Shown piece after piece: positions 1-64,000 of a DNA stretch of 64,000 bases. The position numbers were made by a program, and so were the translations under genes. How positions within the stretch are numbered: position 1 is the stretch's first letter; each line of letters starts with the position of its first letter. Source of the DNA: Picochlorum sp. SENEW3 (taxonomy: Eukaryota); assembly GCA_034226945.1 (NCBI GenBank), contig CP120456.1, positions 434,001 to 498,000 of the forward strand, given 5' to 3'. Under the pieces are notes generated by a model. The model saw only the letters and a list, made by a program, of their open reading frames with translations. It was not told the origin of the DNA and searched no databases.

Positions 1-1615
1 CTCCAAGAGATGCATATTTTGCGCTGTCACCACAAGTGCGGTTCAGAGGTGCGTTTACATCAGCCTCCACCACAGCAATGAGAGGCTCAATATTTCTGGC
101 TTCCAATTCCCTCTTCAAAAGCTTCATATCCGACTCGTACTGTACAAATACATACGAAAGCCAATTGAATGGTAGGAGTTGTTCTAAAATTGACGCATAA
201 TGCTTTTTCCGAACGTCAATTTCCATCACCAGTGGACCCACTACCTGGCCCTTGAACCTTCCCCTGTTTTTCTGCACATAATCATAAATTTCCCTCACAC
301 CAGGCCTACTTTTCGCCAAATTATTCAGAGCTCTGTACTTTTTGTTATTTTCCTTTCCCAGCTGATCCTTCAAGGTGCGAATATTTTTCTGAAGCTTGTC
401 GCGGGTGTCCTCCAAGTCACGTTGTGATCTGGCCACAGTGGATTCCTGGTTGATCAAGTCCTTCATCTGAAGGTCAAGCATTTGGATCTCTCTTTCAATC
501 TTGGCGTCATTTTGATGCGTCAGCTGTTCAACCGTCTCTTTCAAATTTTGAACATCGTTCTCCATCATGCGAATTTTCGCCTTCCATTGATTCGAAGCCT
601 CCTCCAAGTTCTGGATCTGATCATGCACACCCTGCGCAAGCGTCAAATGGTTCCCAACATCAGTATTCACTTTTTCAACATCATGCTTCCCCATCTCTTT
701 GGCAGCCGTGTTTTTAGCTTGCTCTGCCTTCTTCTTCTGATCCGACTTGACCTTGACAGGACCCTTGGCAATAGAGTCTGCCTCCTTGTTCAATCGCTTG
801 AGCGTTGCCATGGATTTCTTGAGCATCTCCTCATCCTTCTTGCCTTCTTCTACGCATTCATCATGCTCTCTCCATGCTTTATGCTTCTTCAGAACATTCA
901 TCTGCTCTTGCAATCGCTTCTTCTCCCTCATTGGCCCCAAAGCCCTCTCAAGTTCTTCCAGCTCTTCTTCATGCCTTGCCACAGCAGCACCCTCCATGTC
1001 AACAAGCTTCTTCTTCTCATCCATATCCTTCTTCTCCTTGATCAACGATTCATGCAAATTATACAGATTTCCATCTCCAATCGCCATCTCTGTTGCCTTG
1101 AGCAACTCAATCGGCTTCATCCTTGCAAACTCACTGACCTTGTCCTGAGGCAAGAACTGACACAAGTTGTCCAGCTGAATGTTATACTTGGACACAATGT
1201 CCTTCACCTTGGTCATGGTTGACGTCTTCCCATTCACCCACCATTCATTCTGTGCCCCATTGGATGTCCTCCTCATTCTCCGCCGCACCACAAGCTTTCC
1301 CCCACGGTCATCCGCCAAGGTCACTTTAACCTCACCTTCATCAGTCCCCCGTCGGATAAAGGACGCAATATCGTCCGCTCGACCCAGCAATTTGGTGCTC
1401 CCAGCAAGGCCAACACACAAGGCACAGACAAATGACGATTTACCTGTCCCATTGGGACCCAACACCAGGTTCAATGTTGGACCAGGCTCAATAACACAAT
1501 TCGAATACGTCATAAAATTCTTCACCTCCACACGCATCACAGAACCTGGGCGATATCCAACAGTCATCCTCGCCCTCTTTCGTGCCTGCTCATCGGCCAA
1601 GGCCTCTTCTACCAT
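1..1615 (-). CDS. SMC5: Structural maintenance of chromosomes protein 5, 5' part (runs off the window edge)
   Basis: Manual translation from the ATG at 1615: MVEEALADEQ...GSVMRVEVKNFMTY...LNLVLGPNGTGKSSFVCALCVGLAG...NIQLDNLCQFLPQDKVSEFA, then coiled coil. Absent from the ORF track, probably because no stop lies inside the window. Confidence 0.93.
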   Translation of the reverse strand, partial: MVEEALADEQARKRARMTVGYRPGSVMRVEVKNFMTYSNCVIEPGPTLNLVLGPNGTGKSSFVCALCVGLAGSTKLLGRADDIASFIRRGTDEGEVKVTLADDRGGKLVVRRRMRRTSNGAQNEWWVNGKTSTMTKVKDIVSKYNIQLDNLCQFLPQDKVSEFARMKPIELLKATEMAIGDGNLYNLHESLIKEKKDMDEKKKLVDMEGAAVARHEEELEELERALGPMREKKRLQEQMNVLKKHKAWREHDECVEEGKKDEEMLKKSMATLKRLNKEADSIAKGPVKVKSDQKKKAEQAKNTAAKEMGKHDVEKVNTDVGNHLTLAQGVHDQIQNLEEASNQWKAKIRMMENDVQNLKETVEQLTHQNDAKIEREIQMLDLQMKDLINQESTVARSQRDLEDTRDKLQKNIRTLKDQLGKENNKKYRALNNLAKSRPGVREIYDYVQKNRGRFKGQVVGPLVMEIDVRKKHYASILEQLLPFNWLSYVFVQYESDMKLLKRELEARNIEPLIAVVEADVNAPLNRTCGDSAKYASLG

Positions 1616-2513
1616 TGTGACAAACAACACTCGCGTCTCCTAGTCGTTCGAGTGGTCTTCTATTCAAAATAACACGCAACCACCTGGCCACGCAAAACCT
1701 CCATACGAACGGACAACTCTGCATAACATTAAAATCATAGTATTTCTGCCAACAACGCGGAGCACAAGAATCAAGGAGCGAATCCGGACACCTGTCACCA
1801 GATTTCCTCACACGAGGCACACGCAACAACCAGAACAGGATATACCAAGATTAGAATCACTCAATAACAAAATACGCACCGTATACTACTGAATAAGAAT
1901 AAAAGTGCGCCAACCGCACCCTCACCTGGCAATCTACATCATTTGGTTGCCTGTTTGAATTTTCCATTGTTACGAACAGATATTTTAATGTCTTTATCAA
2001 GGAATATCCTAAATGTCTTTAATACGGTTGAAAATCCATCCTTCGACTCCGGCAGCGTCGGACCGGCTGTCGATGCGATGCGACACTATTGTGTATCAGT
2101 ACAAAGTTGGTTGCGGGCTAGACCACTTTAAAAATTTAAACATTATCCATTCAGGTATGGTATTGATTGATTGATTGATATTCCTGTTTTCCACGCGTTC
2201 ACGTGGCGACAATGCTCCGTTGTTACCAAAAACCGTGCAACGTCAACAATATATTTGTTGGGGATAGGTTTGGGCGTTTATCATGCTTGAAGGGTATATA
2301 TGACGAATGGAGCAGACGAGAAGATAAAATAGCAGTCTCAAGCATGGCATGAATGCGGCTGTCGGGCCTCTTGAGGTTTGGTGTGTCCTAGGAGGTGGGG
2401 TGGGCAGGTGGGTATTGGTTCTTGCGACTAAGTCGTGGATCTTGTTTGTAGGGCGTGTTTCTTCTCTTTCTATATCACATTTATAGGGGCAGAAGAGGAT
2501 AAAACGGATCAAC

Positions 2514-3161
2514 ATGTTGACGAATGACGAATTGGAGTATGCCATGCATCAGCAGGCTGAGCAGCAGATGCATCATCATTTCGCACCACAGGCGTATGGA
2601 GTGCCACCGCAGGCATTGCATCACCACCATCATCACGCACCTCATCATCAGCACCAGTTGGAGGCTTCTGATGACGAGGACGGTGATATCGGGATTGAGG
2701 ATACTGGAAACAGGTCGTTCAATGCTGTGAATGCAGTGCAGAGTAATCCTCTGTTGCAGTTTTTGGCACAAGAGACGAGATTGTTCAACCTTCATTTGAA
2801 GCAAGCCTGTGACATTTATGAGAGAACAAAAGAGACGCCGCAGTCTCTGTTTGGTGTCAAGGCTATTAGAGCTGTGCAAAAGGCATCAGGAAAGAAGGCG
2901 ACAGCTGGAGAGAGAAGAAAGCCAACATCGTTCAATCTGTACATCAAGAAGAGAATTCAAGAGATTAAGCAAGAGGAGCCTCAGACTCAGGATCTCAAGT
3001 ACACGGAAATTTTCAGGCGTGTTGTGCAGGAGTGGGGAGAATTATCACCAGAGCAGAAGAAGGAATTTGCAGAAAAGCATGCCCAGGAACTGCAGGGGGT
3101 TGATCAAGAGCCACCAAAGAAGAAGAAAATAAAGACGAATGCCGCCGAGCTTGCGAGGTGA
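2514..3161 (+). CDS. HMG-box/YABBY-like DNA-binding protein
   Basis: RRKPTSFNLYIKKRIQEIK...IFRRVVQEWGELSPEQKKEF; His/Gln-rich N-terminus; KKKKIK NLS-like tail. Confidence 0.75.
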   Translation: MLTNDELEYAMHQQAEQQMHHHFAPQAYGVPPQALHHHHHHAPHHQHQLEASDDEDGDIGIEDTGNRSFNAVNAVQSNPLLQFLAQETRLFNLHLKQACDIYERTKETPQSLFGVKAIRAVQKASGKKATAGERRKPTSFNLYIKKRIQEIKQEEPQTQDLKYTEIFRRVVQEWGELSPEQKKEFAEKHAQELQGVDQEPPKKKKIKTNAAELAR

Positions 3162-3324
3162 GCAGGATGATGGTAGACACCCTTTGACTGACAGACTGCA
3201 CTTGGATGGTACTGCCATGTGTGTGTTTTTTCCTTCCTAGTTTACATACATTCTTTTCCCGAATCTTGTCGATCACCAAAAAGCCGCGTCGTAAAATTAA
3301 AGAAAAAAAATACCAATGAATATA

Positions 3325-4452
3325 TTAGATACACGGTGTAAAGGGATCAAGATTGACTGAGAAGGAATTCTCGCGTGTCAGAATTCTCTCTGCTAGACCC
3401 AGACCAGTTGCTGGGCCCATCAGAATACCCCAACACGAATGCCCCGCTGCTATAAATGCACCAGATATATCCGGTAATTCTCCAATTATAGGTTTATTTG
3501 TACTAGAACACGGCAAATAACACGCTTGTTGCTGCAAAAGAGCCCCTGGTGTACCATCTGAGATACTGCAAGCAACCCCTTGTAGGTACTCTATAGCCTC
3601 ACCTTCAGGCTCAACCATGGATGCCAACGTAGGCAATGGCTCATCTGATTGTACTCCACAGATGTATACTGTCTTATCTGGTCGTGGATATACCTCGGGC
3701 TCCTTGCTGCCATGGCTGAGAAATAGCGCATCAGGCGTCATGCGGGACTCTGCATCCTCAAGAACAATGCTATGGACTTTGAGCCCCTCTACAGCCGGTA
3801 ATGTGTGCGGATATTCTTCTGGTAGAATATATTTAAGGCTCTCTGTTGTCCACGCCCCCATGGCAAACACCACAACATCAGCCTCGATCAATTCAAGCTC
3901 TTGACTCTCGTGCTGGACCAGCAATCCAGTCACTCTCCCAGTATCATGATTCATTTCAAGCTTTGCAGCCTTGGTATGGGATCTGACAACTCCTCCATGC
4001 TCCACCACATACTCTAATAACGCTTCAGTCAAAAGCTTTGGATGCACCTGCGCCACAGTATCCTCGCTCCCGATGACCTGGCACCGTCTCAAGCGCATCT
4101 CATTGAAACAAGAGGGAACTGTTGTTGTGGAGCCACGACGACCTCCTATTGACTTCTTCTTGAGATCCTCATCTTCCAGCATTGCAGAGTGAGCTCGCAT
4201 TTTCCTATACCCACAGTCGAAATCCTTTGCAAGCTCAGCATGGAGTGCAAAGCTTTTCCGAGCCAAAGAATCAACGGTTGAGCCTTCGCACCAGTCCAGG
4301 GCCAGAAAGCCACCAGCCTTCCCACTTGCACTAGATGCTGGCGTGCATGCATCCAATACTATCGGTCTAACTCCCCTAAGTGATAAATAATACGCTGTCG
4401 ATGCACCAATGATCCCAGCGCCAGATATAACCACTCTAGGTTGTTTGGACAT
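3325..4452 (-). CDS. FAD-dependent oxidoreductase (DAO/glycine oxidase-like)
   Basis: VVISGAGIIG Rossmann motif, ASGKAGGFLA, PEVYPRPD, GHSCWGILMGPATG. Confidence 0.88.
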   Translation of the reverse strand: MSKQPRVVISGAGIIGASTAYYLSLRGVRPIVLDACTPASSASGKAGGFLALDWCEGSTVDSLARKSFALHAELAKDFDCGYRKMRAHSAMLEDEDLKKKSIGGRRGSTTTVPSCFNEMRLRRCQVIGSEDTVAQVHPKLLTEALLEYVVEHGGVVRSHTKAAKLEMNHDTGRVTGLLVQHESQELELIEADVVVFAMGAWTTESLKYILPEEYPHTLPAVEGLKVHSIVLEDAESRMTPDALFLSHGSKEPEVYPRPDKTVYICGVQSDEPLPTLASMVEPEGEAIEYLQGVACSISDGTPGALLQQQACYLPCSSTNKPIIGELPDISGAFIAAGHSCWGILMGPATGLGLAERILTRENSFSVNLDPFTPCI

Positions 4453-4507
4453 GTGTGTAGGTATCGTTCCTTACGCAAGCTTGCTTCGTTACCGATTCAT
4501 TAATCCG

Positions 4508-4532
4508 TTATATATATATATATATATATATA
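4508..4532. repeat. (TA)n microsatellite
   Basis: Run of TA dinucleotides upstream of the oxidoreductase start. Confidence 0.9.
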
Positions 4533-4716
4533 TGACATTCATTAAAATTCATAGTATACGGTAGTCTTGGGATAGTAGAAGCAGTTTGGCATTGACGTCA
4601 GAATAGCATAGGAGTAGTATTCTCAGGAGGACACGACAATTGTCGTACTATATATATACAGTGCCTCGCGAGGCCGATCGATTCCTCATATGTTCATGCA
4701 TGAAGAAGGAGGACTA

Positions 4717-6147
4717 TCAAATCGTCTCAAGAAGAGGAATTCCTGCGTCGATGGCCCGCATGACCCCACAGATGGCATGTTGAACATAATCTATCCGAAT
4801 AGCTTTGGACTTTGTGTCCTGGTGTCCCACAGCTGCAGGAATCCCACCATGTCTCATGTTGGATTCATCGACATGGCGAATTTGTGACGCCACCAGGAAA
4901 CGGGCCGAGACGTACGCATTCTCACGCATCTCCAGCTCGTTAATCTTTTGGCTGAACGACATGGCAGCCATCAATCCCTCGAGATGTGTGGCAGTGGGTG
5001 TCGTACGACCATCAGATGGCATGGGAGGATTCCCCGTCGCGTTCATCCTTCTCGTCTTTCGCAGCATATCTTCCGTCTTTTGTATGAGAGACTGTACTAT
5101 CTGATCTCCATGATAAAGCAAGCGCTGCCTCACCTCGCCCTCATCCTCTACTCGGAGCACATGAAGGTGTTTGAGCAATTTTTCTGTTGCAAGCAATGCC
5201 CAATGATCCCGCTCGACTGATGTACTCTCGGCTCTCGTACTTGCCAAATACATCATGCCTCTCAGAGCTACTCGAAGATATTCTCTCCGCTTGGTGAGCT
5301 CGTACAACTGAACCATCCCGAGGGATGCCTCCCCTGGATAATACAGACTCACAACAGAATCATCCATTCCAAACGTGTCACAATATTTGGAGTCGAAACT
5401 CCCATCGTCACGCTGCATGAATTTAATAAATTCTGCTAAAAGGGCTAAATCGTTCAACCTCGTCATCCCAGGTCTGATTGCTTCAAACGACGTGAGAGCA
5501 ACGAGCCCCAATCCAGCACCACCAAGCTTTGCGCATCGTCTTCTTGCATTGGTCTTCTTAGTAATCAAGCTCGGTTCATCCCACATAGCAAGCGGTATCA
5601 CACCAGTAGTATTCGAATTTGTCAAAGGCTTGAGGAAGGCTGTTTTTAAATAGTCGACAGCCTGAGCAGTCTTTTCCGTGAGCTCATCCAGCTGAACCAC
5701 CATGCCTGTAGAGTGATGCCGAGGGACCCATTGAATGTATGATGCCATGGCAAACACAGCCCCAGCATGCCTAAGAACGTTATACGATGATTTCTTAAAT
5801 GTACCAGATTCATACAGATTGTAGATGAATCGACCTCGCACGCCCTCTGTATCCCGCACCATTCTCATCAGATACCTGGCACCATAATGTACAAACTGCG
5901 TCCATTCATGTTCAATTGGAGATTGTTCGCCCAACAGTTCTCCACCAGTCGATACATCCAAGCCCATACCAGGCCATTCTTCCATCATCCACGTCCAGCG
6001 CAGCGCGACCAATGCAAACCCAATCAGGCAGACCAACACCATGGCGGACGTGGCAGTCCGCCATACCTGGTTGATTCTGTACCTCGGTCGCTTTCGCTTT
6101 ATACCATGGTGCATCGTGGAATGAATATATCTATACATATCAATCAA
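4717..6147 (-). CDS. Membrane-anchored protein, predicted (alpha/alpha)6 six-hairpin-glycosidase-like fold, bacterial-type family
   Basis: N-terminal TM; motifs YNVLRHAG, AKLGGAGLGLVAL, FMQRDDGSF, SLYYPGEA, DHW, IRIDYVQHA; intronless. Family assignment is from recall. Confidence 0.6.
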   Translation of the reverse strand: MIDMYRYIHSTMHHGIKRKRPRYRINQVWRTATSAMVLVCLIGFALVALRWTWMMEEWPGMGLDVSTGGELLGEQSPIEHEWTQFVHYGARYLMRMVRDTEGVRGRFIYNLYESGTFKKSSYNVLRHAGAVFAMASYIQWVPRHHSTGMVVQLDELTEKTAQAVDYLKTAFLKPLTNSNTTGVIPLAMWDEPSLITKKTNARRRCAKLGGAGLGLVALTSFEAIRPGMTRLNDLALLAEFIKFMQRDDGSFDSKYCDTFGMDDSVVSLYYPGEASLGMVQLYELTKRREYLRVALRGMMYLASTRAESTSVERDHWALLATEKLLKHLHVLRVEDEGEVRQRLLYHGDQIVQSLIQKTEDMLRKTRRMNATGNPPMPSDGRTTPTATHLEGLMAAMSFSQKINELEMRENAYVSARFLVASQIRHVDESNMRHGGIPAAVGHQDTKSKAIRIDYVQHAICGVMRAIDAGIPLLETI

Positions 6148-6550
6148 AAACTATCTCTCTTATTGTTGTCTCCTCCTCCTCCTCCTCGCTGTAGATATCT
6201 TCTCTCCGAGGTACGTACAACTGGGTTTTCTCCCTCACAACTGCGAGACCACCAAGGATCTGACGTCATCAAGCATAAGCCTTACAAAACTATTCAGTCA
6301 ATTCTGATGCACACATGTTTTTGTTTTTTTACTGATAAAATGATTGCTGTATCCGACTGTGCTCGCTCAACATTCGGATGACTCGGTTTGAATTCAAATC
6401 CCAACAACGATTGGCAGCGCGCTGCTTTCTGGATGCTAGCTAGCATCTTGTATTCCCACAACAATACTAGTAGTAGTAGTAGTAGTAGTAGGTCTGTTAA
6501 CTATTTTTGCCGTATTACATACGCTTCTTCATATAGTGCCAAGGGCAGGA

Positions 6551-7650
6551 ATATGGTGGCAACTCGGTGGGCCTTGCTTGGCCACACAGAACTCGGAACA
6601 AGAAGAAGGGTCGAGAGAAAGACATACCCTTGCATGAGACCAACGCAGCGCTTCTTATTAATTTATCAACGTGATCAAAGGAAACAAACAGTGCATCGAC
6701 ATGGGTCAAGAGTGCGCTGTCAATCTGTAGAAAATTCAGGGACTCCGATTCGATCTGTTCGCGACCCCATGTCCAGTATATTTCTTCCAGAGAACTTCCA
6801 GAGAAACAATACGATAAAGGGAGTAGTTCATTTTCTAGGTGGTGCATTTGTCGGAGCAGCCCCATCCAGTCTGTATTCAGGCCTGATTCAGGGTTTGAGC
6901 AAGGCTGGGTTTCTGGTTCTTTCGACGCCGTATCAAGTGACATTCAAACACGACGATTGTGCGCGATCGTTACATGAGCGATTTGATATGCTCTATTCTG
7001 AAGCTGTTGCCGTGTGCTCGGAAAGGTATCCAGACGTGACCTCTGTGCCATGCATTGCTGTTGGACACTCTAATGGAGCATTGATGCACAGTTTGATGTC
7101 TAGTATGTACGAGTCTCGGTATGCAGCGAGTATTCTTATTTCATTTAATAATAGAGAAGTGAAGGAAGCTGTTCCTGTTCCTTTGGATCCTCTCCGGGAT
7201 GCTGCAACGCAGTTGCAGAGACAGGCAGCAGGGACGCTGGAAGACCAGTCCAATGCGTTGGAGACACGAGCGAGGGATCTGGTCAGAGATCTGACATCTG
7301 ATATAGAGATTGAGACGTCCACGTCTCAAGTAGGGAGTGTGTTGGATGAAGTGGCGGATGGAAATCTTGAATTTTCTCCTTCACCACAGGAGAATGCTGT
7401 GCTGATATCAGAGAGATATTCTGTGCCGAAAACCCTTATCCTTCAGTTCCAGGATGATAGTATTGATCAGTCAAAGGAACTGTTTAGGATGCTGAAGCGT
7501 GGTAGAAGGCGATCGGTGACGTATGTGTCGCTCGATTATGGAAGTCATGTATCGCCCGTGGGGCCTGTGACCTCTGCTGATGTTCAAAAAACAACAGCCA
7601 TCTGTGTGGAGTATCTCGAGTCTCGATGCCTGCCATCAATTAATAATTAA
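6551..7650 (+). CDS. DUF1350 family alpha/beta hydrolase, probably plastid-targeted
   Basis: GVVHFLGGAFVGAAP, VGHSNGA nucleophile elbow, LISFNN, FQDDSIDQS, GSHVSP; start position approximate. Confidence 0.8.
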
Positions 7651-7703
7651 TTAATTAATTAATTAAAAAAAGACCTAGTAGTAGGATGGAGTAATAATAC
7701 GTA

Positions 7704-9479
7704 ATGATGAATTATAATCAAGCACTGCGTGTGTTTGTGTCGTTGAAATGGAACAACGCAAGCAAAGTTACCATTGCCATATTCTCAATCCTATCCTATA
7801 TCTTCTTTGCATGGATATATCGAAGGATTGTTTCAAGGATTAGGAGGAAACGCGTTCAGTTGGTTCGACGACGGAAGAAGAAGGATTCTGATACAAGGAC
7901 ATGGTTTACCAAGAATAAATTGCTTCGGTACTTTGCGTTAGACCCTGTTGTATGTTCTGCGTATGATGGGGTTCAATTTGAGAGTCTTGGGGAATATATG
8001 GATTCGTTGGAATCAGAAAATCCGTTTAGTATTGAGGCTGTATTGATTTCAATCATGGATAGGTTTGGTCTTGCCATAGCATTGCCACTGGCGCTGTTTG
8101 TTCCACAGAAATGGAAAGAGACGATTCATCTGAAAGATGTTGAACAGGTTCTTCCGTATCCAGAAATGCTGTTGGGGTCGTTGTTGTCGATGAAATCCTT
8201 GGCGTGTATATGTGAAGTGGTGAAGCAGTTTGGGCATGGTTCCTTTACGTCAAAGTCTGTGGAGGATGGTGGGCAGGCGAGATACTCGGCGATGGATTTA
8301 TTGATGATTGGGTCTAATCCGAAGAGTGATTTTGGATTATCGGGGATGTTGAAAGGCAGGAATGTGTTTCATCTGTCGCAGAGGATGTTGAATAGAATGA
8401 CAAGTGCATTAGCAGGTGACAAGTATCCTGTGGATGCCAAAGATCCAAAGGAGATTCATAGCGTTTTTGAAGGACTGTATTTTGGCAATCAGGGGCTGGC
8501 TCCACTGTTCAGTCCGAAGGAGGAGATGACAAGTGCGATTGTGTCGTCATTATGCAACAAGCTTGTCGCGAATGCACTGATTGGCACCTCCATGGCGCCG
8601 CTCGAGTCCAGACACGGCTTGTTTCGTGTCAGAGTTGGTGGAAAGACTGTCAACTCATTGGAAGGTCTTTTTGCTGTGTTGGAAAAGATGGGTCATGAGG
8701 TGACTTTTAGTATGAGGACAAATGTTACCAGCATGGGCGTTGGGTTGTCAGCACTCTGTGAGGATGGCATGTTTAGTCAAATACCATTGGCATATCCTCT
8801 GAAGACTGGGCTGACAATTCGCAAGTCAGAGACACGTCCAGTGTATGATGAGGCTGTGACGTTGATGACGCATGGAGCAGTATTTATTAAGATTCGAGGA
8901 CCACTAATACAAAATGCTGAGATTGAATGGTGTCTCAATGTGACTGGTCTGACGGGATTTCAACCAGTTGGTGGTGTGCACAGGCCATGGCAAACAGATC
9001 CTCAGGCATTTGTGGTGCATGCTCCAGAGGCATGTCGCAGCGCAGATGATAGACAAAAGGCGCTTCGACGAATAACATGTATCTCAGCTGTATCGAATTG
9101 TATCGCAGATGAAAATCATGTTGTCGTAGGTGGGTATGGCTTCATGGGTGTATGCTTAGACAGTGTTGCCTTGTTGCAGCATTCTCTGACAGGCACGTGC
9201 TCCATGTACCCACTGTTTCTCGATGGCGCCGCCAAAATGTACCTGGTTCAAGGATATCGTATCTTTGAGAAGGAGAATGCAGTGTATAGAGAGGATGTAA
9301 TCGCGTTGCGTGAGAGTCTGATTGAGTTGCCAAGTGACATTATTGTGCCACCAGACAAGATTTCCTCAACAGCGACCCGAGCCCTCCATAGCCTTCCAGA
9401 GAAAAGCGTCTTTCAATGCCTAGAATCATGCAAAGCACAACTACGAGATGCGATTGCATTGTCAGAAGGATATTATTAA
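7704..9479 (+). CDS. Uncharacterised membrane-anchored protein (591 aa)
   Basis: Long intronless ORF with an N-terminal TM followed by a basic cluster; no family recognised. Confidence 0.7.
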   Translation: MMNYNQALRVFVSLKWNNASKVTIAIFSILSYIFFAWIYRRIVSRIRRKRVQLVRRRKKKDSDTRTWFTKNKLLRYFALDPVVCSAYDGVQFESLGEYMDSLESENPFSIEAVLISIMDRFGLAIALPLALFVPQKWKETIHLKDVEQVLPYPEMLLGSLLSMKSLACICEVVKQFGHGSFTSKSVEDGGQARYSAMDLLMIGSNPKSDFGLSGMLKGRNVFHLSQRMLNRMTSALAGDKYPVDAKDPKEIHSVFEGLYFGNQGLAPLFSPKEEMTSAIVSSLCNKLVANALIGTSMAPLESRHGLFRVRVGGKTVNSLEGLFAVLEKMGHEVTFSMRTNVTSMGVGLSALCEDGMFSQIPLAYPLKTGLTIRKSETRPVYDEAVTLMTHGAVFIKIRGPLIQNAEIEWCLNVTGLTGFQPVGGVHRPWQTDPQAFVVHAPEACRSADDRQKALRRITCISAVSNCIADENHVVVGGYGFMGVCLDSVALLQHSLTGTCSMYPLFLDGAAKMYLVQGYRIFEKENAVYREDVIALRESLIELPSDIIVPPDKISSTATRALHSLPEKSVFQCLESCKAQLRDAIALSEGYY

Positions 9480-9501
9480 TACCTAGTAATGAATCATAAT
9501 A

Positions 9502-10587
9502 TTACGGCATTGGGTTTTCCGACTGTTGCCAAATGTATGTTGTCTCGTCCCATCCACAACTTGCCATCACCCCTTCCTGAAGCGTGCTGAAATCTAAACC
9601 AACAGCAAATTCAGAATGATGTCCCCACACCCGAAGCATTGGGTTTGGTGCTGCATAATCCCACAGCCTAACAGACATATCATAACTACAGCTAGCCACA
9701 ACTGTGGGAGCAAATGGTGAAAAGACCACCCTTCGGACAGCATACGTGTGCCCAAGTAAAACTGCGAGCTCTTTCTGCGGCATTCTAACGTCAAATATTT
9801 TTATGCTCTTGTCAACACTGCCTGTTGCTATAATACAATCGTTATACTTGCACCAATCAGCCGTGAGAACTTCATGCTTGTGCGCTGCAAGTGACAGTGT
9901 TGGCGCTGGCTGACGAAGATCCCAAATCTTCACGGTGCAATCTCCGGACGCTGATAAAAACACATCAGCTTCTCTTGGATTCCTGCATATCAGTATAGAT
10001 ATTACTCCAACCAACAGTGACGTTGCATCACACATGACACCACACCACATACCATTGAGCAGCATAGACACAATATGTATGCCCTGTAAACGTTCTCAGC
10101 GAATGCGGCGATCGAAGATTCCACAACTTCACCGAATCATCCCATGACGCACTTAAAAAACAGTCTCTCTTTATCGTATTCCAATTCAACGAATACACCT
10201 CATGGGTATGCTCTTCTAATGACCGAAGGGGATTTGCCTGTGGTGGCGCAGCAAGATCCCAAGCCTTGATACTCCCATCTCCTGATGCTGACACTAATAT
10301 ATTCTCATTCTCTTCACTCCAAGCACAATCGTACAATCCATCAACCGTATCAAACACTCTCCATTCCCTCAAACCACTCCCATCAGGAGCCATCTGCATG
10401 CAACACATGCATCATCCATCCATCAGATGAACCCCAATTCAATGCAATCACCACGCACCGCCAACACATACTGCTTCCCATTTCCTATGATTCCAAAGTT
10501 TTGAGCCGTGGCTACAGCAACCTTGCCCTCCTCAAAAGGACTAAACTTGACAGAGTACCCTTGAAAGGCAGTCCTACATGACGGCAT
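9502..10587 (-). CDS. PEX7: Peroxisomal targeting signal 2 receptor (WD40), 3 exons
   Basis: FQGYSVKFSPF...ATAQNFGIIGNG; DGLYDCAWSEENEN; WD repeats; HHSEFAVGLDF. GT-AG introns at about 10394-10458 and 9982-10051. Confidence 0.95.
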
Positions 10588-10987
10588 ATCGTCCAAACAC
10601 GACACTCTATCTACTACCAATTAGTAACGATATACATGTGTATTAAAATCGTATCAGGTACGCTGAATCCTCTTCAATCGACAGACTTTATATTTTATGA
10701 CTATTGGTCGTTGGCGACACACACAGCTGACCACAGGGTGCCGATAGATCTGATTCTTCGTCCAATCCAGAACAATCAAGAAAATCCGAATATTTCATTC
10801 TGGTCAAAGGGGGACTGGGACACGGGTATCCATGAATACCCCGTTGATCAGTCAATTCTGACTTAATGTTTTAATCAAGGAGCATAAGGATATGGGCATG
10901 CAGATATATCGTTCTATAAACCACGGTCTTGCTCATATCCAAAACAGAATAGCCTAATATCGGTCAATATATATCCAAAAGGCCATC

Positions 10988-12964
10988 ATGGCGTGTAACG
11001 TGACAGTTTGCCACCACCGTTCTGCTGCTGGTTGCTGCTTTGAGCACGTACCCACCTCCAAAGCCGCAATGACAGTTTCAATAACTCATCAGACTGGTCT
11101 ATTGGGTAATAGAGTGAGATTTGGATGCAAATCATCCAGTAAGAATGGCAGTGCTGTGTTTGAGAGGAAGGCTCGTGTCGGCGTGGGACGCTGTCACAGG
11201 GTCGCCCGTGCCAGCCATTCTGATCAGGTTGCTGCAGGGGCTTCTTTGACAAGCAGAACTAGACCAGACTATATTCCTGGGCGTATTGATGATCCGAATT
11301 ACGTCAGAATCTTTGATACCACGCTTCGAGATGGAGAGCAGTCTCCAGGGGCATCCATGACCAGCGAGCAAAAGCTCGATATCGCCAGACAGTTGTCGAA
11401 ATTAGGTGTTGATATTATTGAGGCTGGGTTTCCAGTTGCTTCTCCTGATGATTTCGAAGCAGTCAAGGCGATTGCGACTGAAGTTGGGAATGAGGTGCAC
11501 CCAGATGGATATGTTCCAGTCATCTGTGGTCTTTCAAGAACGAGGGAGAATGATTTGAAGACGGCATGGGAGGCTGTGAAGATGGCAAAGAGGCCTCGAG
11601 TGCATACGTTTATTGCGACGTCGGAGATTCATATGAAATATAAGCTTCGAATGACTCCAGATGAAGTGATTCAGAATGCTGTGAATGCTGTGACCTATCT
11701 CAAATCTCTTGGGTGTGAGGATATTGAATTTTCTCCAGAAGACGCTGGTCGCTCTGATCCAGAGTTTTTGTACAAAATTTTGTCCGAGGTGATCAAAGCA
11801 GGTGCAACGACATTGAATATTCCGGACACCACGGGATGGAATCTGCCAAGTGAATTTTCTGGACTCATCAGCAAGATTATAGAGAATACTCCTGGCGCAA
11901 AGGATGTGGTCATATCAACACATTGTCAGAATGATTTGGGGCTTTCTACTGCCAATTCATTGGCTGGTGCATTTGCTGGTGCTCGCCAGGTTGAGTGTAC
12001 AATCAATGGGATTGGAGAGAGGGCTGGAAATGCGTCCTTGGAGGAGGTGGTTATGGCGATTGCTCTGCGAGGAGAGGACCAGATGGGAGGATTATGGACA
12101 GGAATTCGACCAAATCACATCTCGGCAACGTCAAAGATGGTGATGGAATATTCAGGAATGCCAGTGCAGCCACACAAGGCTATTGTCGGGGCAAATGCAT
12201 TTGCCCATGCAAGTGGTATCCATCAGGATGGTATGCTTAAGAATCCAGGAACGTATGAAATTATGAGTCCAGAGACAATTGGTCTTCAGCGAGGAGCTGG
12301 CGATGTTGGCGTTGTGTTGGCCAAGCTCTCTGGAAGAAATGCTCTGGGAGCAAGACTCAAAGAGCTCGGATATGATGTGAGCGAGGCTGAGCTGCGAGAT
12401 GTCTTCAAGAGATTTAAGGATTTGGCTGATAAAAAGAAAGTGGTATCAGACGAAGATATAATTGCTTTGGTGAATGATGAGAAGAGCCAAGCTGTTGCAA
12501 CCTGGACTCTGCGGGATGTACAGGTGGTGTGTGGATCTGCAGGCCTGCCAACAGCAACAGTCAGATTGGAGGGACCAGTGGACTCTGTCCTGAGAATCGC
12601 ATCTAGCGTTGGAACGGGACCAGTGGATGCAGCATATAAAGCAATAGATAGTATCGTAGGTTTAGAAGTTGATTTAGTGGATTATTCCATGGCTTCTGTG
12701 ACAGAGGGTATTGATGCCTTGGCCAACACACGTGTCGTGATTCGCCCGTGCAATGCGACCCTGAGTTCCATTCAATTAATTGAGAACGCTCAAGGAGCTA
12801 TCAGAGAACGAACATATACTGGCAACGCCGCCAGTGAGGACGTTGTGGTTGCATCTGCTCGTGCATACATTTCAGCCTTGAACAAGATGATTTCTGTATG
12901 CAAGCTGGAGAAGACATCCATAGAGGCATCAGAATCCAGCCGAGAAGAGCCAGTAAATGCCTAA
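10988..12964 (+). CDS. leuA: 2-isopropylmalate synthase, plastid-targeted
   Basis: [33 protein letters not shown]-terminal regulatory domain [10 protein letters not shown]-terminal transit-like extension. Confidence 0.97.
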
Positions 12965-13011
12965 TAGAATGCATTTTATTATTATACTACACAGTAATGC
13001 CTATATATCAT

Positions 13012-13530
13012 TCATCGCTGGTGACCATCTACGCCATGCTGTTGTTGCAGCCTTCGAAGCTCTTCTTCTTGCTCTTCTAAACTCGCCTTCTGCGTCTGCT
13101 TCTTCGTCTGGTGATACAGCACTATCAAATACCTATTCTGTACATTAAATCCTGACAAATGCTCCTGTGCATTCCGTGCATCATAAATATCTTCATAGAC
13201 AACAAAAGCAGTCCCTCTTGTATCTTTGTTACACCCCAGTCGAATCTGTCGAATAGCTCCGTATTTGCCAAATAATCCATATAAATCCTCTGACGTTATT
13301 GAATACGGAAGATTTCTAACATAGAGAATCCTGCGCGAGCGAAAAAAAATCATGTCAGTTTCACTTCTTTTTTTCAGGCTCACGTAGACCAACGCAACAG
13401 CCCTTCCTTCTTTGGTATGTGCCAAAAAATAAGCATATTATCGCCTATTTATCAGAGAAGAAGAACGCGCGTACCTATTCACCTCTGGAGCCAGTCGAGT
13501 AGGCTTTCCTGCCCTCTGGCTTGTTGCCAT
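13012..13530 (-). CDS. SF3B6: Splicing factor 3B subunit 6 (p14), 2 exons
   Basis: Exon 1 MATSQRAGKPTRLAPEVNR, intron 13331-13474, then RRM ILYVRNLPY...GTAFVVYEDIYDA...HLSGFNVQNRYLIVLY. Confidence 0.95.
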
Positions 13531-13732
13531 TCTAAAACTACTCACTATATCAGCCGCAGAATGCTTCTTTCGACTGTCAAATTATACTATGTTACAAAAA
13601 TAATAGAGTACATGGCGTAATGACATCATATCCATGCATGCATTGGATTCATTCGTCCGTATTCAAAAGGATCCATTTTTTCTCATCATGAAATGGCATT
13701 AGGAAGGATGGATCAGTCGAATGAATCACTCA

Positions 13733-15808
13733 TTATAGTATGGTGACATCATGGTCACCAGTTTTTCCATATCGATGCTGGCGTAACAAATTCGAGCGGC
13801 TCATAGTACTGCGTGAAGATACTTCTGCAGTTTGTTTCGGTTGCTCAGGCCTTGTGAAAATGTCACAGCTCTTGACAAAGCAAACTCCAAGATGTGGCAT
13901 TTCCTTCTCATTTGGTCGACTCGTTCTCAGATATTCCTGGATGTGGAGAGCCATTTTCGAGAACGATCCTGCCCAATTGTTCTGCTTTTTCAACCGTTCC
14001 AACTGTGACAGTGTTTCGGGGGGTATGTCCATTGTCTGTGATGAGTTTGGGCTTGTCACAAAGCATGGCAAGAATATCTCGCAATTTTCCTTCCCATCAG
14101 AAATCCGTGTTCCCCTTCCAACGGTTTGAATCATCTTCAGTTCGTTTTCTATTGCATGGATGTCTGCGAAGAAGATACCAGTAAGCTGTGGAATGTCTGT
14201 GCCAACTGATACAGTGGCTATGTTTGTGAGGAAGCCCATCTCTGATGATTTGAAAGGATCCAACCCATTCAGTCCATTACTCGCATTGACGAAGCAATTA
14301 CTTGAAAGAGTTTGAATCCGAGAATGCTCATGAGAATTCTTTTGGAAACCAAAGATGGATGACCCAGCCTCAATGTCTCTAATCTCTTCCTCACACAAAA
14401 ATGTCATGAGGTTTCTCAAGTTCACAGCTCTGGCAATTTTTTTAGAGCAATACGCAACGACATGCGTCTGGTTTCCTGTTGCAAACTCATACCATACTTT
14501 AAGCATCAGCAGCATTCTTTGAAGTTTCCATTCAGTCATTTCCATAGGTCGCTGCTTTTCAGTGCTGGCATCCAAAGGATCTTCAAAGGTGGAGCCTTGC
14601 ATCTCTGAAAAGTCGTTCCCCCGTGCTACATTCCACGCATCCCATTTCTCCACGAGTGACAGCAAATGATTTCTTATACTAGATGAACTGATTATAGCGT
14701 TGTCCAACAGGTTCAATCGAAGTGGGAGAACGACCTCATCTGTCAACGCATCCTTGTATGTGTACTTGCACATGGCTGGCCCGAAAACGCCTTTGACGTC
14801 ATTTTGGCATAAGAAAGTGCCCGAAGGAGACTCTTGTGATGGTGTGGAAAATCCATTGCTTACATTCTCTGGTTTGGATAGGGCGTTGGGAGTAGCAGTG
14901 AATGAAATTTTGAGCATGGCTACATCACTGTAATCAAGATACGTTTCCTTTGTAATCTTACCTTTGCTCTCTCCAGCAACCAAATGCGCTTCATCGATAA
15001 ACAGCATATCCACATTCACACCCTTTTCGGACAAAAGGCACATTAATCCCTTGTGATTACAGTTTCCAGCAGCGGAAGAGGTTGTCGTGATGACAATCGT
15101 TGGTCTGGAAGGGTTTTGCATAGATGCAACAGCCCCGACCTTGGATTTGTTCGGCACCTCCTTGCTTGAGCAGACACAAAAGCAGTCAAATTTTTTCATC
15201 TTGGAGAGTGATTCATATGTCTGTTGGACAAGATTCAAGTTCGGCTCAGTGATCAAGTAGACTGGGCTTTTGTTTGGATTCACCCGAACATCAGATTCTG
15301 CATGTGCAAGTATCATTTCTGACAGCACTCTCGTTTTGCCGGAACCCGTCGCAGCTTGAAACTGAGCCCGTAAGAACCTTTTATCACAAATGGTTGGAGA
15401 CAGTAAGAGTTCTTCAATCCTTGTCTGACCCCACACAATCTCATTCCGTAGAACCTTCCTCTGAGCTGAACTCCTGTAGTAGCCCGCGAGGAGATCATCC
15501 AGCTCCTTCTCACCCAAATCCATATGGGTCTTCATTGTATGATAAATATACTTTGTTGCTGGAAGAATCGCAACTTTGAATACAGAAAGCACGTCTTTTT
15601 GCCAATCTCTGAGATCACGTGGCTCGTCCTGGACAGAAGGTTCCACTTGATTCACAACGACTTCTGAATCAAGTGTGTTCCTCTGATCACCGAAAACAAA
15701 CTGTCCTCCTTGTAAGATTGAAACGTCTGGGCTTTGGTAGAATCCAAACACATTTCCGGAGAGAGTTTGGGCGTCGTAGCGCGTTGTCCGTTCGCACTTG
15801 GTTGACAT
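13733..15808 (-). CDS. Superfamily 2 helicase/ATPase of ResIII-like (prokaryote/virus-type) class
   Basis: Q-motif LRDWQ, Walker A AATGSGKT, Walker B FIDEAH, motif III SFTATP, motif V TVSVGTDIPQL, motif VI IQTVGRGTR. Intronless; first ATG at 15808 (frame open to 15850). Confidence 0.85.
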   Translation of the reverse strand: MSTKCERTTRYDAQTLSGNVFGFYQSPDVSILQGGQFVFGDQRNTLDSEVVVNQVEPSVQDEPRDLRDWQKDVLSVFKVAILPATKYIYHTMKTHMDLGEKELDDLLAGYYRSSAQRKVLRNEIVWGQTRIEELLLSPTICDKRFLRAQFQAATGSGKTRVLSEMILAHAESDVRVNPNKSPVYLITEPNLNLVQQTYESLSKMKKFDCFCVCSSKEVPNKSKVGAVASMQNPSRPTIVITTTSSAAGNCNHKGLMCLLSEKGVNVDMLFIDEAHLVAGESKGKITKETYLDYSDVAMLKISFTATPNALSKPENVSNGFSTPSQESPSGTFLCQNDVKGVFGPAMCKYTYKDALTDEVVLPLRLNLLDNAIISSSSIRNHLLSLVEKWDAWNVARGNDFSEMQGSTFEDPLDASTEKQRPMEMTEWKLQRMLLMLKVWYEFATGNQTHVVAYCSKKIARAVNLRNLMTFLCEEEIRDIEAGSSIFGFQKNSHEHSRIQTLSSNCFVNASNGLNGLDPFKSSEMGFLTNIATVSVGTDIPQLTGIFFADIHAIENELKMIQTVGRGTRISDGKENCEIFLPCFVTSPNSSQTMDIPPETLSQLERLKKQNNWAGSFSKMALHIQEYLRTSRPNEKEMPHLGVCFVKSCDIFTRPEQPKQTAEVSSRSTMSRSNLLRQHRYGKTGDHDVTIL

Positions 15809-15893
15809 TTCGTTTACAACTGGAATTGACTTTAAAACAATACTTGACAACTATTAATTGAACAAGTTTCAATATTTAATTGATTTTGAACAA

Positions 15894-15926
15894 CTAGTAC
15901 TTTTTGCCCGTGGCTACGCCACTTGC
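15894..15926 (-). terminator. Helitron 3' terminal hairpin and CTAG end (transposition stop signal)
   Basis: Plus strand: ctag at 15894-15897, gtggc-tac-gccac at 15910-15922; the outer stem is mismatched. Confidence 0.8.
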
Positions 15927-16113
15927 CGAATCTCAATGGTGCCATTTCGCGCCATTGCGCTCAAACGTCCCGAAAACCTGGGCTTGCAATCCATTGGCAC
16001 ACAGATTGAGGCATCCATCACCAAAGTTCGACGATCGGAAGTCATACACGTGGTTCCAGTTACACTATTCGCACATATGTATCGGCACAGCAATCATATT
16101 GGATCTATGTATA

Positions 16114-19100
16114 CTATCCAAGAGCTACCTCCTCGACCACCACCTGCTGCTGCTGCTGCTGCTGCTGCTGCCTTGGAAACACATCGCGGTACACGACATT
16201 TGCAAAAGAATATGGGTCTTCTTTGCCAGGCTGATAGACGACAATCCCATCTCTGGATCCTGTTCGCGAAAACGCAACATATGCCTGCCCATGAGAAAAT
16301 ACTTGCCTCTGGAGATACATGCCAATCTTTTCAAATGTGAGCCCCTGACTCTTGTTGATGGTCATTGCAAACGCTGGCTTGATGGGAAATTGGTATCTGG
16401 TGAACTGGATTTGATCCGGCAAAGCTCTTCTATCAGATGGAGAGAGTCCCATCTTTGTGAGGAACTGAACAGAACCCTTTTTATTCCCAGTCAAGAGCTT
16501 CACTTTGATCACATTGGTCCCCAAGTCAAGAACCACCATCCTTGTGCCATTGGTAATGCCAGAACTCGGGGCCAAGTTTCGAATACAGATAACAGGACAT
16601 CCTACTTTTAGCTTCAAAACGTGTGGAGGCAGTCCAGATATTTCCAGGGTATTGAGATACGACTCTGTGATGGGTATATTTGGTCGATTGCCTTTCACTG
16701 TGTCTCTGCTGAGGAATGTACTCATCTGTTGCTGCGCAAACGCCTCACCCAAAACACTGCTTGTCATGACCGCATTATTGATCTCATCGACCTCTTTGTT
16801 CGACACGGAGACAATGACACTCTTCGTCAAAAATTCCTCTTGTGCAGTCAAAGAACCCTCAATGCTGCCTTCCTCACCTTGAGGAGGACAGTCACGATAC
16901 CCTCCATAGATTTTTTCAATGAAGCCTTCAAGTGACTCTATTGAGCTTACAGAATCTTCGGAGTGAAATATCATTCTCTGTGGATCTAAAATCCGCACGT
17001 GTGCTTTATATTCATCTTCCATCTCACCAATGCTGCCGTTGCCAAGAGCAAGGAGCCAATGAGCAAATTCCTGTAATTCCTCTGCTTTTTCAGGACATGT
17101 CTGACGTACTTTAGAGACACGCATATTTTCTTCGAGCTCAAAATATTCGAAATGATGCCACAGAGTATGAGACTTGCTGAGTGATGAGTTGATTACTGCT
17201 GCAGGGGACCCTCTTGGAATCACTGGCAGGGTCTGACGGAAATCTCCACCCAGAACAACCACCTTGCCACCAAATGGCAGGTGCTTCAAATGCTGATGCT
17301 CTGCACCAAAAGCACAAATATCCCTAAGTGATCTATCAAGTGTCTCGTGTAGAGTTCTCGGCATCGCAGGGGCCTCGTCCCAGACTATCATCTTTGCCCT
17401 CCTGATGATCTGAGCCAATGTGGATTCTTTTGGGATGTTGCAAAACGAATCTGGGCCCGAGTCAATACTCATTTTAAACATCGAGTGCGCCGTCCTTCCA
17501 CCTGGCAGTAGACATGCAGCAACTCCAGAGGATGCTACCGCCAATGCAACATCGGCATGGGACCGAACCATACTCAGCAACAGGTGGTATGTGAATGTCT
17601 TGCCAACCCCACCTGGGCCAGAAAGGAAGAAACACGACCTTGTATTGGCAGCAGTGTCTGGCTCGTTTGAATCGCCTGTCGCTTCCTGTAAGGGTGCTAT
17701 TGAATATCCCAAGGCTGTAGCAATCTTACGGCAAAAGACCTTCTGCAATGTATTCGCCAAGGGCAAGTTTTGGTAAAAAAACTCCCTTTCTGCGACGGGA
17801 TCAAATTCTCCAGAATGTGATGCCTCTAGCAGCTCAGAAAAGATTCCTTCAAAGTCCTGAACTTCCGGAAAAGATACTCTTCTGAACTGCTCCTCCCCCA
17901 TCAGCTCAAGCAGCTGCAGTTTTATTTCTCCAAGCGCAAAATTTTCAGCTCGCTCCTTACAGACATTTCGCTCATGGTTTGTCAATACTCTCCCAGTCCT
18001 ATGAAGAAGATCTTCTGAGAACCGTCGATAATGGTCATCGCTCATATGGCCTTTGAATTCGCTCCAGAATCCTGCCAGATCACTAATTTGTGAGACAGAA
18101 ATGCAATTGACAAAAGCTGCTCTCATCTGGAAGGCTGTCGCTGAATGACTCATCTGCTGAAATGCAAGGGTCCATTGATCATTTCCTTCAAGCAATCCCC
18201 TCTGCAGACACGCAGCTCTGAATGTTGGACATACGGTCCTCTGAGGTTCTCCATTGTCGTCGTTTTCTATAACCGTTCGTAGGTCTTCAAAGCTTCTTGG
18301 CCCGGGAACATTCTGAAGCAAGAGCCTGATGAAAAACAATTCTCCATGATTTGGGTTTAACATCCGCATTCTTCCTATAGCTTCAGATTTATTTGTGCGC
18401 TCCTGCCATTCGTATCCATTTCCCCTACCTAAGTATGCCCATTTGCAAAACCTGACAAACTTTTCATAGCACACTGTTAAACACTCTGGGAATGCTGGTG
18501 CCTGGCGATGTTCAGATTGAGAGCCATGATTGGATCCCTCGCGTGATATTTGACTTTCATGGAGAAGAGATATGATTTGCTCGATATCATCGTTATCCTG
18601 AGACTCTCCTCTGCCACCATCCGGCATCTGGATAGAATAGGGCACAGGATCACCCTCTATGCTATGTCCTTGTAAATTCTCATATATCCTCACTTGATTC
18701 TCCCATTGTCTATACTTCGCATCATTGAACTCAAAATACTTCAATAACTTGGACGATAAATCTGGTTGCCTGCTCAAAGTATCAGTAGGCCTCACAATGG
18801 CAGGCCTCCCCTCGGGACCATGAACATGCAGCCTCACAATGTTTGGATACATTCCTTGAAGGGGGAATCCAAAGAAATGCCACGCTGCTTCCGAAGAAGA
18901 CACATACCTTGCATCTTGATACATCTGAATCTCGTTTATCACTTCTGTGTCGTCATTAGGTCGGACACCAAACTGCACTCTATCTTGCCCCTTGTATGCA
19001 TACTTGTACAAATACTTGATAGCCCCAATAAAGCCGCATGACTCCACATTCAAATGACAATTGAATTTCTGTAAGAGATACGGGTTGTAAGGAACGACTC

Positions 19101-21537
19101 TTTCATTCCACCCCTTCTGATCCACTGGCCTTCTATAAATTGGATATCCATTCGTCAATATAGTGCTTGCTGATAGCTGTTTGGGAAACCCTTTACTGCA
19201 GACCCTGCGCCCTCCTTCATCTTTCAAACACCTGTTATCACAGGTATACACGTCACCTCTTTTTGTACCATGCATCATGAGCTTGAGTACTTTGTCGCGC
19301 AGTGAACCACTGTCTGGTACGGTTGCATGAATGAATTGATTGACCTTGATTTCAGTGTCGATTTTGAATCCCTCTTGCATGGTTACCAACATGTGCATAT
19401 GTGGCAGCCCTCTCTTTTGCCACTCGACTGAGTAGCAGTACCCAGCAACTGGCCCAAACGATCCTCCTTTGATGTCTTCATCGATTAGAGCTTTCAGTTT
19501 AAGTTGAAAGACGCGTGCAACAATATCAGGTCGATCTGATGCTACCTGTCCAGGTTTCAATGCCCCTCGAATTTCCTCCCAGTCTGCGTTACACGTCATA
19601 GTTATGAAGAGATCTGGCATCCCTTTGTCAAGAATCATGGAGATCGCGTCTTGATAATGCTGCTCATACCACCTGGGAGATCCCTTGAAACCTGAGGATA
19701 AAATGATTCGCTGACCAATATCTTGTGCATTGGTATTCCCCCGACCAATCGAATCTTCCAGACTATTTGGATTGACTAATCTAAGCTCTTCTTGATGCTG
19801 CTCTATATATTTGAGCCTTCCGGAGCCCATAGTCATGTACTGGTCCACTAACCACTCCTGGAAGAGCCTCCCAGTCTTGTTGATGATGCAGCCATACACC
19901 TGATCAACAGGCATATCTCTATCATGCGTGAAGAATGCGGTGAAGTCTCGTGGAGTGACTTGATTCATCTGATTTTCGATGACATATGTGTCATCGTTGG
20001 CATCGTCACTCTCACTCTGTCCCTGTTCTTCTGCATCATTATCAACATTTGTATCTTGTCCTGTATTTGTTGCCATTCCCACATGCCAACCAAATTCTCC
20101 CCTGGGACACAAAAGAGGAAACCTCAAAGGGGTATAGGCACTTGCTAAATGTGTTATGCGGCGCAGAGGCGGTGCATCCTGCTCTCGAAATTCCCCAAAT
20201 ATTTCAAACCTACGCTCCAGGTCGACATCATCACCAATCTGCAGAATAGCCCCCACCTCGTTTCGATATAGCGGTTCATTATATCTTCTTTGGTCATTAT
20301 TAGAGGTGTTAAATAAAATCCTCATGTCCTGTGGATCGTTACCTCGCCGAATCAAATCACCAAAAGATCTGTACATGTTAACATATGGATTCCCCTCACG
20401 CTGCAACATGGCCTCCAGCTCTGCTACGACAGAATGTCGGATTCCCATTGTATTTCCTGCAACATTCATCCTTGAATCGGTCATTTCAGCACCGTCGACT
20501 ACCCAGAGCTGTGAAAATTTAGGCACCTGTCCCTCTGCAGGCATCACTGGACCCATCAGATGATAGACACCTCCTTGGATCAAAACACTCTTTGGGCCAC
20601 TCAAGTTCTGGTTCAAATCTACCAGCGTAGATGAAGCAAAAGAAAGCATGGTATTATATCGACGCATATGGTTGCGGATATCCATCAAAAGGACCTGCTC
20701 ATTTCTAACAGACACAACTGTGTGTCCATCACATGGCATCGTCAGCCACGTATTCAAAGGCTCTGGAGGTGGATGATTGTAAAGTCCAAGCAAGCAATTG
20801 ACCTTTCCTTTTCTGCAGCAGATCATACTGTTGTTCTTTTCCTCCCAGAACAACTTGGCATAGCAATGAGGGCACGTGTAAGTTCTATAATCTGTGGCAG
20901 ATTCATTTTCTGGTCCCCGTTTCAGATGATGTTCTTGGACGGACTCTGGGTCTGGATGCGCACCTCTGAGACCATCATACCGCCTCAATACTTCCCGCAG
21001 CTCTCTTCGAGGAACTTGTATGCTATGTTGAAGAGGTGCTTCTGCCTGCTGCTGCTCTTGACTTGTCGGACGGTAGCTGGATGTACTCAATGACACACTT
21101 CTTCTTGTAAACAGGGATGACCGATGAGAACTTATGTCACTGGAAGATCGCAGTGCGTAAGTTTCCAAATCAAATCTTACGGATGGCCTGCGGATGCGTG
21201 GTCCAGTTAAGACCACAGTCTCTTCTGCATTCTCACTCCTTCTTCCTCTTCCCCTCCCTCTTCCTCTTCCCCTTCCCATTCCCATTCCCCTCCCTCTACC
21301 TCTTCCTCTTCCTCTACCTCTACCTCTCCCCCGTCCCCTTCCTCTGGCTGCAGCTGTCTCAGACTCTGGCGTACTTCGTTGCTCTTCTACATCACTCCGA
21401 CTGGCTGCACGATTATTACATTCTAATCTCCTTCGGGTTGAATGTGACCTGGTATGAAGCTGAGGCTCTGCACTTGGGCTTCGAGGACGAACACTTGGCG
21501 ATAGGTTTTGCCCACCTTCCAATCTTTGTGGATTCAT
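16114..21537 (-). CDS. Helitron RepHel transposase (HUH Rep + PIF1-like SF1 helicase), 1807 aa
   Basis: Zn finger CPHCYAKLFWEE...CCRKGKV; Rep motifs PDLFITMTCN, VEWQKRGLPHMHML, KYLYKYAYKG; helicase motifs GPGGVGKT, IVWDEAP, GGDFRQTLPV, AFAMTINKSQG, FSHGQAYVAFSR. Confidence 0.97.
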   Translation of the reverse strand: MNPQRLEGGQNLSPSVRPRSPSAEPQLHTRSHSTRRRLECNNRAASRSDVEEQRSTPESETAAARGRGRGRGRGRGRGRGRGRGMGMGRGRGRGRGRGRRSENAEETVVLTGPRIRRPSVRFDLETYALRSSSDISSHRSSLFTRRSVSLSTSSYRPTSQEQQQAEAPLQHSIQVPRRELREVLRRYDGLRGAHPDPESVQEHHLKRGPENESATDYRTYTCPHCYAKLFWEEKNNSMICCRKGKVNCLLGLYNHPPPEPLNTWLTMPCDGHTVVSVRNEQVLLMDIRNHMRRYNTMLSFASSTLVDLNQNLSGPKSVLIQGGVYHLMGPVMPAEGQVPKFSQLWVVDGAEMTDSRMNVAGNTMGIRHSVVAELEAMLQREGNPYVNMYRSFGDLIRRGNDPQDMRILFNTSNNDQRRYNEPLYRNEVGAILQIGDDVDLERRFEIFGEFREQDAPPLRRITHLASAYTPLRFPLLCPRGEFGWHVGMATNTGQDTNVDNDAEEQGQSESDDANDDTYVIENQMNQVTPRDFTAFFTHDRDMPVDQVYGCIINKTGRLFQEWLVDQYMTMGSGRLKYIEQHQEELRLVNPNSLEDSIGRGNTNAQDIGQRIILSSGFKGSPRWYEQHYQDAISMILDKGMPDLFITMTCNADWEEIRGALKPGQVASDRPDIVARVFQLKLKALIDEDIKGGSFGPVAGYCYSVEWQKRGLPHMHMLVTMQEGFKIDTEIKVNQFIHATVPDSGSLRDKVLKLMMHGTKRGDVYTCDNRCLKDEGGRRVCSKGFPKQLSASTILTNGYPIYRRPVDQKGWNERVVPYNPYLLQKFNCHLNVESCGFIGAIKYLYKYAYKGQDRVQFGVRPNDDTEVINEIQMYQDARYVSSSEAAWHFFGFPLQGMYPNIVRLHVHGPEGRPAIVRPTDTLSRQPDLSSKLLKYFEFNDAKYRQWENQVRIYENLQGHSIEGDPVPYSIQMPDGGRGESQDNDDIEQIISLLHESQISREGSNHGSQSEHRQAPAFPECLTVCYEKFVRFCKWAYLGRGNGYEWQERTNKSEAIGRMRMLNPNHGELFFIRLLLQNVPGPRSFEDLRTVIENDDNGEPQRTVCPTFRAACLQRGLLEGNDQWTLAFQQMSHSATAFQMRAAFVNCISVSQISDLAGFWSEFKGHMSDDHYRRFSEDLLHRTGRVLTNHERNVCKERAENFALGEIKLQLLELMGEEQFRRVSFPEVQDFEGIFSELLEASHSGEFDPVAEREFFYQNLPLANTLQKVFCRKIATALGYSIAPLQEATGDSNEPDTAANTRSCFFLSGPGGVGKTFTYHLLLSMVRSHADVALAVASSGVAACLLPGGRTAHSMFKMSIDSGPDSFCNIPKESTLAQIIRRAKMIVWDEAPAMPRTLHETLDRSLRDICAFGAEHQHLKHLPFGGKVVVLGGDFRQTLPVIPRGSPAAVINSSLSKSHTLWHHFEYFELEENMRVSKVRQTCPEKAEELQEFAHWLLALGNGSIGEMEDEYKAHVRILDPQRMIFHSEDSVSSIESLEGFIEKIYGGYRDCPPQGEEGSIEGSLTAQEEFLTKSVIVSVSNKEVDEINNAVMTSSVLGEAFAQQQMSTFLSRDTVKGNRPNIPITESYLNTLEISGLPPHVLKLKVGCPVICIRNLAPSSGITNGTRMVVLDLGTNVIKVKLLTGNKKGSVQFLTKMGLSPSDRRALPDQIQFTRYQFPIKPAFAMTINKSQGLTFEKIGMYLQRQVFSHGQAYVAFSRTGSRDGIVVYQPGKEDPYSFANVVYRDVFPRQQQQQQQQQVVVEEVALG
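21240..21345 (-). repeat. Coding hexamer-like repeat giving an (RG)n tract in the RepHel N-terminus
   Basis: cctctt/cctcta/cccatt units on the plus strand; RGRGRG...GMGMG in translation. Confidence 0.85.
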
Positions 21538-22879
21538 GAGACTGTGGCCTATGGTATATGTATCATTCTTTTAAACTCGGTTTTAAATAACATGCTATTC
21601 GCGAAGCGCAGTCGAATCTCTGAAAGGATACAGATGACTGGATTGACTTGCAAGTTGACTTTCAGAGTTCTGAGACTTTAAAGTTAGGGGAAGCGCCCTC
21701 TGGCTTGTGATTGCAGCATGAGGCAGCACTGCGTCGTACAATGGATTGGTAGAGGACATGCAATCCATCCAGATCATGCCACAATGCGTGATGATCGCGT
21801 CATTCGATGAGTGCTACGCCCTTGCAATGGGGCCACGCGACCGCACAGGCAACTTTCGCTCAGGGGCTCTAAACCTCCCAGTCAGCCAAACACGTTAAGC
21901 GTAATGAAGTAAATAGAACGATGGGCATCCAGGATCCTCCAAATTTGGAGGAATTATGGCAGGGTGCCTCGATCGAGAACAAATTCGAATACAGTTATGG
22001 TTTTGGCCAGGTTTCTATGCGATCCCTGCATGGAAAGCCTTATCTCCCGGCAGGTCTGGTCGTATTAAAATAGAAGTTTCTATTGAGATGGAGAAAGAGG
22101 CGTAAGGACCCCGCAAGGCCTCACGAAAGCCGAAAAACGTGAATTTAATCGCTTCGCGCACAGGCCTCTATATCATTTCCCGCCCCATTAAGTGTAAGTT
22201 TCGACATATTTTACGTTGTTTCTAATTTTATCGCCTTTTTTTGGCTTTTTTTCTTAACTGTGTTTGATATCACTGCCTGATTGCTTGATATGCGGCATGT
22301 CCATCATGTCCATCTAGCAAAGTGGACACCTTCAAAACTGGACACTATTTTGTCCCTGGCAAGGGACTGTGTGTGTGCAGGCTTATTGGCGGATTCAGAG
22401 TGGCTTTGTCACCAAATGCAGGTTGAAATATATCAAAACTACCAGTCTGGATTGGATTTTATGGTAGAAATGCGCTACCTCGAAGGCTCTCGTGGTTCCA
22501 CACAAGGTGGAACGTACTAGTACCTCGTGCCAGGTGGTTGTTGACAACGTTCTAGAACTGATTGCTCGAGCCATATGGCCAAACATCAAGCTCTTTCGGT
22601 CGAAGAGTCTATTTGACAGACGCCTCTACCCTGCAGCTCAGTCTTGAAGTTCAAACTACCGATCCCACGTATACATCAGTTCGATTTGTTATTTTATTTT
22701 GCAACAAGATATTTTATCAATATGTGTTTAAGAAGAGGAATTCCTCAAGCGTATTGGTGATGGCTCGTTGAAGAATGCAGTTGCAACTGGTTGGTTACTT
22801 GACGCCAATATTTCACACGTTGCTGTATTTCATCTACTGTTGATTGATTATTGGCCAGAATCACAGAAAGTAATCTAAT

Positions 22880-24182
22880 ATGGTGCATATCAAGGCTGTA
22901 GTGGTGGTATCACTGTTTTTCCTTCTCAATGTTGGCCTGTCCCTGCTGAACAGGTGGGCCTTGGGAGTGAAAGGCTTTTCATTTCCTATATTCCTGACCA
23001 TGTTTCAGGCATTGTTCCTGTTCACTTCTATAGTATGTTCTTCTGTATTCATTCCAAAGGTTCGAGGGATGATAGGGACAAGTAGGAGAACAATGGTGAA
23101 GGAATGGAAGGGAGTAGTGTGGGTTGGCATTTGGACCTCTCTCAACGTCGTCCTGAATAACTTTAGTCTAGTCTATATAAGTCTGTCTTTAAATCAGGTC
23201 CTACGGTATGTACATTTTTATCATGTGCGATACTATCATGTGGTGTGGTATACTGATCTCAGTGGCATGTATATGGATGTTGCTGCAGGTCATCAATTCC
23301 TCTTGTGACTGCTGTGGTCTCATCGATACATGGGAGGAAAATGCCGACAAAAGCCGAGGTATTTGGGCTGTTCGTTTTATGTGGGGGTGTAATAATTGCT
23401 ATAGGAGAGGCATCTGCGAACGGAAATGCGTTTGGGGTGATGCTCTGCTTGGCGAGTGTTGTTGCAGGCGCCTATATGCTCACCACCACTGCACATACAT
23501 TGCATGAGAAGATGTCTTCGTTTCAGTTGGCATTTATGACTGCTCCTGTGACGGTGTCGTGTCTTGCACCTCCATTTTTTGTGTTTGAAAGTGGCGTTGT
23601 GGCCGAATACGTGGTTCTAAATCCACACATGACAGCCATGATATTGCTGTCTGGGTCTATTCTTGCATCAGCATACAATGTAGTTCACAATGAATTGGTC
23701 GGTATAGTTGGCCCTGTCACGACGACTGTTTTAGGACAGGTTAAAATTGTTTCACTGATGCTATTGAGTGGTATACTGTTTGGTACGCGTTGATGTAGTA
23801 GTGGTGTCTGAGTTACTATTGTGTACACCAGGTCTTAATGGTTTGTTTCTGTGCAGGGGAAGGAAAAGATTTCTCCCTTAAAATGAGTATCGGTTGCTCC
23901 TCGGCTATATTGGGATTCAGTATATATTCGTGGGCCAAGATTAATCAACAGCTGGATGCCGCCGCGACCCAAAAGGCTGCTGCTGCTGGTAAAAAGTTGT
24001 TCCGTACACCATCTGGTTTGCGGGGCAAGAGGCCTCCTCGTCTGAATGTCGCAGACTCTCCTGAGGCGACATTGCCTGGGGTCACATCCCCGATGGTAAC
24101 TCCTATTCAAGATACGCCTTCTAGATCTACGTCAATGCGTACAAGATCTACGCGAAAGTCAAAGAAGAGTGCATTTGTTTGA
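22880..24182 (+). CDS. Nucleotide-sugar/triose-phosphate translocator (TPT/SLC35) family transporter, 3 exons
   Basis: LNVGLSLLNRW...FSFPIFLT; LNNFSLVYISLSLNQVLR; GPVTTTVLGQVK; multiple TMs. GT-AG introns at about 23206-23288 and 23782-23856. Confidence 0.9.
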
Positions 24183-24205
24183 TCTGTTTCAGAATGATTT
24201 GAACA

Positions 24206-24470
24206 TTTATTTACGTGAAATTTTAGTATCCCGAGTTTGTCGCCGCTCCACTGATCACCATGAACGGAGTGTCAGGTTTTTGTTTTACTGCTTGAAAATT
24301 GCTGACAACATTGCTCTCTCGTGTACCAGCCGCAAATCTCTTCCTTTGTGCCATCTCTTTGGCTACTTGCCTCACGTACTTCTCCTTTGTGTTCTGCCTG
24401 GGTTGAGTTCCATGAAAGAAATGGCAAAAAGCTATGGCATTCTGGGTCAGAGAACGCTGCATTTTATATG
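24206..24470 (-). pseudogene. Diverged duplicate fragment of the SART1 3' end
   Basis: FCHFFHGTQPRQNTKEKYVRQVAKEMAQ...GTRESNVVSNFQAV aligns with SART1 LCHSFHGIQPSQNTKEKRMRQAAKEIAQ...GTRESGIVSNLQAV; both share atttatttacgtgaaa at the stop; indels present. Confidence 0.9.
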
Positions 24471-25163
24471 AGGAGTTGGTCAGATGCTGTAGAATTCTGT
24501 AGATACTACGAGGTCACTAGAAAACCATGCTTGGATTTGAAAGTATCTGCAGGAAACTTCCCTTTCAGACGCTACCCCAAGTAGACAAAGGTACACGAAA
24601 GTAAAGAATGATAGATCAGAAAACAACGATGTTAAAGCAACTGTGCAGCACAATTTATTTGAATTGGACTGCCAAAGACTACAAGTCTAGCAGCAAATCA
24701 ACTGTTCAATCACAGAAAAAAATGAGACGTTTGTCTCTCTAATCATATCCGAAGTGACACAACAGCATGCAAGCCAAAAATACCAAGAAATGCAGTGCTA
24801 TGCTCTTTTTGTGTCTAATCTATAGATGGCCAGTCCTATCACTGACACATTCCCCCATGAAACAGTTACTGCTGTTTCAGAGCATCTCATCGGTCTATAA
24901 GGAGAGAAACACATTCCCAATCTTCCCTCAAATATCTCATAGCATCAAACAAAGCAGTAGTCTACACCGAGAGACTTCGGACGAATGAGGATGATTTGAG
25001 CCTTGTGCATCATATTTTCAAACACACATTGGTCCCTTCATCCCCACGTCAAAGAGACCATGCAGCTGGACTGCAGTCCAAGAGCAGCCAAGAAGAACTG
25101 ATTGGACCTAGTTTTAAACAAGAGATCATGCACGATCCTTGCCTGATGTACTAGAATGTACTC

Positions 25164-26585
25164 TTAAAAATTCTTCTGGGTTTGACTCTGTTCACGGTGG
25201 CGAGCATATTCTGCGAGTACTGCTTGTAGTCTTTCTAGCCGTTCATGTTTTGTCTCTTCTTCTGTTTCGATTTCATCTTGGATTCTTTCCTCTTTCCCCC
25301 CTTCTGCAACATCCTCTTCCTTATCTTCTCTTACTTGACCTTGCTTCTTCTCTTCTTCCTGCTCTAATGTCTGCACATTTACTTTCTCTTGCATCACTTC
25401 CTGTAAGTTCTGAATATCGTCTAGAGCCTTGTCTGATAATTTGTCAAGTTGAACGTCAAGAATGCTGGCGAGAGGAATGTCATCTTCCCCGTGTGCATTC
25501 TCTTCGTCTGGCTGTTTGGGAGGCTTTTCTGGGACTTTGATCCGATGGTACCCAAACGCCTTCTCGAAATCATCAATCATATTCTCATTCACAGCATGAA
25601 TCATATTTTCTTCATGCTCTGAGAAAGATCTCTTGAAATACGTGATACCATCAACAAGCTTGGATAGCTGAAATCCACTCTCTCCACGAGCCACATGGCC
25701 ACTGTAATCACTTTTTGTGCGCACAACGCCCTCTTTCAGAGGCCATCCTGTCATTGTCGCTATCCTCCACACATAATGCTCTTGTTGGATCGGCAGCACA
25801 TTATTCTCACTGTGGACCATCATAATGCAGTCCGTGAGTTCTGCTGCTTTCTCAAGATAGTTGCAGTATTTCTCCTTCCTCATCACCATGAGATTCTCGA
25901 AATGATATCGCCCAACATGGTCTCCTTTATGCCATTCTGTACCAACAAAAGCACTTGCATTGCCTCTGTTCTTCTCCTGAGGCCCACAGTGATAACACTC
26001 CTTCAACATACTCTTTGTGTAATCATAGGGGTTTTTAATGGAAATTATTGACAGTCCCTTCTCATACCTTCCATGTTCCTGTATGTTATGCTTATGCTTA
26101 TTGATACCAAAATCAGTCGGCCATTTTAATGTAGCCTGGCGAGTCTTGTTGAACACCAACTCGAAATTCCTGACTGCCAAATGTGCTGCGAGGTTGGTAG
26201 CACTGTGGCGTTCACCCAACATGTGTATCGTTGGCAAAATACCCATCTGCGTCTGATTCGTCGCCTTGTTCAGAATAGGATACACCTTGTTGCGACACGT
26301 TGTGAACATGTCCTCAGGAATGTTGAGATTGCAAGCAGCATTTATAGCACTCAGGTCAAACATTGGTTGAAACACATACTCCTCAGTTATCCTTGCCCCT
26401 TCTTTGACGCGAGATTCATGAAGGGGACTCAAAATTACGTATTTATTTCCACTATTTGCTCCCAAAACTAGACAAATAAGTGTGGAAAGCAACAGAAAGC
26501 TCAGAGTCAACGTGCGAGCAAGGCCGCTCCAAACACGCGTGCCAACTTGCCCACGTCTGGCTTTCTTGAGGGGCATTAACTCCAT
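25164..26585 (-). CDS. Type II membrane sulfotransferase-like protein (GERxSxTN type) with acidic coiled-coil tail
   Basis: N-terminal TM; IHMLGERHSATN (5'-PSB-like), KHKH, IISIKNPYDYTKSM (3'-PB-like). Confidence 0.65.
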   Translation of the reverse strand: MELMPLKKARRGQVGTRVWSGLARTLTLSFLLLSTLICLVLGANSGNKYVILSPLHESRVKEGARITEEYVFQPMFDLSAINAACNLNIPEDMFTTCRNKVYPILNKATNQTQMGILPTIHMLGERHSATNLAAHLAVRNFELVFNKTRQATLKWPTDFGINKHKHNIQEHGRYEKGLSIISIKNPYDYTKSMLKECYHCGPQEKNRGNASAFVGTEWHKGDHVGRYHFENLMVMRKEKYCNYLEKAAELTDCIMMVHSENNVLPIQQEHYVWRIATMTGWPLKEGVVRTKSDYSGHVARGESGFQLSKLVDGITYFKRSFSEHEENMIHAVNENMIDDFEKAFGYHRIKVPEKPPKQPDEENAHGEDDIPLASILDVQLDKLSDKALDDIQNLQEVMQEKVNVQTLEQEEEKKQGQVREDKEEDVAEGGKEERIQDEIETEEETKHERLERLQAVLAEYARHREQSQTQKNF

Positions 26586-27053
26586 TAAATGAACTCACAT
26601 TATATGCATAATTCGCCCAAGATGGGTGAAGTATAGGCACATTGACGATGAAATTGCCTGCGTTGACTCAATTTGGCAGGGCCTGTATACGTGGCAGCTG
26701 CCTGTTCACATACACACCTAAAGTAACAAATCTCACCCTATAATTGACGGCAAATCCTGCACACATAGTATTGGTATTTTGTACATTGCAGAAACAGCAG
26801 TATGAAGAAGGATGAGCCCGCCACGATTTTGAATTCTGCCCAAAGTAGATACTGTGCGATCTATCAAACATCAAATGCGACCGGCTGTAAACGTTTACTA
26901 CGTTAACGCAGGCTTGGACTCGAGAAAAAACGATCGCGGCGACCCTGGTCAAAAAAGGGATTACTATGAGCAGTGCTCGAGTCTAATACAATTATCAAGG
27001 AACATAGTGATTGGTGAATACAGAGAAATATTCAATTCGTGTTTGCTGGAACG

Positions 27054-28191
27054 ATGCAAGGAACTGATATCCTGAAAGGCCACAAGACAACTCAGCTGAG
27101 TCAATCAGTATTGCTGTCCTTGGCGGGAGTGGTCATCTTTCTTGTAGGAGTATGTAGCAGAGAGTTGATATCTATGGGTGTTCCCAACAACTTGAAGATT
27201 CAAATGCAGACGTATGGGGGGTCGAAAAGCTCGATGTACTTTGTCGAGAAACCTGGCACCACGAAAACGTGTGAAAGCCAAGACAGGAATGGGCCTGACA
27301 AGGATACCAGGTATCTAAAATTCATGTTGGCCAGTCTACCTCGATCTGGGAACACGTTTTCAAGGCTTCTTCTGGAGAATATGACCGGGATTCATACAGA
27401 GGTTTCGAAAAATTCGGGAAACAGGTTGCAGGACTCCAGGACTGGAAAGTACTATCCAGCATCAAAGGACTGTGCACGAGATAAAATGTCAGGAGAGGCT
27501 CAGGAGTGCCGACCAAGCTCGGGTGACGACCTTGTGATCATCAAAACTCATTTTCCTGATATTGCTCCAGAGATTAATGAGTCGGAAGGGTGTATTAGTG
27601 GGGTGATTCTGATAGTCCGTCACCCAGTGGACCAGTTTCTTGCGCGGGCTGCTGTTGCAGGGACCCCAAACACTGTGTCTCGAGTGAAGGAGATGAATTT
27701 CTTTGTTGCAAAGAGTAAATACAAATTTCCCACATTTCTTAACGACTGGGAAAAGTTTCAGAATTTCTGGCATGCATATGCTAGTGTTCACAATGTTCCA
27801 TTATTGGCCTACAGGTAAGCATGTGGGTGCATGTATTCATTCATTTTCATTCAATCTCAATCTCTGTATGATGGAGTATCCAAGCATGCCCTGAATAAGG
27901 AATGAATTTCTGTATTATTGTACATGCAGATATGAAGACCTCTGTCAAGATCCTCAAGGAATTATGAGAAGAGTTGCTGCCTTTATAGGAGTTGAATTCA
28001 AAAATGTCAGATCCTCCAATGGAGTGTTCAATTCTTGCTTTCTACGGAACCCTCATATTATGTCAAAGTCAGCTGGACTTCTCACTCAGGCAGAACTAGA
28101 TCTATTGAAGACTCGTCCTTTGCCCATCATGGACAGATTTGGGTACCGCAGGGACATATCATTGAGCACTGATTTTGAGACTGGCTTATGA
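27054..28191 (+). CDS. Type II membrane sulfotransferase (WSCD-like), 2 exons
   Basis: TM; LASLPRSGNTFSRLLLE, IKTHFP, ILIVRHPVD, YR|YEDL across intron 27815-27929. Confidence 0.85.
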
Positions 28192-28294
28192 GAGTATTCT
28201 TACATTTAATGTATAGAAAAACATGTGTGTGGTGCATCAACAGTGCATTTGTGTCTATTTCGTTCCTACAATCAAGAGCAGAGCTCGCTACTGA

Positions 28295-29518
28295 TCACCA
28301 GTAGGGTGTTGTCCCACCATCTTGGTACGTATCAATACCAGGATCACCTCGAGAACCACTTTGAACCCATTCCAAATCATTCATTCCATACACAAGGGTT
28401 CCTTGATTTTCGAATCTCTGCAATATACTCAGGAGATTATCATTGTGATGCCTGTAAAATCCTTGCAGAAATTCCTGGCAGGTGACTGAGACTGTAGGTT
28501 TTGGATTCTTAGATTTCCGGTCTTTGTTTCTTTGCAAGATTTCCACCTGCTTCCCTGAGAAAGAGAAATCCGGATGATCAACCAGAAACGAAACTATCTT
28601 TTCAAATGCTGGAACTCTGTCCCACAGCATCTCCGACCCAACAATCATGACATTTTTTGGATCCACAAAATTGAAAAAGTTTAGCAGTGCATATCGATAC
28701 AGCCCAGCAGAAAATACAACCCATTTCCCTCTCTTAAATACATTATATACCTGTGTGTATGTATCCTTGTGTATGTGGCCATTCGAAGCCTCCTCATGTG
28801 CCTTGGAAAAAATCTCCTCTGCTTCTTCAACTTTGAGTTTGAATGCCATGCAAAATTCATTGAAATCCGATTCGCTTGTCAGAAACTTTCCTGTTCTTCT
28901 CCAATATGCATAATGCGATAGCGCCCTTTCATACGGATCGCGAAGAAGCAGAATGATTTTGGAATCTTTTGAATATTTGGCAATGCGCTCTGGAGCACTT
29001 GGAGACATGAAATATGATGGGGTTCCATCAATAGTGTACACACCTGCCCCTGATTGGTGACCATTTAGAAGCGACATTTGATAGTCATGCCACGAATCCT
29101 CTGGTCTATTGAAAACCCCTGGCTCTTTCTGTTTCCCTCGTACTATACCCAAGCCTAGGTCTGGCAATTTATGAAATAGATCTGTCGTCCCACCCTTGGG
29201 CACCCCTGCAATGATGATTGAAGGGTACGTATCAACCTTCATTGCACTGGATGGAGAGTGATATCCATTCGGCCTAACTACAGGGCGTATGGGATTAGTA
29301 GCCCGTGGTCCATGATCAAGTACTCCAACCTTGTGGACCAGTTTGACAACGAACTCTGTTTTCTCGGGGAAATCCCCATCCGCAGCTTTAAAATACCATA
29401 CTATCAATGTAATTACTAATGATGAGGTAATGAAAGCAAGACATCGTGCATGTGATGACACGTGGCTCAAAAAAGCAGTTGTTCCCGCGCCTTTGACTGG
29501 GCTAGACGAAGACTTCAT
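28295..29518 (-). CDS. Type II membrane sulfotransferase (heparan-sulfate 3-O/N-sulfotransferase-like fold)
   Basis: TM; IIIAGVPKGGTTDL, KEPGVF, DGTPSY, KIILLLRDPYERALSHY, LQGFYRHHN. Confidence 0.88.
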   Translation of the reverse strand: MKSSSSPVKGAGTTAFLSHVSSHARCLAFITSSLVITLIVWYFKAADGDFPEKTEFVVKLVHKVGVLDHGPRATNPIRPVVRPNGYHSPSSAMKVDTYPSIIIAGVPKGGTTDLFHKLPDLGLGIVRGKQKEPGVFNRPEDSWHDYQMSLLNGHQSGAGVYTIDGTPSYFMSPSAPERIAKYSKDSKIILLLRDPYERALSHYAYWRRTGKFLTSESDFNEFCMAFKLKVEEAEEIFSKAHEEASNGHIHKDTYTQVYNVFKRGKWVVFSAGLYRYALLNFFNFVDPKNVMIVGSEMLWDRVPAFEKIVSFLVDHPDFSFSGKQVEILQRNKDRKSKNPKPTVSVTCQEFLQGFYRHHNDNLLSILQRFENQGTLVYGMNDLEWVQSGSRGDPGIDTYQDGGTTPYW

Positions 29519-29837
29519 TCATGAATTGTCCAATTGCGAATTCCGTTTCAATTTGTGCAACAAATTATAATATTACTGCATTTATACCAGAAAAGGAGGC
29601 GGAAGATTGCGTATTACCGTCATGCATCTCTGGTTCATCATGATTACCATGGTAATCATGACTGGCCAGTCCAGGCGGTCAACGATTTGCAAATTGTTGT
29701 AGGTTCCCATCCATGTCAACCACACGAATGGATGGCTCATCTTTTGGTGAGCCCTTCGGTTGGACGATAGTAGGCTGTCTTGTACATGGGGCACATAGAG
29801 TGTGTTTCTGTGATCTGTTACACATGGAATTGACTAT

Positions 29838-31911
29838 TTATTTACGTGAAATCCCAGCATCTCGAGTTTGTCCTGGCTTCACTGTCCCACTGAGTACCAT
29901 GAATGGCGTGGCGGATTTCTCTTGCACGGCTTGAAGATTGCTGACGATACCGCTCTCTCGTGTACCAGTCGCAGCTCTCTTTTGTGCAATCTCCTTGGCT
30001 GCTTGTCTCATGCGCTTCTCCTTTGTGTTCTGACTCGGCTGAATTCCATGGAAGGAATGACACAGATTCCTGAAAGCTTCTTTTGGAGTCAAGATGCGTC
30101 CATATTCGTCCTTTCGTGTCAGAGCAACCTCAACATTGGCAGCGATTTCATCCTCTGTCCGTCCACCACTGTACACATCCTGGTATCCCCCCATGGCCTT
30201 TGTGAAGAATGGGTCTCTAGAATCATTCGTCCGACCGGCCCACTCGACGGGCTTGTGCAATTCACCTCTTTCTTTAAGGTACGATAATGCACTGCCGAGT
30301 CCGACGCCAATGGTCTTGTCCACTGTGATGGCCCCCTCTGCATCCTCTGTCTTAACTGCTGCTGTATCCATAGGGGCTTCATCATCTTCCATTTTATGGA
30401 TTCTATACCTACCTTTTCGATGCTCTTTGGCATCCTCCTTGTCTTCTACTTTTACTGCGTCGTGAGTGTCCATATCATCCCATGTAGTACCTTCCTGGGG
30501 CTCTTCCTTTATCTTGTTCGCCTCATCCTGCAGTGCAACAGACCTTGCAAACTCCCCAATATTTGTAAATGTTAGTCCAGTATCTTGATTCGCTGTTTCT
30601 CGTGCAGCGGCTTCCATTTGCTGACGTCTTCGTATAGCAGTTTGGGCGACATCATCAACGGATGTTAGACTTTGCTCCCTGCTCTTCTTGAGAGCAAAGT
30701 CCCTTGCTCTGGCCAACGAGGCTGCCAATTCTTCATCCTCACCATCATCCTCACCTGCCTCAAAATCAGGATTATCCTTTCTAAGATTCGAACTTGCTAT
30801 ATTTGCTTTTGCTAATGCTGCATCGAATTTTGATCGCTTTTCAGCAGCCTCCTTGGCCTCAGCTTCCATTGACTTTTTCAATCGCTCCTGCCTTTCTTCC
30901 CTGGTCGCTAGATGGCCATTCTCGCCATTCTCTTCCCGAGCAGCCTTTTCCAACTCCTCCAATTCATCTGCCGTCAACGCCTTTTTCTTCAACTTTCGCT
31001 CCTTTCTCTTTTTCTTTGGTTTCTTCGTCTTTTGCAGCTCTTCTGCAGTATAATAATCACCACCAATATTCTTCAGAGGAGGAGCCAGCAAGGATTCTTG
31101 TGCTGCTGCTAATTTACTCTTCATATCCTCTCCTGTTCTAGATGTCGGCGCACCATCAATCCCACGAGCATCACCCAACACAAATGCTTCTTCCTCCTCT
31201 TCATCATACTTGTCCAGCATGGATCTTTTGACTCCATCTTCCTCCCACAAGGGCTTTGCCTTTGTGGATGCCCTAATCGCTCGCTCCCGCTCCATGTTCT
31301 CTCTCTCCCGCACATTTTCTAGCACCAACTCATCCTCATTCTCCACATCAGTCCCTGCCTCATTCAAAATACCCCTATCAGCCAACGTTAGAATCATCTC
31401 TCCCTCCTCATCCAATGCCTCCAACGAGTGCCCCTTCACTTTTGCATCCTTCAAATCCAGATTAGATTCATCCTCATTCATTGACAGCGCAGCATCACCC
31501 CGAGGCCTTTTCTTCGCACGTGACTCAACAGAAGGCTTTGCTGCCCGCGTCTTTTCAACCCACTGCATCACATCATCGACATCGTCACCTTCTTCCCCCA
31601 GCGTCTTCTCTTTCAGCATTCGACCACGTCGTGCCTCTGAAACTCGATGCCGTAAATCCTTAGCCGCACCCGAGCCTTTCTCTTCCACAACCTGTTGTCT
31701 GGTCTCCTTCTTCTTTGCTGCAGGTGCCTCCTCCACCCGCAACGGCGCAAGCCCCAACGACGCACGCAACCTGTACAATATCAATATATACTGTAATTCA
31801 AGACAGTCTCCGCTGCTGTATCCGAGTACACACAACGTACCTATTCGTTTCTTCAATGGACAACTCGTCCTGTTCAAAGGACGACCTATCGTCCTTTTTA
31901 TTCCGACCCAT
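29838..31911 (-). CDS. SART1: U4/U6.U5 tri-snRNP protein SART-1/Snu66, 2 exons
   Basis: HIND motif LSIEETNR|LRASLGLAPL across intron 31771-31840; ILTLADRGIL; DEYGRILTPKEAFRNLCHSFHG. Confidence 0.95.
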
Positions 31912-32140
31912 ATGAATCAAAAGATTTTTAATGTATTAAAAATTGAATTTCATGAGCCATGCAGTGAATGTGTAGGAGAATGCATGCCTGTACTCCGTAA
32001 ATAGAACATTGCATATTTTTGCCAGCATGCGCACCCTTGACTCCTGGATGAAACACCCATGCATGGGAGTTCTGTGGACACATTATTATTCTATATACCT
32101 ATAATAGTGCTCTGAGAGACTTTATTTCGGAGCAGTGAGT

Positions 32141-34171
32141 ATGGGCCCGAAAAAGAAGGATAAAGGTGGCGACAGTGGGGACACGCTCACGAGAATCGCC
32201 ATTGTTGGGGCTGAAAAGTACGTTGTTGCCCTTTCGTGGGGTCCTTTGTGTCAAGGATGCGATCGGCTATGGGCTGATGGATCCGTTGGACGAGCGATGC
32301 AAGCACCATTCTGACGGCGAATGTGTTTTACACTTTTATTCGATCAATATCGATCGTAGTCAAATAATGATGCTAAAATGGACATGTTTATGTGCAGATG
32401 TAAGCCTAAAAAGTGTAGACAAGAGTGTAAGAAGAGTTGTCCTGTCGTGAAGATTGGAAAGCTTTGCATTGAGGTTACTCCAAGTTCTAAATTAGCCTGG
32501 ATTTCGGAAGAATTGTGTATCGGATGTGGTATTTGTGTGAAAAAGTGCCCGTTCGAGGCGATTATGATTATCAATTTGCCAAAGAATCTGGAAAAGGAGA
32601 CGACACATCGTTACGGCCCAAATGCATTCAAGCTCCATCGTCTTCCAATGCCTAGGCCTGGGCAGGTCTTGGGTTTGGTTGGATCAAACGGAACGGGGAA
32701 GAGTACCGCGTTGAAGATTCTCGCAGGAAAGCTCAAGCCAAACCTTGGTCGGTTTGATAAAAATCAGCCAGATTGGGCAGAGATTTTGGCATACTTCCGT
32801 GGAAGTGAGCTTCAAAATTACTTCACCAAGATATTAGAGGACGATTTGAAGGCGATTATTAAGCCACAGTATGTCGATCATATTCCAAAGGCGGTGCGAG
32901 GTAACGTATTGGATGTGATCAAGGAAAAGGATGAGAGAGGTGCGAAGCAACAGTTGATGACAGAACTGGACCTCTTGCAAGTTACTGATCGTAATGTGGA
33001 GAATCTTAGCGGTGGTGAATTGCAGCGTTTTGCAATTTGTATTGTAGCTGCTCAGGATGCTACCGTGTATATGATTGATGAACCATCATCATATTTGGAT
33101 GTGAGACAGAGAATGAAGGCTGCAGAAGTTATTCGTGATTTGCTCACTCCAGATAAGTATGTCATCGTTGTGGAGCACGATCTCTCCGTATTGGATTACT
33201 TGTCTGATTTTGTATGCTGCTTGTATGGAAAACCTGGAGCCTATGGAGTTGTGACCATGCCCTTCTCCGTGAGAGAGGGTATCAACATTTTCCTTGCTGG
33301 GTTTGTTCCAACTGAGAATTTGAGATTCAGAGAAGAGAGTCTCACTTTCAAAGTATCGGATGCTGGTATAGAAGCAGACGAGGATGAAAAGAGATTCTTG
33401 AACTACAAGTACCCTGCAATGAAGAAGACACAAGGAAACTTCACATTGAGCATAGAGGCAGGAGAGTTCAATGACTCTGAAATCATTGTTCTTCTGGGTG
33501 AGAATGGTACTGGTAAAACTACATTCATTCGTATGCTAGCAGGAATGTTAGAACCGGACGAGATTGATGGCGATAAATTGGATGAATTTGCCGTCTCCAT
33601 GAAGCCTCAAAAGATCAGTCCAAAGTTCCCAGGAACAGTGCGAGAACTCTTGCATAAGAGAATCAGAGACACATACCTTCACCCTCAGTTCCAAGCTGAC
33701 GTTATCAAGCCTCTGAATATCGAAGCATTGTATGACAATAGCGTGCAGACATTATCTGGGGGAGAGTTGCAAAGGGTTGCCATCACCATGTGTCTTGGTC
33801 AACCAGCAAATGTCTACTTGATAGATGAACCATCCGCATACTTAGATTCCGAACAGCGTATCATGGCTGCAAAGGTTATTAAACGGTATATTATGCACAC
33901 GAAGAAGACTGCCTTCATTGTGGAGCACGACTTTATCATGGCTGCATATCTTGCCGACAGGGTTATTGTATACGAAGGCCAACCATCAAAGGATGCTGTC
34001 GCCAAGACTCCAGAAACACTCTTGTCTGGCATGAACCGCTTCTTAAAGAATCTCGAGATTACATTCAGAAGAGATCCCACAAACTACAGGCCACGAATCA
34101 ACAAGAAGGAGTCTCTCAAGGATAGAGAGCAAAAGAGCATGGGCTCGTACTATTATCTTGACGATGATTAA
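32141..34171 (+). CDS. ABCE1: ABCE1/RLI1 ribosome-recycling ATPase, 2 exons
   Basis: Exon 1 [38 protein letters not shown] and [13 protein letters not shown]e-S motifs; two ABC cassettes ([26 protein letters not shown]). Confidence 0.98.
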
Positions 34172-34717
34172 GCCGATGTGTAATACGTTTCACAATGTAT
34201 GACATGGAACAACACCATATGCATTGATCAGTCACATCAGCATGCGCACGATTCGCATGAGCCCTGGCCAGTCACCCATATATGGGTATCCATCCATCTA
34301 GATGGATGGGGGCAGAACACCTGTCACACCGAGATTGAGTGAAAAATTCAAATCCAAAAAGAGCGGAGCAAGGGTCTGTCGGATACTAGTGCCATTAATT
34401 ATTAATAATATCCATAATTTTAATATTTGAGCATGACGATATTAGGGGGCAGGCCTGTCAAGGTGTTGTTTGAATTCCGCATTGTTGATTCTCGGGCAGC
34501 AGTTGTTCTCTGGAGTTCATCTGTGACCGCCCCTGATGTATCAGTTACCATCAGAGAGGCTATATATCATCAAGATGGTATACAGATGGATCGCCGACAC
34601 CGTTTTCTCCAATATTGGAGTGCGGACCACACTAGTACCAAGGTTGGTTGAGAGTGCCTTGTACTTTTATGGGGTTGCGTTTCATACATTGTCAATGGCT
34701 GTTTGTTGGTGTAGATA

Positions 34718-35515
34718 ATGCTTCGAAAGAGGACGGGGCTAGACATATGCGATGAGGCAATAATAATGGACAGGATGCTTGGGGACTTTGTGAGTGTTGA
34801 GGGTCAAAACAGGGTGGTTCGAATCAGGGGTGAGGTGGTCCTCTCAACGACTCTGGATGATGTCGACAGTATGGAATCCCCACCATTCTGTCTTATTGAT
34901 GTCGAATGGGATGATGATGATCACACTCACTGCTATGATAAAGGCGAGGGAAACGAAGAAAGAAATACTAAGAGAGAGAAACCTCCAGGGAATGCCTTCA
35001 GTGTGCTCATGGGTGCTCAAGAGGCGATTCATCGGAACAGGTCGCTGGCGGAAAAGACTGCGTTGCCGGATAAAAGAGAAGAGAAGCACGGAAAGGATCA
35101 ATTACATAATGCATTGATCGAGTATTGTCTAGTGCATAAAATATATCTCAATGGCGCACTAAAAAGAAATCAAAGGAATGCATTCTGGAGGCTGCTTTTG
35201 AATCTGCTGTGGAAATTCAATGAACTTGGGATGGCAGAGTCGGCATGGAAGGTGAAACCTCCGGAAGATTTGAATCTTTTCCTTGGGTACTCATGGTGTG
35301 ATACAAGCAACCGATCCAAGCGTAAGAGACCAGAGTTGTCACAGGATCTCCGGGATGAGATGACAAGGCTGATCACAGAGCTCCAAGCAGAGCAATGGTT
35401 GGCGCCAGGGAGAGGCAATAAAATGGATGGATTTGTTGATGGAATTCAGCGGACGTTGAAAGCTGAGATGGATGATGGTATGATTGCTGCTAAATGTCAT
35501 AGGGTGTCGGAGTAG
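34718..35515 (+). CDS. Uncharacterised protein, possibly a decayed transposon-associated gene
   Basis: 265-aa ORF with NAFSVLM...LP...KDQLHNALI; coding-like sequence continues in another frame to about 35708; possible upstream exon from 34433. Confidence 0.4.
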   Translation: MLRKRTGLDICDEAIIMDRMLGDFVSVEGQNRVVRIRGEVVLSTTLDDVDSMESPPFCLIDVEWDDDDHTHCYDKGEGNEERNTKREKPPGNAFSVLMGAQEAIHRNRSLAEKTALPDKREEKHGKDQLHNALIEYCLVHKIYLNGALKRNQRNAFWRLLLNLLWKFNELGMAESAWKVKPPEDLNLFLGYSWCDTSNRSKRKRPELSQDLRDEMTRLITELQAEQWLAPGRGNKMDGFVDGIQRTLKAEMDDGMIAAKCHRVSE

Positions 35516-36050
35516 TCTCATGATAATCATCATGGTACACGGCGGAAGAGAGATAGAGTCGCACACGCTGAGGTGGCTGGAGACGCTGAGGGAGATGGAG
35601 CAGGAAGTCGGGAGGCCGCTGGAGCCGGAGAGAGAGGCGATTCGACTCACCATACCGATTCAGTTAGATATATTGACGTGGACCTCGGGAACAGCAGATT
35701 GTACATGACCCAGAATGGGACCAAGCGACTTGGGTCATCCAACAGGACAGAAAAGAAGGACTTGAGATACTCCTTGATGGATCGTATTCCGTTCACGTAG
35801 ATTTTCAAATCTCGAGAAGATTCAGATCTCAGTTTGTCTTTGGTTGTCTTGTCTTTCTATATGATACATGAATGAATGAGTGTGGGTTAGAGCACCCACA
35901 CTAGTACATGTCTTTTTTCACAGGTCCCGTCATTAGTTAGAGGCAATCCTCCTGATCAAGAGGCGACCTGGTCACGAAGTGCTGTTGTAATAAAAAAATA
36001 TGTAAGCATATGGTATTATGAAAGCATACATGGTGCCCAAATAAAAGAGA

Positions 36051-36272
36051 ATGGACCCGAAAGAGCACCAGTTGGAGGTGGCGTTTGAAATCAACAAGCT
36101 TTTGAACTGTGGACTGGACAAGGAGACATTGTCCATTTGTATGGGAATTTTAGAGACAGGAGTGAATCCTGAGGCACTTGCGGACGTGATTAAACATCTG
36201 AGAAAAGAGAAACAAAAACTGCTCGATTCTGAATCGAAAACTGGCGCTGGTGAGACAAGCACAGCTGAATAG
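36051..36272 (+). CDS. MZT1: Mitotic-spindle organizing protein 1 (MOZART1/GIP)
   Basis: AFEINKLLNCGLDKETLSICMGILETGVNPEALADVIKHLRKE. Confidence 0.93.
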   Translation: MDPKEHQLEVAFEINKLLNCGLDKETLSICMGILETGVNPEALADVIKHLRKEKQKLLDSESKTGAGETSTAE

Positions 36273-36324
36273 AGGCCAAGTGAATCATTTCATTTTGTAG
36301 TTGTATATATATATATATCTGAGG

Positions 36325-38399
36325 ATGTCTGATATTGATGGGCCTGTGAGTGCGTCAACGGACGATCCACCGCTGGTTGGAAACGTGGGGCAAGAGTTTG
36401 TGCAGAGCATGTTGGCGAAAAATCCCAAGGACGCCATCGATACTATTCAGCACAAGGCGTCCTTTAGGAATCCTCGATGTCAACCTCTGCTTGGATTACT
36501 GGATCAGTTGGGATTGGAGCGGAGAGAGTCTCATCAGTATGTTGTGAAGATGGCCATGGCAGCTCTTTTGGAAAAAATTCCACACCTGTCTGCAGATAAA
36601 ATGGTGGGTTTGTTGGAAGAAACATTTCCATTTATTGGTATTCCAGAACTCCGTGCTGTGCCTTTGGCTGTTCTGGACAAATTATATCCCATTCCTGTCA
36701 ATTTCGTGAAACAGTTGGCCATGGATAATGAAGTGTTTTGGGCTCTTCCTGCCAGAGTACAGCGCCAGATATGGGGACTGGATAAAAAGCTGCTGCAAAT
36801 GCATGCTCTTTCTTTGATCAATGCCTACAAATATGAAATGGCGACGTGGATGCAGACATTGAATATGGATGTTGGGATGGAGGAACCATCACATCCACAG
36901 TTGAGTAGGAAGATGCTGCGCAAAGGGAGTGCATCTCTAGCAAGCTTGACATCCATGGTGGGTTCAGATCCTCGGCTGTATAAATGCGTTACTGACATCT
37001 TTACCATGCGCTTTGATGATCGAGACTCGTCTATTTATGTGGGGATGAAGGAGTCAGCACTCTGTGCATGCAAGACTCAGCTACTGATGTCTCTCCAGGA
37101 AAAGGGTGAAGCTGCTGTGTGTGCCACTGACCGGATGCTGTCACTTGTCTGGGCGTTAGAGTCATGTATCCGCGATAAGCATATTAACGAGGATAAAATT
37201 AAAGAAATAGATGGTTTTCTGAAGCAAGCAGAAAGGGCAGAAGTGCATCGTATTGCACGATTGGAAAAGTCTAAATCTATCAAAGGCCCAAAAGCTATGC
37301 ATGGCGTGCATGTTGAGGATGACGCAGAGAGCGCTGGTCTTCCAGGTCCAGCAACTCAGAAAAGCATCAATAGAGAGCTCGGCGAGGCATCTATGTGTCT
37401 CAGGGACCCACCAGCCTTTCATCTGATTGTCCACGAGATTATCCGATCAATAGAAGCTTGTGTGGTGGAAGAACGGCTTCCACGAGACAATGAAAGGCTT
37501 TGCAGACTGACAAAAATACTCTGTGTCGCTGCAGAATCAAAGTTTATGTTCCGATCCGACGATTTTCAATATCTAAATCCAGACCCGCAATTGCTTGAGA
37601 CGCTCTACCCATACTTGGTTGGATTTGTGTTGGATGCAAAGTTGATGGAAATGAATGAACACGATTTGTTGATACGTCAAAGTGAAGCAATGGCAGAAGC
37701 GCACAAGGAAGTTGTATTCATCATGATTCGAAGTGAAGTCGCTCGAAAAGTCATTCAGGTATTCTCTTTGGAAAAGCTTGCCACAAAAGACCTGTGGATG
37801 GCAGAATCGCTCTTGGAACTCGTGGTACGTGGCATGATACATATACACACATAGTATGATGCATATATAACAACCAGAAATATATTTATTTCCAGGCTTC
37901 CTGTATTGATAAGGTGGCGACACCTGCCATTCCAGAATTTGCTCCATTTGCGTACACCCTAGCAAGAAGAATCTCCACCATGATTTCAAACAACATCATC
38001 GAGGTACAAGACGGCATCTGGAATCTCGCCGTGGAAAAGATATTGCTCAATCTTGTAGATTCTGAAACAGAAGCACACGAAGAAATACTACGGCTGCTCA
38101 TGGTTGCTGCGCCAAAACTAGACACTCAAGTCCTGGGGTCATACCTCGACACATGCTTGGAACAGAGTTCAAAAAGCAGACAAAAGCATTCAGAGCGAGC
38201 ATTAGAAGAGGAATCCCTTCCTCCTCGACACCACATGGGTAATTCATCATCGAATCGCTTTAATCATGACCAGGATGATGACTATCGACTTGGAAATGGG
38301 GATGGCGTTCATGGAACCTATACGCACATTGTTTCAAAGTACCCAGCACTACAAGATGCTTCCATTGCCCCAGTATTGCACGCATATCTATCCAAATAA
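36325..38399 (+). CDS. Negative elongation factor B (COBRA1)-like protein, 2 exons
   Basis: PKDAIDTIQ...PLLGLLDQLGLERRESH...LLEETFPFIGIPELRAVPLAVL...LPARVQRQIW parallels the COBRA1 N-terminus; in-frame intron 37825-37895. Confidence 0.8.
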
Positions 38400-38495
38400 T
38401 TACATTGTTCATTCTATGTTACACAGAGATCATTTACATACATGTATTTTTCTTCTCGTCGTCATAGTAAGCATCATCATCATAATAGTACATCA

Positions 38496-39461
38496 TCATC
38501 CATCAAGAGCTGTTGGATTCCGCAAGACAGTCGTCAACTTTCCACATGCAGGTAGTATACATTCTTTTCTCATGACCACACCAACCCCTTTCGTTTCATT
38601 TATATTCCTAAATAACTCGTGCGAATCATGCTTTGCCAGAACAACTGTGTTTCCCACGTGCTTTTCCAATTCCTTTCCAAATGCCATTGCCTGAGACTCA
38701 TCCTGAAAGATAACCACGCCATCCACCATGGAGCTACACTCTATCACAGGCTTTGTCTTTCGGACCTTACCATTCTTCCTCCTATTTTCCTCAAGCAACA
38801 TGGTCATCTCAGACTGCACACCCTCTTGGAAAATCCTCGTTCGTGGTGCATACACCCGAGCAGCAGCAGCCCGCCCATCTTGCACCGCCAACGTGTACAC
38901 CGCCTTTGGTACAGGCCACGGACATCCATGACAAATATCAAAACTGTTCTTCACTTCCTCATATTCATTCTTTTGTTTCTCCTTGTACGCATCGGACATG
39001 ACAAACCTCAGCAACTCCAGAGGAGACTGTGTGGGAAGCCCGTCCTCCTCCTCCTTGTTGATGAAAACCTCATCCCCCACCACAGACGATCCATCCCACG
39101 AATCCTCAAACGTCCTATTCCACGTTCCAACATCCCCCCTATATTCTACATCAATCGACGCCTCCGCAACACTCGTCTTCTCCTCCTCCTCCTCCAAATC
39201 ACACACATGCCCTTGAACATCCCCAACAATCATCTCCTCCGCCATAGGACACGGATAGCGAATCCTCCGCTCATGCCCATCAGGATACCGCAACACTCTC
39301 TCACACGTCGTCGCCCCTGACACACACCGAAAAGACGACGCTCGCGTACTCTTTCCCGCTCTCTGCCGAGCACTACACGACACCACCACACACGGGGACC
39401 TCCCCTCACTTCCCGTCACTGCTACGCCACCCCGCACCATCATCATCTCTGTCGCATACAT
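38496..39461 (-). CDS. Uncharacterised protein, possibly plastid-targeted
   Basis: Long ORF with a Ser/Arg/Val-rich N-terminus; start uncertain. Confidence 0.6.
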   Translation of the reverse strand: MYATEMMMVRGGVAVTGSEGRSPCVVVSCSARQRAGKSTRASSFRCVSGATTCERVLRYPDGHERRIRYPCPMAEEMIVGDVQGHVCDLEEEEEKTSVAEASIDVEYRGDVGTWNRTFEDSWDGSSVVGDEVFINKEEEDGLPTQSPLELLRFVMSDAYKEKQKNEYEEVKNSFDICHGCPWPVPKAVYTLAVQDGRAAAARVYAPRTRIFQEGVQSEMTMLLEENRRKNGKVRKTKPVIECSSMVDGVVIFQDESQAMAFGKELEKHVGNTVVLAKHDSHELFRNINETKGVGVVMRKECILPACGKLTTVLRNPTALDG

Positions 39462-40132
39462 GAATATTTCACTCACTCTGTGTACACAGCACCGTCGTAG
39501 ACGTTTAGTTAGACTGAACGACAAACAAGAGCGTGTTTGTTGTCGTCACACGCACCTGTTCTCTATACCACGGTACACGTGATGAAATAGAATCACAGAA
39601 TTTTCACAAGAACATATACAGTTCGTTCTATTACGGTTTTTGAATATTTCAGTCTTTACGACAATCACCCTTACAGGGCCAAGCGCAAAATGGTTGTGAT
39701 TTCTGTTTTCAAATTGGGAGAGATTGGAATTTTGTACCACCACTGGAGATCTGGATCTCCACCGGAGGATCAAGGATTTTTAATTCCGACGATGTGAATT
39801 ATACAACAATCTCCATTCGCGTTACGAGGAACTCGTGTCTTCTTGTTTCTTTGCTACTCTGCTGCTTTTATTGTCCATGGAAGTATTATTGACTCGCCTG
39901 TAAGAAGATATAGAAACAAAAGAAAACACCAGAGCAACAATTTCTGTTGTGTGTGTACTACAGCAACAAGAAGAAGAACATCAAGGGAAGGAACCACTCT
40001 CTTGCTACAAGGAACGAGAGGACCAAAACCGGACAGTAGTAGGCAACCGACGCGTCTCGTTGCCATTCTCCTTGTCACAGTAGCAAATTGTCCCATTCTG
40101 TATCTCTCCCTATAAATATACACAAGGATACC

Positions 40133-40911
40133 ATGATGAGGACGAATAAGAAACTCTTTGACCAGATATTTGAGCTCAAGTACCTCTGCAAGCAGCTGAA
40201 CCAGCATTCAAACAAGTGCGAGCAAGAGGAGAAGGCTCAAAAGAAAAAGGCCAAGTCTGCTTTGGAGAAGGGGAATATGGAGGGCGCAAAGATTCACGCG
40301 AGCAATGCTATACGTAAAAAGGGTGAAGCGTTGAACTATTTGAAACTGGCATCGAGGTTGGATGCCGTCATATCTAGGTTGGATCAGCAGAATACATTGA
40401 GTCAGGTGAATAAGAGTGCAACTGGTATTACAAAGAATATCAACAGGTTGCTTAGTTCGGTACCCACTGAGAAGATGGCATCGGTACGTGTGTGTATATA
40501 TATTTACTTTTTCATCACATGTATTACTATATCCCCGTGTTCTTCTTCTCCTTCTTCTTTGCATGCATCGTACCTTCTTCTTTATATGTACCTTTACATA
40601 TATGCGTCGATAGTATAGTAACACATGTATACATGTGTGTGCAGAATATGGGAGAGTTCACCCAGGCGCTAGAAAACTTGGACGTGGCCACTGCCAGCAT
40701 GGATGATGCCATGAATAAACAAGCTGCATCGATGCATGACGATGCTGCAGCAACAGAATTATTACAACAACTTGCTGATGAGAATGATATGAATCTCAAG
40801 ATTGCAGCCCCTGGGGCAGTGACCACACAATTGACATCTGAGAATGAAGGAAAGGAAGAAGAAGAAGGAGAAGACTTGATGGCCCGGCTGAATCAGCTCA
40901 AGGCCCTGTAA
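40133..40911 (+). CDS. CHMP1: ESCRT-III protein CHMP1/Did2/VPS46, 2 exons
   Basis: LFDQIFELKY...KGNMEGAKIHASNAIRKKGEALNYLKLASRLDAV; C-terminal MIM1 EDLMARLNQLK; intron about 40484-40643. Confidence 0.9.
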
Positions 40912-41095
40912 TGATATTCTCGTACCATTCTGTAGTCAAAATAACTTCAATAGTAATATTAATAATAGTGTGGATGTCTGTGATGTATATCTATGACAAC
41001 AGAAGGTGCTCGAATCAAAGATCATTCCCGAGGGCCACTTTGAAAATACAGCAACACGGCGTGGTAGCAGGGAGATTTAGCTGCTCCCTATAGAA

Positions 41096-41896
41096 ATGAC
41101 TACATCTGTATCCAGTCCTGCGTCAACAGCAACAGCAGCAACAGCAAAAGCGATGGTGGGGACAAAGACGTGGGAGGATCTTCGACGGGAGGTGTGTTTG
41201 GGCTTTTCTTCACGTATCCAGTGCTTCAGTTAACCAATGTGTGTTTATATACAGGCAAGAAAGATAGAGAATGAATTAGATATGAAATTAGCTGCGTTTG
41301 GCAAGCTATGCTCGAGGTACGAGTACGGGTACACGGGCGGAGAGAGTGGGATATCTGCAGCAACGAGTTTGAGCATGGCATCGAGTGAGATTGAGTCGTT
41401 GATTGCTCAGTTGACGACACTGAATAGTCATATGAGTGTGCAAGAGACTTCAGAGTCCCGGGCTCATATTGTGGCGAGGCATAAGGATATTTTGCATGAT
41501 TATTCACAAGAGTACAAGAGGCTGGGGAATATTGCAGCAGCGTCTAGGAACAGGGCGGATCTGTTGGGTTTGTCGGGTGGACAGGTGTCGAGTGGAAGTC
41601 ATCAGCCGGGTAGTGCAAAGGGTCAGTTGTTGCGGGAGAGGGGAGCGTTGGATCGATCGGCGTCAGCTCTGGATACAGTGGTGTCTCAGGCGTATGGGGT
41701 GTCATCGAGCTTGGGGCAGCAGAGGCAGTTGTTTGATAGTATTGATAGTCGATTGGCAATGTTGGGTGCCAAGTATCCTGTGATGAATTCGGTGTTGAAT
41801 GCGATTCGGAGGAGGAAGAATCGGGATAATGTGATTTTGACTGGGGTGACTGCTGTGTGTATTGTCTGCATGTTGATCTATTGGATGAACAAGTGA
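41096..41896 (+). CDS. GOS1: Golgi Qb-SNARE GOS1/GOSR1, 2 exons
   Basis: WEDLRRE|ARKIENELDMKL, RHKDILHDYSQEY, LLRER, AIRRRKNRDNVIL plus C-terminal TM. Confidence 0.92.
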
Positions 41897-42019
41897 GATG
41901 CTGCTCGGCGGTTTCTTTTGTCCTGTATATATATATTTATAAATTTCGTACTCTATTACATATTAATCTATGTAGATAGATACTGCTTCTGTGGATGAAG
42001 ATGCAGTGGGTTGATTGCA

Positions 42020-43596
42020 TCAGTAGCAGTTGGTATCATATGCCCCGTTTGGGCACACATCTGGTTTCCATGGCGCATAAGGTTTCTTCCCCGTCTGCGA
42101 TGATGCCGGAAGGCTTTTAATCCTTCGTATAGTGCTTTGCTCGCTGATGTTTTCTTCATCAGATAATGATTGAATACGCCTGAGATTGGTGGTGACCACG
42201 CCACATCGTCGAAGGAATGCTGCAATTGTTGCAGAAAGATACCCAAGGTAGTCTCCCTCTTCTGTCTGAAGTGCAAGTGAGGAGTTTCTGTCTACTGGAG
42301 AAGTGAGCCAGTATTTCAAATATGCTGGTTCGCCACGAGCCCATACCATGTGATTCTGCACATACATGATGATGATGAGATTGTCAGGAATAGTATATTG
42401 TAGGTGATATGGCATACATACCCTCTCTTCATAGCGAGAGGCTCCAAAGAATACAATATAGTAGTTTGTAATGTACCCTGAAGCAGCAGACAATGATATA
42501 TGTATACATTAGTGTCGACTCACCTCGAATTCATCATATGACAGTCCAAACTGGGAAATTCCAACACGTTGGACATAGCCTGGTATGATCAGGAATATGA
42601 ATTTCACGCGTTATATACATATGAATAACAGATGAACACAGTATATAATAATAATACTAGTCAATCAACAAACGTACCTTTACGCTGAAAATATTCCAAT
42701 AAAGATTTGACACCCGCCCGTATACTGTCCAAATCAGGACTCGCTGATAACAAACTATCCTTTGAATTCGCTGCAGTGACGGAAAAGAAGGGAGAAATAC
42801 CCATAGCCTCGGCATCCTCTGTATATATCTCTTCCAGAATGTGTTTCAATACATACGATCCTATCGCAATTCGCGCGTTCCTAATATACGTGTCTCGTTT
42901 CCTGTATGCATAGTCTTCCTCCTCAGCATCCACAGTGTCTGTAGGAAGTTTTGGTGCCATTTGCAACAACACCTTCCCCCTGATATATGTCTGGAAATCA
43001 AAATAGGCCGCATCTCCATACGAGCCTCTCCCTTGCACGATACCACAATGCCCGCAGGCCTGAGCCTCTCTGAATCTGGGCAATTCCTTCTCTATGAGCT
43101 CATCAACTCGTTGCCTGTATTCCTCCAATCGCGTTATCCCGGCAGCTGCGTCCATTGCTCTGATCAAAACGTTTGCAAACTCTGCATCTAATCGTCTCTT
43201 GTTCATACCAGGGGGACCCCGCATCTGCCTCCTCTCACCTCGAGGGATAAATTTATTCCCATAGTACTCAAACTCTTGCTTCCATAATGATGCTTCCGAC
43301 CCAATGCCCTTGGCGATGGCATCAATTCCAGGTATACCAGCTATAAAGGTGACAAGAGACATTCTCCGAGACCCATGAAGCCAACGATGCATCGATCCTG
43401 TGGAAGAAGATGAAAGAGGACGTGGCGATTCGTTTTTTTTTGCAGTGTCGTCGTCCTCCCGTTCAGTCCCACCAGTCGCCCGCGGATTCCTTACCCCCCT
43501 CTTGGACCTAGTACTCTCATCTGAAAATGTACCACGAATACCGCATACGGAGAATCTTTGTCTACAGGAAGGATTGCAGACTGGAGCACTTCCCAT
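42020..43596 (-). CDS. Uncharacterised multi-exon protein, possibly thylakoid/plastid
   Basis: ORFs 42661-43596 and 42020-42493 on the same strand with GT-AG signals between them; RR plus hydrophobic segment near the N-terminus; exon structure approximate. Confidence 0.5.
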
Positions 43597-43975
43597 GTCG
43601 TCTTACAGAGAATCAACGCAAACTCCTTCTACTATCTATGTCTATACTCTTAATGGCATTAAGTACAAACTATGTTGCAGTAGAAAATACATGGACTCTG
43701 CGATGCCCATGCAATCAATGGTATTTCTCCATCCTTCTATAAGAGTGGTCAGATGGGGCGCATGCGCCCAGCTAGCTGGGCTTGGAAATGCCTGCATGCT
43801 TTAGGAATTGAGAACTCAAAGATGCATGCATTGCCAGCATGAGTAGGTGCAATTATATGCACATATTTGATTATTACATTAAATACATATATTGGAAGAA
43901 CAGGATGATGATGGATTGGTGATGGTTGGTGTCAACATGATGATGGTTTTGAATGCGTTTGAGTAAACACCCGAT

Positions 43976-45037
43976 ATGACACGGCGACGGTTGGTATATG
44001 TTGCTGTGGGTGTCGCTGGATCTTCTATAGGGTTGTATTCGTACTTTAAAAGGGATCCTTTGGCGGAGAGGAGTCAATCGGGCAGCATCAGTCCGATTCA
44101 GAACGAATCGGTTCACGTTGCTCCCGATGCCAGGGATGACCAGGTGGAGCAACCAGCAACGAGGCTGAAAAAGCCTGTCAGGCAGCGTACGTGCAGCATC
44201 GTGTGGGTTGCATTCGATAGTTTTATAGCTATATTCTTTGGTGCAGGTCTGAAAGAGTTTATTCAGAGAAGGAGGCATCAGCATCTGTTTCCATTTGGTA
44301 GGCATGGAAGAGCCAAAGGGTCACCAAAGCCTGGGGAGAGCCAGGTTCCTCTGCCCCCGACGGCAGACATTATGAAATCTCATAAAGATGTGGTGGATCA
44401 AATTCGAACATCGGCAGAGAGTATGGTGGATGGACCGTTGTTGCCACGGTTTGATGATGTCGAAATTGCTCGGTATGCACTGCATTATGGCATGTTGAGG
44501 ACAACCAATAAAGAAGGGATGACGCTTGTTATCCAAGATGCCGCGCATGGTATCGCTGATTCTCAATCGTGGTTTTTGAATCATACATTTGAGAGCATAG
44601 AAAATGTCATGAAGTATTCCGATTTGATATGGTGGGATATTGTGGATGGCAATCCAACCCTTCATGTAGAGATTGGCAAGGCCGTGCAAGTCTGCACGGG
44701 GGATCGCGCGGTAGAATTTGCGAATGTGGTGATCACGATGATGGAATTGGCTGCCCTCAATTCCGCTCTAACGGCGCTCGATGGACCCATCGATCGCATT
44801 AATGTGGAAATGTATGCCAAGGGGACCAATGTGTTGAATGCCTCGAGTGCATTCTGGATTCTTAGATCAGTTGTGAAGACGGTTAGCCACCATTATCCTG
44901 GTCGTCTACATCAGCTTGTGTTGTATGATTTACCTGGTATATTGAACTGGATTATCTTGGGGGTGAAGAAGTTGGTTCATGAGGATACTGCTAGAAAAGT
45001 CTTGTCGAGGGAAAGTCATCATTCAAAAACAAAGTAA
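43976..45037 (+). CDS. CRAL-TRIO (Sec14-like) domain protein
   Basis: VKTVSHHYPGRLHQLVLYDLPGILNWIILGVKKLVHEDTARKV. Confidence 0.8.
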   Translation: MTRRRLVYVAVGVAGSSIGLYSYFKRDPLAERSQSGSISPIQNESVHVAPDARDDQVEQPATRLKKPVRQRTCSIVWVAFDSFIAIFFGAGLKEFIQRRRHQHLFPFGRHGRAKGSPKPGESQVPLPPTADIMKSHKDVVDQIRTSAESMVDGPLLPRFDDVEIARYALHYGMLRTTNKEGMTLVIQDAAHGIADSQSWFLNHTFESIENVMKYSDLIWWDIVDGNPTLHVEIGKAVQVCTGDRAVEFANVVITMMELAALNSALTALDGPIDRINVEMYAKGTNVLNASSAFWILRSVVKTVSHHYPGRLHQLVLYDLPGILNWIILGVKKLVHEDTARKVLSRESHHSKTK

Positions 45038-45050
45038 CATTCTATATTTA

Positions 45051-46514
45051 TTATTTTGAATTCATGTCAATCGTCTGCAATGCTTCCGATAAAAACTTCA
45101 CAGCAGTCGCTGCATCTCCAAAATTAATGGCGCTCAGAGCTGATTTTGTCAATTTTTCTGCTTTCCACATGGATTCAACATCTGTTTTATATTGAGGTCC
45201 AGCAGGCCTGCTGGGTGCTGGGGCAACAGTGTGTCTGGCCGGTGTCTCGGACGCTTTCGATATGACTACTACTGGATCAATCACGCTTGATTGGTTCGGA
45301 ATAATCTCTGTCTGATCAATGTCGTCGTCAGACGATGACGGATCATAGTTGTCGCGAGTATCCACTTGGTTGTGCAGACCTGCTTTGAATATTTCTTGAA
45401 TAGCGCGTCCTTCTGCTTCTTCTGCTTCTTCTGCTTCTTCTTCTAGTTCCTTTATACTTTGTTGTTCATCTTCATATGATGACGACGAGGGAGATTGCAA
45501 TGATGCAGTATCGCTTTGCACAGAACTCTTCTTTTCCTGTGGAACTCCAGGCTTGTACATTTCCTCATCCTGCACTTCTTTCAGTCCACCGCTATCTTTG
45601 ACAACAAGGTACCGAGGGGGCCAATGAGAATCATACACATTCTCAATGGTCGCAGCCGATCCTGACTCCAAAACCGTCTTATCCCCAACATCTATGCATG
45701 GAGCCAAAAATTCATTCCTCGTCTTGATGCACAGGCCATTCTCACAACTAATCATGTACTCTTGAATATTCTCCTTCTTGTTCCATACAATGTCTTTGAT
45801 AGTAGCATACATCTTATTATGAGCCCGTGCATCCTTGGAATACAACACCGTGTCTCCAACAGCATAATCCCTCAGTGCTGCACCCTGCGTTATCACATCA
45901 TCATCATCTTCTTCCTCATCAACATCCTGTTCAGCACTGGCCAAAAATTCGTTCAATTCCTTTTCAACATCCTCATCATCATCACCATCCCTCAAGGGAG
46001 GAGGACATGGCTCACGCTTTTCTTTCTCTGCCTTCCATAGCTCTGTCGCCCTCCACATGGCATACCGAACCTTGTCGTGCAAATCCTCTGGCAGACTGTC
46101 ACTTTCCATTGGATCCTTCTCCGCAAGCCACTGCACCAGATCCAAAAACTCCCATGCATTATAGTATAACTGTCTCGTTATCGAATCGCGACGTCCAGAC
46201 CGATCCAGCCCATCCGCTTTCCAAAACGTGTCCAATCCAAACTGCAACACCTCCCTTCTCCCAACAGGAGCCTTGTCCTTGTACGGAGACACCGTCCTTT
46301 CCGTCATTTCCATCAATACGTTGGCCGCTTGGACAATACCTGGATCCTTGGGAGATTTATCCAACTCCAAAACTCTTCGAACAGCATATTCAGCGCATAC
46401 GCCAGCTCCACAAGGAATTTTCGTTTCTAAATTCTTACAGTGGGTCAACCACGTTCGCAAGATTGCTGCTTGCTTTTGTTTAGCACTAACGCCATTCGAC
46501 CCTGATCCAGACAT
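45051..46514 (-). CDS. VTA1: VTA1/LIP5-like VPS4 cofactor with an inserted central domain
   Basis: N-terminal MIT-like region (FWKADGLDRSG, KVRYAMWRATEL); C-terminal VSL motif AEKLTKSALSAINFGDAATAVKFLSEAL. Confidence 0.8.
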   Translation of the reverse strand: MSGSGSNGVSAKQKQAAILRTWLTHCKNLETKIPCGAGVCAEYAVRRVLELDKSPKDPGIVQAANVLMEMTERTVSPYKDKAPVGRREVLQFGLDTFWKADGLDRSGRRDSITRQLYYNAWEFLDLVQWLAEKDPMESDSLPEDLHDKVRYAMWRATELWKAEKEKREPCPPPLRDGDDDEDVEKELNEFLASAEQDVDEEEDDDDVITQGAALRDYAVGDTVLYSKDARAHNKMYATIKDIVWNKKENIQEYMISCENGLCIKTRNEFLAPCIDVGDKTVLESGSAATIENVYDSHWPPRYLVVKDSGGLKEVQDEEMYKPGVPQEKKSSVQSDTASLQSPSSSSYEDEQQSIKELEEEAEEAEEAEGRAIQEIFKAGLHNQVDTRDNYDPSSSDDDIDQTEIIPNQSSVIDPVVVISKASETPARHTVAPAPSRPAGPQYKTDVESMWKAEKLTKSALSAINFGDAATAVKFLSEALQTIDMNSK

Positions 46515-46687
46515 ATTTATATATGGCCTCGGAAGAAATGTTGCTGGTTATATTCGAAAGAAATAACGCGTTTAGAAGAATCTGTCCGCTTTTGTATCCA
46601 GAGGAGAATTTGAATATCTATTTACGGAAGTACGCGATCGCATGGCCTTACATGTATTTGATCCAAGGCATACAACCCCTTGCCAGG

Positions 46688-49600
46688 ATGAAAAAGACTG
46701 TATTCAAAGCATCTAGATGGATGGCGTCACGGGGAAGGCATCCGTGATTGTAGAGGAGAAGGTTCGAGCGAGTTGTTAGACGTTAGAGGTAGTTTTTCAT
46801 TTCTCAGCAGAATGAAGGCGATATATCGTACTTCTAGTAGAATTTTATTGGATGAGAGAATAGGATGGCACGTGGTTGGCCGAGTTGTAGAGGAGAGCTC
46901 TGTTTTCCAGAGGGCACGGCTTGAAAAAACCTCATACTGGACTGGTGGTTTTAGACATGGACGAGGTTTCAGTTCTGAGAGTGATGGGAAGGGCTCTGGA
47001 GTAGGCAAAGTGTGGAGATTGTGAGTATGCATGTGAATGCCCTGATCATTGCGAATGAATTGTTCATGACTACCATGTGTGTGCAGTTTGACTGGAAAGG
47101 ATGGGGAGGCTACCAAGGATGAGGATGGTACAGCTGGTGTGGAGCACATCGACCATAGTGGTGTGGTAGGGTCGCATAATGGGGAGGCAGATCTTGTACC
47201 ATCGTCTCCAGAGCAGCGGTATAGAGAGGTGTTGTCAATTCCTGTGACCAAAAGACCATTGTTCCCTGGGGTGATCATGCCTGTGATGGTGAGGGACAAT
47301 CGGGTCATTAAAGAGTTGGTCGATATTCGTAAACAAGGGTATGTTGGGTATTGTGGTAGACAAGGAAAAAAAATCGAAGGCGGTGTTTCGATGTCTCATG
47401 GTTTGGTCTTCTTGATTGTGCAGGGCGCAAGCTTATGTTGGGGCATTTCTGAGCAAAGAGGCAGAGAATAAGAACAATGGAGATGCAAATCACTCGACTG
47501 AAAATGCTACCCAAGATGATTTCACTATTGGAGGAGAGGCGGCAGGAGATCAACAGCCGCTGGATCCAGACTCTTTGTACGATGTTGGGACATTTGCTCA
47601 GGTTCACACTGTTGTTCCTCATGAAGAGGGAGCGCAGCTGTTGTTGTTAGGGCATAGGAGACTGCGAAAGACAGGTGTTTACGAGCTTGATCCTCTTCGG
47701 TTGTCAGTGGCGCACATGAAAGATGAACCGTATGATCGGAATGATGATATGCTCAAAGCAACAACGATGGAGTTGATTTCGACACTGAAAGAGCTGTTGC
47801 ATATGCACCCTCTCTACAATGAACAGATGAGGAACTTCATTCAGTTTGGGGCAGACTTTCATGATCCATCGAGGCTCGCAGATTTAGCGGCGAGTTTGAC
47901 GAGTGGCGATGCACATGCACTGCAGCTCATCCTTGAGGAGGTGTCTGTTCCAGAAAGGATTGAACAGTCACTCATCTTGTTGAGAAAGGAAGCAAATTTG
48001 GTTAAACTACAGCAGGATATTGGAAAGAGAGTGGAAGAAAAAATATCAAAGGATCAACGGCGGTACTTTTTGATGGAACAATTGAAAAGTATTAAAAAGG
48101 AGCTTGGCATTGAAAAGGATGATAAGACAGCGCTGGTGCAAAAGTTTCGAGAAAGAATTGATCCCCGCAAGGAATCTATCCCTCAAGCAGCGATGAAGGT
48201 CATTGAAGAGGAAATCACGAAACTGGAGGCTCTCGAGCCAGCATCGTCCGAGTTTAGTGTCACAAGGAATTACCTGGATTGGTTGACAATTTTGCCCTGG
48301 GGCAAGTACAGTGATGAGAGATTGGATGTACAGGCAGCAAGGGAAGTCCTAGATGAAGACCATTACGGTCTATCTGATGTGAAAGATCGAATTTTGGAAT
48401 TTATCGCAGTTGGAAAATTGCGTGGGTCGACTCAGGGTAAAATTCTGTGCTTTGTAGGCCCGCCTGGTGTGGGGAAGACATCCATTGGAAAGTCAATCGC
48501 ACGCTCCTTGGACCGAGCGTATTACAGATTTTCGGTCGGAGGACTCAGTGATGTTGCTGAAATTAAAGGTCATCGACGAACGTATGTCGGAGCCATGCCT
48601 GGCAAGATGGTTCAATGTCTTAAAGCCACGTCAACATCCAATCCATTCGTCTTGATTGATGAAATCGACAAACTTGGAAGGGGTTACCAGGGCGACCCTG
48701 CATCGGCACTTCTTGAACTGCTCGATCCTGAACAAAACTCCACATTCTTGGACCATTATCTTGACGTGCCTGTGGATTTATCGAAAGTGCTGTTTGTCTG
48801 CACAGCAAACCAGCTGGATACAATTCCAGGGCCATTGCTGGATAGGATGGAAGTCATCCAAGTATCTGGATACACAGGCGACGAGAAGATCTCAATTGCC
48901 CGGACATACTTGGAGCCTCAAGCTTGTCTGGACGCTGGAATACCCAAAGGTGCGATACGTATGGACGATGAGGCCCTGAAGACACTCGTGGACGACTACG
49001 CAAGGGAAGCTGGAGTCCGAAGCCTCAAGAAACTCATTGAAAAAGTCTACCGCAAAGCAGCCTTCAAACTCGTGGACCAGAATCTCATTCAAGTACCTGA
49101 GAGAAAGAAGCAGGAAGAGAGCGAAAGCAACAAAGACGAAGAGGAAGGCGAGCCACGTGATAAATCTCTCATCCCAGAATCCAACAATCCGACAAAGAGC
49201 TTGGAGGGCCAAGAGGTTGTGTACGAATCCCCTCTCCTTACTGTCACAAAGACGGATCTCAACGACTATGTAGGCCATCCACCATATCCATCAGACAAAA
49301 TTTATCAGAATGAGACCCCCTTGGGTGTTGTCACTGGTCTGGCATGGACTGCCTCTGGCGGAGCAACCCTCTACATTGAAGCTGCCAGCGTAGAAAAGGG
49401 AGAAGGCAAGGGCAGTTTACGGGCCACTGGGCAATTAGGTGACGTCATGAAAGAATCAACAACGATTGCACATACCTATGCACGAAGACTCTTGGAAGAG
49501 AAGGATGAATCAAATTCGTTCTTTTCAGATCACGCTCTCCATGTGCATGTCCCTGCTGGTGCCACACCAAAAGATGGACCATCTGCTGGATGTGCCTTGG

Positions 49601-49875
49601 TCACTGCACTTCTCAGCCTTGCAATGAACAGACCAGTGAGGCCTGATCTAGCTATGACTGGTGAGATAACGCTGACAGGAAAGGTTTTACCAATAGGAGG
49701 TGTCAAGGAGAAAGCCCTCGCAGCAAAGAGATCCGAGATTAAGCACATTGTCTTCCCTGAAGGCAATAAGAGGGACTGGGAAGAACTGACAGATGATGTC
49801 AAACAAGGCCTAGAGCCTCACTTCGTAACCGATTACGAAGAATTATTTAATATCGCATTTTTGACGTCGGATTGA
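46688..49875 (+). CDS. LON1: Mitochondrial Lon protease, about 3 exons
   Basis: RPLFPG N-domain, [38 protein letters not shown] catalytic Ser, PIGGVKEK catalytic Lys; mitochondrial presequence-like exon 1. Confidence 0.96.
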
Positions 49876-49895
49876 TTCATGTAACACGACTACAC

Positions 49896-50753
49896 ATGTT
49901 TCGAATGCAAAACCACCTCGGAGGTCCGCGGGGAATTCTGTCGCCTTCCCCCAATATGATTGGATCAAAATCACGTATAAAATTATCTAGGCGAATTCGA
50001 TCATACGATGGGGACTTGCCTGAATGGTTCATGTACGTTATTGGCATGTCACATGCCGCATGAATGCACTTCTTTTTGTATTGGTGGCTTTTTATGATCC
50101 TCTACCCCATTTTATGCAGAAATTTGAAAGAATTGGCAAAAGATGACGATGAATTAGCGGAGTTGCTCATGGAGAGTCAGGGCGACCCTTCCAAACTGGA
50201 AGCCAAGCTCAAGGCTGAAATGGATAGTTTGCACAATCGTCTGGTCGGAGAGAGCGGAGGTAGCGGGGAAGAGATGCCTCCTCAGATACACATCAGAGAT
50301 ATTGATCCTTTTGATACGTGGATTTGGATGGAGTTGTACACCCCTCCAACAGGAGGTGCTGGGGAAATGCTCCAGGAAGTTGTAAACTCTTGGTTTATGC
50401 TCGGACGACTGGGTGCATTCGATTCGTCCAACCTCCAAATACTGTATTCAGAGGGAATAACATCAGAGCTACAGTATGATGAAGATCAGCAAGAGAACGC
50501 CTTTTCCCTGCAATCGACAATGCATGAGATGGGAGAATTGGAGTTTCGTGGTCCATGGGCAAGGTTTTGGGTGGATATGGGCACCTCGGACGAGCTTGCA
50601 TTCGACATCCTATTAAATGCATTGAAAACATTTAGCAAAGAGCATGTAGGACTGCGACAAATAGTGATTGGTGGGGAGAATGATGATTGGCCAATTCCAG
50701 AAAAAAGCAGTGGATATGATGTGTCCATGGATCCCACGGGAGAGATACTGTAA
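49896..50753 (+). CDS. DUF3531 family protein (cyanobacteria/plastid type), 2 exons
   Basis: PFDTWIWMEL, VVNSWFMLGRLGAFDSSNLQ, MHEMGELEFRGPWARFWVDMGTSDELAFDILLNAL; intron about 50033-50119. Confidence 0.85.
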
Positions 50754-50755
50754 AT

Positions 50756-51652
50756 TTACAAGAGTGTATTCACTTCATTCAATAATTCTTTCGCCTCCGA
50801 TATGGCAGCATCGATGTCGGGATTCCCTGCTGATCGCGATGATACAGCCCTCTGTTCAATCCTTTGTGACAAGCTTTGCCCAGCCTCCCTCACATTCAGC
50901 TTGAGCATACCAGTCTTGGACTCATCCGTATTCGACTTTAACGCCTCAATACTCGTTCTCAACGATGACACAGACATCTCGATATCCACCAACTCTGCAG
51001 CCGCTTGTCCTTGCGCTGTGCGAGCTGCTGTGACTGGAGTCATTTCAAACTCCTCTTCCTCCTCCTCCTCCTCCTCCATCACCACCCCATTCCCATTCGA
51101 ATACACGTCTTCATCCACACTGGTTGTAATCGTCCATGTAGCCAATGGTTTATTTCTATTTGAAGTCACAGCATCATCGCTACTTCCACGTGCCACCTGC
51201 CTTGGGGTTAATAACAACTCCCTCAGGGGCTCTGGCAACGAACCCTGTACTTCCTGTGGAATACTGTTCGTCAGGGTCTCAATCACACCATTCTCAACCC
51301 CAACACCCTTCTCCACAAATTCAAGGATCCTATCTTCTACTTCCATGAGTATCTCCTTCTGCTTCCCTTCCATCGGCATGGCCTCGTCCGATAAAATTTT
51401 GTTCACCCGTTCCACATCCTGAGGTATCTTCTGAAGAGCCTCGCCTGTCGATAATAGAACTCCAACTGCCACACGAGGACCAAATGATAGAAAATCTAAA
51501 GGGCTGGATGTCACAATCGGTCCCAGGCGGTCCCCTGGTTCGGTATCACGTGACATGGATCGGATAACAAAGTGACCTGTCCTGTGCTGTGCTGCGCCAC
51601 CCAATCCCTTCCCGACAGCATTTTGAAATCGGTGTTGGTACGTCTTCATCAT
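50756..51652 (-). CDS. Uncharacterised protein, possibly plastid-targeted
   Basis: 298-aa ORF with an acidic tract and helical C-terminus. Confidence 0.65.
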   Translation of the reverse strand: MMKTYQHRFQNAVGKGLGGAAQHRTGHFVIRSMSRDTEPGDRLGPIVTSSPLDFLSFGPRVAVGVLLSTGEALQKIPQDVERVNKILSDEAMPMEGKQKEILMEVEDRILEFVEKGVGVENGVIETLTNSIPQEVQGSLPEPLRELLLTPRQVARGSSDDAVTSNRNKPLATWTITTSVDEDVYSNGNGVVMEEEEEEEEEFEMTPVTAARTAQGQAAAELVDIEMSVSSLRTSIEALKSNTDESKTGMLKLNVREAGQSLSQRIEQRAVSSRSAGNPDIDAAISEAKELLNEVNTLL

Positions 51653-51825
51653 TGTGTTATATAATGGGACTGGTATGGATCGCCTGGATCTAATCTACGC
51701 AGAATGCCCGCGTGCTCTTTCGTCCTTTTTACGGAGAAAGAATGGTGTTTCATTGGTACTTTAAAACTCTCTCCAGTATCGACGACTCTCACAGTTGAGA
51801 TTTCATGAAATATATTCAGGGAGTA

Positions 51826-52058
51826 TGAATTCAGCAGCCAAGGCCAGTGGTGGCTATCGAACAACAGCATACCGTGTCAAAGTTCTTGTGGGTGTTGTCT
51901 GTGGAATGGTTATTTCTGGTTTGCCTTTGATGAATAAGACTGTGTATGAGCGGGAGCAGAATGTGCATCGAATGAGGGATGATCAGTATGATCAGAAGGA
52001 TGCGGCGCGGAATGCACGACTAAGTAGGGGGAGAGGATCCACATCCAAAGGGATGTAA
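51826..52058 (+). CDS. Small single-TM protein
   Basis: MNSAAKASGG...VKVLVGVVCGMVISGLPLM, then a charged helix; TGTAA at the stop. Confidence 0.55.
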
Positions 52059-52188
52059 TAATAATTCCAGTTACCTATCAGCAGAGTAGCACTCTGTTGC
52101 ATGCATGACTATGTATTTATTGTAAGCCCAACCACCATTCGGCATGTAGTATGTTAATATCAAAGGCAATACATATTCTTCTCAAGGA

Positions 52189-53457
52189 CTATACATTCAT
52201 CAGAATGCTGTCAATGCATCGAAAATTCTTTCCATTGTCATTCCACCTGTTTTCAAAGTGCCCATCACTGCACGTCCTTCCAACCTCTTCAATCACGTGC
52301 TTAAAGCATTCAAGCTGCCTTTGATATGTTCCTTGGCCATAGAATGAATCTATCTGTGCAATAGTTTCATTCAACTGATGCGAGGCATAGGAATGGAATG
52401 CAAGATCTGACTCTATTTTTGGTGACAGTATCTGTGACACCTGTCTCTGCTTCTGCAGAGGCATTTCAGAAAACGTCTCATATTTATCATTCAAAATCTT
52501 GGATGGCAGATATGCAATATCACGCCATGATAGTCCAAATGCCAACCTGAAAGCGACCAAACTTTCATCCATCCTCTCTGTCACAAAAATGAAATCATAC
52601 AAGTCTGCATCAAAGTCTCCTCCAAAAGCATACTGGGTCTGATAATTGCTTTTTAATGACCTCAGAAATAGCATCAACCCGTCGTCATCTTTTCGGCATT
52701 CATCAAGCGATCGCTCCTTGGAACATCGAAAGTAAAAATGTGAGATGGACCTGTCAATAGGATCTCTCACAGCAGTGAATCGAAGCACTGGGCCTGGCAA
52801 ACTAATATTACGATAGGGCATGTGGTTTGCAATGCCAATATATTCAGATCCCAATTCAGAGAGCATGTGGATCGATTCAGTCACTCTTTCATCCGTCAGC
52901 CTAGTGAACCCTTGTGTGGGATTAACAATTTGAATTCCATGATGCGCTGCAATCGCTCTGAATATGCCTGCAAGAGTGCTCCCTCCAACTTTAATAACTT
53001 TCACAAACCAGAATGATGCTGGAAAGACTGGTAAATGACTGGATTCCATAGCATGTGATCGCAGACGTCCGCTTCTTCTCAAGGTCATATTCCACCCCAG
53101 AGAGCATTGTTGATTGTGTTCATATGAAGAAATCGATTTCAGGGAAATCTCTGTGTCTTTGGAAACATCCGTTCCCATGGGACATGTATACATATATATG
53201 ATTAGTAGCATGGTTAGCAATACAAGGAAAAAAATTGCCATGGCTGCGTTGCAGTTGCAGGGTCCACGCTTGACTGGTCCGAATTCAAATGCGATGAATT
53301 TTTCATGAATTTTGGTCATATTAATTTTTGAATATTCGTACACTATATCAATAATAAAATGGAAATTCACCCCTGTATCGTATAGTGTATGCAAACTTTT
53401 TGGGGCGGTGTTACCCTGTGATTGACCGATGGTCAACGCCGCTTCGCAGGCAATCAT
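52189..53457 (-). CDS. Galactose-3-O-sulfotransferase-like type II membrane protein
   Basis: TM; FVKVIKVGGSTL, TAVRDPIDRSISHFYF, YDFIFVTERMDESLV; start uncertain. Confidence 0.85.
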   Translation of the reverse strand: MIACEAALTIGQSQGNTAPKSLHTLYDTGVNFHFIIDIVYEYSKINMTKIHEKFIAFEFGPVKRGPCNCNAAMAIFFLVLLTMLLIIYMYTCPMGTDVSKDTEISLKSISSYEHNQQCSLGWNMTLRRSGRLRSHAMESSHLPVFPASFWFVKVIKVGGSTLAGIFRAIAAHHGIQIVNPTQGFTRLTDERVTESIHMLSELGSEYIGIANHMPYRNISLPGPVLRFTAVRDPIDRSISHFYFRCSKERSLDECRKDDDGLMLFLRSLKSNYQTQYAFGGDFDADLYDFIFVTERMDESLVAFRLAFGLSWRDIAYLPSKILNDKYETFSEMPLQKQRQVSQILSPKIESDLAFHSYASHQLNETIAQIDSFYGQGTYQRQLECFKHVIEEVGRTCSDGHFENRWNDNGKNFRCIDSILMNV

Positions 53458-53836
53458 TGAATGACCGTCGATTCAAATGTACCTGGGACCAAACCGCCTG
53501 ATTGCTTCTGTGCAGCCACGTCTTTGGTGTGAGTAGACTCAAGTACTGCTGTAGGTTTTGTTGCTGCTTGTAGACAACACAAAGGACGGAGGCAGCTCGG
53601 TGCATATACACTCAACAAGTTTAACCTTACATGAGAATTCTTATTCATTCGAATTGGGGAACGTCACGCGATCTCATGGTACTCACAGTAAACAATATAC
53701 AGGAAGGATTTCTCAAGCCAGCATGGATACATTCCAAACTTTATGTATGGCATGTAATCCTTCTATAGAATGAGTAGATCCACAATTGGGTCTCATATGA
53801 CCACCAATACATTAGTAATAACGATACATTGCCTCA

Positions 53837-54418
53837 CTATAAGAGCTCTTCAGAGATACCTGCTCGTTTTAATAGCTTACGAGCTCGCTCTAGTTTCTTC
53901 TTTTCCTTTTTTCGCTTCTCTCGTGCCACCTTTTTCCTCAACTGAACTCTCTCTGACTCGCTCATCATGGCTATTTCATACGCCTCCTGCTCCTCTTCTT
54001 CATCTTTAAATTGATTCACTACAAATTCATGCTGCTCAAATGAATCCTGCTGGGACGAGGCCTTCACGCCTTCTATTACATGTTGGATAAACCCATGCCC
54101 TCCTCCTTGACTCGTGCCACCACCAGAAGACACTGCAGAAATCTTTGCAACCGTATTCGCTTCATCTGATGTCACTTTAGTGTCTTTCTTCTTCAAAGTA
54201 TCCCCTGTATACCCAGGTGGCTTCTGGTACAGAAACTTGACCGCATTCTTCCCATCCTGTACACCACACTCACCCCGTTCCTTCTGCTCAGCCTTGTACT
54301 CTTCTTGCCGCTGCTCAATCTTCTTCAACCGCTCCTTTTCCTCCTGTTCTGCAGTCCAAACTTTTTTTCTGTTTCGATAAGACCCAGGATGCCATGGTTT
54401 TTTATTCAAAAAATCCAT
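53837..54418 (-). CDS. Cir_N domain protein (CIR1/CWC25-like splicing-associated)
   Basis: FLNKKPWHPGSYRNRKKVWTAEQ, FLYQKPPG. Confidence 0.85.
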   Translation of the reverse strand: MDFLNKKPWHPGSYRNRKKVWTAEQEEKERLKKIEQRQEEYKAEQKERGECGVQDGKNAVKFLYQKPPGYTGDTLKKKDTKVTSDEANTVAKISAVSSGGGTSQGGGHGFIQHVIEGVKASSQQDSFEQHEFVVNQFKDEEEEQEAYEIAMMSESERVQLRKKVAREKRKKEKKKLERARKLLKRAGISEELL

Positions 54419-54758
54419 GGCGAAAAGGTCCTAGAAAGTAAGTGCAGTGCAACAAACACCTGCTGCGAGGACTGCGTCCGTCTCCATTTGATATCCGTAT
54501 CAGGTGGATGAGAATGTATTTTACATCATCAGTATTTGTGTTCTGAAAAGCATATTCTGGGGATACAGCCAAAATGACCCAGACATGACTGTGTTTTATT
54601 TTTATTTAAGGCAACCCATGACCTCCATGCCTTCTGGTACGCATTTGCAGCCATAGTATCAGTATATTGAAAATTACAATTTAATTGAGTAATGCAGGAT
54701 AGTAGCAGCGTGAATCCTCTCAGGATCACCGTCTGAGGAAAAGGAAGGAGTTGGAACC

Positions 54759-57598
54759 ATGTACACAACGCTCTTGGAATACAGTAGCAGGTTTTCAGGG
54801 GTGGCCCGGTTGGCCATGAGATGGAAAGAGAGTATTCAAACCATGCTTCTTAGTCTCCTGGGTCTCTCTAGTGTGTATAGTATGTGGAGTATGGGGCTGT
54901 CGCCTTCGAGTTGGGTTGTCGTTTCTTTGAACATGTGGTGCGCGTGCTTGGTTCTCCGAGGTATGATTTCATTGTATATTTGTCTTCTATTGGTGAAAGG
55001 AGACTCATGCTTGGATGGTTTGGGTTGCAGGGTGGACGCGGATGGACCTATGGGAGAAGAGAATTTTCCTTTGGTCCATGATTAGCATTTTATCTTTTGT
55101 ACACTTTCTGCTGATGGATTCGGATTTCAAAGGATGGGAGTCTGTGTATTACTTTTGTGGAAAAGATATGGAATACTGTACGACGAGTTATCGGTGGAAT
55201 TTGACGGGGTGGCGTAAAGCCATGTCTCTATGGAATTTCACCTTGTCGAGTGCGCTGGGCGCACAACGGCTGTTGATAGAGGCTGGTTTCGGTGGACTTT
55301 TGCCTGGAGAGGAGGCTATCCCCCGAGAGTGCTTTGTTTCTATTGTGTGGAGGCTTGTGCCGTTTTGGTTGAACAAGTGGGAGAGTAATTTTGGGGCAGA
55401 GTGCTCTTCCATTCTGTTCGAGTTGCCACATTTTGCCCTAGAGTTGTTGATTATTCTGCCAATGGTGCAGATTATGGCAGGGAGGATGAGGGTATTGGCG
55501 AATCCTCAGATGAGAGCGCCTCATGTGGTGCAGCGAGGGGAAGATTTGGATAATATTGTTCCAGATGTTATGCAGTGCACATGGGTTGTGGATGCATCGC
55601 AGCAAGGTTTTTGGTCACGGTTGAGGAAAAACAGATGGCCGCTTGTCCTGATTTCGGGCATTACGATTCGTACGTTGATGTAGTATATATGAATGTATAC
55701 ATGTTTGGGGGGATAACCAAAGTGATGTGGGTGATGTAGTTGCTGGAGCGAATGCGTTATGCATGCCGTTGTACTTGGAACACACAGCAATTCATGCAGT
55801 CCAATCGAAAGGGTTTGTGGAGTATGAAGCAGAGCTGGCGCATGTTTGGGATGTGAAAGGGAACTTTTCAGATGGAGAGTTGTTTAGAAATGAATCCTCG
55901 GCTGATGTGTTGATTCTACATGACAATACAACGATGCATTCGTGTGTGGTGGATGGGGTTGATTCTTGTGGCACGCATGTCCAGAGGGGCATTGTGACGT
56001 GGATGATGGAGGAGGGTATGGTGCAGTATAATCAATCAACGCATCAGATATTATTGAATTCATCGGGTTTGACATTACATCCTACTTGGGCTGTGGGGGC
56101 AATAGAAGCCTCCGTGAAGAATGAGAGCACTGTGAGCTCGGACAGACTCGCTCATGTCATTTTTGGGGGACGGTTTGCAAATCTGACGTCGAAAGGCGAT
56201 GGATCTTTTGTTGGCTTACAGCAAGAGTATATGGACAAAGTTCACAAGAATACATATATCCATGGAAGGAATTATATTGTGGACTTTTTCATGGGAAAAC
56301 CTCCCAAAGATGCACTCAAATTTTATAGTATTGCTCTCAAGCATGCACGAGAGCTCAACAGAATGGCGTCAACTGAGCATAAAAACTTGGTGCCTTTAAT
56401 CGAAGGCGCCTTGGCAATTATGCGTTTATCGTGTGAGCGCTGGTTTTCTTTGCTGGCTGTATTTGTTAGCTTCATTATATTTAGAGATCCACCTCCTCAT
56501 GTGAGGGAGTACATTAAGTTTATAGCAACAACGTGTAGAGTGTTCCAGCAGACCATATTAATGACCTTCCCAGCAGTGTGCTGGGGATATGGAGCTGGTT
56601 TCGTATTTTCTTCTTTTGCTAGTGTTGTTTTCTGGGCAGGCCCAACGATACGATTAATAGAACGGATCAAAAAAGTGGCCACAGAGGTTCAGCCAATGCA
56701 CTGGCACCCAGCCACGGTGGAAGAGATAGAACGAATGGGTGAGAATTGTGCAATATGTTGGGGCGATGTCGCAAGCCAGATAGCAGGTGAACAGGCAGAA
56801 GAAGACTCCCATGCTATGGGGTTAACGTGTGGCCATGCATATCACAGAAAGTGCTTGCTTGAATGGCTTCATTCCTGTTATGGTCAATCACGGTCAGCCA
56901 CGTGCCCCATGTGCCAAGCCCAGGTGCCACTTCACGTGAAATACAAATTTGAATTTCCATTCCGAAGCAATGCAGCTCCAGATGAAGGAAATAACAATGC
57001 TGTGCGAAACAGGAGGCAAGAGGGAATTCCTGGACTCGTCGCATTGGCAGGTCAAATGCCAGAGGAATTTGTTGGCCGCTTTGAAGTTCCAGTCGGGCAC
57101 ATGGCATTCATGGATGAGGTCAGAGAAGAAGAAGAAGAGGAAGAGGAAGAGGAAGAGGAAGATATGCCACAGCAGCATCATGCTGTGATGGAAGCTAGCA
57201 CCTCTGGTGGATATTCAGACGATGGTGGTGCCAACAGGAATGACATGGCTGAGCAGGCAAATAGATTCTACTTTAGATTTGAGCACAGACCTCCCCCATC
57301 TGCTGTAGAGAGCTCTGTGGTACATGACTTGCCTGGAACGTCAGGAATCCAACCCAGTGCTGAGGCTCTTATTATTGATGACCAACAGCAGACATCATCA
57401 TCAATACATCTTCCAGATCAAGAAGAGACTACTGCAGCAGACAAGGCCCCCATAGATATAGACGATGATGCAGTGAGTGATCCTTCGCCTCAACAGGAAG
57501 ATGATCAGCAACACCTAGAACAGAATAATAATACAAATAAACGGCGCCTGCAGGGTATCTATGCTCGCTTGCGACCACGAAGAAACCGAAACACGTGA
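54759..57598 (+). CDS. Multi-pass membrane RING-H2 E3 ubiquitin ligase (multi-exon)
   Basis: CAICWGD...LTCGHAYHRKCLLEW...CPMC; upstream hydrophobic ORFs 54759-55085 and 55015-55683 are probable exons; 5' structure approximate. Confidence 0.75.
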
Positions 57599-57652
57599 TC
57601 TCACATGTGAACAGATTACATTCCACTACAAGAGCGAATATAACAGTCATTC

Positions 57653-58407
57653 TCATACATTTTGAGCTTGCTGTGGAGGCACATATGCCCCATCATCACC
57701 ATCCCCCTGACCACCAGCTTGCTGTCGCTGCTGCTCCTCATACTGCCTCTTTGCTTCCTCCCACTTGTCCGGACAACAGCATCGGAACAAGATATTGAAC
57801 GGAATGCAAATCAACCACATCACAAGTCCAATAACCAAGGCAATCAACAACAATGGAATCATCAAAAGCAACAGGATTACAGCAACAATTTGACCCACAA
57901 CCTTGATGCCAAGAATCTTCTCCAGCCATGCTGGCAATCGCACTGGATGCGCAGCCATTTTGGCCTCCCATTCAGCATAAGTCATTCCCTCGGAATCAGC
58001 ACCTTGACCCTTGGCCAAATCGTCAATGTATGCATCATACAATCTCTTTTTCAAAGGGTTGGTCAACGTATCCTTTGCCTGATTCAATGTTGCAGAAGCA
58101 AGACCAGCATCCGGATGATTACACTTGTCAGGATGCACCAATCTACTCAGTCTGAGATAATTATGTTTAATTTCAGATTCATCCGCATCTTGAGTGACCT
58201 GCAAGGCCAAAGAATTCCAGAGATCAATCAAGAACAGTTGCCCGGAATTCAAAATGACACATTTTCTGGCACAGATCTACTATATTTTACAAACAGTACC
58301 TTTAAACAGATGTAGTAATTCGTTTTATGGGCGACGATGCGTTCAACTTCTTCCTGAGGAGTTTTGAAAACAGCATCTCTCCCAACCTGGGAGACGGATC
58401 GCTGCAT
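57653..58407 (-). CDS. J-domain (DnaJ) protein with a C-terminal TM segment, 2 exons
   Basis: EVERIVAHKTNYYICLK|VTQDADESEIKHNYLRLSRLVHPDKC...RLYD. Confidence 0.88.
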
Positions 58408-58993
58408 CCTGAATAATGCTCGCAGAATTGACTGTAAATTATTTCTTGGAAGACTGCATCCGCGACAAGGGCTATAACTACATGCGGCTAGGATCGCATC
58501 GTGTGAACGACGAGATCTTAGATAAGATCTGAATAATGGCGATCTTCTGAACGACCTCTCCATCACTAGGCGCCCTACTACCCATGTCATCTTGATGATG
58601 CCCCTCTCCAAGTAACTGATGGATACATTTCAAATAATACATTGTATACTTGTGGAAAAAATGGATATATTCCTGTAATGTCTGTGGTACGGAAGAGGAG
58701 GACGTGGAGAGGGGGAATAGACCATCATCAAAATGAGGGGGGAGAGGATGATTGTCCCTCACGTTCCCTTCAACACGATGCGAGTGTGACCACAGATTCT
58801 GAAATAAATTCATATCCTGTGACAGTTGTAGACGATGAGTACGTTGCGTGAACCTGAGCAGCCTTGCCTTTGGCCTTTTTCTTTTCCTCAGTCTTGAAAT
58901 TGTCTCACCTGCAGGGACTCTGACAGTGATGAAGATGTCGTATCAAGCAGGTTGCCTTTCTCTCTCAATCTCATAGACATTTTCACACTTCCA

Positions 58994-59953
58994 ATGAGCC
59001 CTACCAAGGCGTATGACGATGCCATCGAGAGGAAAAAGAATAACAATAAGAAGAATGACACGAGTCTGGAGGATCATGTTGAATCTTTCAAGAGAGAAAT
59101 GGCAGCTTCGTGTCCAGAACTACAGGATACCCTGCTTGCGACTGGAGAACTATTAGATGATGGTATGATTTCTCGATGGGTGACTGCTCGAGGAGATGCA
59201 GCTTTGAAATCCCTGCAAGAGCATGCAGAATGGCGCAGCGGCTTTGTCGGGGAAAACCCGTACGGAGTCCATGAAGCTTCCATCCAAGAGATTTTGGACG
59301 CCCATGTCATGTTTCTACAAGGAACGGATATACATGGATATCCAGTACTTTTATTTTTAGCCAAACGATACGATGCAGCGAGATTTTCCAACGTCATTTC
59401 ACCATGCATGGTGTATGCCATGGATGGTGCTCTCTTGTCTGCAGACAAGCCAGAAAAGAAACGGATAAAAGTTATATTTGATGTATCGAGTGTCAATAGA
59501 AAAAACGTCAGCATTGAATTTTTGGAGAGTATTTTTTCAATTCTTCAAACGCATTATCCAAATTGCCTGCATACATTGTACTTTGTCGATGCACCATTTC
59601 TCTTTTGGGCGATTTGGGGCTGTGTACGCGCGTTTCTGTCCGTCGAGACGAGGAATAAGATTCAGTTTGTATCAAAAAGCAGTAAAGAGCTGCTAGTAGA
59701 CGTAGGACCGGATGTGCTCCCCGATGTATATGGAGGCTCAAGTCCATGGAGGCCCGTGCAACATTCTGTCCAGGTGGTACGCCATGGAGGGCATATGCAG
59801 CAGCATAGTGGCACTGCGGCAGGCAGCATTGATAAAAATGATGAATCGTATGTGTATACGCAGATAGTCACGCCGATATTTTCGGTACGATCCGTCATGT
59901 TTTGGATTTGTTTTATTGGCGCCACATGCATCTGGATTATATTCAAGATTTAA
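58994..59953 (+). CDS. CRAL-TRIO (Sec14-like) lipid-binding protein with a C-terminal TM
   Basis: GTDIHGYPVL, ILQTHYPNCLHTLYFVDAPFLFWAIWGCVRAFLSVETRNKIQFV, LPDVYGGS; an upstream exon is possible. Confidence 0.9.
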   Translation: MSPTKAYDDAIERKKNNNKKNDTSLEDHVESFKREMAASCPELQDTLLATGELLDDGMISRWVTARGDAALKSLQEHAEWRSGFVGENPYGVHEASIQEILDAHVMFLQGTDIHGYPVLLFLAKRYDAARFSNVISPCMVYAMDGALLSADKPEKKRIKVIFDVSSVNRKNVSIEFLESIFSILQTHYPNCLHTLYFVDAPFLFWAIWGCVRAFLSVETRNKIQFVSKSSKELLVDVGPDVLPDVYGGSSPWRPVQHSVQVVRHGGHMQQHSGTAAGSIDKNDESYVYTQIVTPIFSVRSVMFWICFIGATCIWIIFKI

Positions 59954-59958
59954 AATTG

Positions 59959-60648
59959 TTACACCATTTTGGATTCCCAATTGGGAACTCGGAACACAGT
60001 CTCTACCATTCTTCTATTATCTAATTCTATACGCTCGTATCGTGTGGGTAACCGATACACAGCACCAGGCCGAACATTCCCAACAGTCTTCTTCCCAGCA
60101 GGGCGAATGATAAAAACTGACTGATTCCGTGGATCCACGGTCACTATATACTCTTGCCCACTCTGACCAATCACATCCAAAGCAACAACTCTTCCTGATG
60201 CTTTGTCAATCACTGCAGATACTGGAGACGGCATGCCACGCACCCCAATCTGACTCGCAACATAGGACAAGTCCTTCTCATATGATTCAGATGGCATGCC
60301 TCCACCTAAACCAGACACCACACCAGCTGCGACTCCAGCGACCAATAGACCATTTAATAAAAGTTTCCTACGGTTCTGCGAGCTACCAGCCGTATCCTCT
60401 GAGGGCACAAAGCCTGGAGGAGGAGGAGGAGGTGGTGGTGGTGGTGGAGGTGCCCTGTTTGTCCTCGTCTCTATGTTGCTATACCTGCTGCTACGTCTCA
60501 TTTCATTTTCTGATCTAATACGTCCGTGGTTTTTCAATGAATGGACTGCTCTTTTCGATAGGAGATGGTGCTGTGTTGGATGTCGGATTGAACAACAATG
60601 CCTCCCATGCACTCTGCAATCTCCTGTTTTGGTACGTATACTGTCCAT
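59959..60648 (-). CDS. Uncharacterised protein with a poly-Pro tract and an RR + hydrophobic segment
   Basis: ORF of about 230 aa; NRRKLLLNGLLVAGVAAG resembles a Tat/lumen-targeting signal. Confidence 0.6.
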   Translation of the reverse strand: MDSIRTKTGDCRVHGRHCCSIRHPTQHHLLSKRAVHSLKNHGRIRSENEMRRSSRYSNIETRTNRAPPPPPPPPPPPPGFVPSEDTAGSSQNRRKLLLNGLLVAGVAAGVVSGLGGGMPSESYEKDLSYVASQIGVRGMPSPVSAVIDKASGRVVALDVIGQSGQEYIVTVDPRNQSVFIIRPAGKKTVGNVRPGAVYRLPTRYERIELDNRRMVETVFRVPNWESKMV

Positions 60649-61196
60649 TCTATCAATATATATCAAAATTCAAAACTACTAATAATTCATGTAATTAATG
60701 CAAGCATTGTTCTCGTGACGATCGTTGGAAAGAGATCAGGGGCCTCGTCGGTACTGGTGGCGCCCTCAGATATCTGAGAAGCATCGATGCTTCCCTTGCA
60801 ATGGAAACAGACAATTGTCTCTTACTCCCATGTGATACAACGCGGACGTATGGATCCCAAATCTTGCTTGTATCCTTTCCAACCCTAACCTTTTGCTCAA
60901 ATGTCTGTGTTCAGATCACTGATTGTCATGACAATTATCATTGGTGTCCATCCATGTACATGTACATGTACAGAATCAATGGGAAGAGGATTACAAATAC
61001 CAGGGCACGTGGCATCCGAATTCCTTCTCGAGTGTAGAATAATCGTTTCTTTAGAAATCACACATCATTTTCTGGCTATTTAATTCTAATCGCGTCCGAT
61101 AGATGACTCAATAGCTTATTATTATCATTCGGTAGGCTGGCACGACACTCGTATCATAGGTGTTAGTGTGCTTTTCTGCATTAACAAACAGAAAAC

Positions 61197-62608
61197 ATGA
61201 GACAAGCCGGAATCTTTTTCTTCTTTTTGGGATTTATATGCCTCCTGACGCAATCAGGTGCGGCTGCAGAGTCGTGCTTTGGACCCGCGGCGTTCAAACC
61301 ATACGCGTTGCTGCGGTCCCTACAGGCAGCAAGGGACTGCTACGAGAAAGTCGCTCTGGATGCAAACAACACCATTCAAAACATCCAGTCCCTTCTTGGC
61401 ACAATGCGTAACTATTATGCATTCTATAATTATGCTGTGGACGCTCCAGACTCGACTCCTGCGAACAACCCAGAGAACTGGGTTATCTACAATGGCACAG
61501 AAAATGGGCAAGTCGACCTCAGGCTGAAAGAGGAAGAGTTGGTGGCACAGGTGCAGCAGAATGGAGCAAATTTGTTGACATTGCTGGATTTGGCAACAGT
61601 CATCAATTCACCCAGGGATATGCACATTTCATCAGTATTGTCCTTCCTCAACAATGCAGTGATTCAAAACTACATCAACATTGTTGATATGGAGGAATTT
61701 GAGCAAATTAAAAATGGCACGTCCATTCCAGGAAGATATCTCACTCTCTCTCTGAGTGATGGGGTAGTGTGATCAAGTCAAGCGAGACTGAGCAGGTGGT
61801 CAAAGTGATTGATACGGTGGATGGTGTTGACGCTTTGGAGTATTTGAAGACATTTGTCTCCATGGCAGGCTTATCAATCAATAATATTCCTTCATACAAG
61901 GCACTGGGTTCAAGAATGCAGAGCTTTCTGCAACAAGCGGGACTTAAAAATACTGCCCCAATCATTGCTGGTTTTCCTTCCATAGGGTCTGCAATCAACA
62001 ATCTCCCAGATTCTGTGCAAGTTGAATACAGTGATGGATCTTCCACGGTGTGGCAATTTTTATTCTATCCTGGAAAGGACGCCAACGGTCAAGAGTTTGT
62101 TGATTACAGTGTGGATGAGCTGATTGCATACGCCAATGCTGAGCCAGAGAATAGCCCCTATACATTATTCAACGATGCCCTCTTGCAGTTTCAGGGAGGC
62201 TATATTGGAGGAGCTTCACAATACAACACAATGCTCTACGGTGATATTGGCATTCTTGTATTCCTTCGAGATTTTTACGCGACTATACTCGCTCTTGGAG
62301 GACCCGAGATCCCCAGTGACATATTCGAGACTGTGACTGAGTTTGTTGATGCCACTGACAAGTACATTCCGACTGTTCCGGAACCACCCATTGGTGCAAC
62401 GAATGGATTTTACGGATGGACATTTACCGTATATTCTGTCATGTCTAGAATTACGGGGTTCAAGAGCATTCCCATGGAGTACTTTGAGGTACCTCCCACA
62501 CATTACATTCCTTTCTGGCCTGATTGGGCCAAGGCTGGGTTTGGAACAAACCAATACAACAGTACAGAGCTTGCACAAATATACACTCAAGTCTCAAAAG
62601 GAGTATAA
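61197..62608 (+). pseudogene. Secreted protein split into two frames; resembles the N-terminal half of eukaryotic peptidase S41-like proteins
   Basis: Signal peptide; YYAFYNYA...VDLR...PRDMH; frame break at about 61764-61795; VIDTVDGVDALEYL; no catalytic domain seen. Confidence 0.45.
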
Positions 62609-63015
62609 TAATGCAACTAGATAAGAATGGATTGCCTTGATCAAGATGGCGATCAAAGTCTCAAGTTCGTACGCATCTGTGGTGCTGTAACCCACACTAA
62701 TTAATTCTGTCTGCCTGAGCACATTCATTCCCTTTAATCAACTTGGTAATTATTCTCATATTCAGAAGAATATTCTTCACTCATGAATGACTTGGGAGCA
62801 CGAAACAAATTACTACCTCTTTTGGAATATTGTAGATGGACATTGTCCAGATGTACATCCACCCACATTGATGTTACAAACTCATGGAAGTGGAGGTCCA
62901 TCTGCATGTTCCAACCCGCGGAATGCCAATACAGGAGATATCAAAGGCTACCACCGCTTGTAGATTACCTCAAAAGTAGATGAAGCCGTACATGAGAAGG
63001 CAGAAACAAACATCT

Positions 63016-63085
63016 GGATGGATCCATCCGTCCGGACGGATCCGTATATATCCGGATATATCCTCGATCGAGCCTCGCGCGAGGC
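63016..63085. repeat. Chain of seven overlapping perfect palindromes
   Basis: ggatggatccatcc, atccgtccggacggat, acggatccgt, atatatccggatatat, ggatatatcc, ctcgatcgag, gcctcgcgcgaggc. Confidence 0.95.
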
Positions 63086-63365
63086 CCCTGTCAATTGGCA
63101 GACGCTGATCAGCGGTGGTCATGACCACATCCCGTAAAATCTGTGTAACCAATGAGCCCATTCAACAGCCATGTATTCTGAATTGATATAGTACATTGTA
63201 TTTGATGCAGTAGAAATCGAAACCTAAAACAGTAGTCGTAGTCGTCGTTGAACCGAGTCCTTATTGGACGACTGTGGTGCTCCCAAGGGTCTCGAGCATA
63301 TTTCAGTAGGTATAATAAACAACAATATGCAAGATAGTATTGACCTTTCTGTAGATAAACGAAGT

Positions 63366-64000
63366 ATGAGGATGGTGGCATGGGTTGTGGTGGTGCTATC
63401 CATGGTTGAGGTTGCCACAGGGTACAGTACCAACCCTAGTGTCAACTCTTGGCGACAGGCTACGATTTACGAAATTATGACGGATCGATTCAATAATCCA
63501 TCAGGAGAGATCTCATGTGCAAATCCGAATCAGTATTGTGGCGGGACGTTCAAAGGTATACAGGACAAGATTGATTACTTGAAAAAATTGAATATGCGGT
63601 CTGTATGGATTACGCCGCAGTTTACAAATACTCCGGAAGGGTACCATGGGTACTGGCCATTGAATCTGTTTCAAGTGAATCCGAATTTCGGAATGCATCA
63701 GGATATGCAGAACTTGTTGGATAGTCTGAATTCAGGAGGCTTGTTCAGCATGCTTGATGTTGTGTTGAATCACATGGGATATGGGAGTGCATATCCTTCG
63801 TTTAATTACTATTTCAACCCATTCAATCAAGAGAGTCAATTTCATTCGTGCGATGGGTGCCTTCCTGATTGCTCTGTACCTAGTTCGGTTCCTGCAGATC
63901 CGAATAATGGGAGTCTTTCCTTTTGGCCACTCATGTGGAAATGTAGGCTGGCTCAGTTGCCTGATATCAATCATACAGCTGATGGAGTTGTTGCGGATTA
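63366..64000 (+). CDS. Secreted GH13 alpha-amylase of Taka/fungal type, 5' part (runs off the window edge)
   Basis: Manual translation: signal peptide, then WRQATIYEIMTDRF...YCGGTFKGIQDKIDYLKKL...VWITP...GYHGYWP...MLDVVLNHMG...QLPDIN. Confidence 0.92.
   Translation, partial: MRMVAWVVVVLSMVEVATGYSTNPSVNSWRQATIYEIMTDRFNNPSGEISCANPNQYCGGTFKGIQDKIDYLKKLNMRSVWITPQFTNTPEGYHGYWPLNLFQVNPNFGMHQDMQNLLDSLNSGGLFSMLDVVLNHMGYGSAYPSFNYYFNPFNQESQFHSCDGCLPDCSVPSSVPADPNNGSLSFWPLMWKCRLAQLPDINHTADGVVAD

Follow-up and report, generated by a model that had tools for sequence, protein, structure and literature searches.

In the window, the 64-kb stretch of DNA that was analysed, two genes encoding helicases of different superfamilies follow each other on the minus strand, and the locus raises the question of whether they form one mobile element or are two unrelated neighbours. 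The first-pass annotation had described an uninterrupted RepHel ORF followed, about 300 bp further on, by an intronless SF2 helicase of ~690 aa on the same strand. It had interpreted the helicase as cargo or as the partner gene in a new Helitron variant, possibly a two-helicase rolling-circle element, or, as a fallback, as a horizontally acquired or viral gene whose 5′ region was hit by the Helitron. The arrangement itself was found as described: RepHel comprises 1807 aa, its stop is separated from the helicase ATG by 305 bp, and the helicase comprises 691 aa. The position of both ORFs between ordinary host genes was also confirmed. The neighbour downstream of the helicase is the SF3B6/p14 gene (4.6e-40 to PDB p14/SF3B6 chains; RRM_1, 5.3e-18), and on the other side there is a multi-exon TPT-like gene with its ATG at 22880 and a weak Pfam TPT match (4.4e-4, below the cut-off). 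The results presented here indicate that the two helicases are chance neighbours and not one element, and that a canonical autonomous Helitron has very probably been inserted recently, by rolling-circle transposition, at an A/T site (the slash marks the insertion point) upstream of a resident SF2 helicase gene. The coordinates of the features are collected in Table 1.

Table 1. Features of the Helitron, the SF2 helicase gene and the flanking host genes (positions in the window)
Feature	Position	Strand	Basis
SF3B6/p14 main exon (host flank)	13012..13425	-	PDB and RRM_1 matches
Resident gene for an SF2 (ResIII-like) helicase of 691 aa, without introns, external to the element	13733..15808	-	ORF, Pfam, relatives, empty site
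Host DNA, 85 nt, from the element 3′ end to the helicase ATG	15809..15893	-	remnant of the helicase upstream region
Complete Helitron, autonomous, of HLE1 type, 6374 bp	15894..22267	-	contig joint in 4/4 runs and termini
3′ terminal CTAG (CTRR)	15894..15897	-	sequence and contig joint
Hairpin near the 3′ end (GC-rich stem of 5 bp, loop of 3 nt)	15910..15922	-	sequence and DNA fold
RepHel ORF, 1807 aa, no internal stop	16114..21537	-	ORF and Pfam
Pif1 2B domain	16522-16659	-	Pfam Pif1_2B
PIF1-like SF1 helicase domain, aa 1297-1507	17017..17649	-	Pfam PIF1
Rep (HUH endonuclease) domain, aa 555-718	19384..19875	-	Pfam Helitron_like_N
5′ non-coding part, presumed RepHel promoter/5′ UTR	21538..22265	-	lies between the 5′ end and the RepHel ATG
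5′ terminal TC	22266..22267	-	sequence
TPT-like membrane transporter gene, ~3 exons	22880..24182	+	ORFs, weak Pfam TPT

Structure and termini of the Helitron

The RepHel protein is characterized by Pfam matches to Helitron_like_N (4.1e-51), PIF1 (2.1e-64) and Pif1_2B (7e-17). The HUH motif has the form HMH (aa 713, 19393-19401), the tyrosine motif YLYKY (aa 842, 19000-19014) is located a little past the Rep domain, and the Walker A motif starts at aa 1307 (17596-17619); all of these catalytic motifs and domains are intact. The N-terminus contains a long (GR)n tract (21236-21345, detected with TRF) and the C-terminus a poly-Q tract (16144-16171). RPA, OTU and endonuclease domains were not found in RepHel with Pfam, and no Pfam family corresponding to an endonuclease/DUF6570 domain was matched in the element at E ≤ 0.01. 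In a search of 5.8 billion clusters, RepHel was 29-40% identical to the best 120 full-length RepHel proteins listed, and the nearest partial relative reached 66% identity. No second copy of the Helitron was found within the 64-kb window, where the sole matches fell in a (GR)n-like low-complexity tract (57123-57162).

The ends of the element were set independently by the empty-site joint described below, and they agree with the TC and CTAG termini; the CTAG marked in the first-pass annotation proved to be the 3′ end. The insertion point, in minus-strand reading, lies between a host A (22268) and a host T (15893). The 3′ hairpin is situated 12 nt ahead of CTAG, and its stem, which is short, is formed in the MFE as well as in the centroid fold of the DNA; the 71-nt 3′ stretch was no more stable than its shuffles (z -0.91). 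Terminal inverted repeats were not found, with 3 of the 16 terminal positions matching and a longest inverted match of 4 nt (mean for shuffled sequences, 4.6). TIRs and an endonuclease/DUF6570 domain would point to HLE2/Helentron. The defining features of HLE1, as given in the available parts of the two sources, are TC/CTRR ends, a 3′ hairpin, A/T insertion and the absence of TIRs (PMC4778049, PMC11417382).

The SF2 helicase gene

The helicase ORF is open from a TTG (13733-15850), and the ATG used by all relatives is that at 15808. The placement of the helicase inside the element termini was considered and rejected: this ATG is found 85 nt past the 3′ terminus (15894). The motifs AATGSGKT, DEAH, TATP, GTDIP and QTVGRGTR, reported in the first-pass annotation, were all recovered in the ORF (motif I, 15332-15355; DEAH, 14984-14995; motif VI, 14105-14128), and core motifs I, II, III and VI are invariant across 13 sequences. 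The Pfam matches were DEAD (1.7e-12, 47.9 bits, cut-off 26) and ResIII (6.4e-11, 42.9 bits, cut-off 22.5), and Helicase_C (RecA2) reached 17.3 bits in the window protein, below the cut-off of 23.5, and 29.9 bits in the family member P0160. With the ResIII-like SF2 helicases (bacterial and phage DEAD/DEAH-ResIII proteins, RadD, PbeA and HA-domain proteins) the protein shares motifs I, II (DEAH), III (TAT) and VI (QxxGRGxR), but its similarity to the named families is weak, at best 2e-19 (phrog_16) and, for PDB RadD, 2e-5. It also differs from them in its own N-terminal region of ~150 aa, a conserved insert with the signature F-x-CQND-xx-G-x-FGP and a C-terminal tail, all of which characterize its family, and in having no match to the HA domain (PF03457) at E ≤ 0.01. 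This domain was found only in the outgroup matches P0166, P0167 and P0173, and P0171 scored 26.4 bits, below the cut-off of 28.4.

The helicase is a member of a small, uncharacterised ResIII-like SF2 family of picoalgae, and its most likely, putative role is that of a DNA-dependent ATPase/translocase acting in the nucleus. Two proteins of Picochlorum sp. BPE23 share 96-97% identity with it, and a P. renovo protein falls in the same 90% cluster. Among 1.84 billion representatives, seven clusters were found at E ≤ 1e-30, the next match being at 1e-24; four of the seven are full-length, with 628-711 aa, and no longer fused form was present at this threshold. A metagenome scan with the helicase profile gave 79 pattern matches, which led to four loci, namely three relatives of 41-43% identity and one generic SF2 helicase (25%) on a contig of 71.5% GC. 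The recurrence of the helicase downstream of RepHel, expected under the two-helicase proposal, was not observed: no RepHel was detected with tblastn at any of the four fetched loci, including the upstream DNA of the three 41-43% relatives, and the 3′ flanks of other Helitron copies are unrelated. At one of the loci (L003), the 10 kb upstream of the 43% relative contain an SMP-domain gene, a glutamyl-tRNA reductase gene and an Ank-kinase-RING gene.

The small size of the family, with the jump from 1e-30 to 1e-24, might suggest that the helicase was acquired horizontally by green picoalgae from bacteria, phages or a giant virus and is now fixed, with the Helitron doing no more than striking its 5′ region. 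Among named families, the closest similarities are indeed prokaryotic or phage (phrog_16 DNA helicase, 2e-19; PbeA, 7e-12; dnd restriction domain, 1.8e-7; RadD, 2e-5), and the nearest ESM-Atlas clusters, as a lead only, are bacterial or Uroviricota ResIII helicases. Such an origin is nevertheless considered rather unlikely. The codon usage of the gene is host-like (GC3 0.465; RSCU r of 0.67 to 18 window ORFs, compared with a host leave-one-out mean of 0.68), and family members from distinct algal lineages are 40-45% identical and have 109 columns in which no residue varies; together with one MMETSP transcript, this fits a long vertical residence. Moreover, the nearest outgroups include a 1719-aa Picochlorum protein with ResIII and ankyrin domains that carries the same F-x-CQND-xx-G-x-FGP signature, and none of 37 pattern matches in IMG/VR was confirmed as a relative. 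The fallback reading was thus borne out by the empty site in one part, a separate gene whose 5′ region was hit by a Helitron, and was disfavoured in the other, the horizontal or viral origin, by the host-like codons, the lack of an IMG/VR relative and the Picochlorum outgroup.

The empty site in other strains

The state of the locus in other strains was determined from contigs of four public runs (four studies; 4 of the 20 listed runs) aligned to the region at 85% likeness, a procedure in which foreign joints are possible in metagenomes. Such contig data omit rare variants, and contig depth is not usable as copy number. Among the 20 runs, none is listed as RNA data, and X15, tagged as possible RNA, turned out on alignment to be probably DNA. 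The search for an empty site in the SF3B6-TPT interval, which the first-pass annotation had recommended, revealed a precise absence: all four runs contain a joint 15892→22267 that skips 6374 bp and keeps the helicase in place, with sides of 31, 125, 255 and 255 letters. The joint carries a 1-base ambiguity, both edges reading A on the plus strand. No base is gained or lost and no target-site duplication is present in any of the four runs. The bridging contigs are ~97-99% identical to the window; one of them (run X6) shows 1 difference in 303 nt and none in 125, and another (run X17, 3265 bp) joins 14663-15892 to 22267-24325. All contigs with the empty site have the helicase adjoining the TPT-like gene, and it is on these contigs that synteny in close relatives is based. 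The TPT-like gene is transcribed away from the helicase, and the ATG-to-ATG distance in the empty state is 697 bp.

A side observation concerns run X4, where the main joint has a side of only 31 letters and a second joint, 15891→22335 (side 30), was also present.

The four runs also contain copies of the Helitron at other sites, as loose ends at 15892/15893 and at 22268-22270 enter differing flanks in each of them. Unrelated flanks begin directly after CTAG/T, so that the comparison of copies, suggested earlier as a check of the element ends, placed the 3′ end where the empty site does. The Helitron is young and polymorphic, and its polymorphism between near-identical strains indicates that it is probably still active.

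An assembly artefact, in which the Helitron was mis-joined into a locus that is empty in the real genome, is very improbable. It would accord with the occurrence of the occupied junctions only in the window and in three runs of organism A, possibly the window's own source, and with the next to no depth of the element interior in the four runs. The junctions, however, are exactly of the Helitron type (A/TC ... CTAG/T), with no base extra or missing in relation to the empty site. Junctions of this kind would not arise from a mis-join by chance. In addition, the stretch shares 0.73-0.99 of its words with the three organism A runs.

Insertion beside a resident gene

According to the preferred reading, a recent insertion beside a resident gene, the Helitron targeted an A/T site within the divergent promoter region of ~700 bp that separates the TPT-like and helicase genes, and landed 85 nt upstream of the helicase in the same orientation. 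The intact domains suggest that the element may still be transposition-competent. In such a process, the HUH Rep domain would introduce the nick at the 5′-TC, the PIF1-like helicase would unwind in the 5′→3′ direction, and the hairpin together with CTAG would end the strand transfer. The insertion has presumably severed the helicase from most of its earlier upstream region, and its transcription may now start within the terminal ~220 bp of the Helitron or the 85-nt remnant, or may depend on read-through from RepHel.

The position of an intact, co-oriented gene from 85 nt past the terminator resembles the starting point for capture by Helitron 3′ transduction (available parts of PMC4778049), and for intact Helraiser the same parts of this source give a read-through into the 3′ flank in ~11.7% of events. 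A pre-capture arrangement can be imagined on this basis, in which read-through has already yielded a helicase-carrying derivative in the population or, alternatively, RepHel read-through transcripts drive the helicase. The first of these would mean that a Helitron had been caught while taking up another helicase from a different superfamily. Such a capture is regarded as highly unlikely: here the helicase falls beyond the element termini, occurs also where the element is missing and accompanies none of the other copies seen.

A composite two-helicase Helitron, in which the SF2 helicase is mobilised together with RepHel and the real 3′ end is situated beyond it, is scarcely credible in spite of the two intronless ORFs lying 305 bp apart on one strand and of the 3′ flank transduction by read-through for which Helitrons are known (PMC4778049, in its available parts), because the element stops at CTAG, the empty site lacks only 15894-22267 in four of four runs, other copies end at CTAG/T with unrelated flanks, no family member exceeds 711 aa at E ≤ 1e-30, no RepHel occurs in the upstream DNA examined for three distant helicase relatives, and no IMG/VR relative of the helicase was found. 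The proposed new architecture is absent here, judged by the refuting condition that the first-pass annotation itself had set, and this main claim of the first-pass annotation is closed.

Comparison with known Helitrons

The element corresponds to the canonical Helitrons of the HLE1 type (Helibat1/Helraiser of bats and plant Helitrons), with which it shares the single RepHel ORF, where an HUH Rep domain is combined with a PIF1-like SF1 helicase. The TC/CTAG ends, the hairpin ~12 nt from the end, the A/T insertion without duplication and the lack of TIRs are likewise common to both, as far as the available parts of PMC4778049 and PMC11417382 describe them. The differences concern the host, a Picochlorum-like trebouxiophyte whose genome is compact, and the transposase, which is distant from the best 120 proteins listed (29-40% identity) and bears the N-terminal (GR)n tract.

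A literature search yielded no description of a Picochlorum Helitron. The locus provides an intact, strain-polymorphic Helitron in a very compact green-algal genome, with ends proven by a clean empty site. Picochlorum is a genus used in algal biotechnology, and the element may be a natural example of Helitron activity there or a tool for insertional mutagenesis. Moreover, the insertion presumably parts a host gene from its promoter and may serve as a natural test of the effect of a Helitron on the expression of its neighbour.

A further likeness to canonical Helitrons is the presence of internally deleted non-autonomous derivatives. Such derivatives, ~1.43 kb in length, were found in all four runs, with the joint 16559→21501 in three and 16554→21504 in one. 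A contig of 1493 bp encodes a 143-aa protein that matches RepHel from M1667 on at 91% identity, as expected for a deletion derivative.

Insertion of the element between two host genes

The ORF scan of 13733-21537 (minus strand) revealed two long uninterrupted ORFs, the Helitron transposase RepHel and an SF2 helicase, which are separated by 305 bp and flanked by host genes. This agrees with the first-pass annotation, and the helicase carries every motif quoted there. The same annotation proposed that both ORFs belong to one rolling-circle element with two helicases or, as a fallback, that a Helitron had struck an independent helicase gene in its 5' region. Parts of 13001-23000 are contained in 20 public sequencing runs; of these, X4, X6, X15 and X17 (four different studies, two being metagenomes) had their contigs aligned to 11000-25000 at 85% likeness, in which foreign joints are possible in metagenomes, rare variants may be missed and copy number is unreadable.

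Each of the four runs has a contig that passes directly from 15892 to 22267, 6374 bases being skipped (one-base ambiguity; sides of 31, 125, 255 and 255 letters). The contigs carrying this joint are at least 96% alike to the window: the bridging contig of X6 (record 26) differs at 1/303 and 0/125 positions, that of X15 (record 4) at 13/666 and 3/309, and that of X17 (record 11, 3265 bp) runs from the helicase interior at 14663 to 15892 and then through 22267-24325 within the TPT-like gene, differing by about 3%. Therefore, in the bridging relatives the helicase adjoins the TPT-like gene with nothing between them, which is the empty site that the annotation had suggested looking for. Apart from the window, the occupied site was observed solely in runs that may come from its own source. 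The Helitron has integrated at an A/T site in what was formerly a 697-bp intergenic stretch separating the divergent helicase and TPT-like start codons; relatives lack this insertion, and the Helitron family has copies elsewhere.

Coordinates of the Helitron, the SF2 helicase and the flanking genes
Feature	Position	Strand	Evidence or remark
5' end, TC	22267 end	minus	directly following host A
RepHel transposase ORF	16114-21537	minus	1807 aa, uninterrupted; ORF scan
Helitron_like_N	RepHel aa 555-718		Pfam 4.1e-51
PIF1	RepHel aa 1297-1507		Pfam 2.1e-64
Pif1 2B domain	RepHel		Pfam 7e-17
3' subterminal hairpin	15910-15922	minus	5-bp stem, 3-nt loop, 12 nt ahead of CTAG
3' end, CTAG	15894 end	minus	directly preceding host T
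SF2 helicase ORF	13733-15808 from ATG	minus	691 aa; ORF opens at TTG 15850
Signature F-x-CQND-xx-G-x-FGP	helicase aa 346-358 (numbering of protein P0002), window ~14777-14815		helicase family signature
SF3B6/p14 gene	flank		4.6e-40 to solved p14 chains
TPT-like gene	flank, ATG 22880	plus	multi-exon; Pfam TPT weak, 4.4e-4

Other copies and deleted derivatives

In each of the four runs, contigs with element ends enter unrelated sequence right past 15892/15893 and 22268-22270, which indicates that other insertions stop at the same CTAG/T and start at the same A/TC boundary; one of these unrelated flanks is common to X4 and X17. Joints from 16559 to 21501 (X6, X15 and X17) and from 16554 to 21504 (X4) show internally deleted, non-autonomous derivatives of about 1.43 kb (15894-16559 plus 21501-22267) in other strains and metagenomes. 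Both ends and the first ~12 and last ~148 codons of RepHel are retained in them. A metagenome contig of 1493 bp encodes a 143-aa protein (P0312) that matches RepHel at 91% identity starting with M1667, as such a derivative would be expected to. The RepHel interior was nearly without cover in the four runs, where such a gap in contig cover is not readable as absence. The contigs of other runs appear broken at two RepHel repeats, a long (GR)n tract near the N-terminus (hexamer/18-mer tandem repeat, 21236-21345) and a C-terminal poly-Q run (CTG x9 on the plus strand, 16144-16171). Two oddities were observed in X4 only, namely an extra joint from 15891 to 22335 (6443 bp skipped, side 30) and one contig with 39 foreign letters in place of the hairpin region at 15920-15922; they may represent an empty allele that has diverged and a subfamily ending differently on its 3' side, or else foreign joints in a metagenome.

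The element is a Helitron of a known kind

Canonical Helitrons (HLE1) are outlined in PMC4778049 and PMC11417382 as having 5'-TC, CTRR-3', a subterminal palindrome and A/T insertion. The piece at 15894-22267 resembles them in all HLE1 features tested, with 5'-TC, CTAG-3', a short subterminal hairpin and insertion between A and T. Terminal inverted repeats are absent from it, with 3/16 end positions matching and a longest inverted match of 4 nt (shuffled mean 4.6), and the Pfam search of RepHel did not find the endonuclease or DUF6570 domains that mark the Helentron type (HLE2). The inserted piece is a canonical Helitron of the already known HLE1 kind. RepHel is a complete Helitron transposase with intact HUH (aa 713), tyrosine (aa 842) and Walker A (aa 1307) motifs; its codon usage and GC3 are host-like.

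No near-identical full-length RepHel was found, the best 120 of 2040 matches being 29-40% identical. The closest partial relative found, a 734-aa protein (P0313) encoded on a 13-kb contig from ENA, shares 66% identity with RepHel aa 1057-1791, which shows that there is a second, related Helitron lineage. No published description of a Helitron in Picochlorum was found in the paper library searched, and among the matches listed the two are mentioned together only in methods and data sections. The 64-kb window contained no second copy; beyond the element itself, the window resembles it solely in a short low-complexity tract at 57123-57162, which is similar to the (GR)n-coding sequence and lies within the ORF 55763-57598.

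By analogy with the Helraiser work described in PMC4778049, the HUH domain would nick at 5'-TC, the PIF1-like helicase would unwind 5'->3', the hairpin and CTAG would end the transfer, and the single strand would integrate at AT. The X6 strain is ~99% identical to the window over the 428 nt compared and lacks the insertion. Together with the intact ORF, this suggests that the element is young and probably still competent.

The SF2 helicase is a separate gene

The ATG of the helicase lies 85 nt beyond the 3' end of the element, and therefore the gene is outside the element ends. Moreover, the helicase does not recur with the element: other copies run into unrelated flanks past CTAG, and tblastn detected RepHel similarity at none (0/4) of the metagenome loci obtained with the helicase profile, including three with 41-43% identical helicase relatives (2.1, 0.6 and 10 kb of upstream DNA). 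The 10-kb stretch holds an SMP-domain gene, a glutamyl-tRNA reductase gene and an ankyrin-kinase-RING gene. The two-helicase Helitron, failing both tests that define it, is rejected in the terms its proposers had set for refutation, and the fallback is supported. The former upstream DNA of the helicase would now be cut to 85 nt, and its transcription would have to start from this remnant, from the last ~220 bp of the element or by RepHel read-through. That the helicase is being captured here by 3' read-through, or has been captured already, is highly improbable.

The label "ResIII-like" was correct. Pfam ResIII (6.4e-11) and DEAD (1.7e-12) score above cut-off; Helicase_C scores under it, and the Pfam search found no HA domain. 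The helicase is 96-97% identical to Picochlorum sp. BPE23 KAI8110475 and KAI8107112, whose two ~1.24-Mb contigs look like two haplotypes, and its 90% cluster also includes a Picochlorum renovo protein. A word-indexed search returned nine relatives (41-97% identity), and ATG 15808 is the start in all relatives. The helicase profile, run against 1.84 billion representatives, gave seven clusters at E<=1e-30, four of them full-length (628-711 aa) and none longer; beyond these, scores fall to 1e-24 and lower, with generic ResIII-type SF2 proteins. One family member is an MMETSP transcript. Across 13 aligned members, 109 columns are invariant, including all helicase motifs and the family signature.

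A horizontal origin of the SF2 helicase is possible but not likely. The named families that it resembles are prokaryotic or phage ones, each at weak similarity (phrog_16, 2e-19; PbeA, 7e-12; dnd restriction domain, 1.8e-7; RadD, 2e-5), and its ESM-Atlas neighbours, taken as a lead only, are bacterial and phage ResIII helicases. No relative was confirmed in the IMG/VR scan, and codon usage and GC3 are host-like (RSCU r 0.67 vs. a host leave-one-out mean of 0.68; GC3 0.465 vs. 0.451 ± 0.034). Among the nearest outgroups is the 1719-aa KAI8114655 of BPE23, which combines a ResIII core with many ankyrin repeats; the CQND...FGP signature that it shares with the family may point to a broader SF2 group in algae, one branch of which is ankyrin-fused. 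The fourth metagenome locus (L004, 9509-10159) carries a generic, 25% identical SF2 helicase on a 20-kb contig of 71.5% GC; this protein lies outside the family and is probably bacterial.
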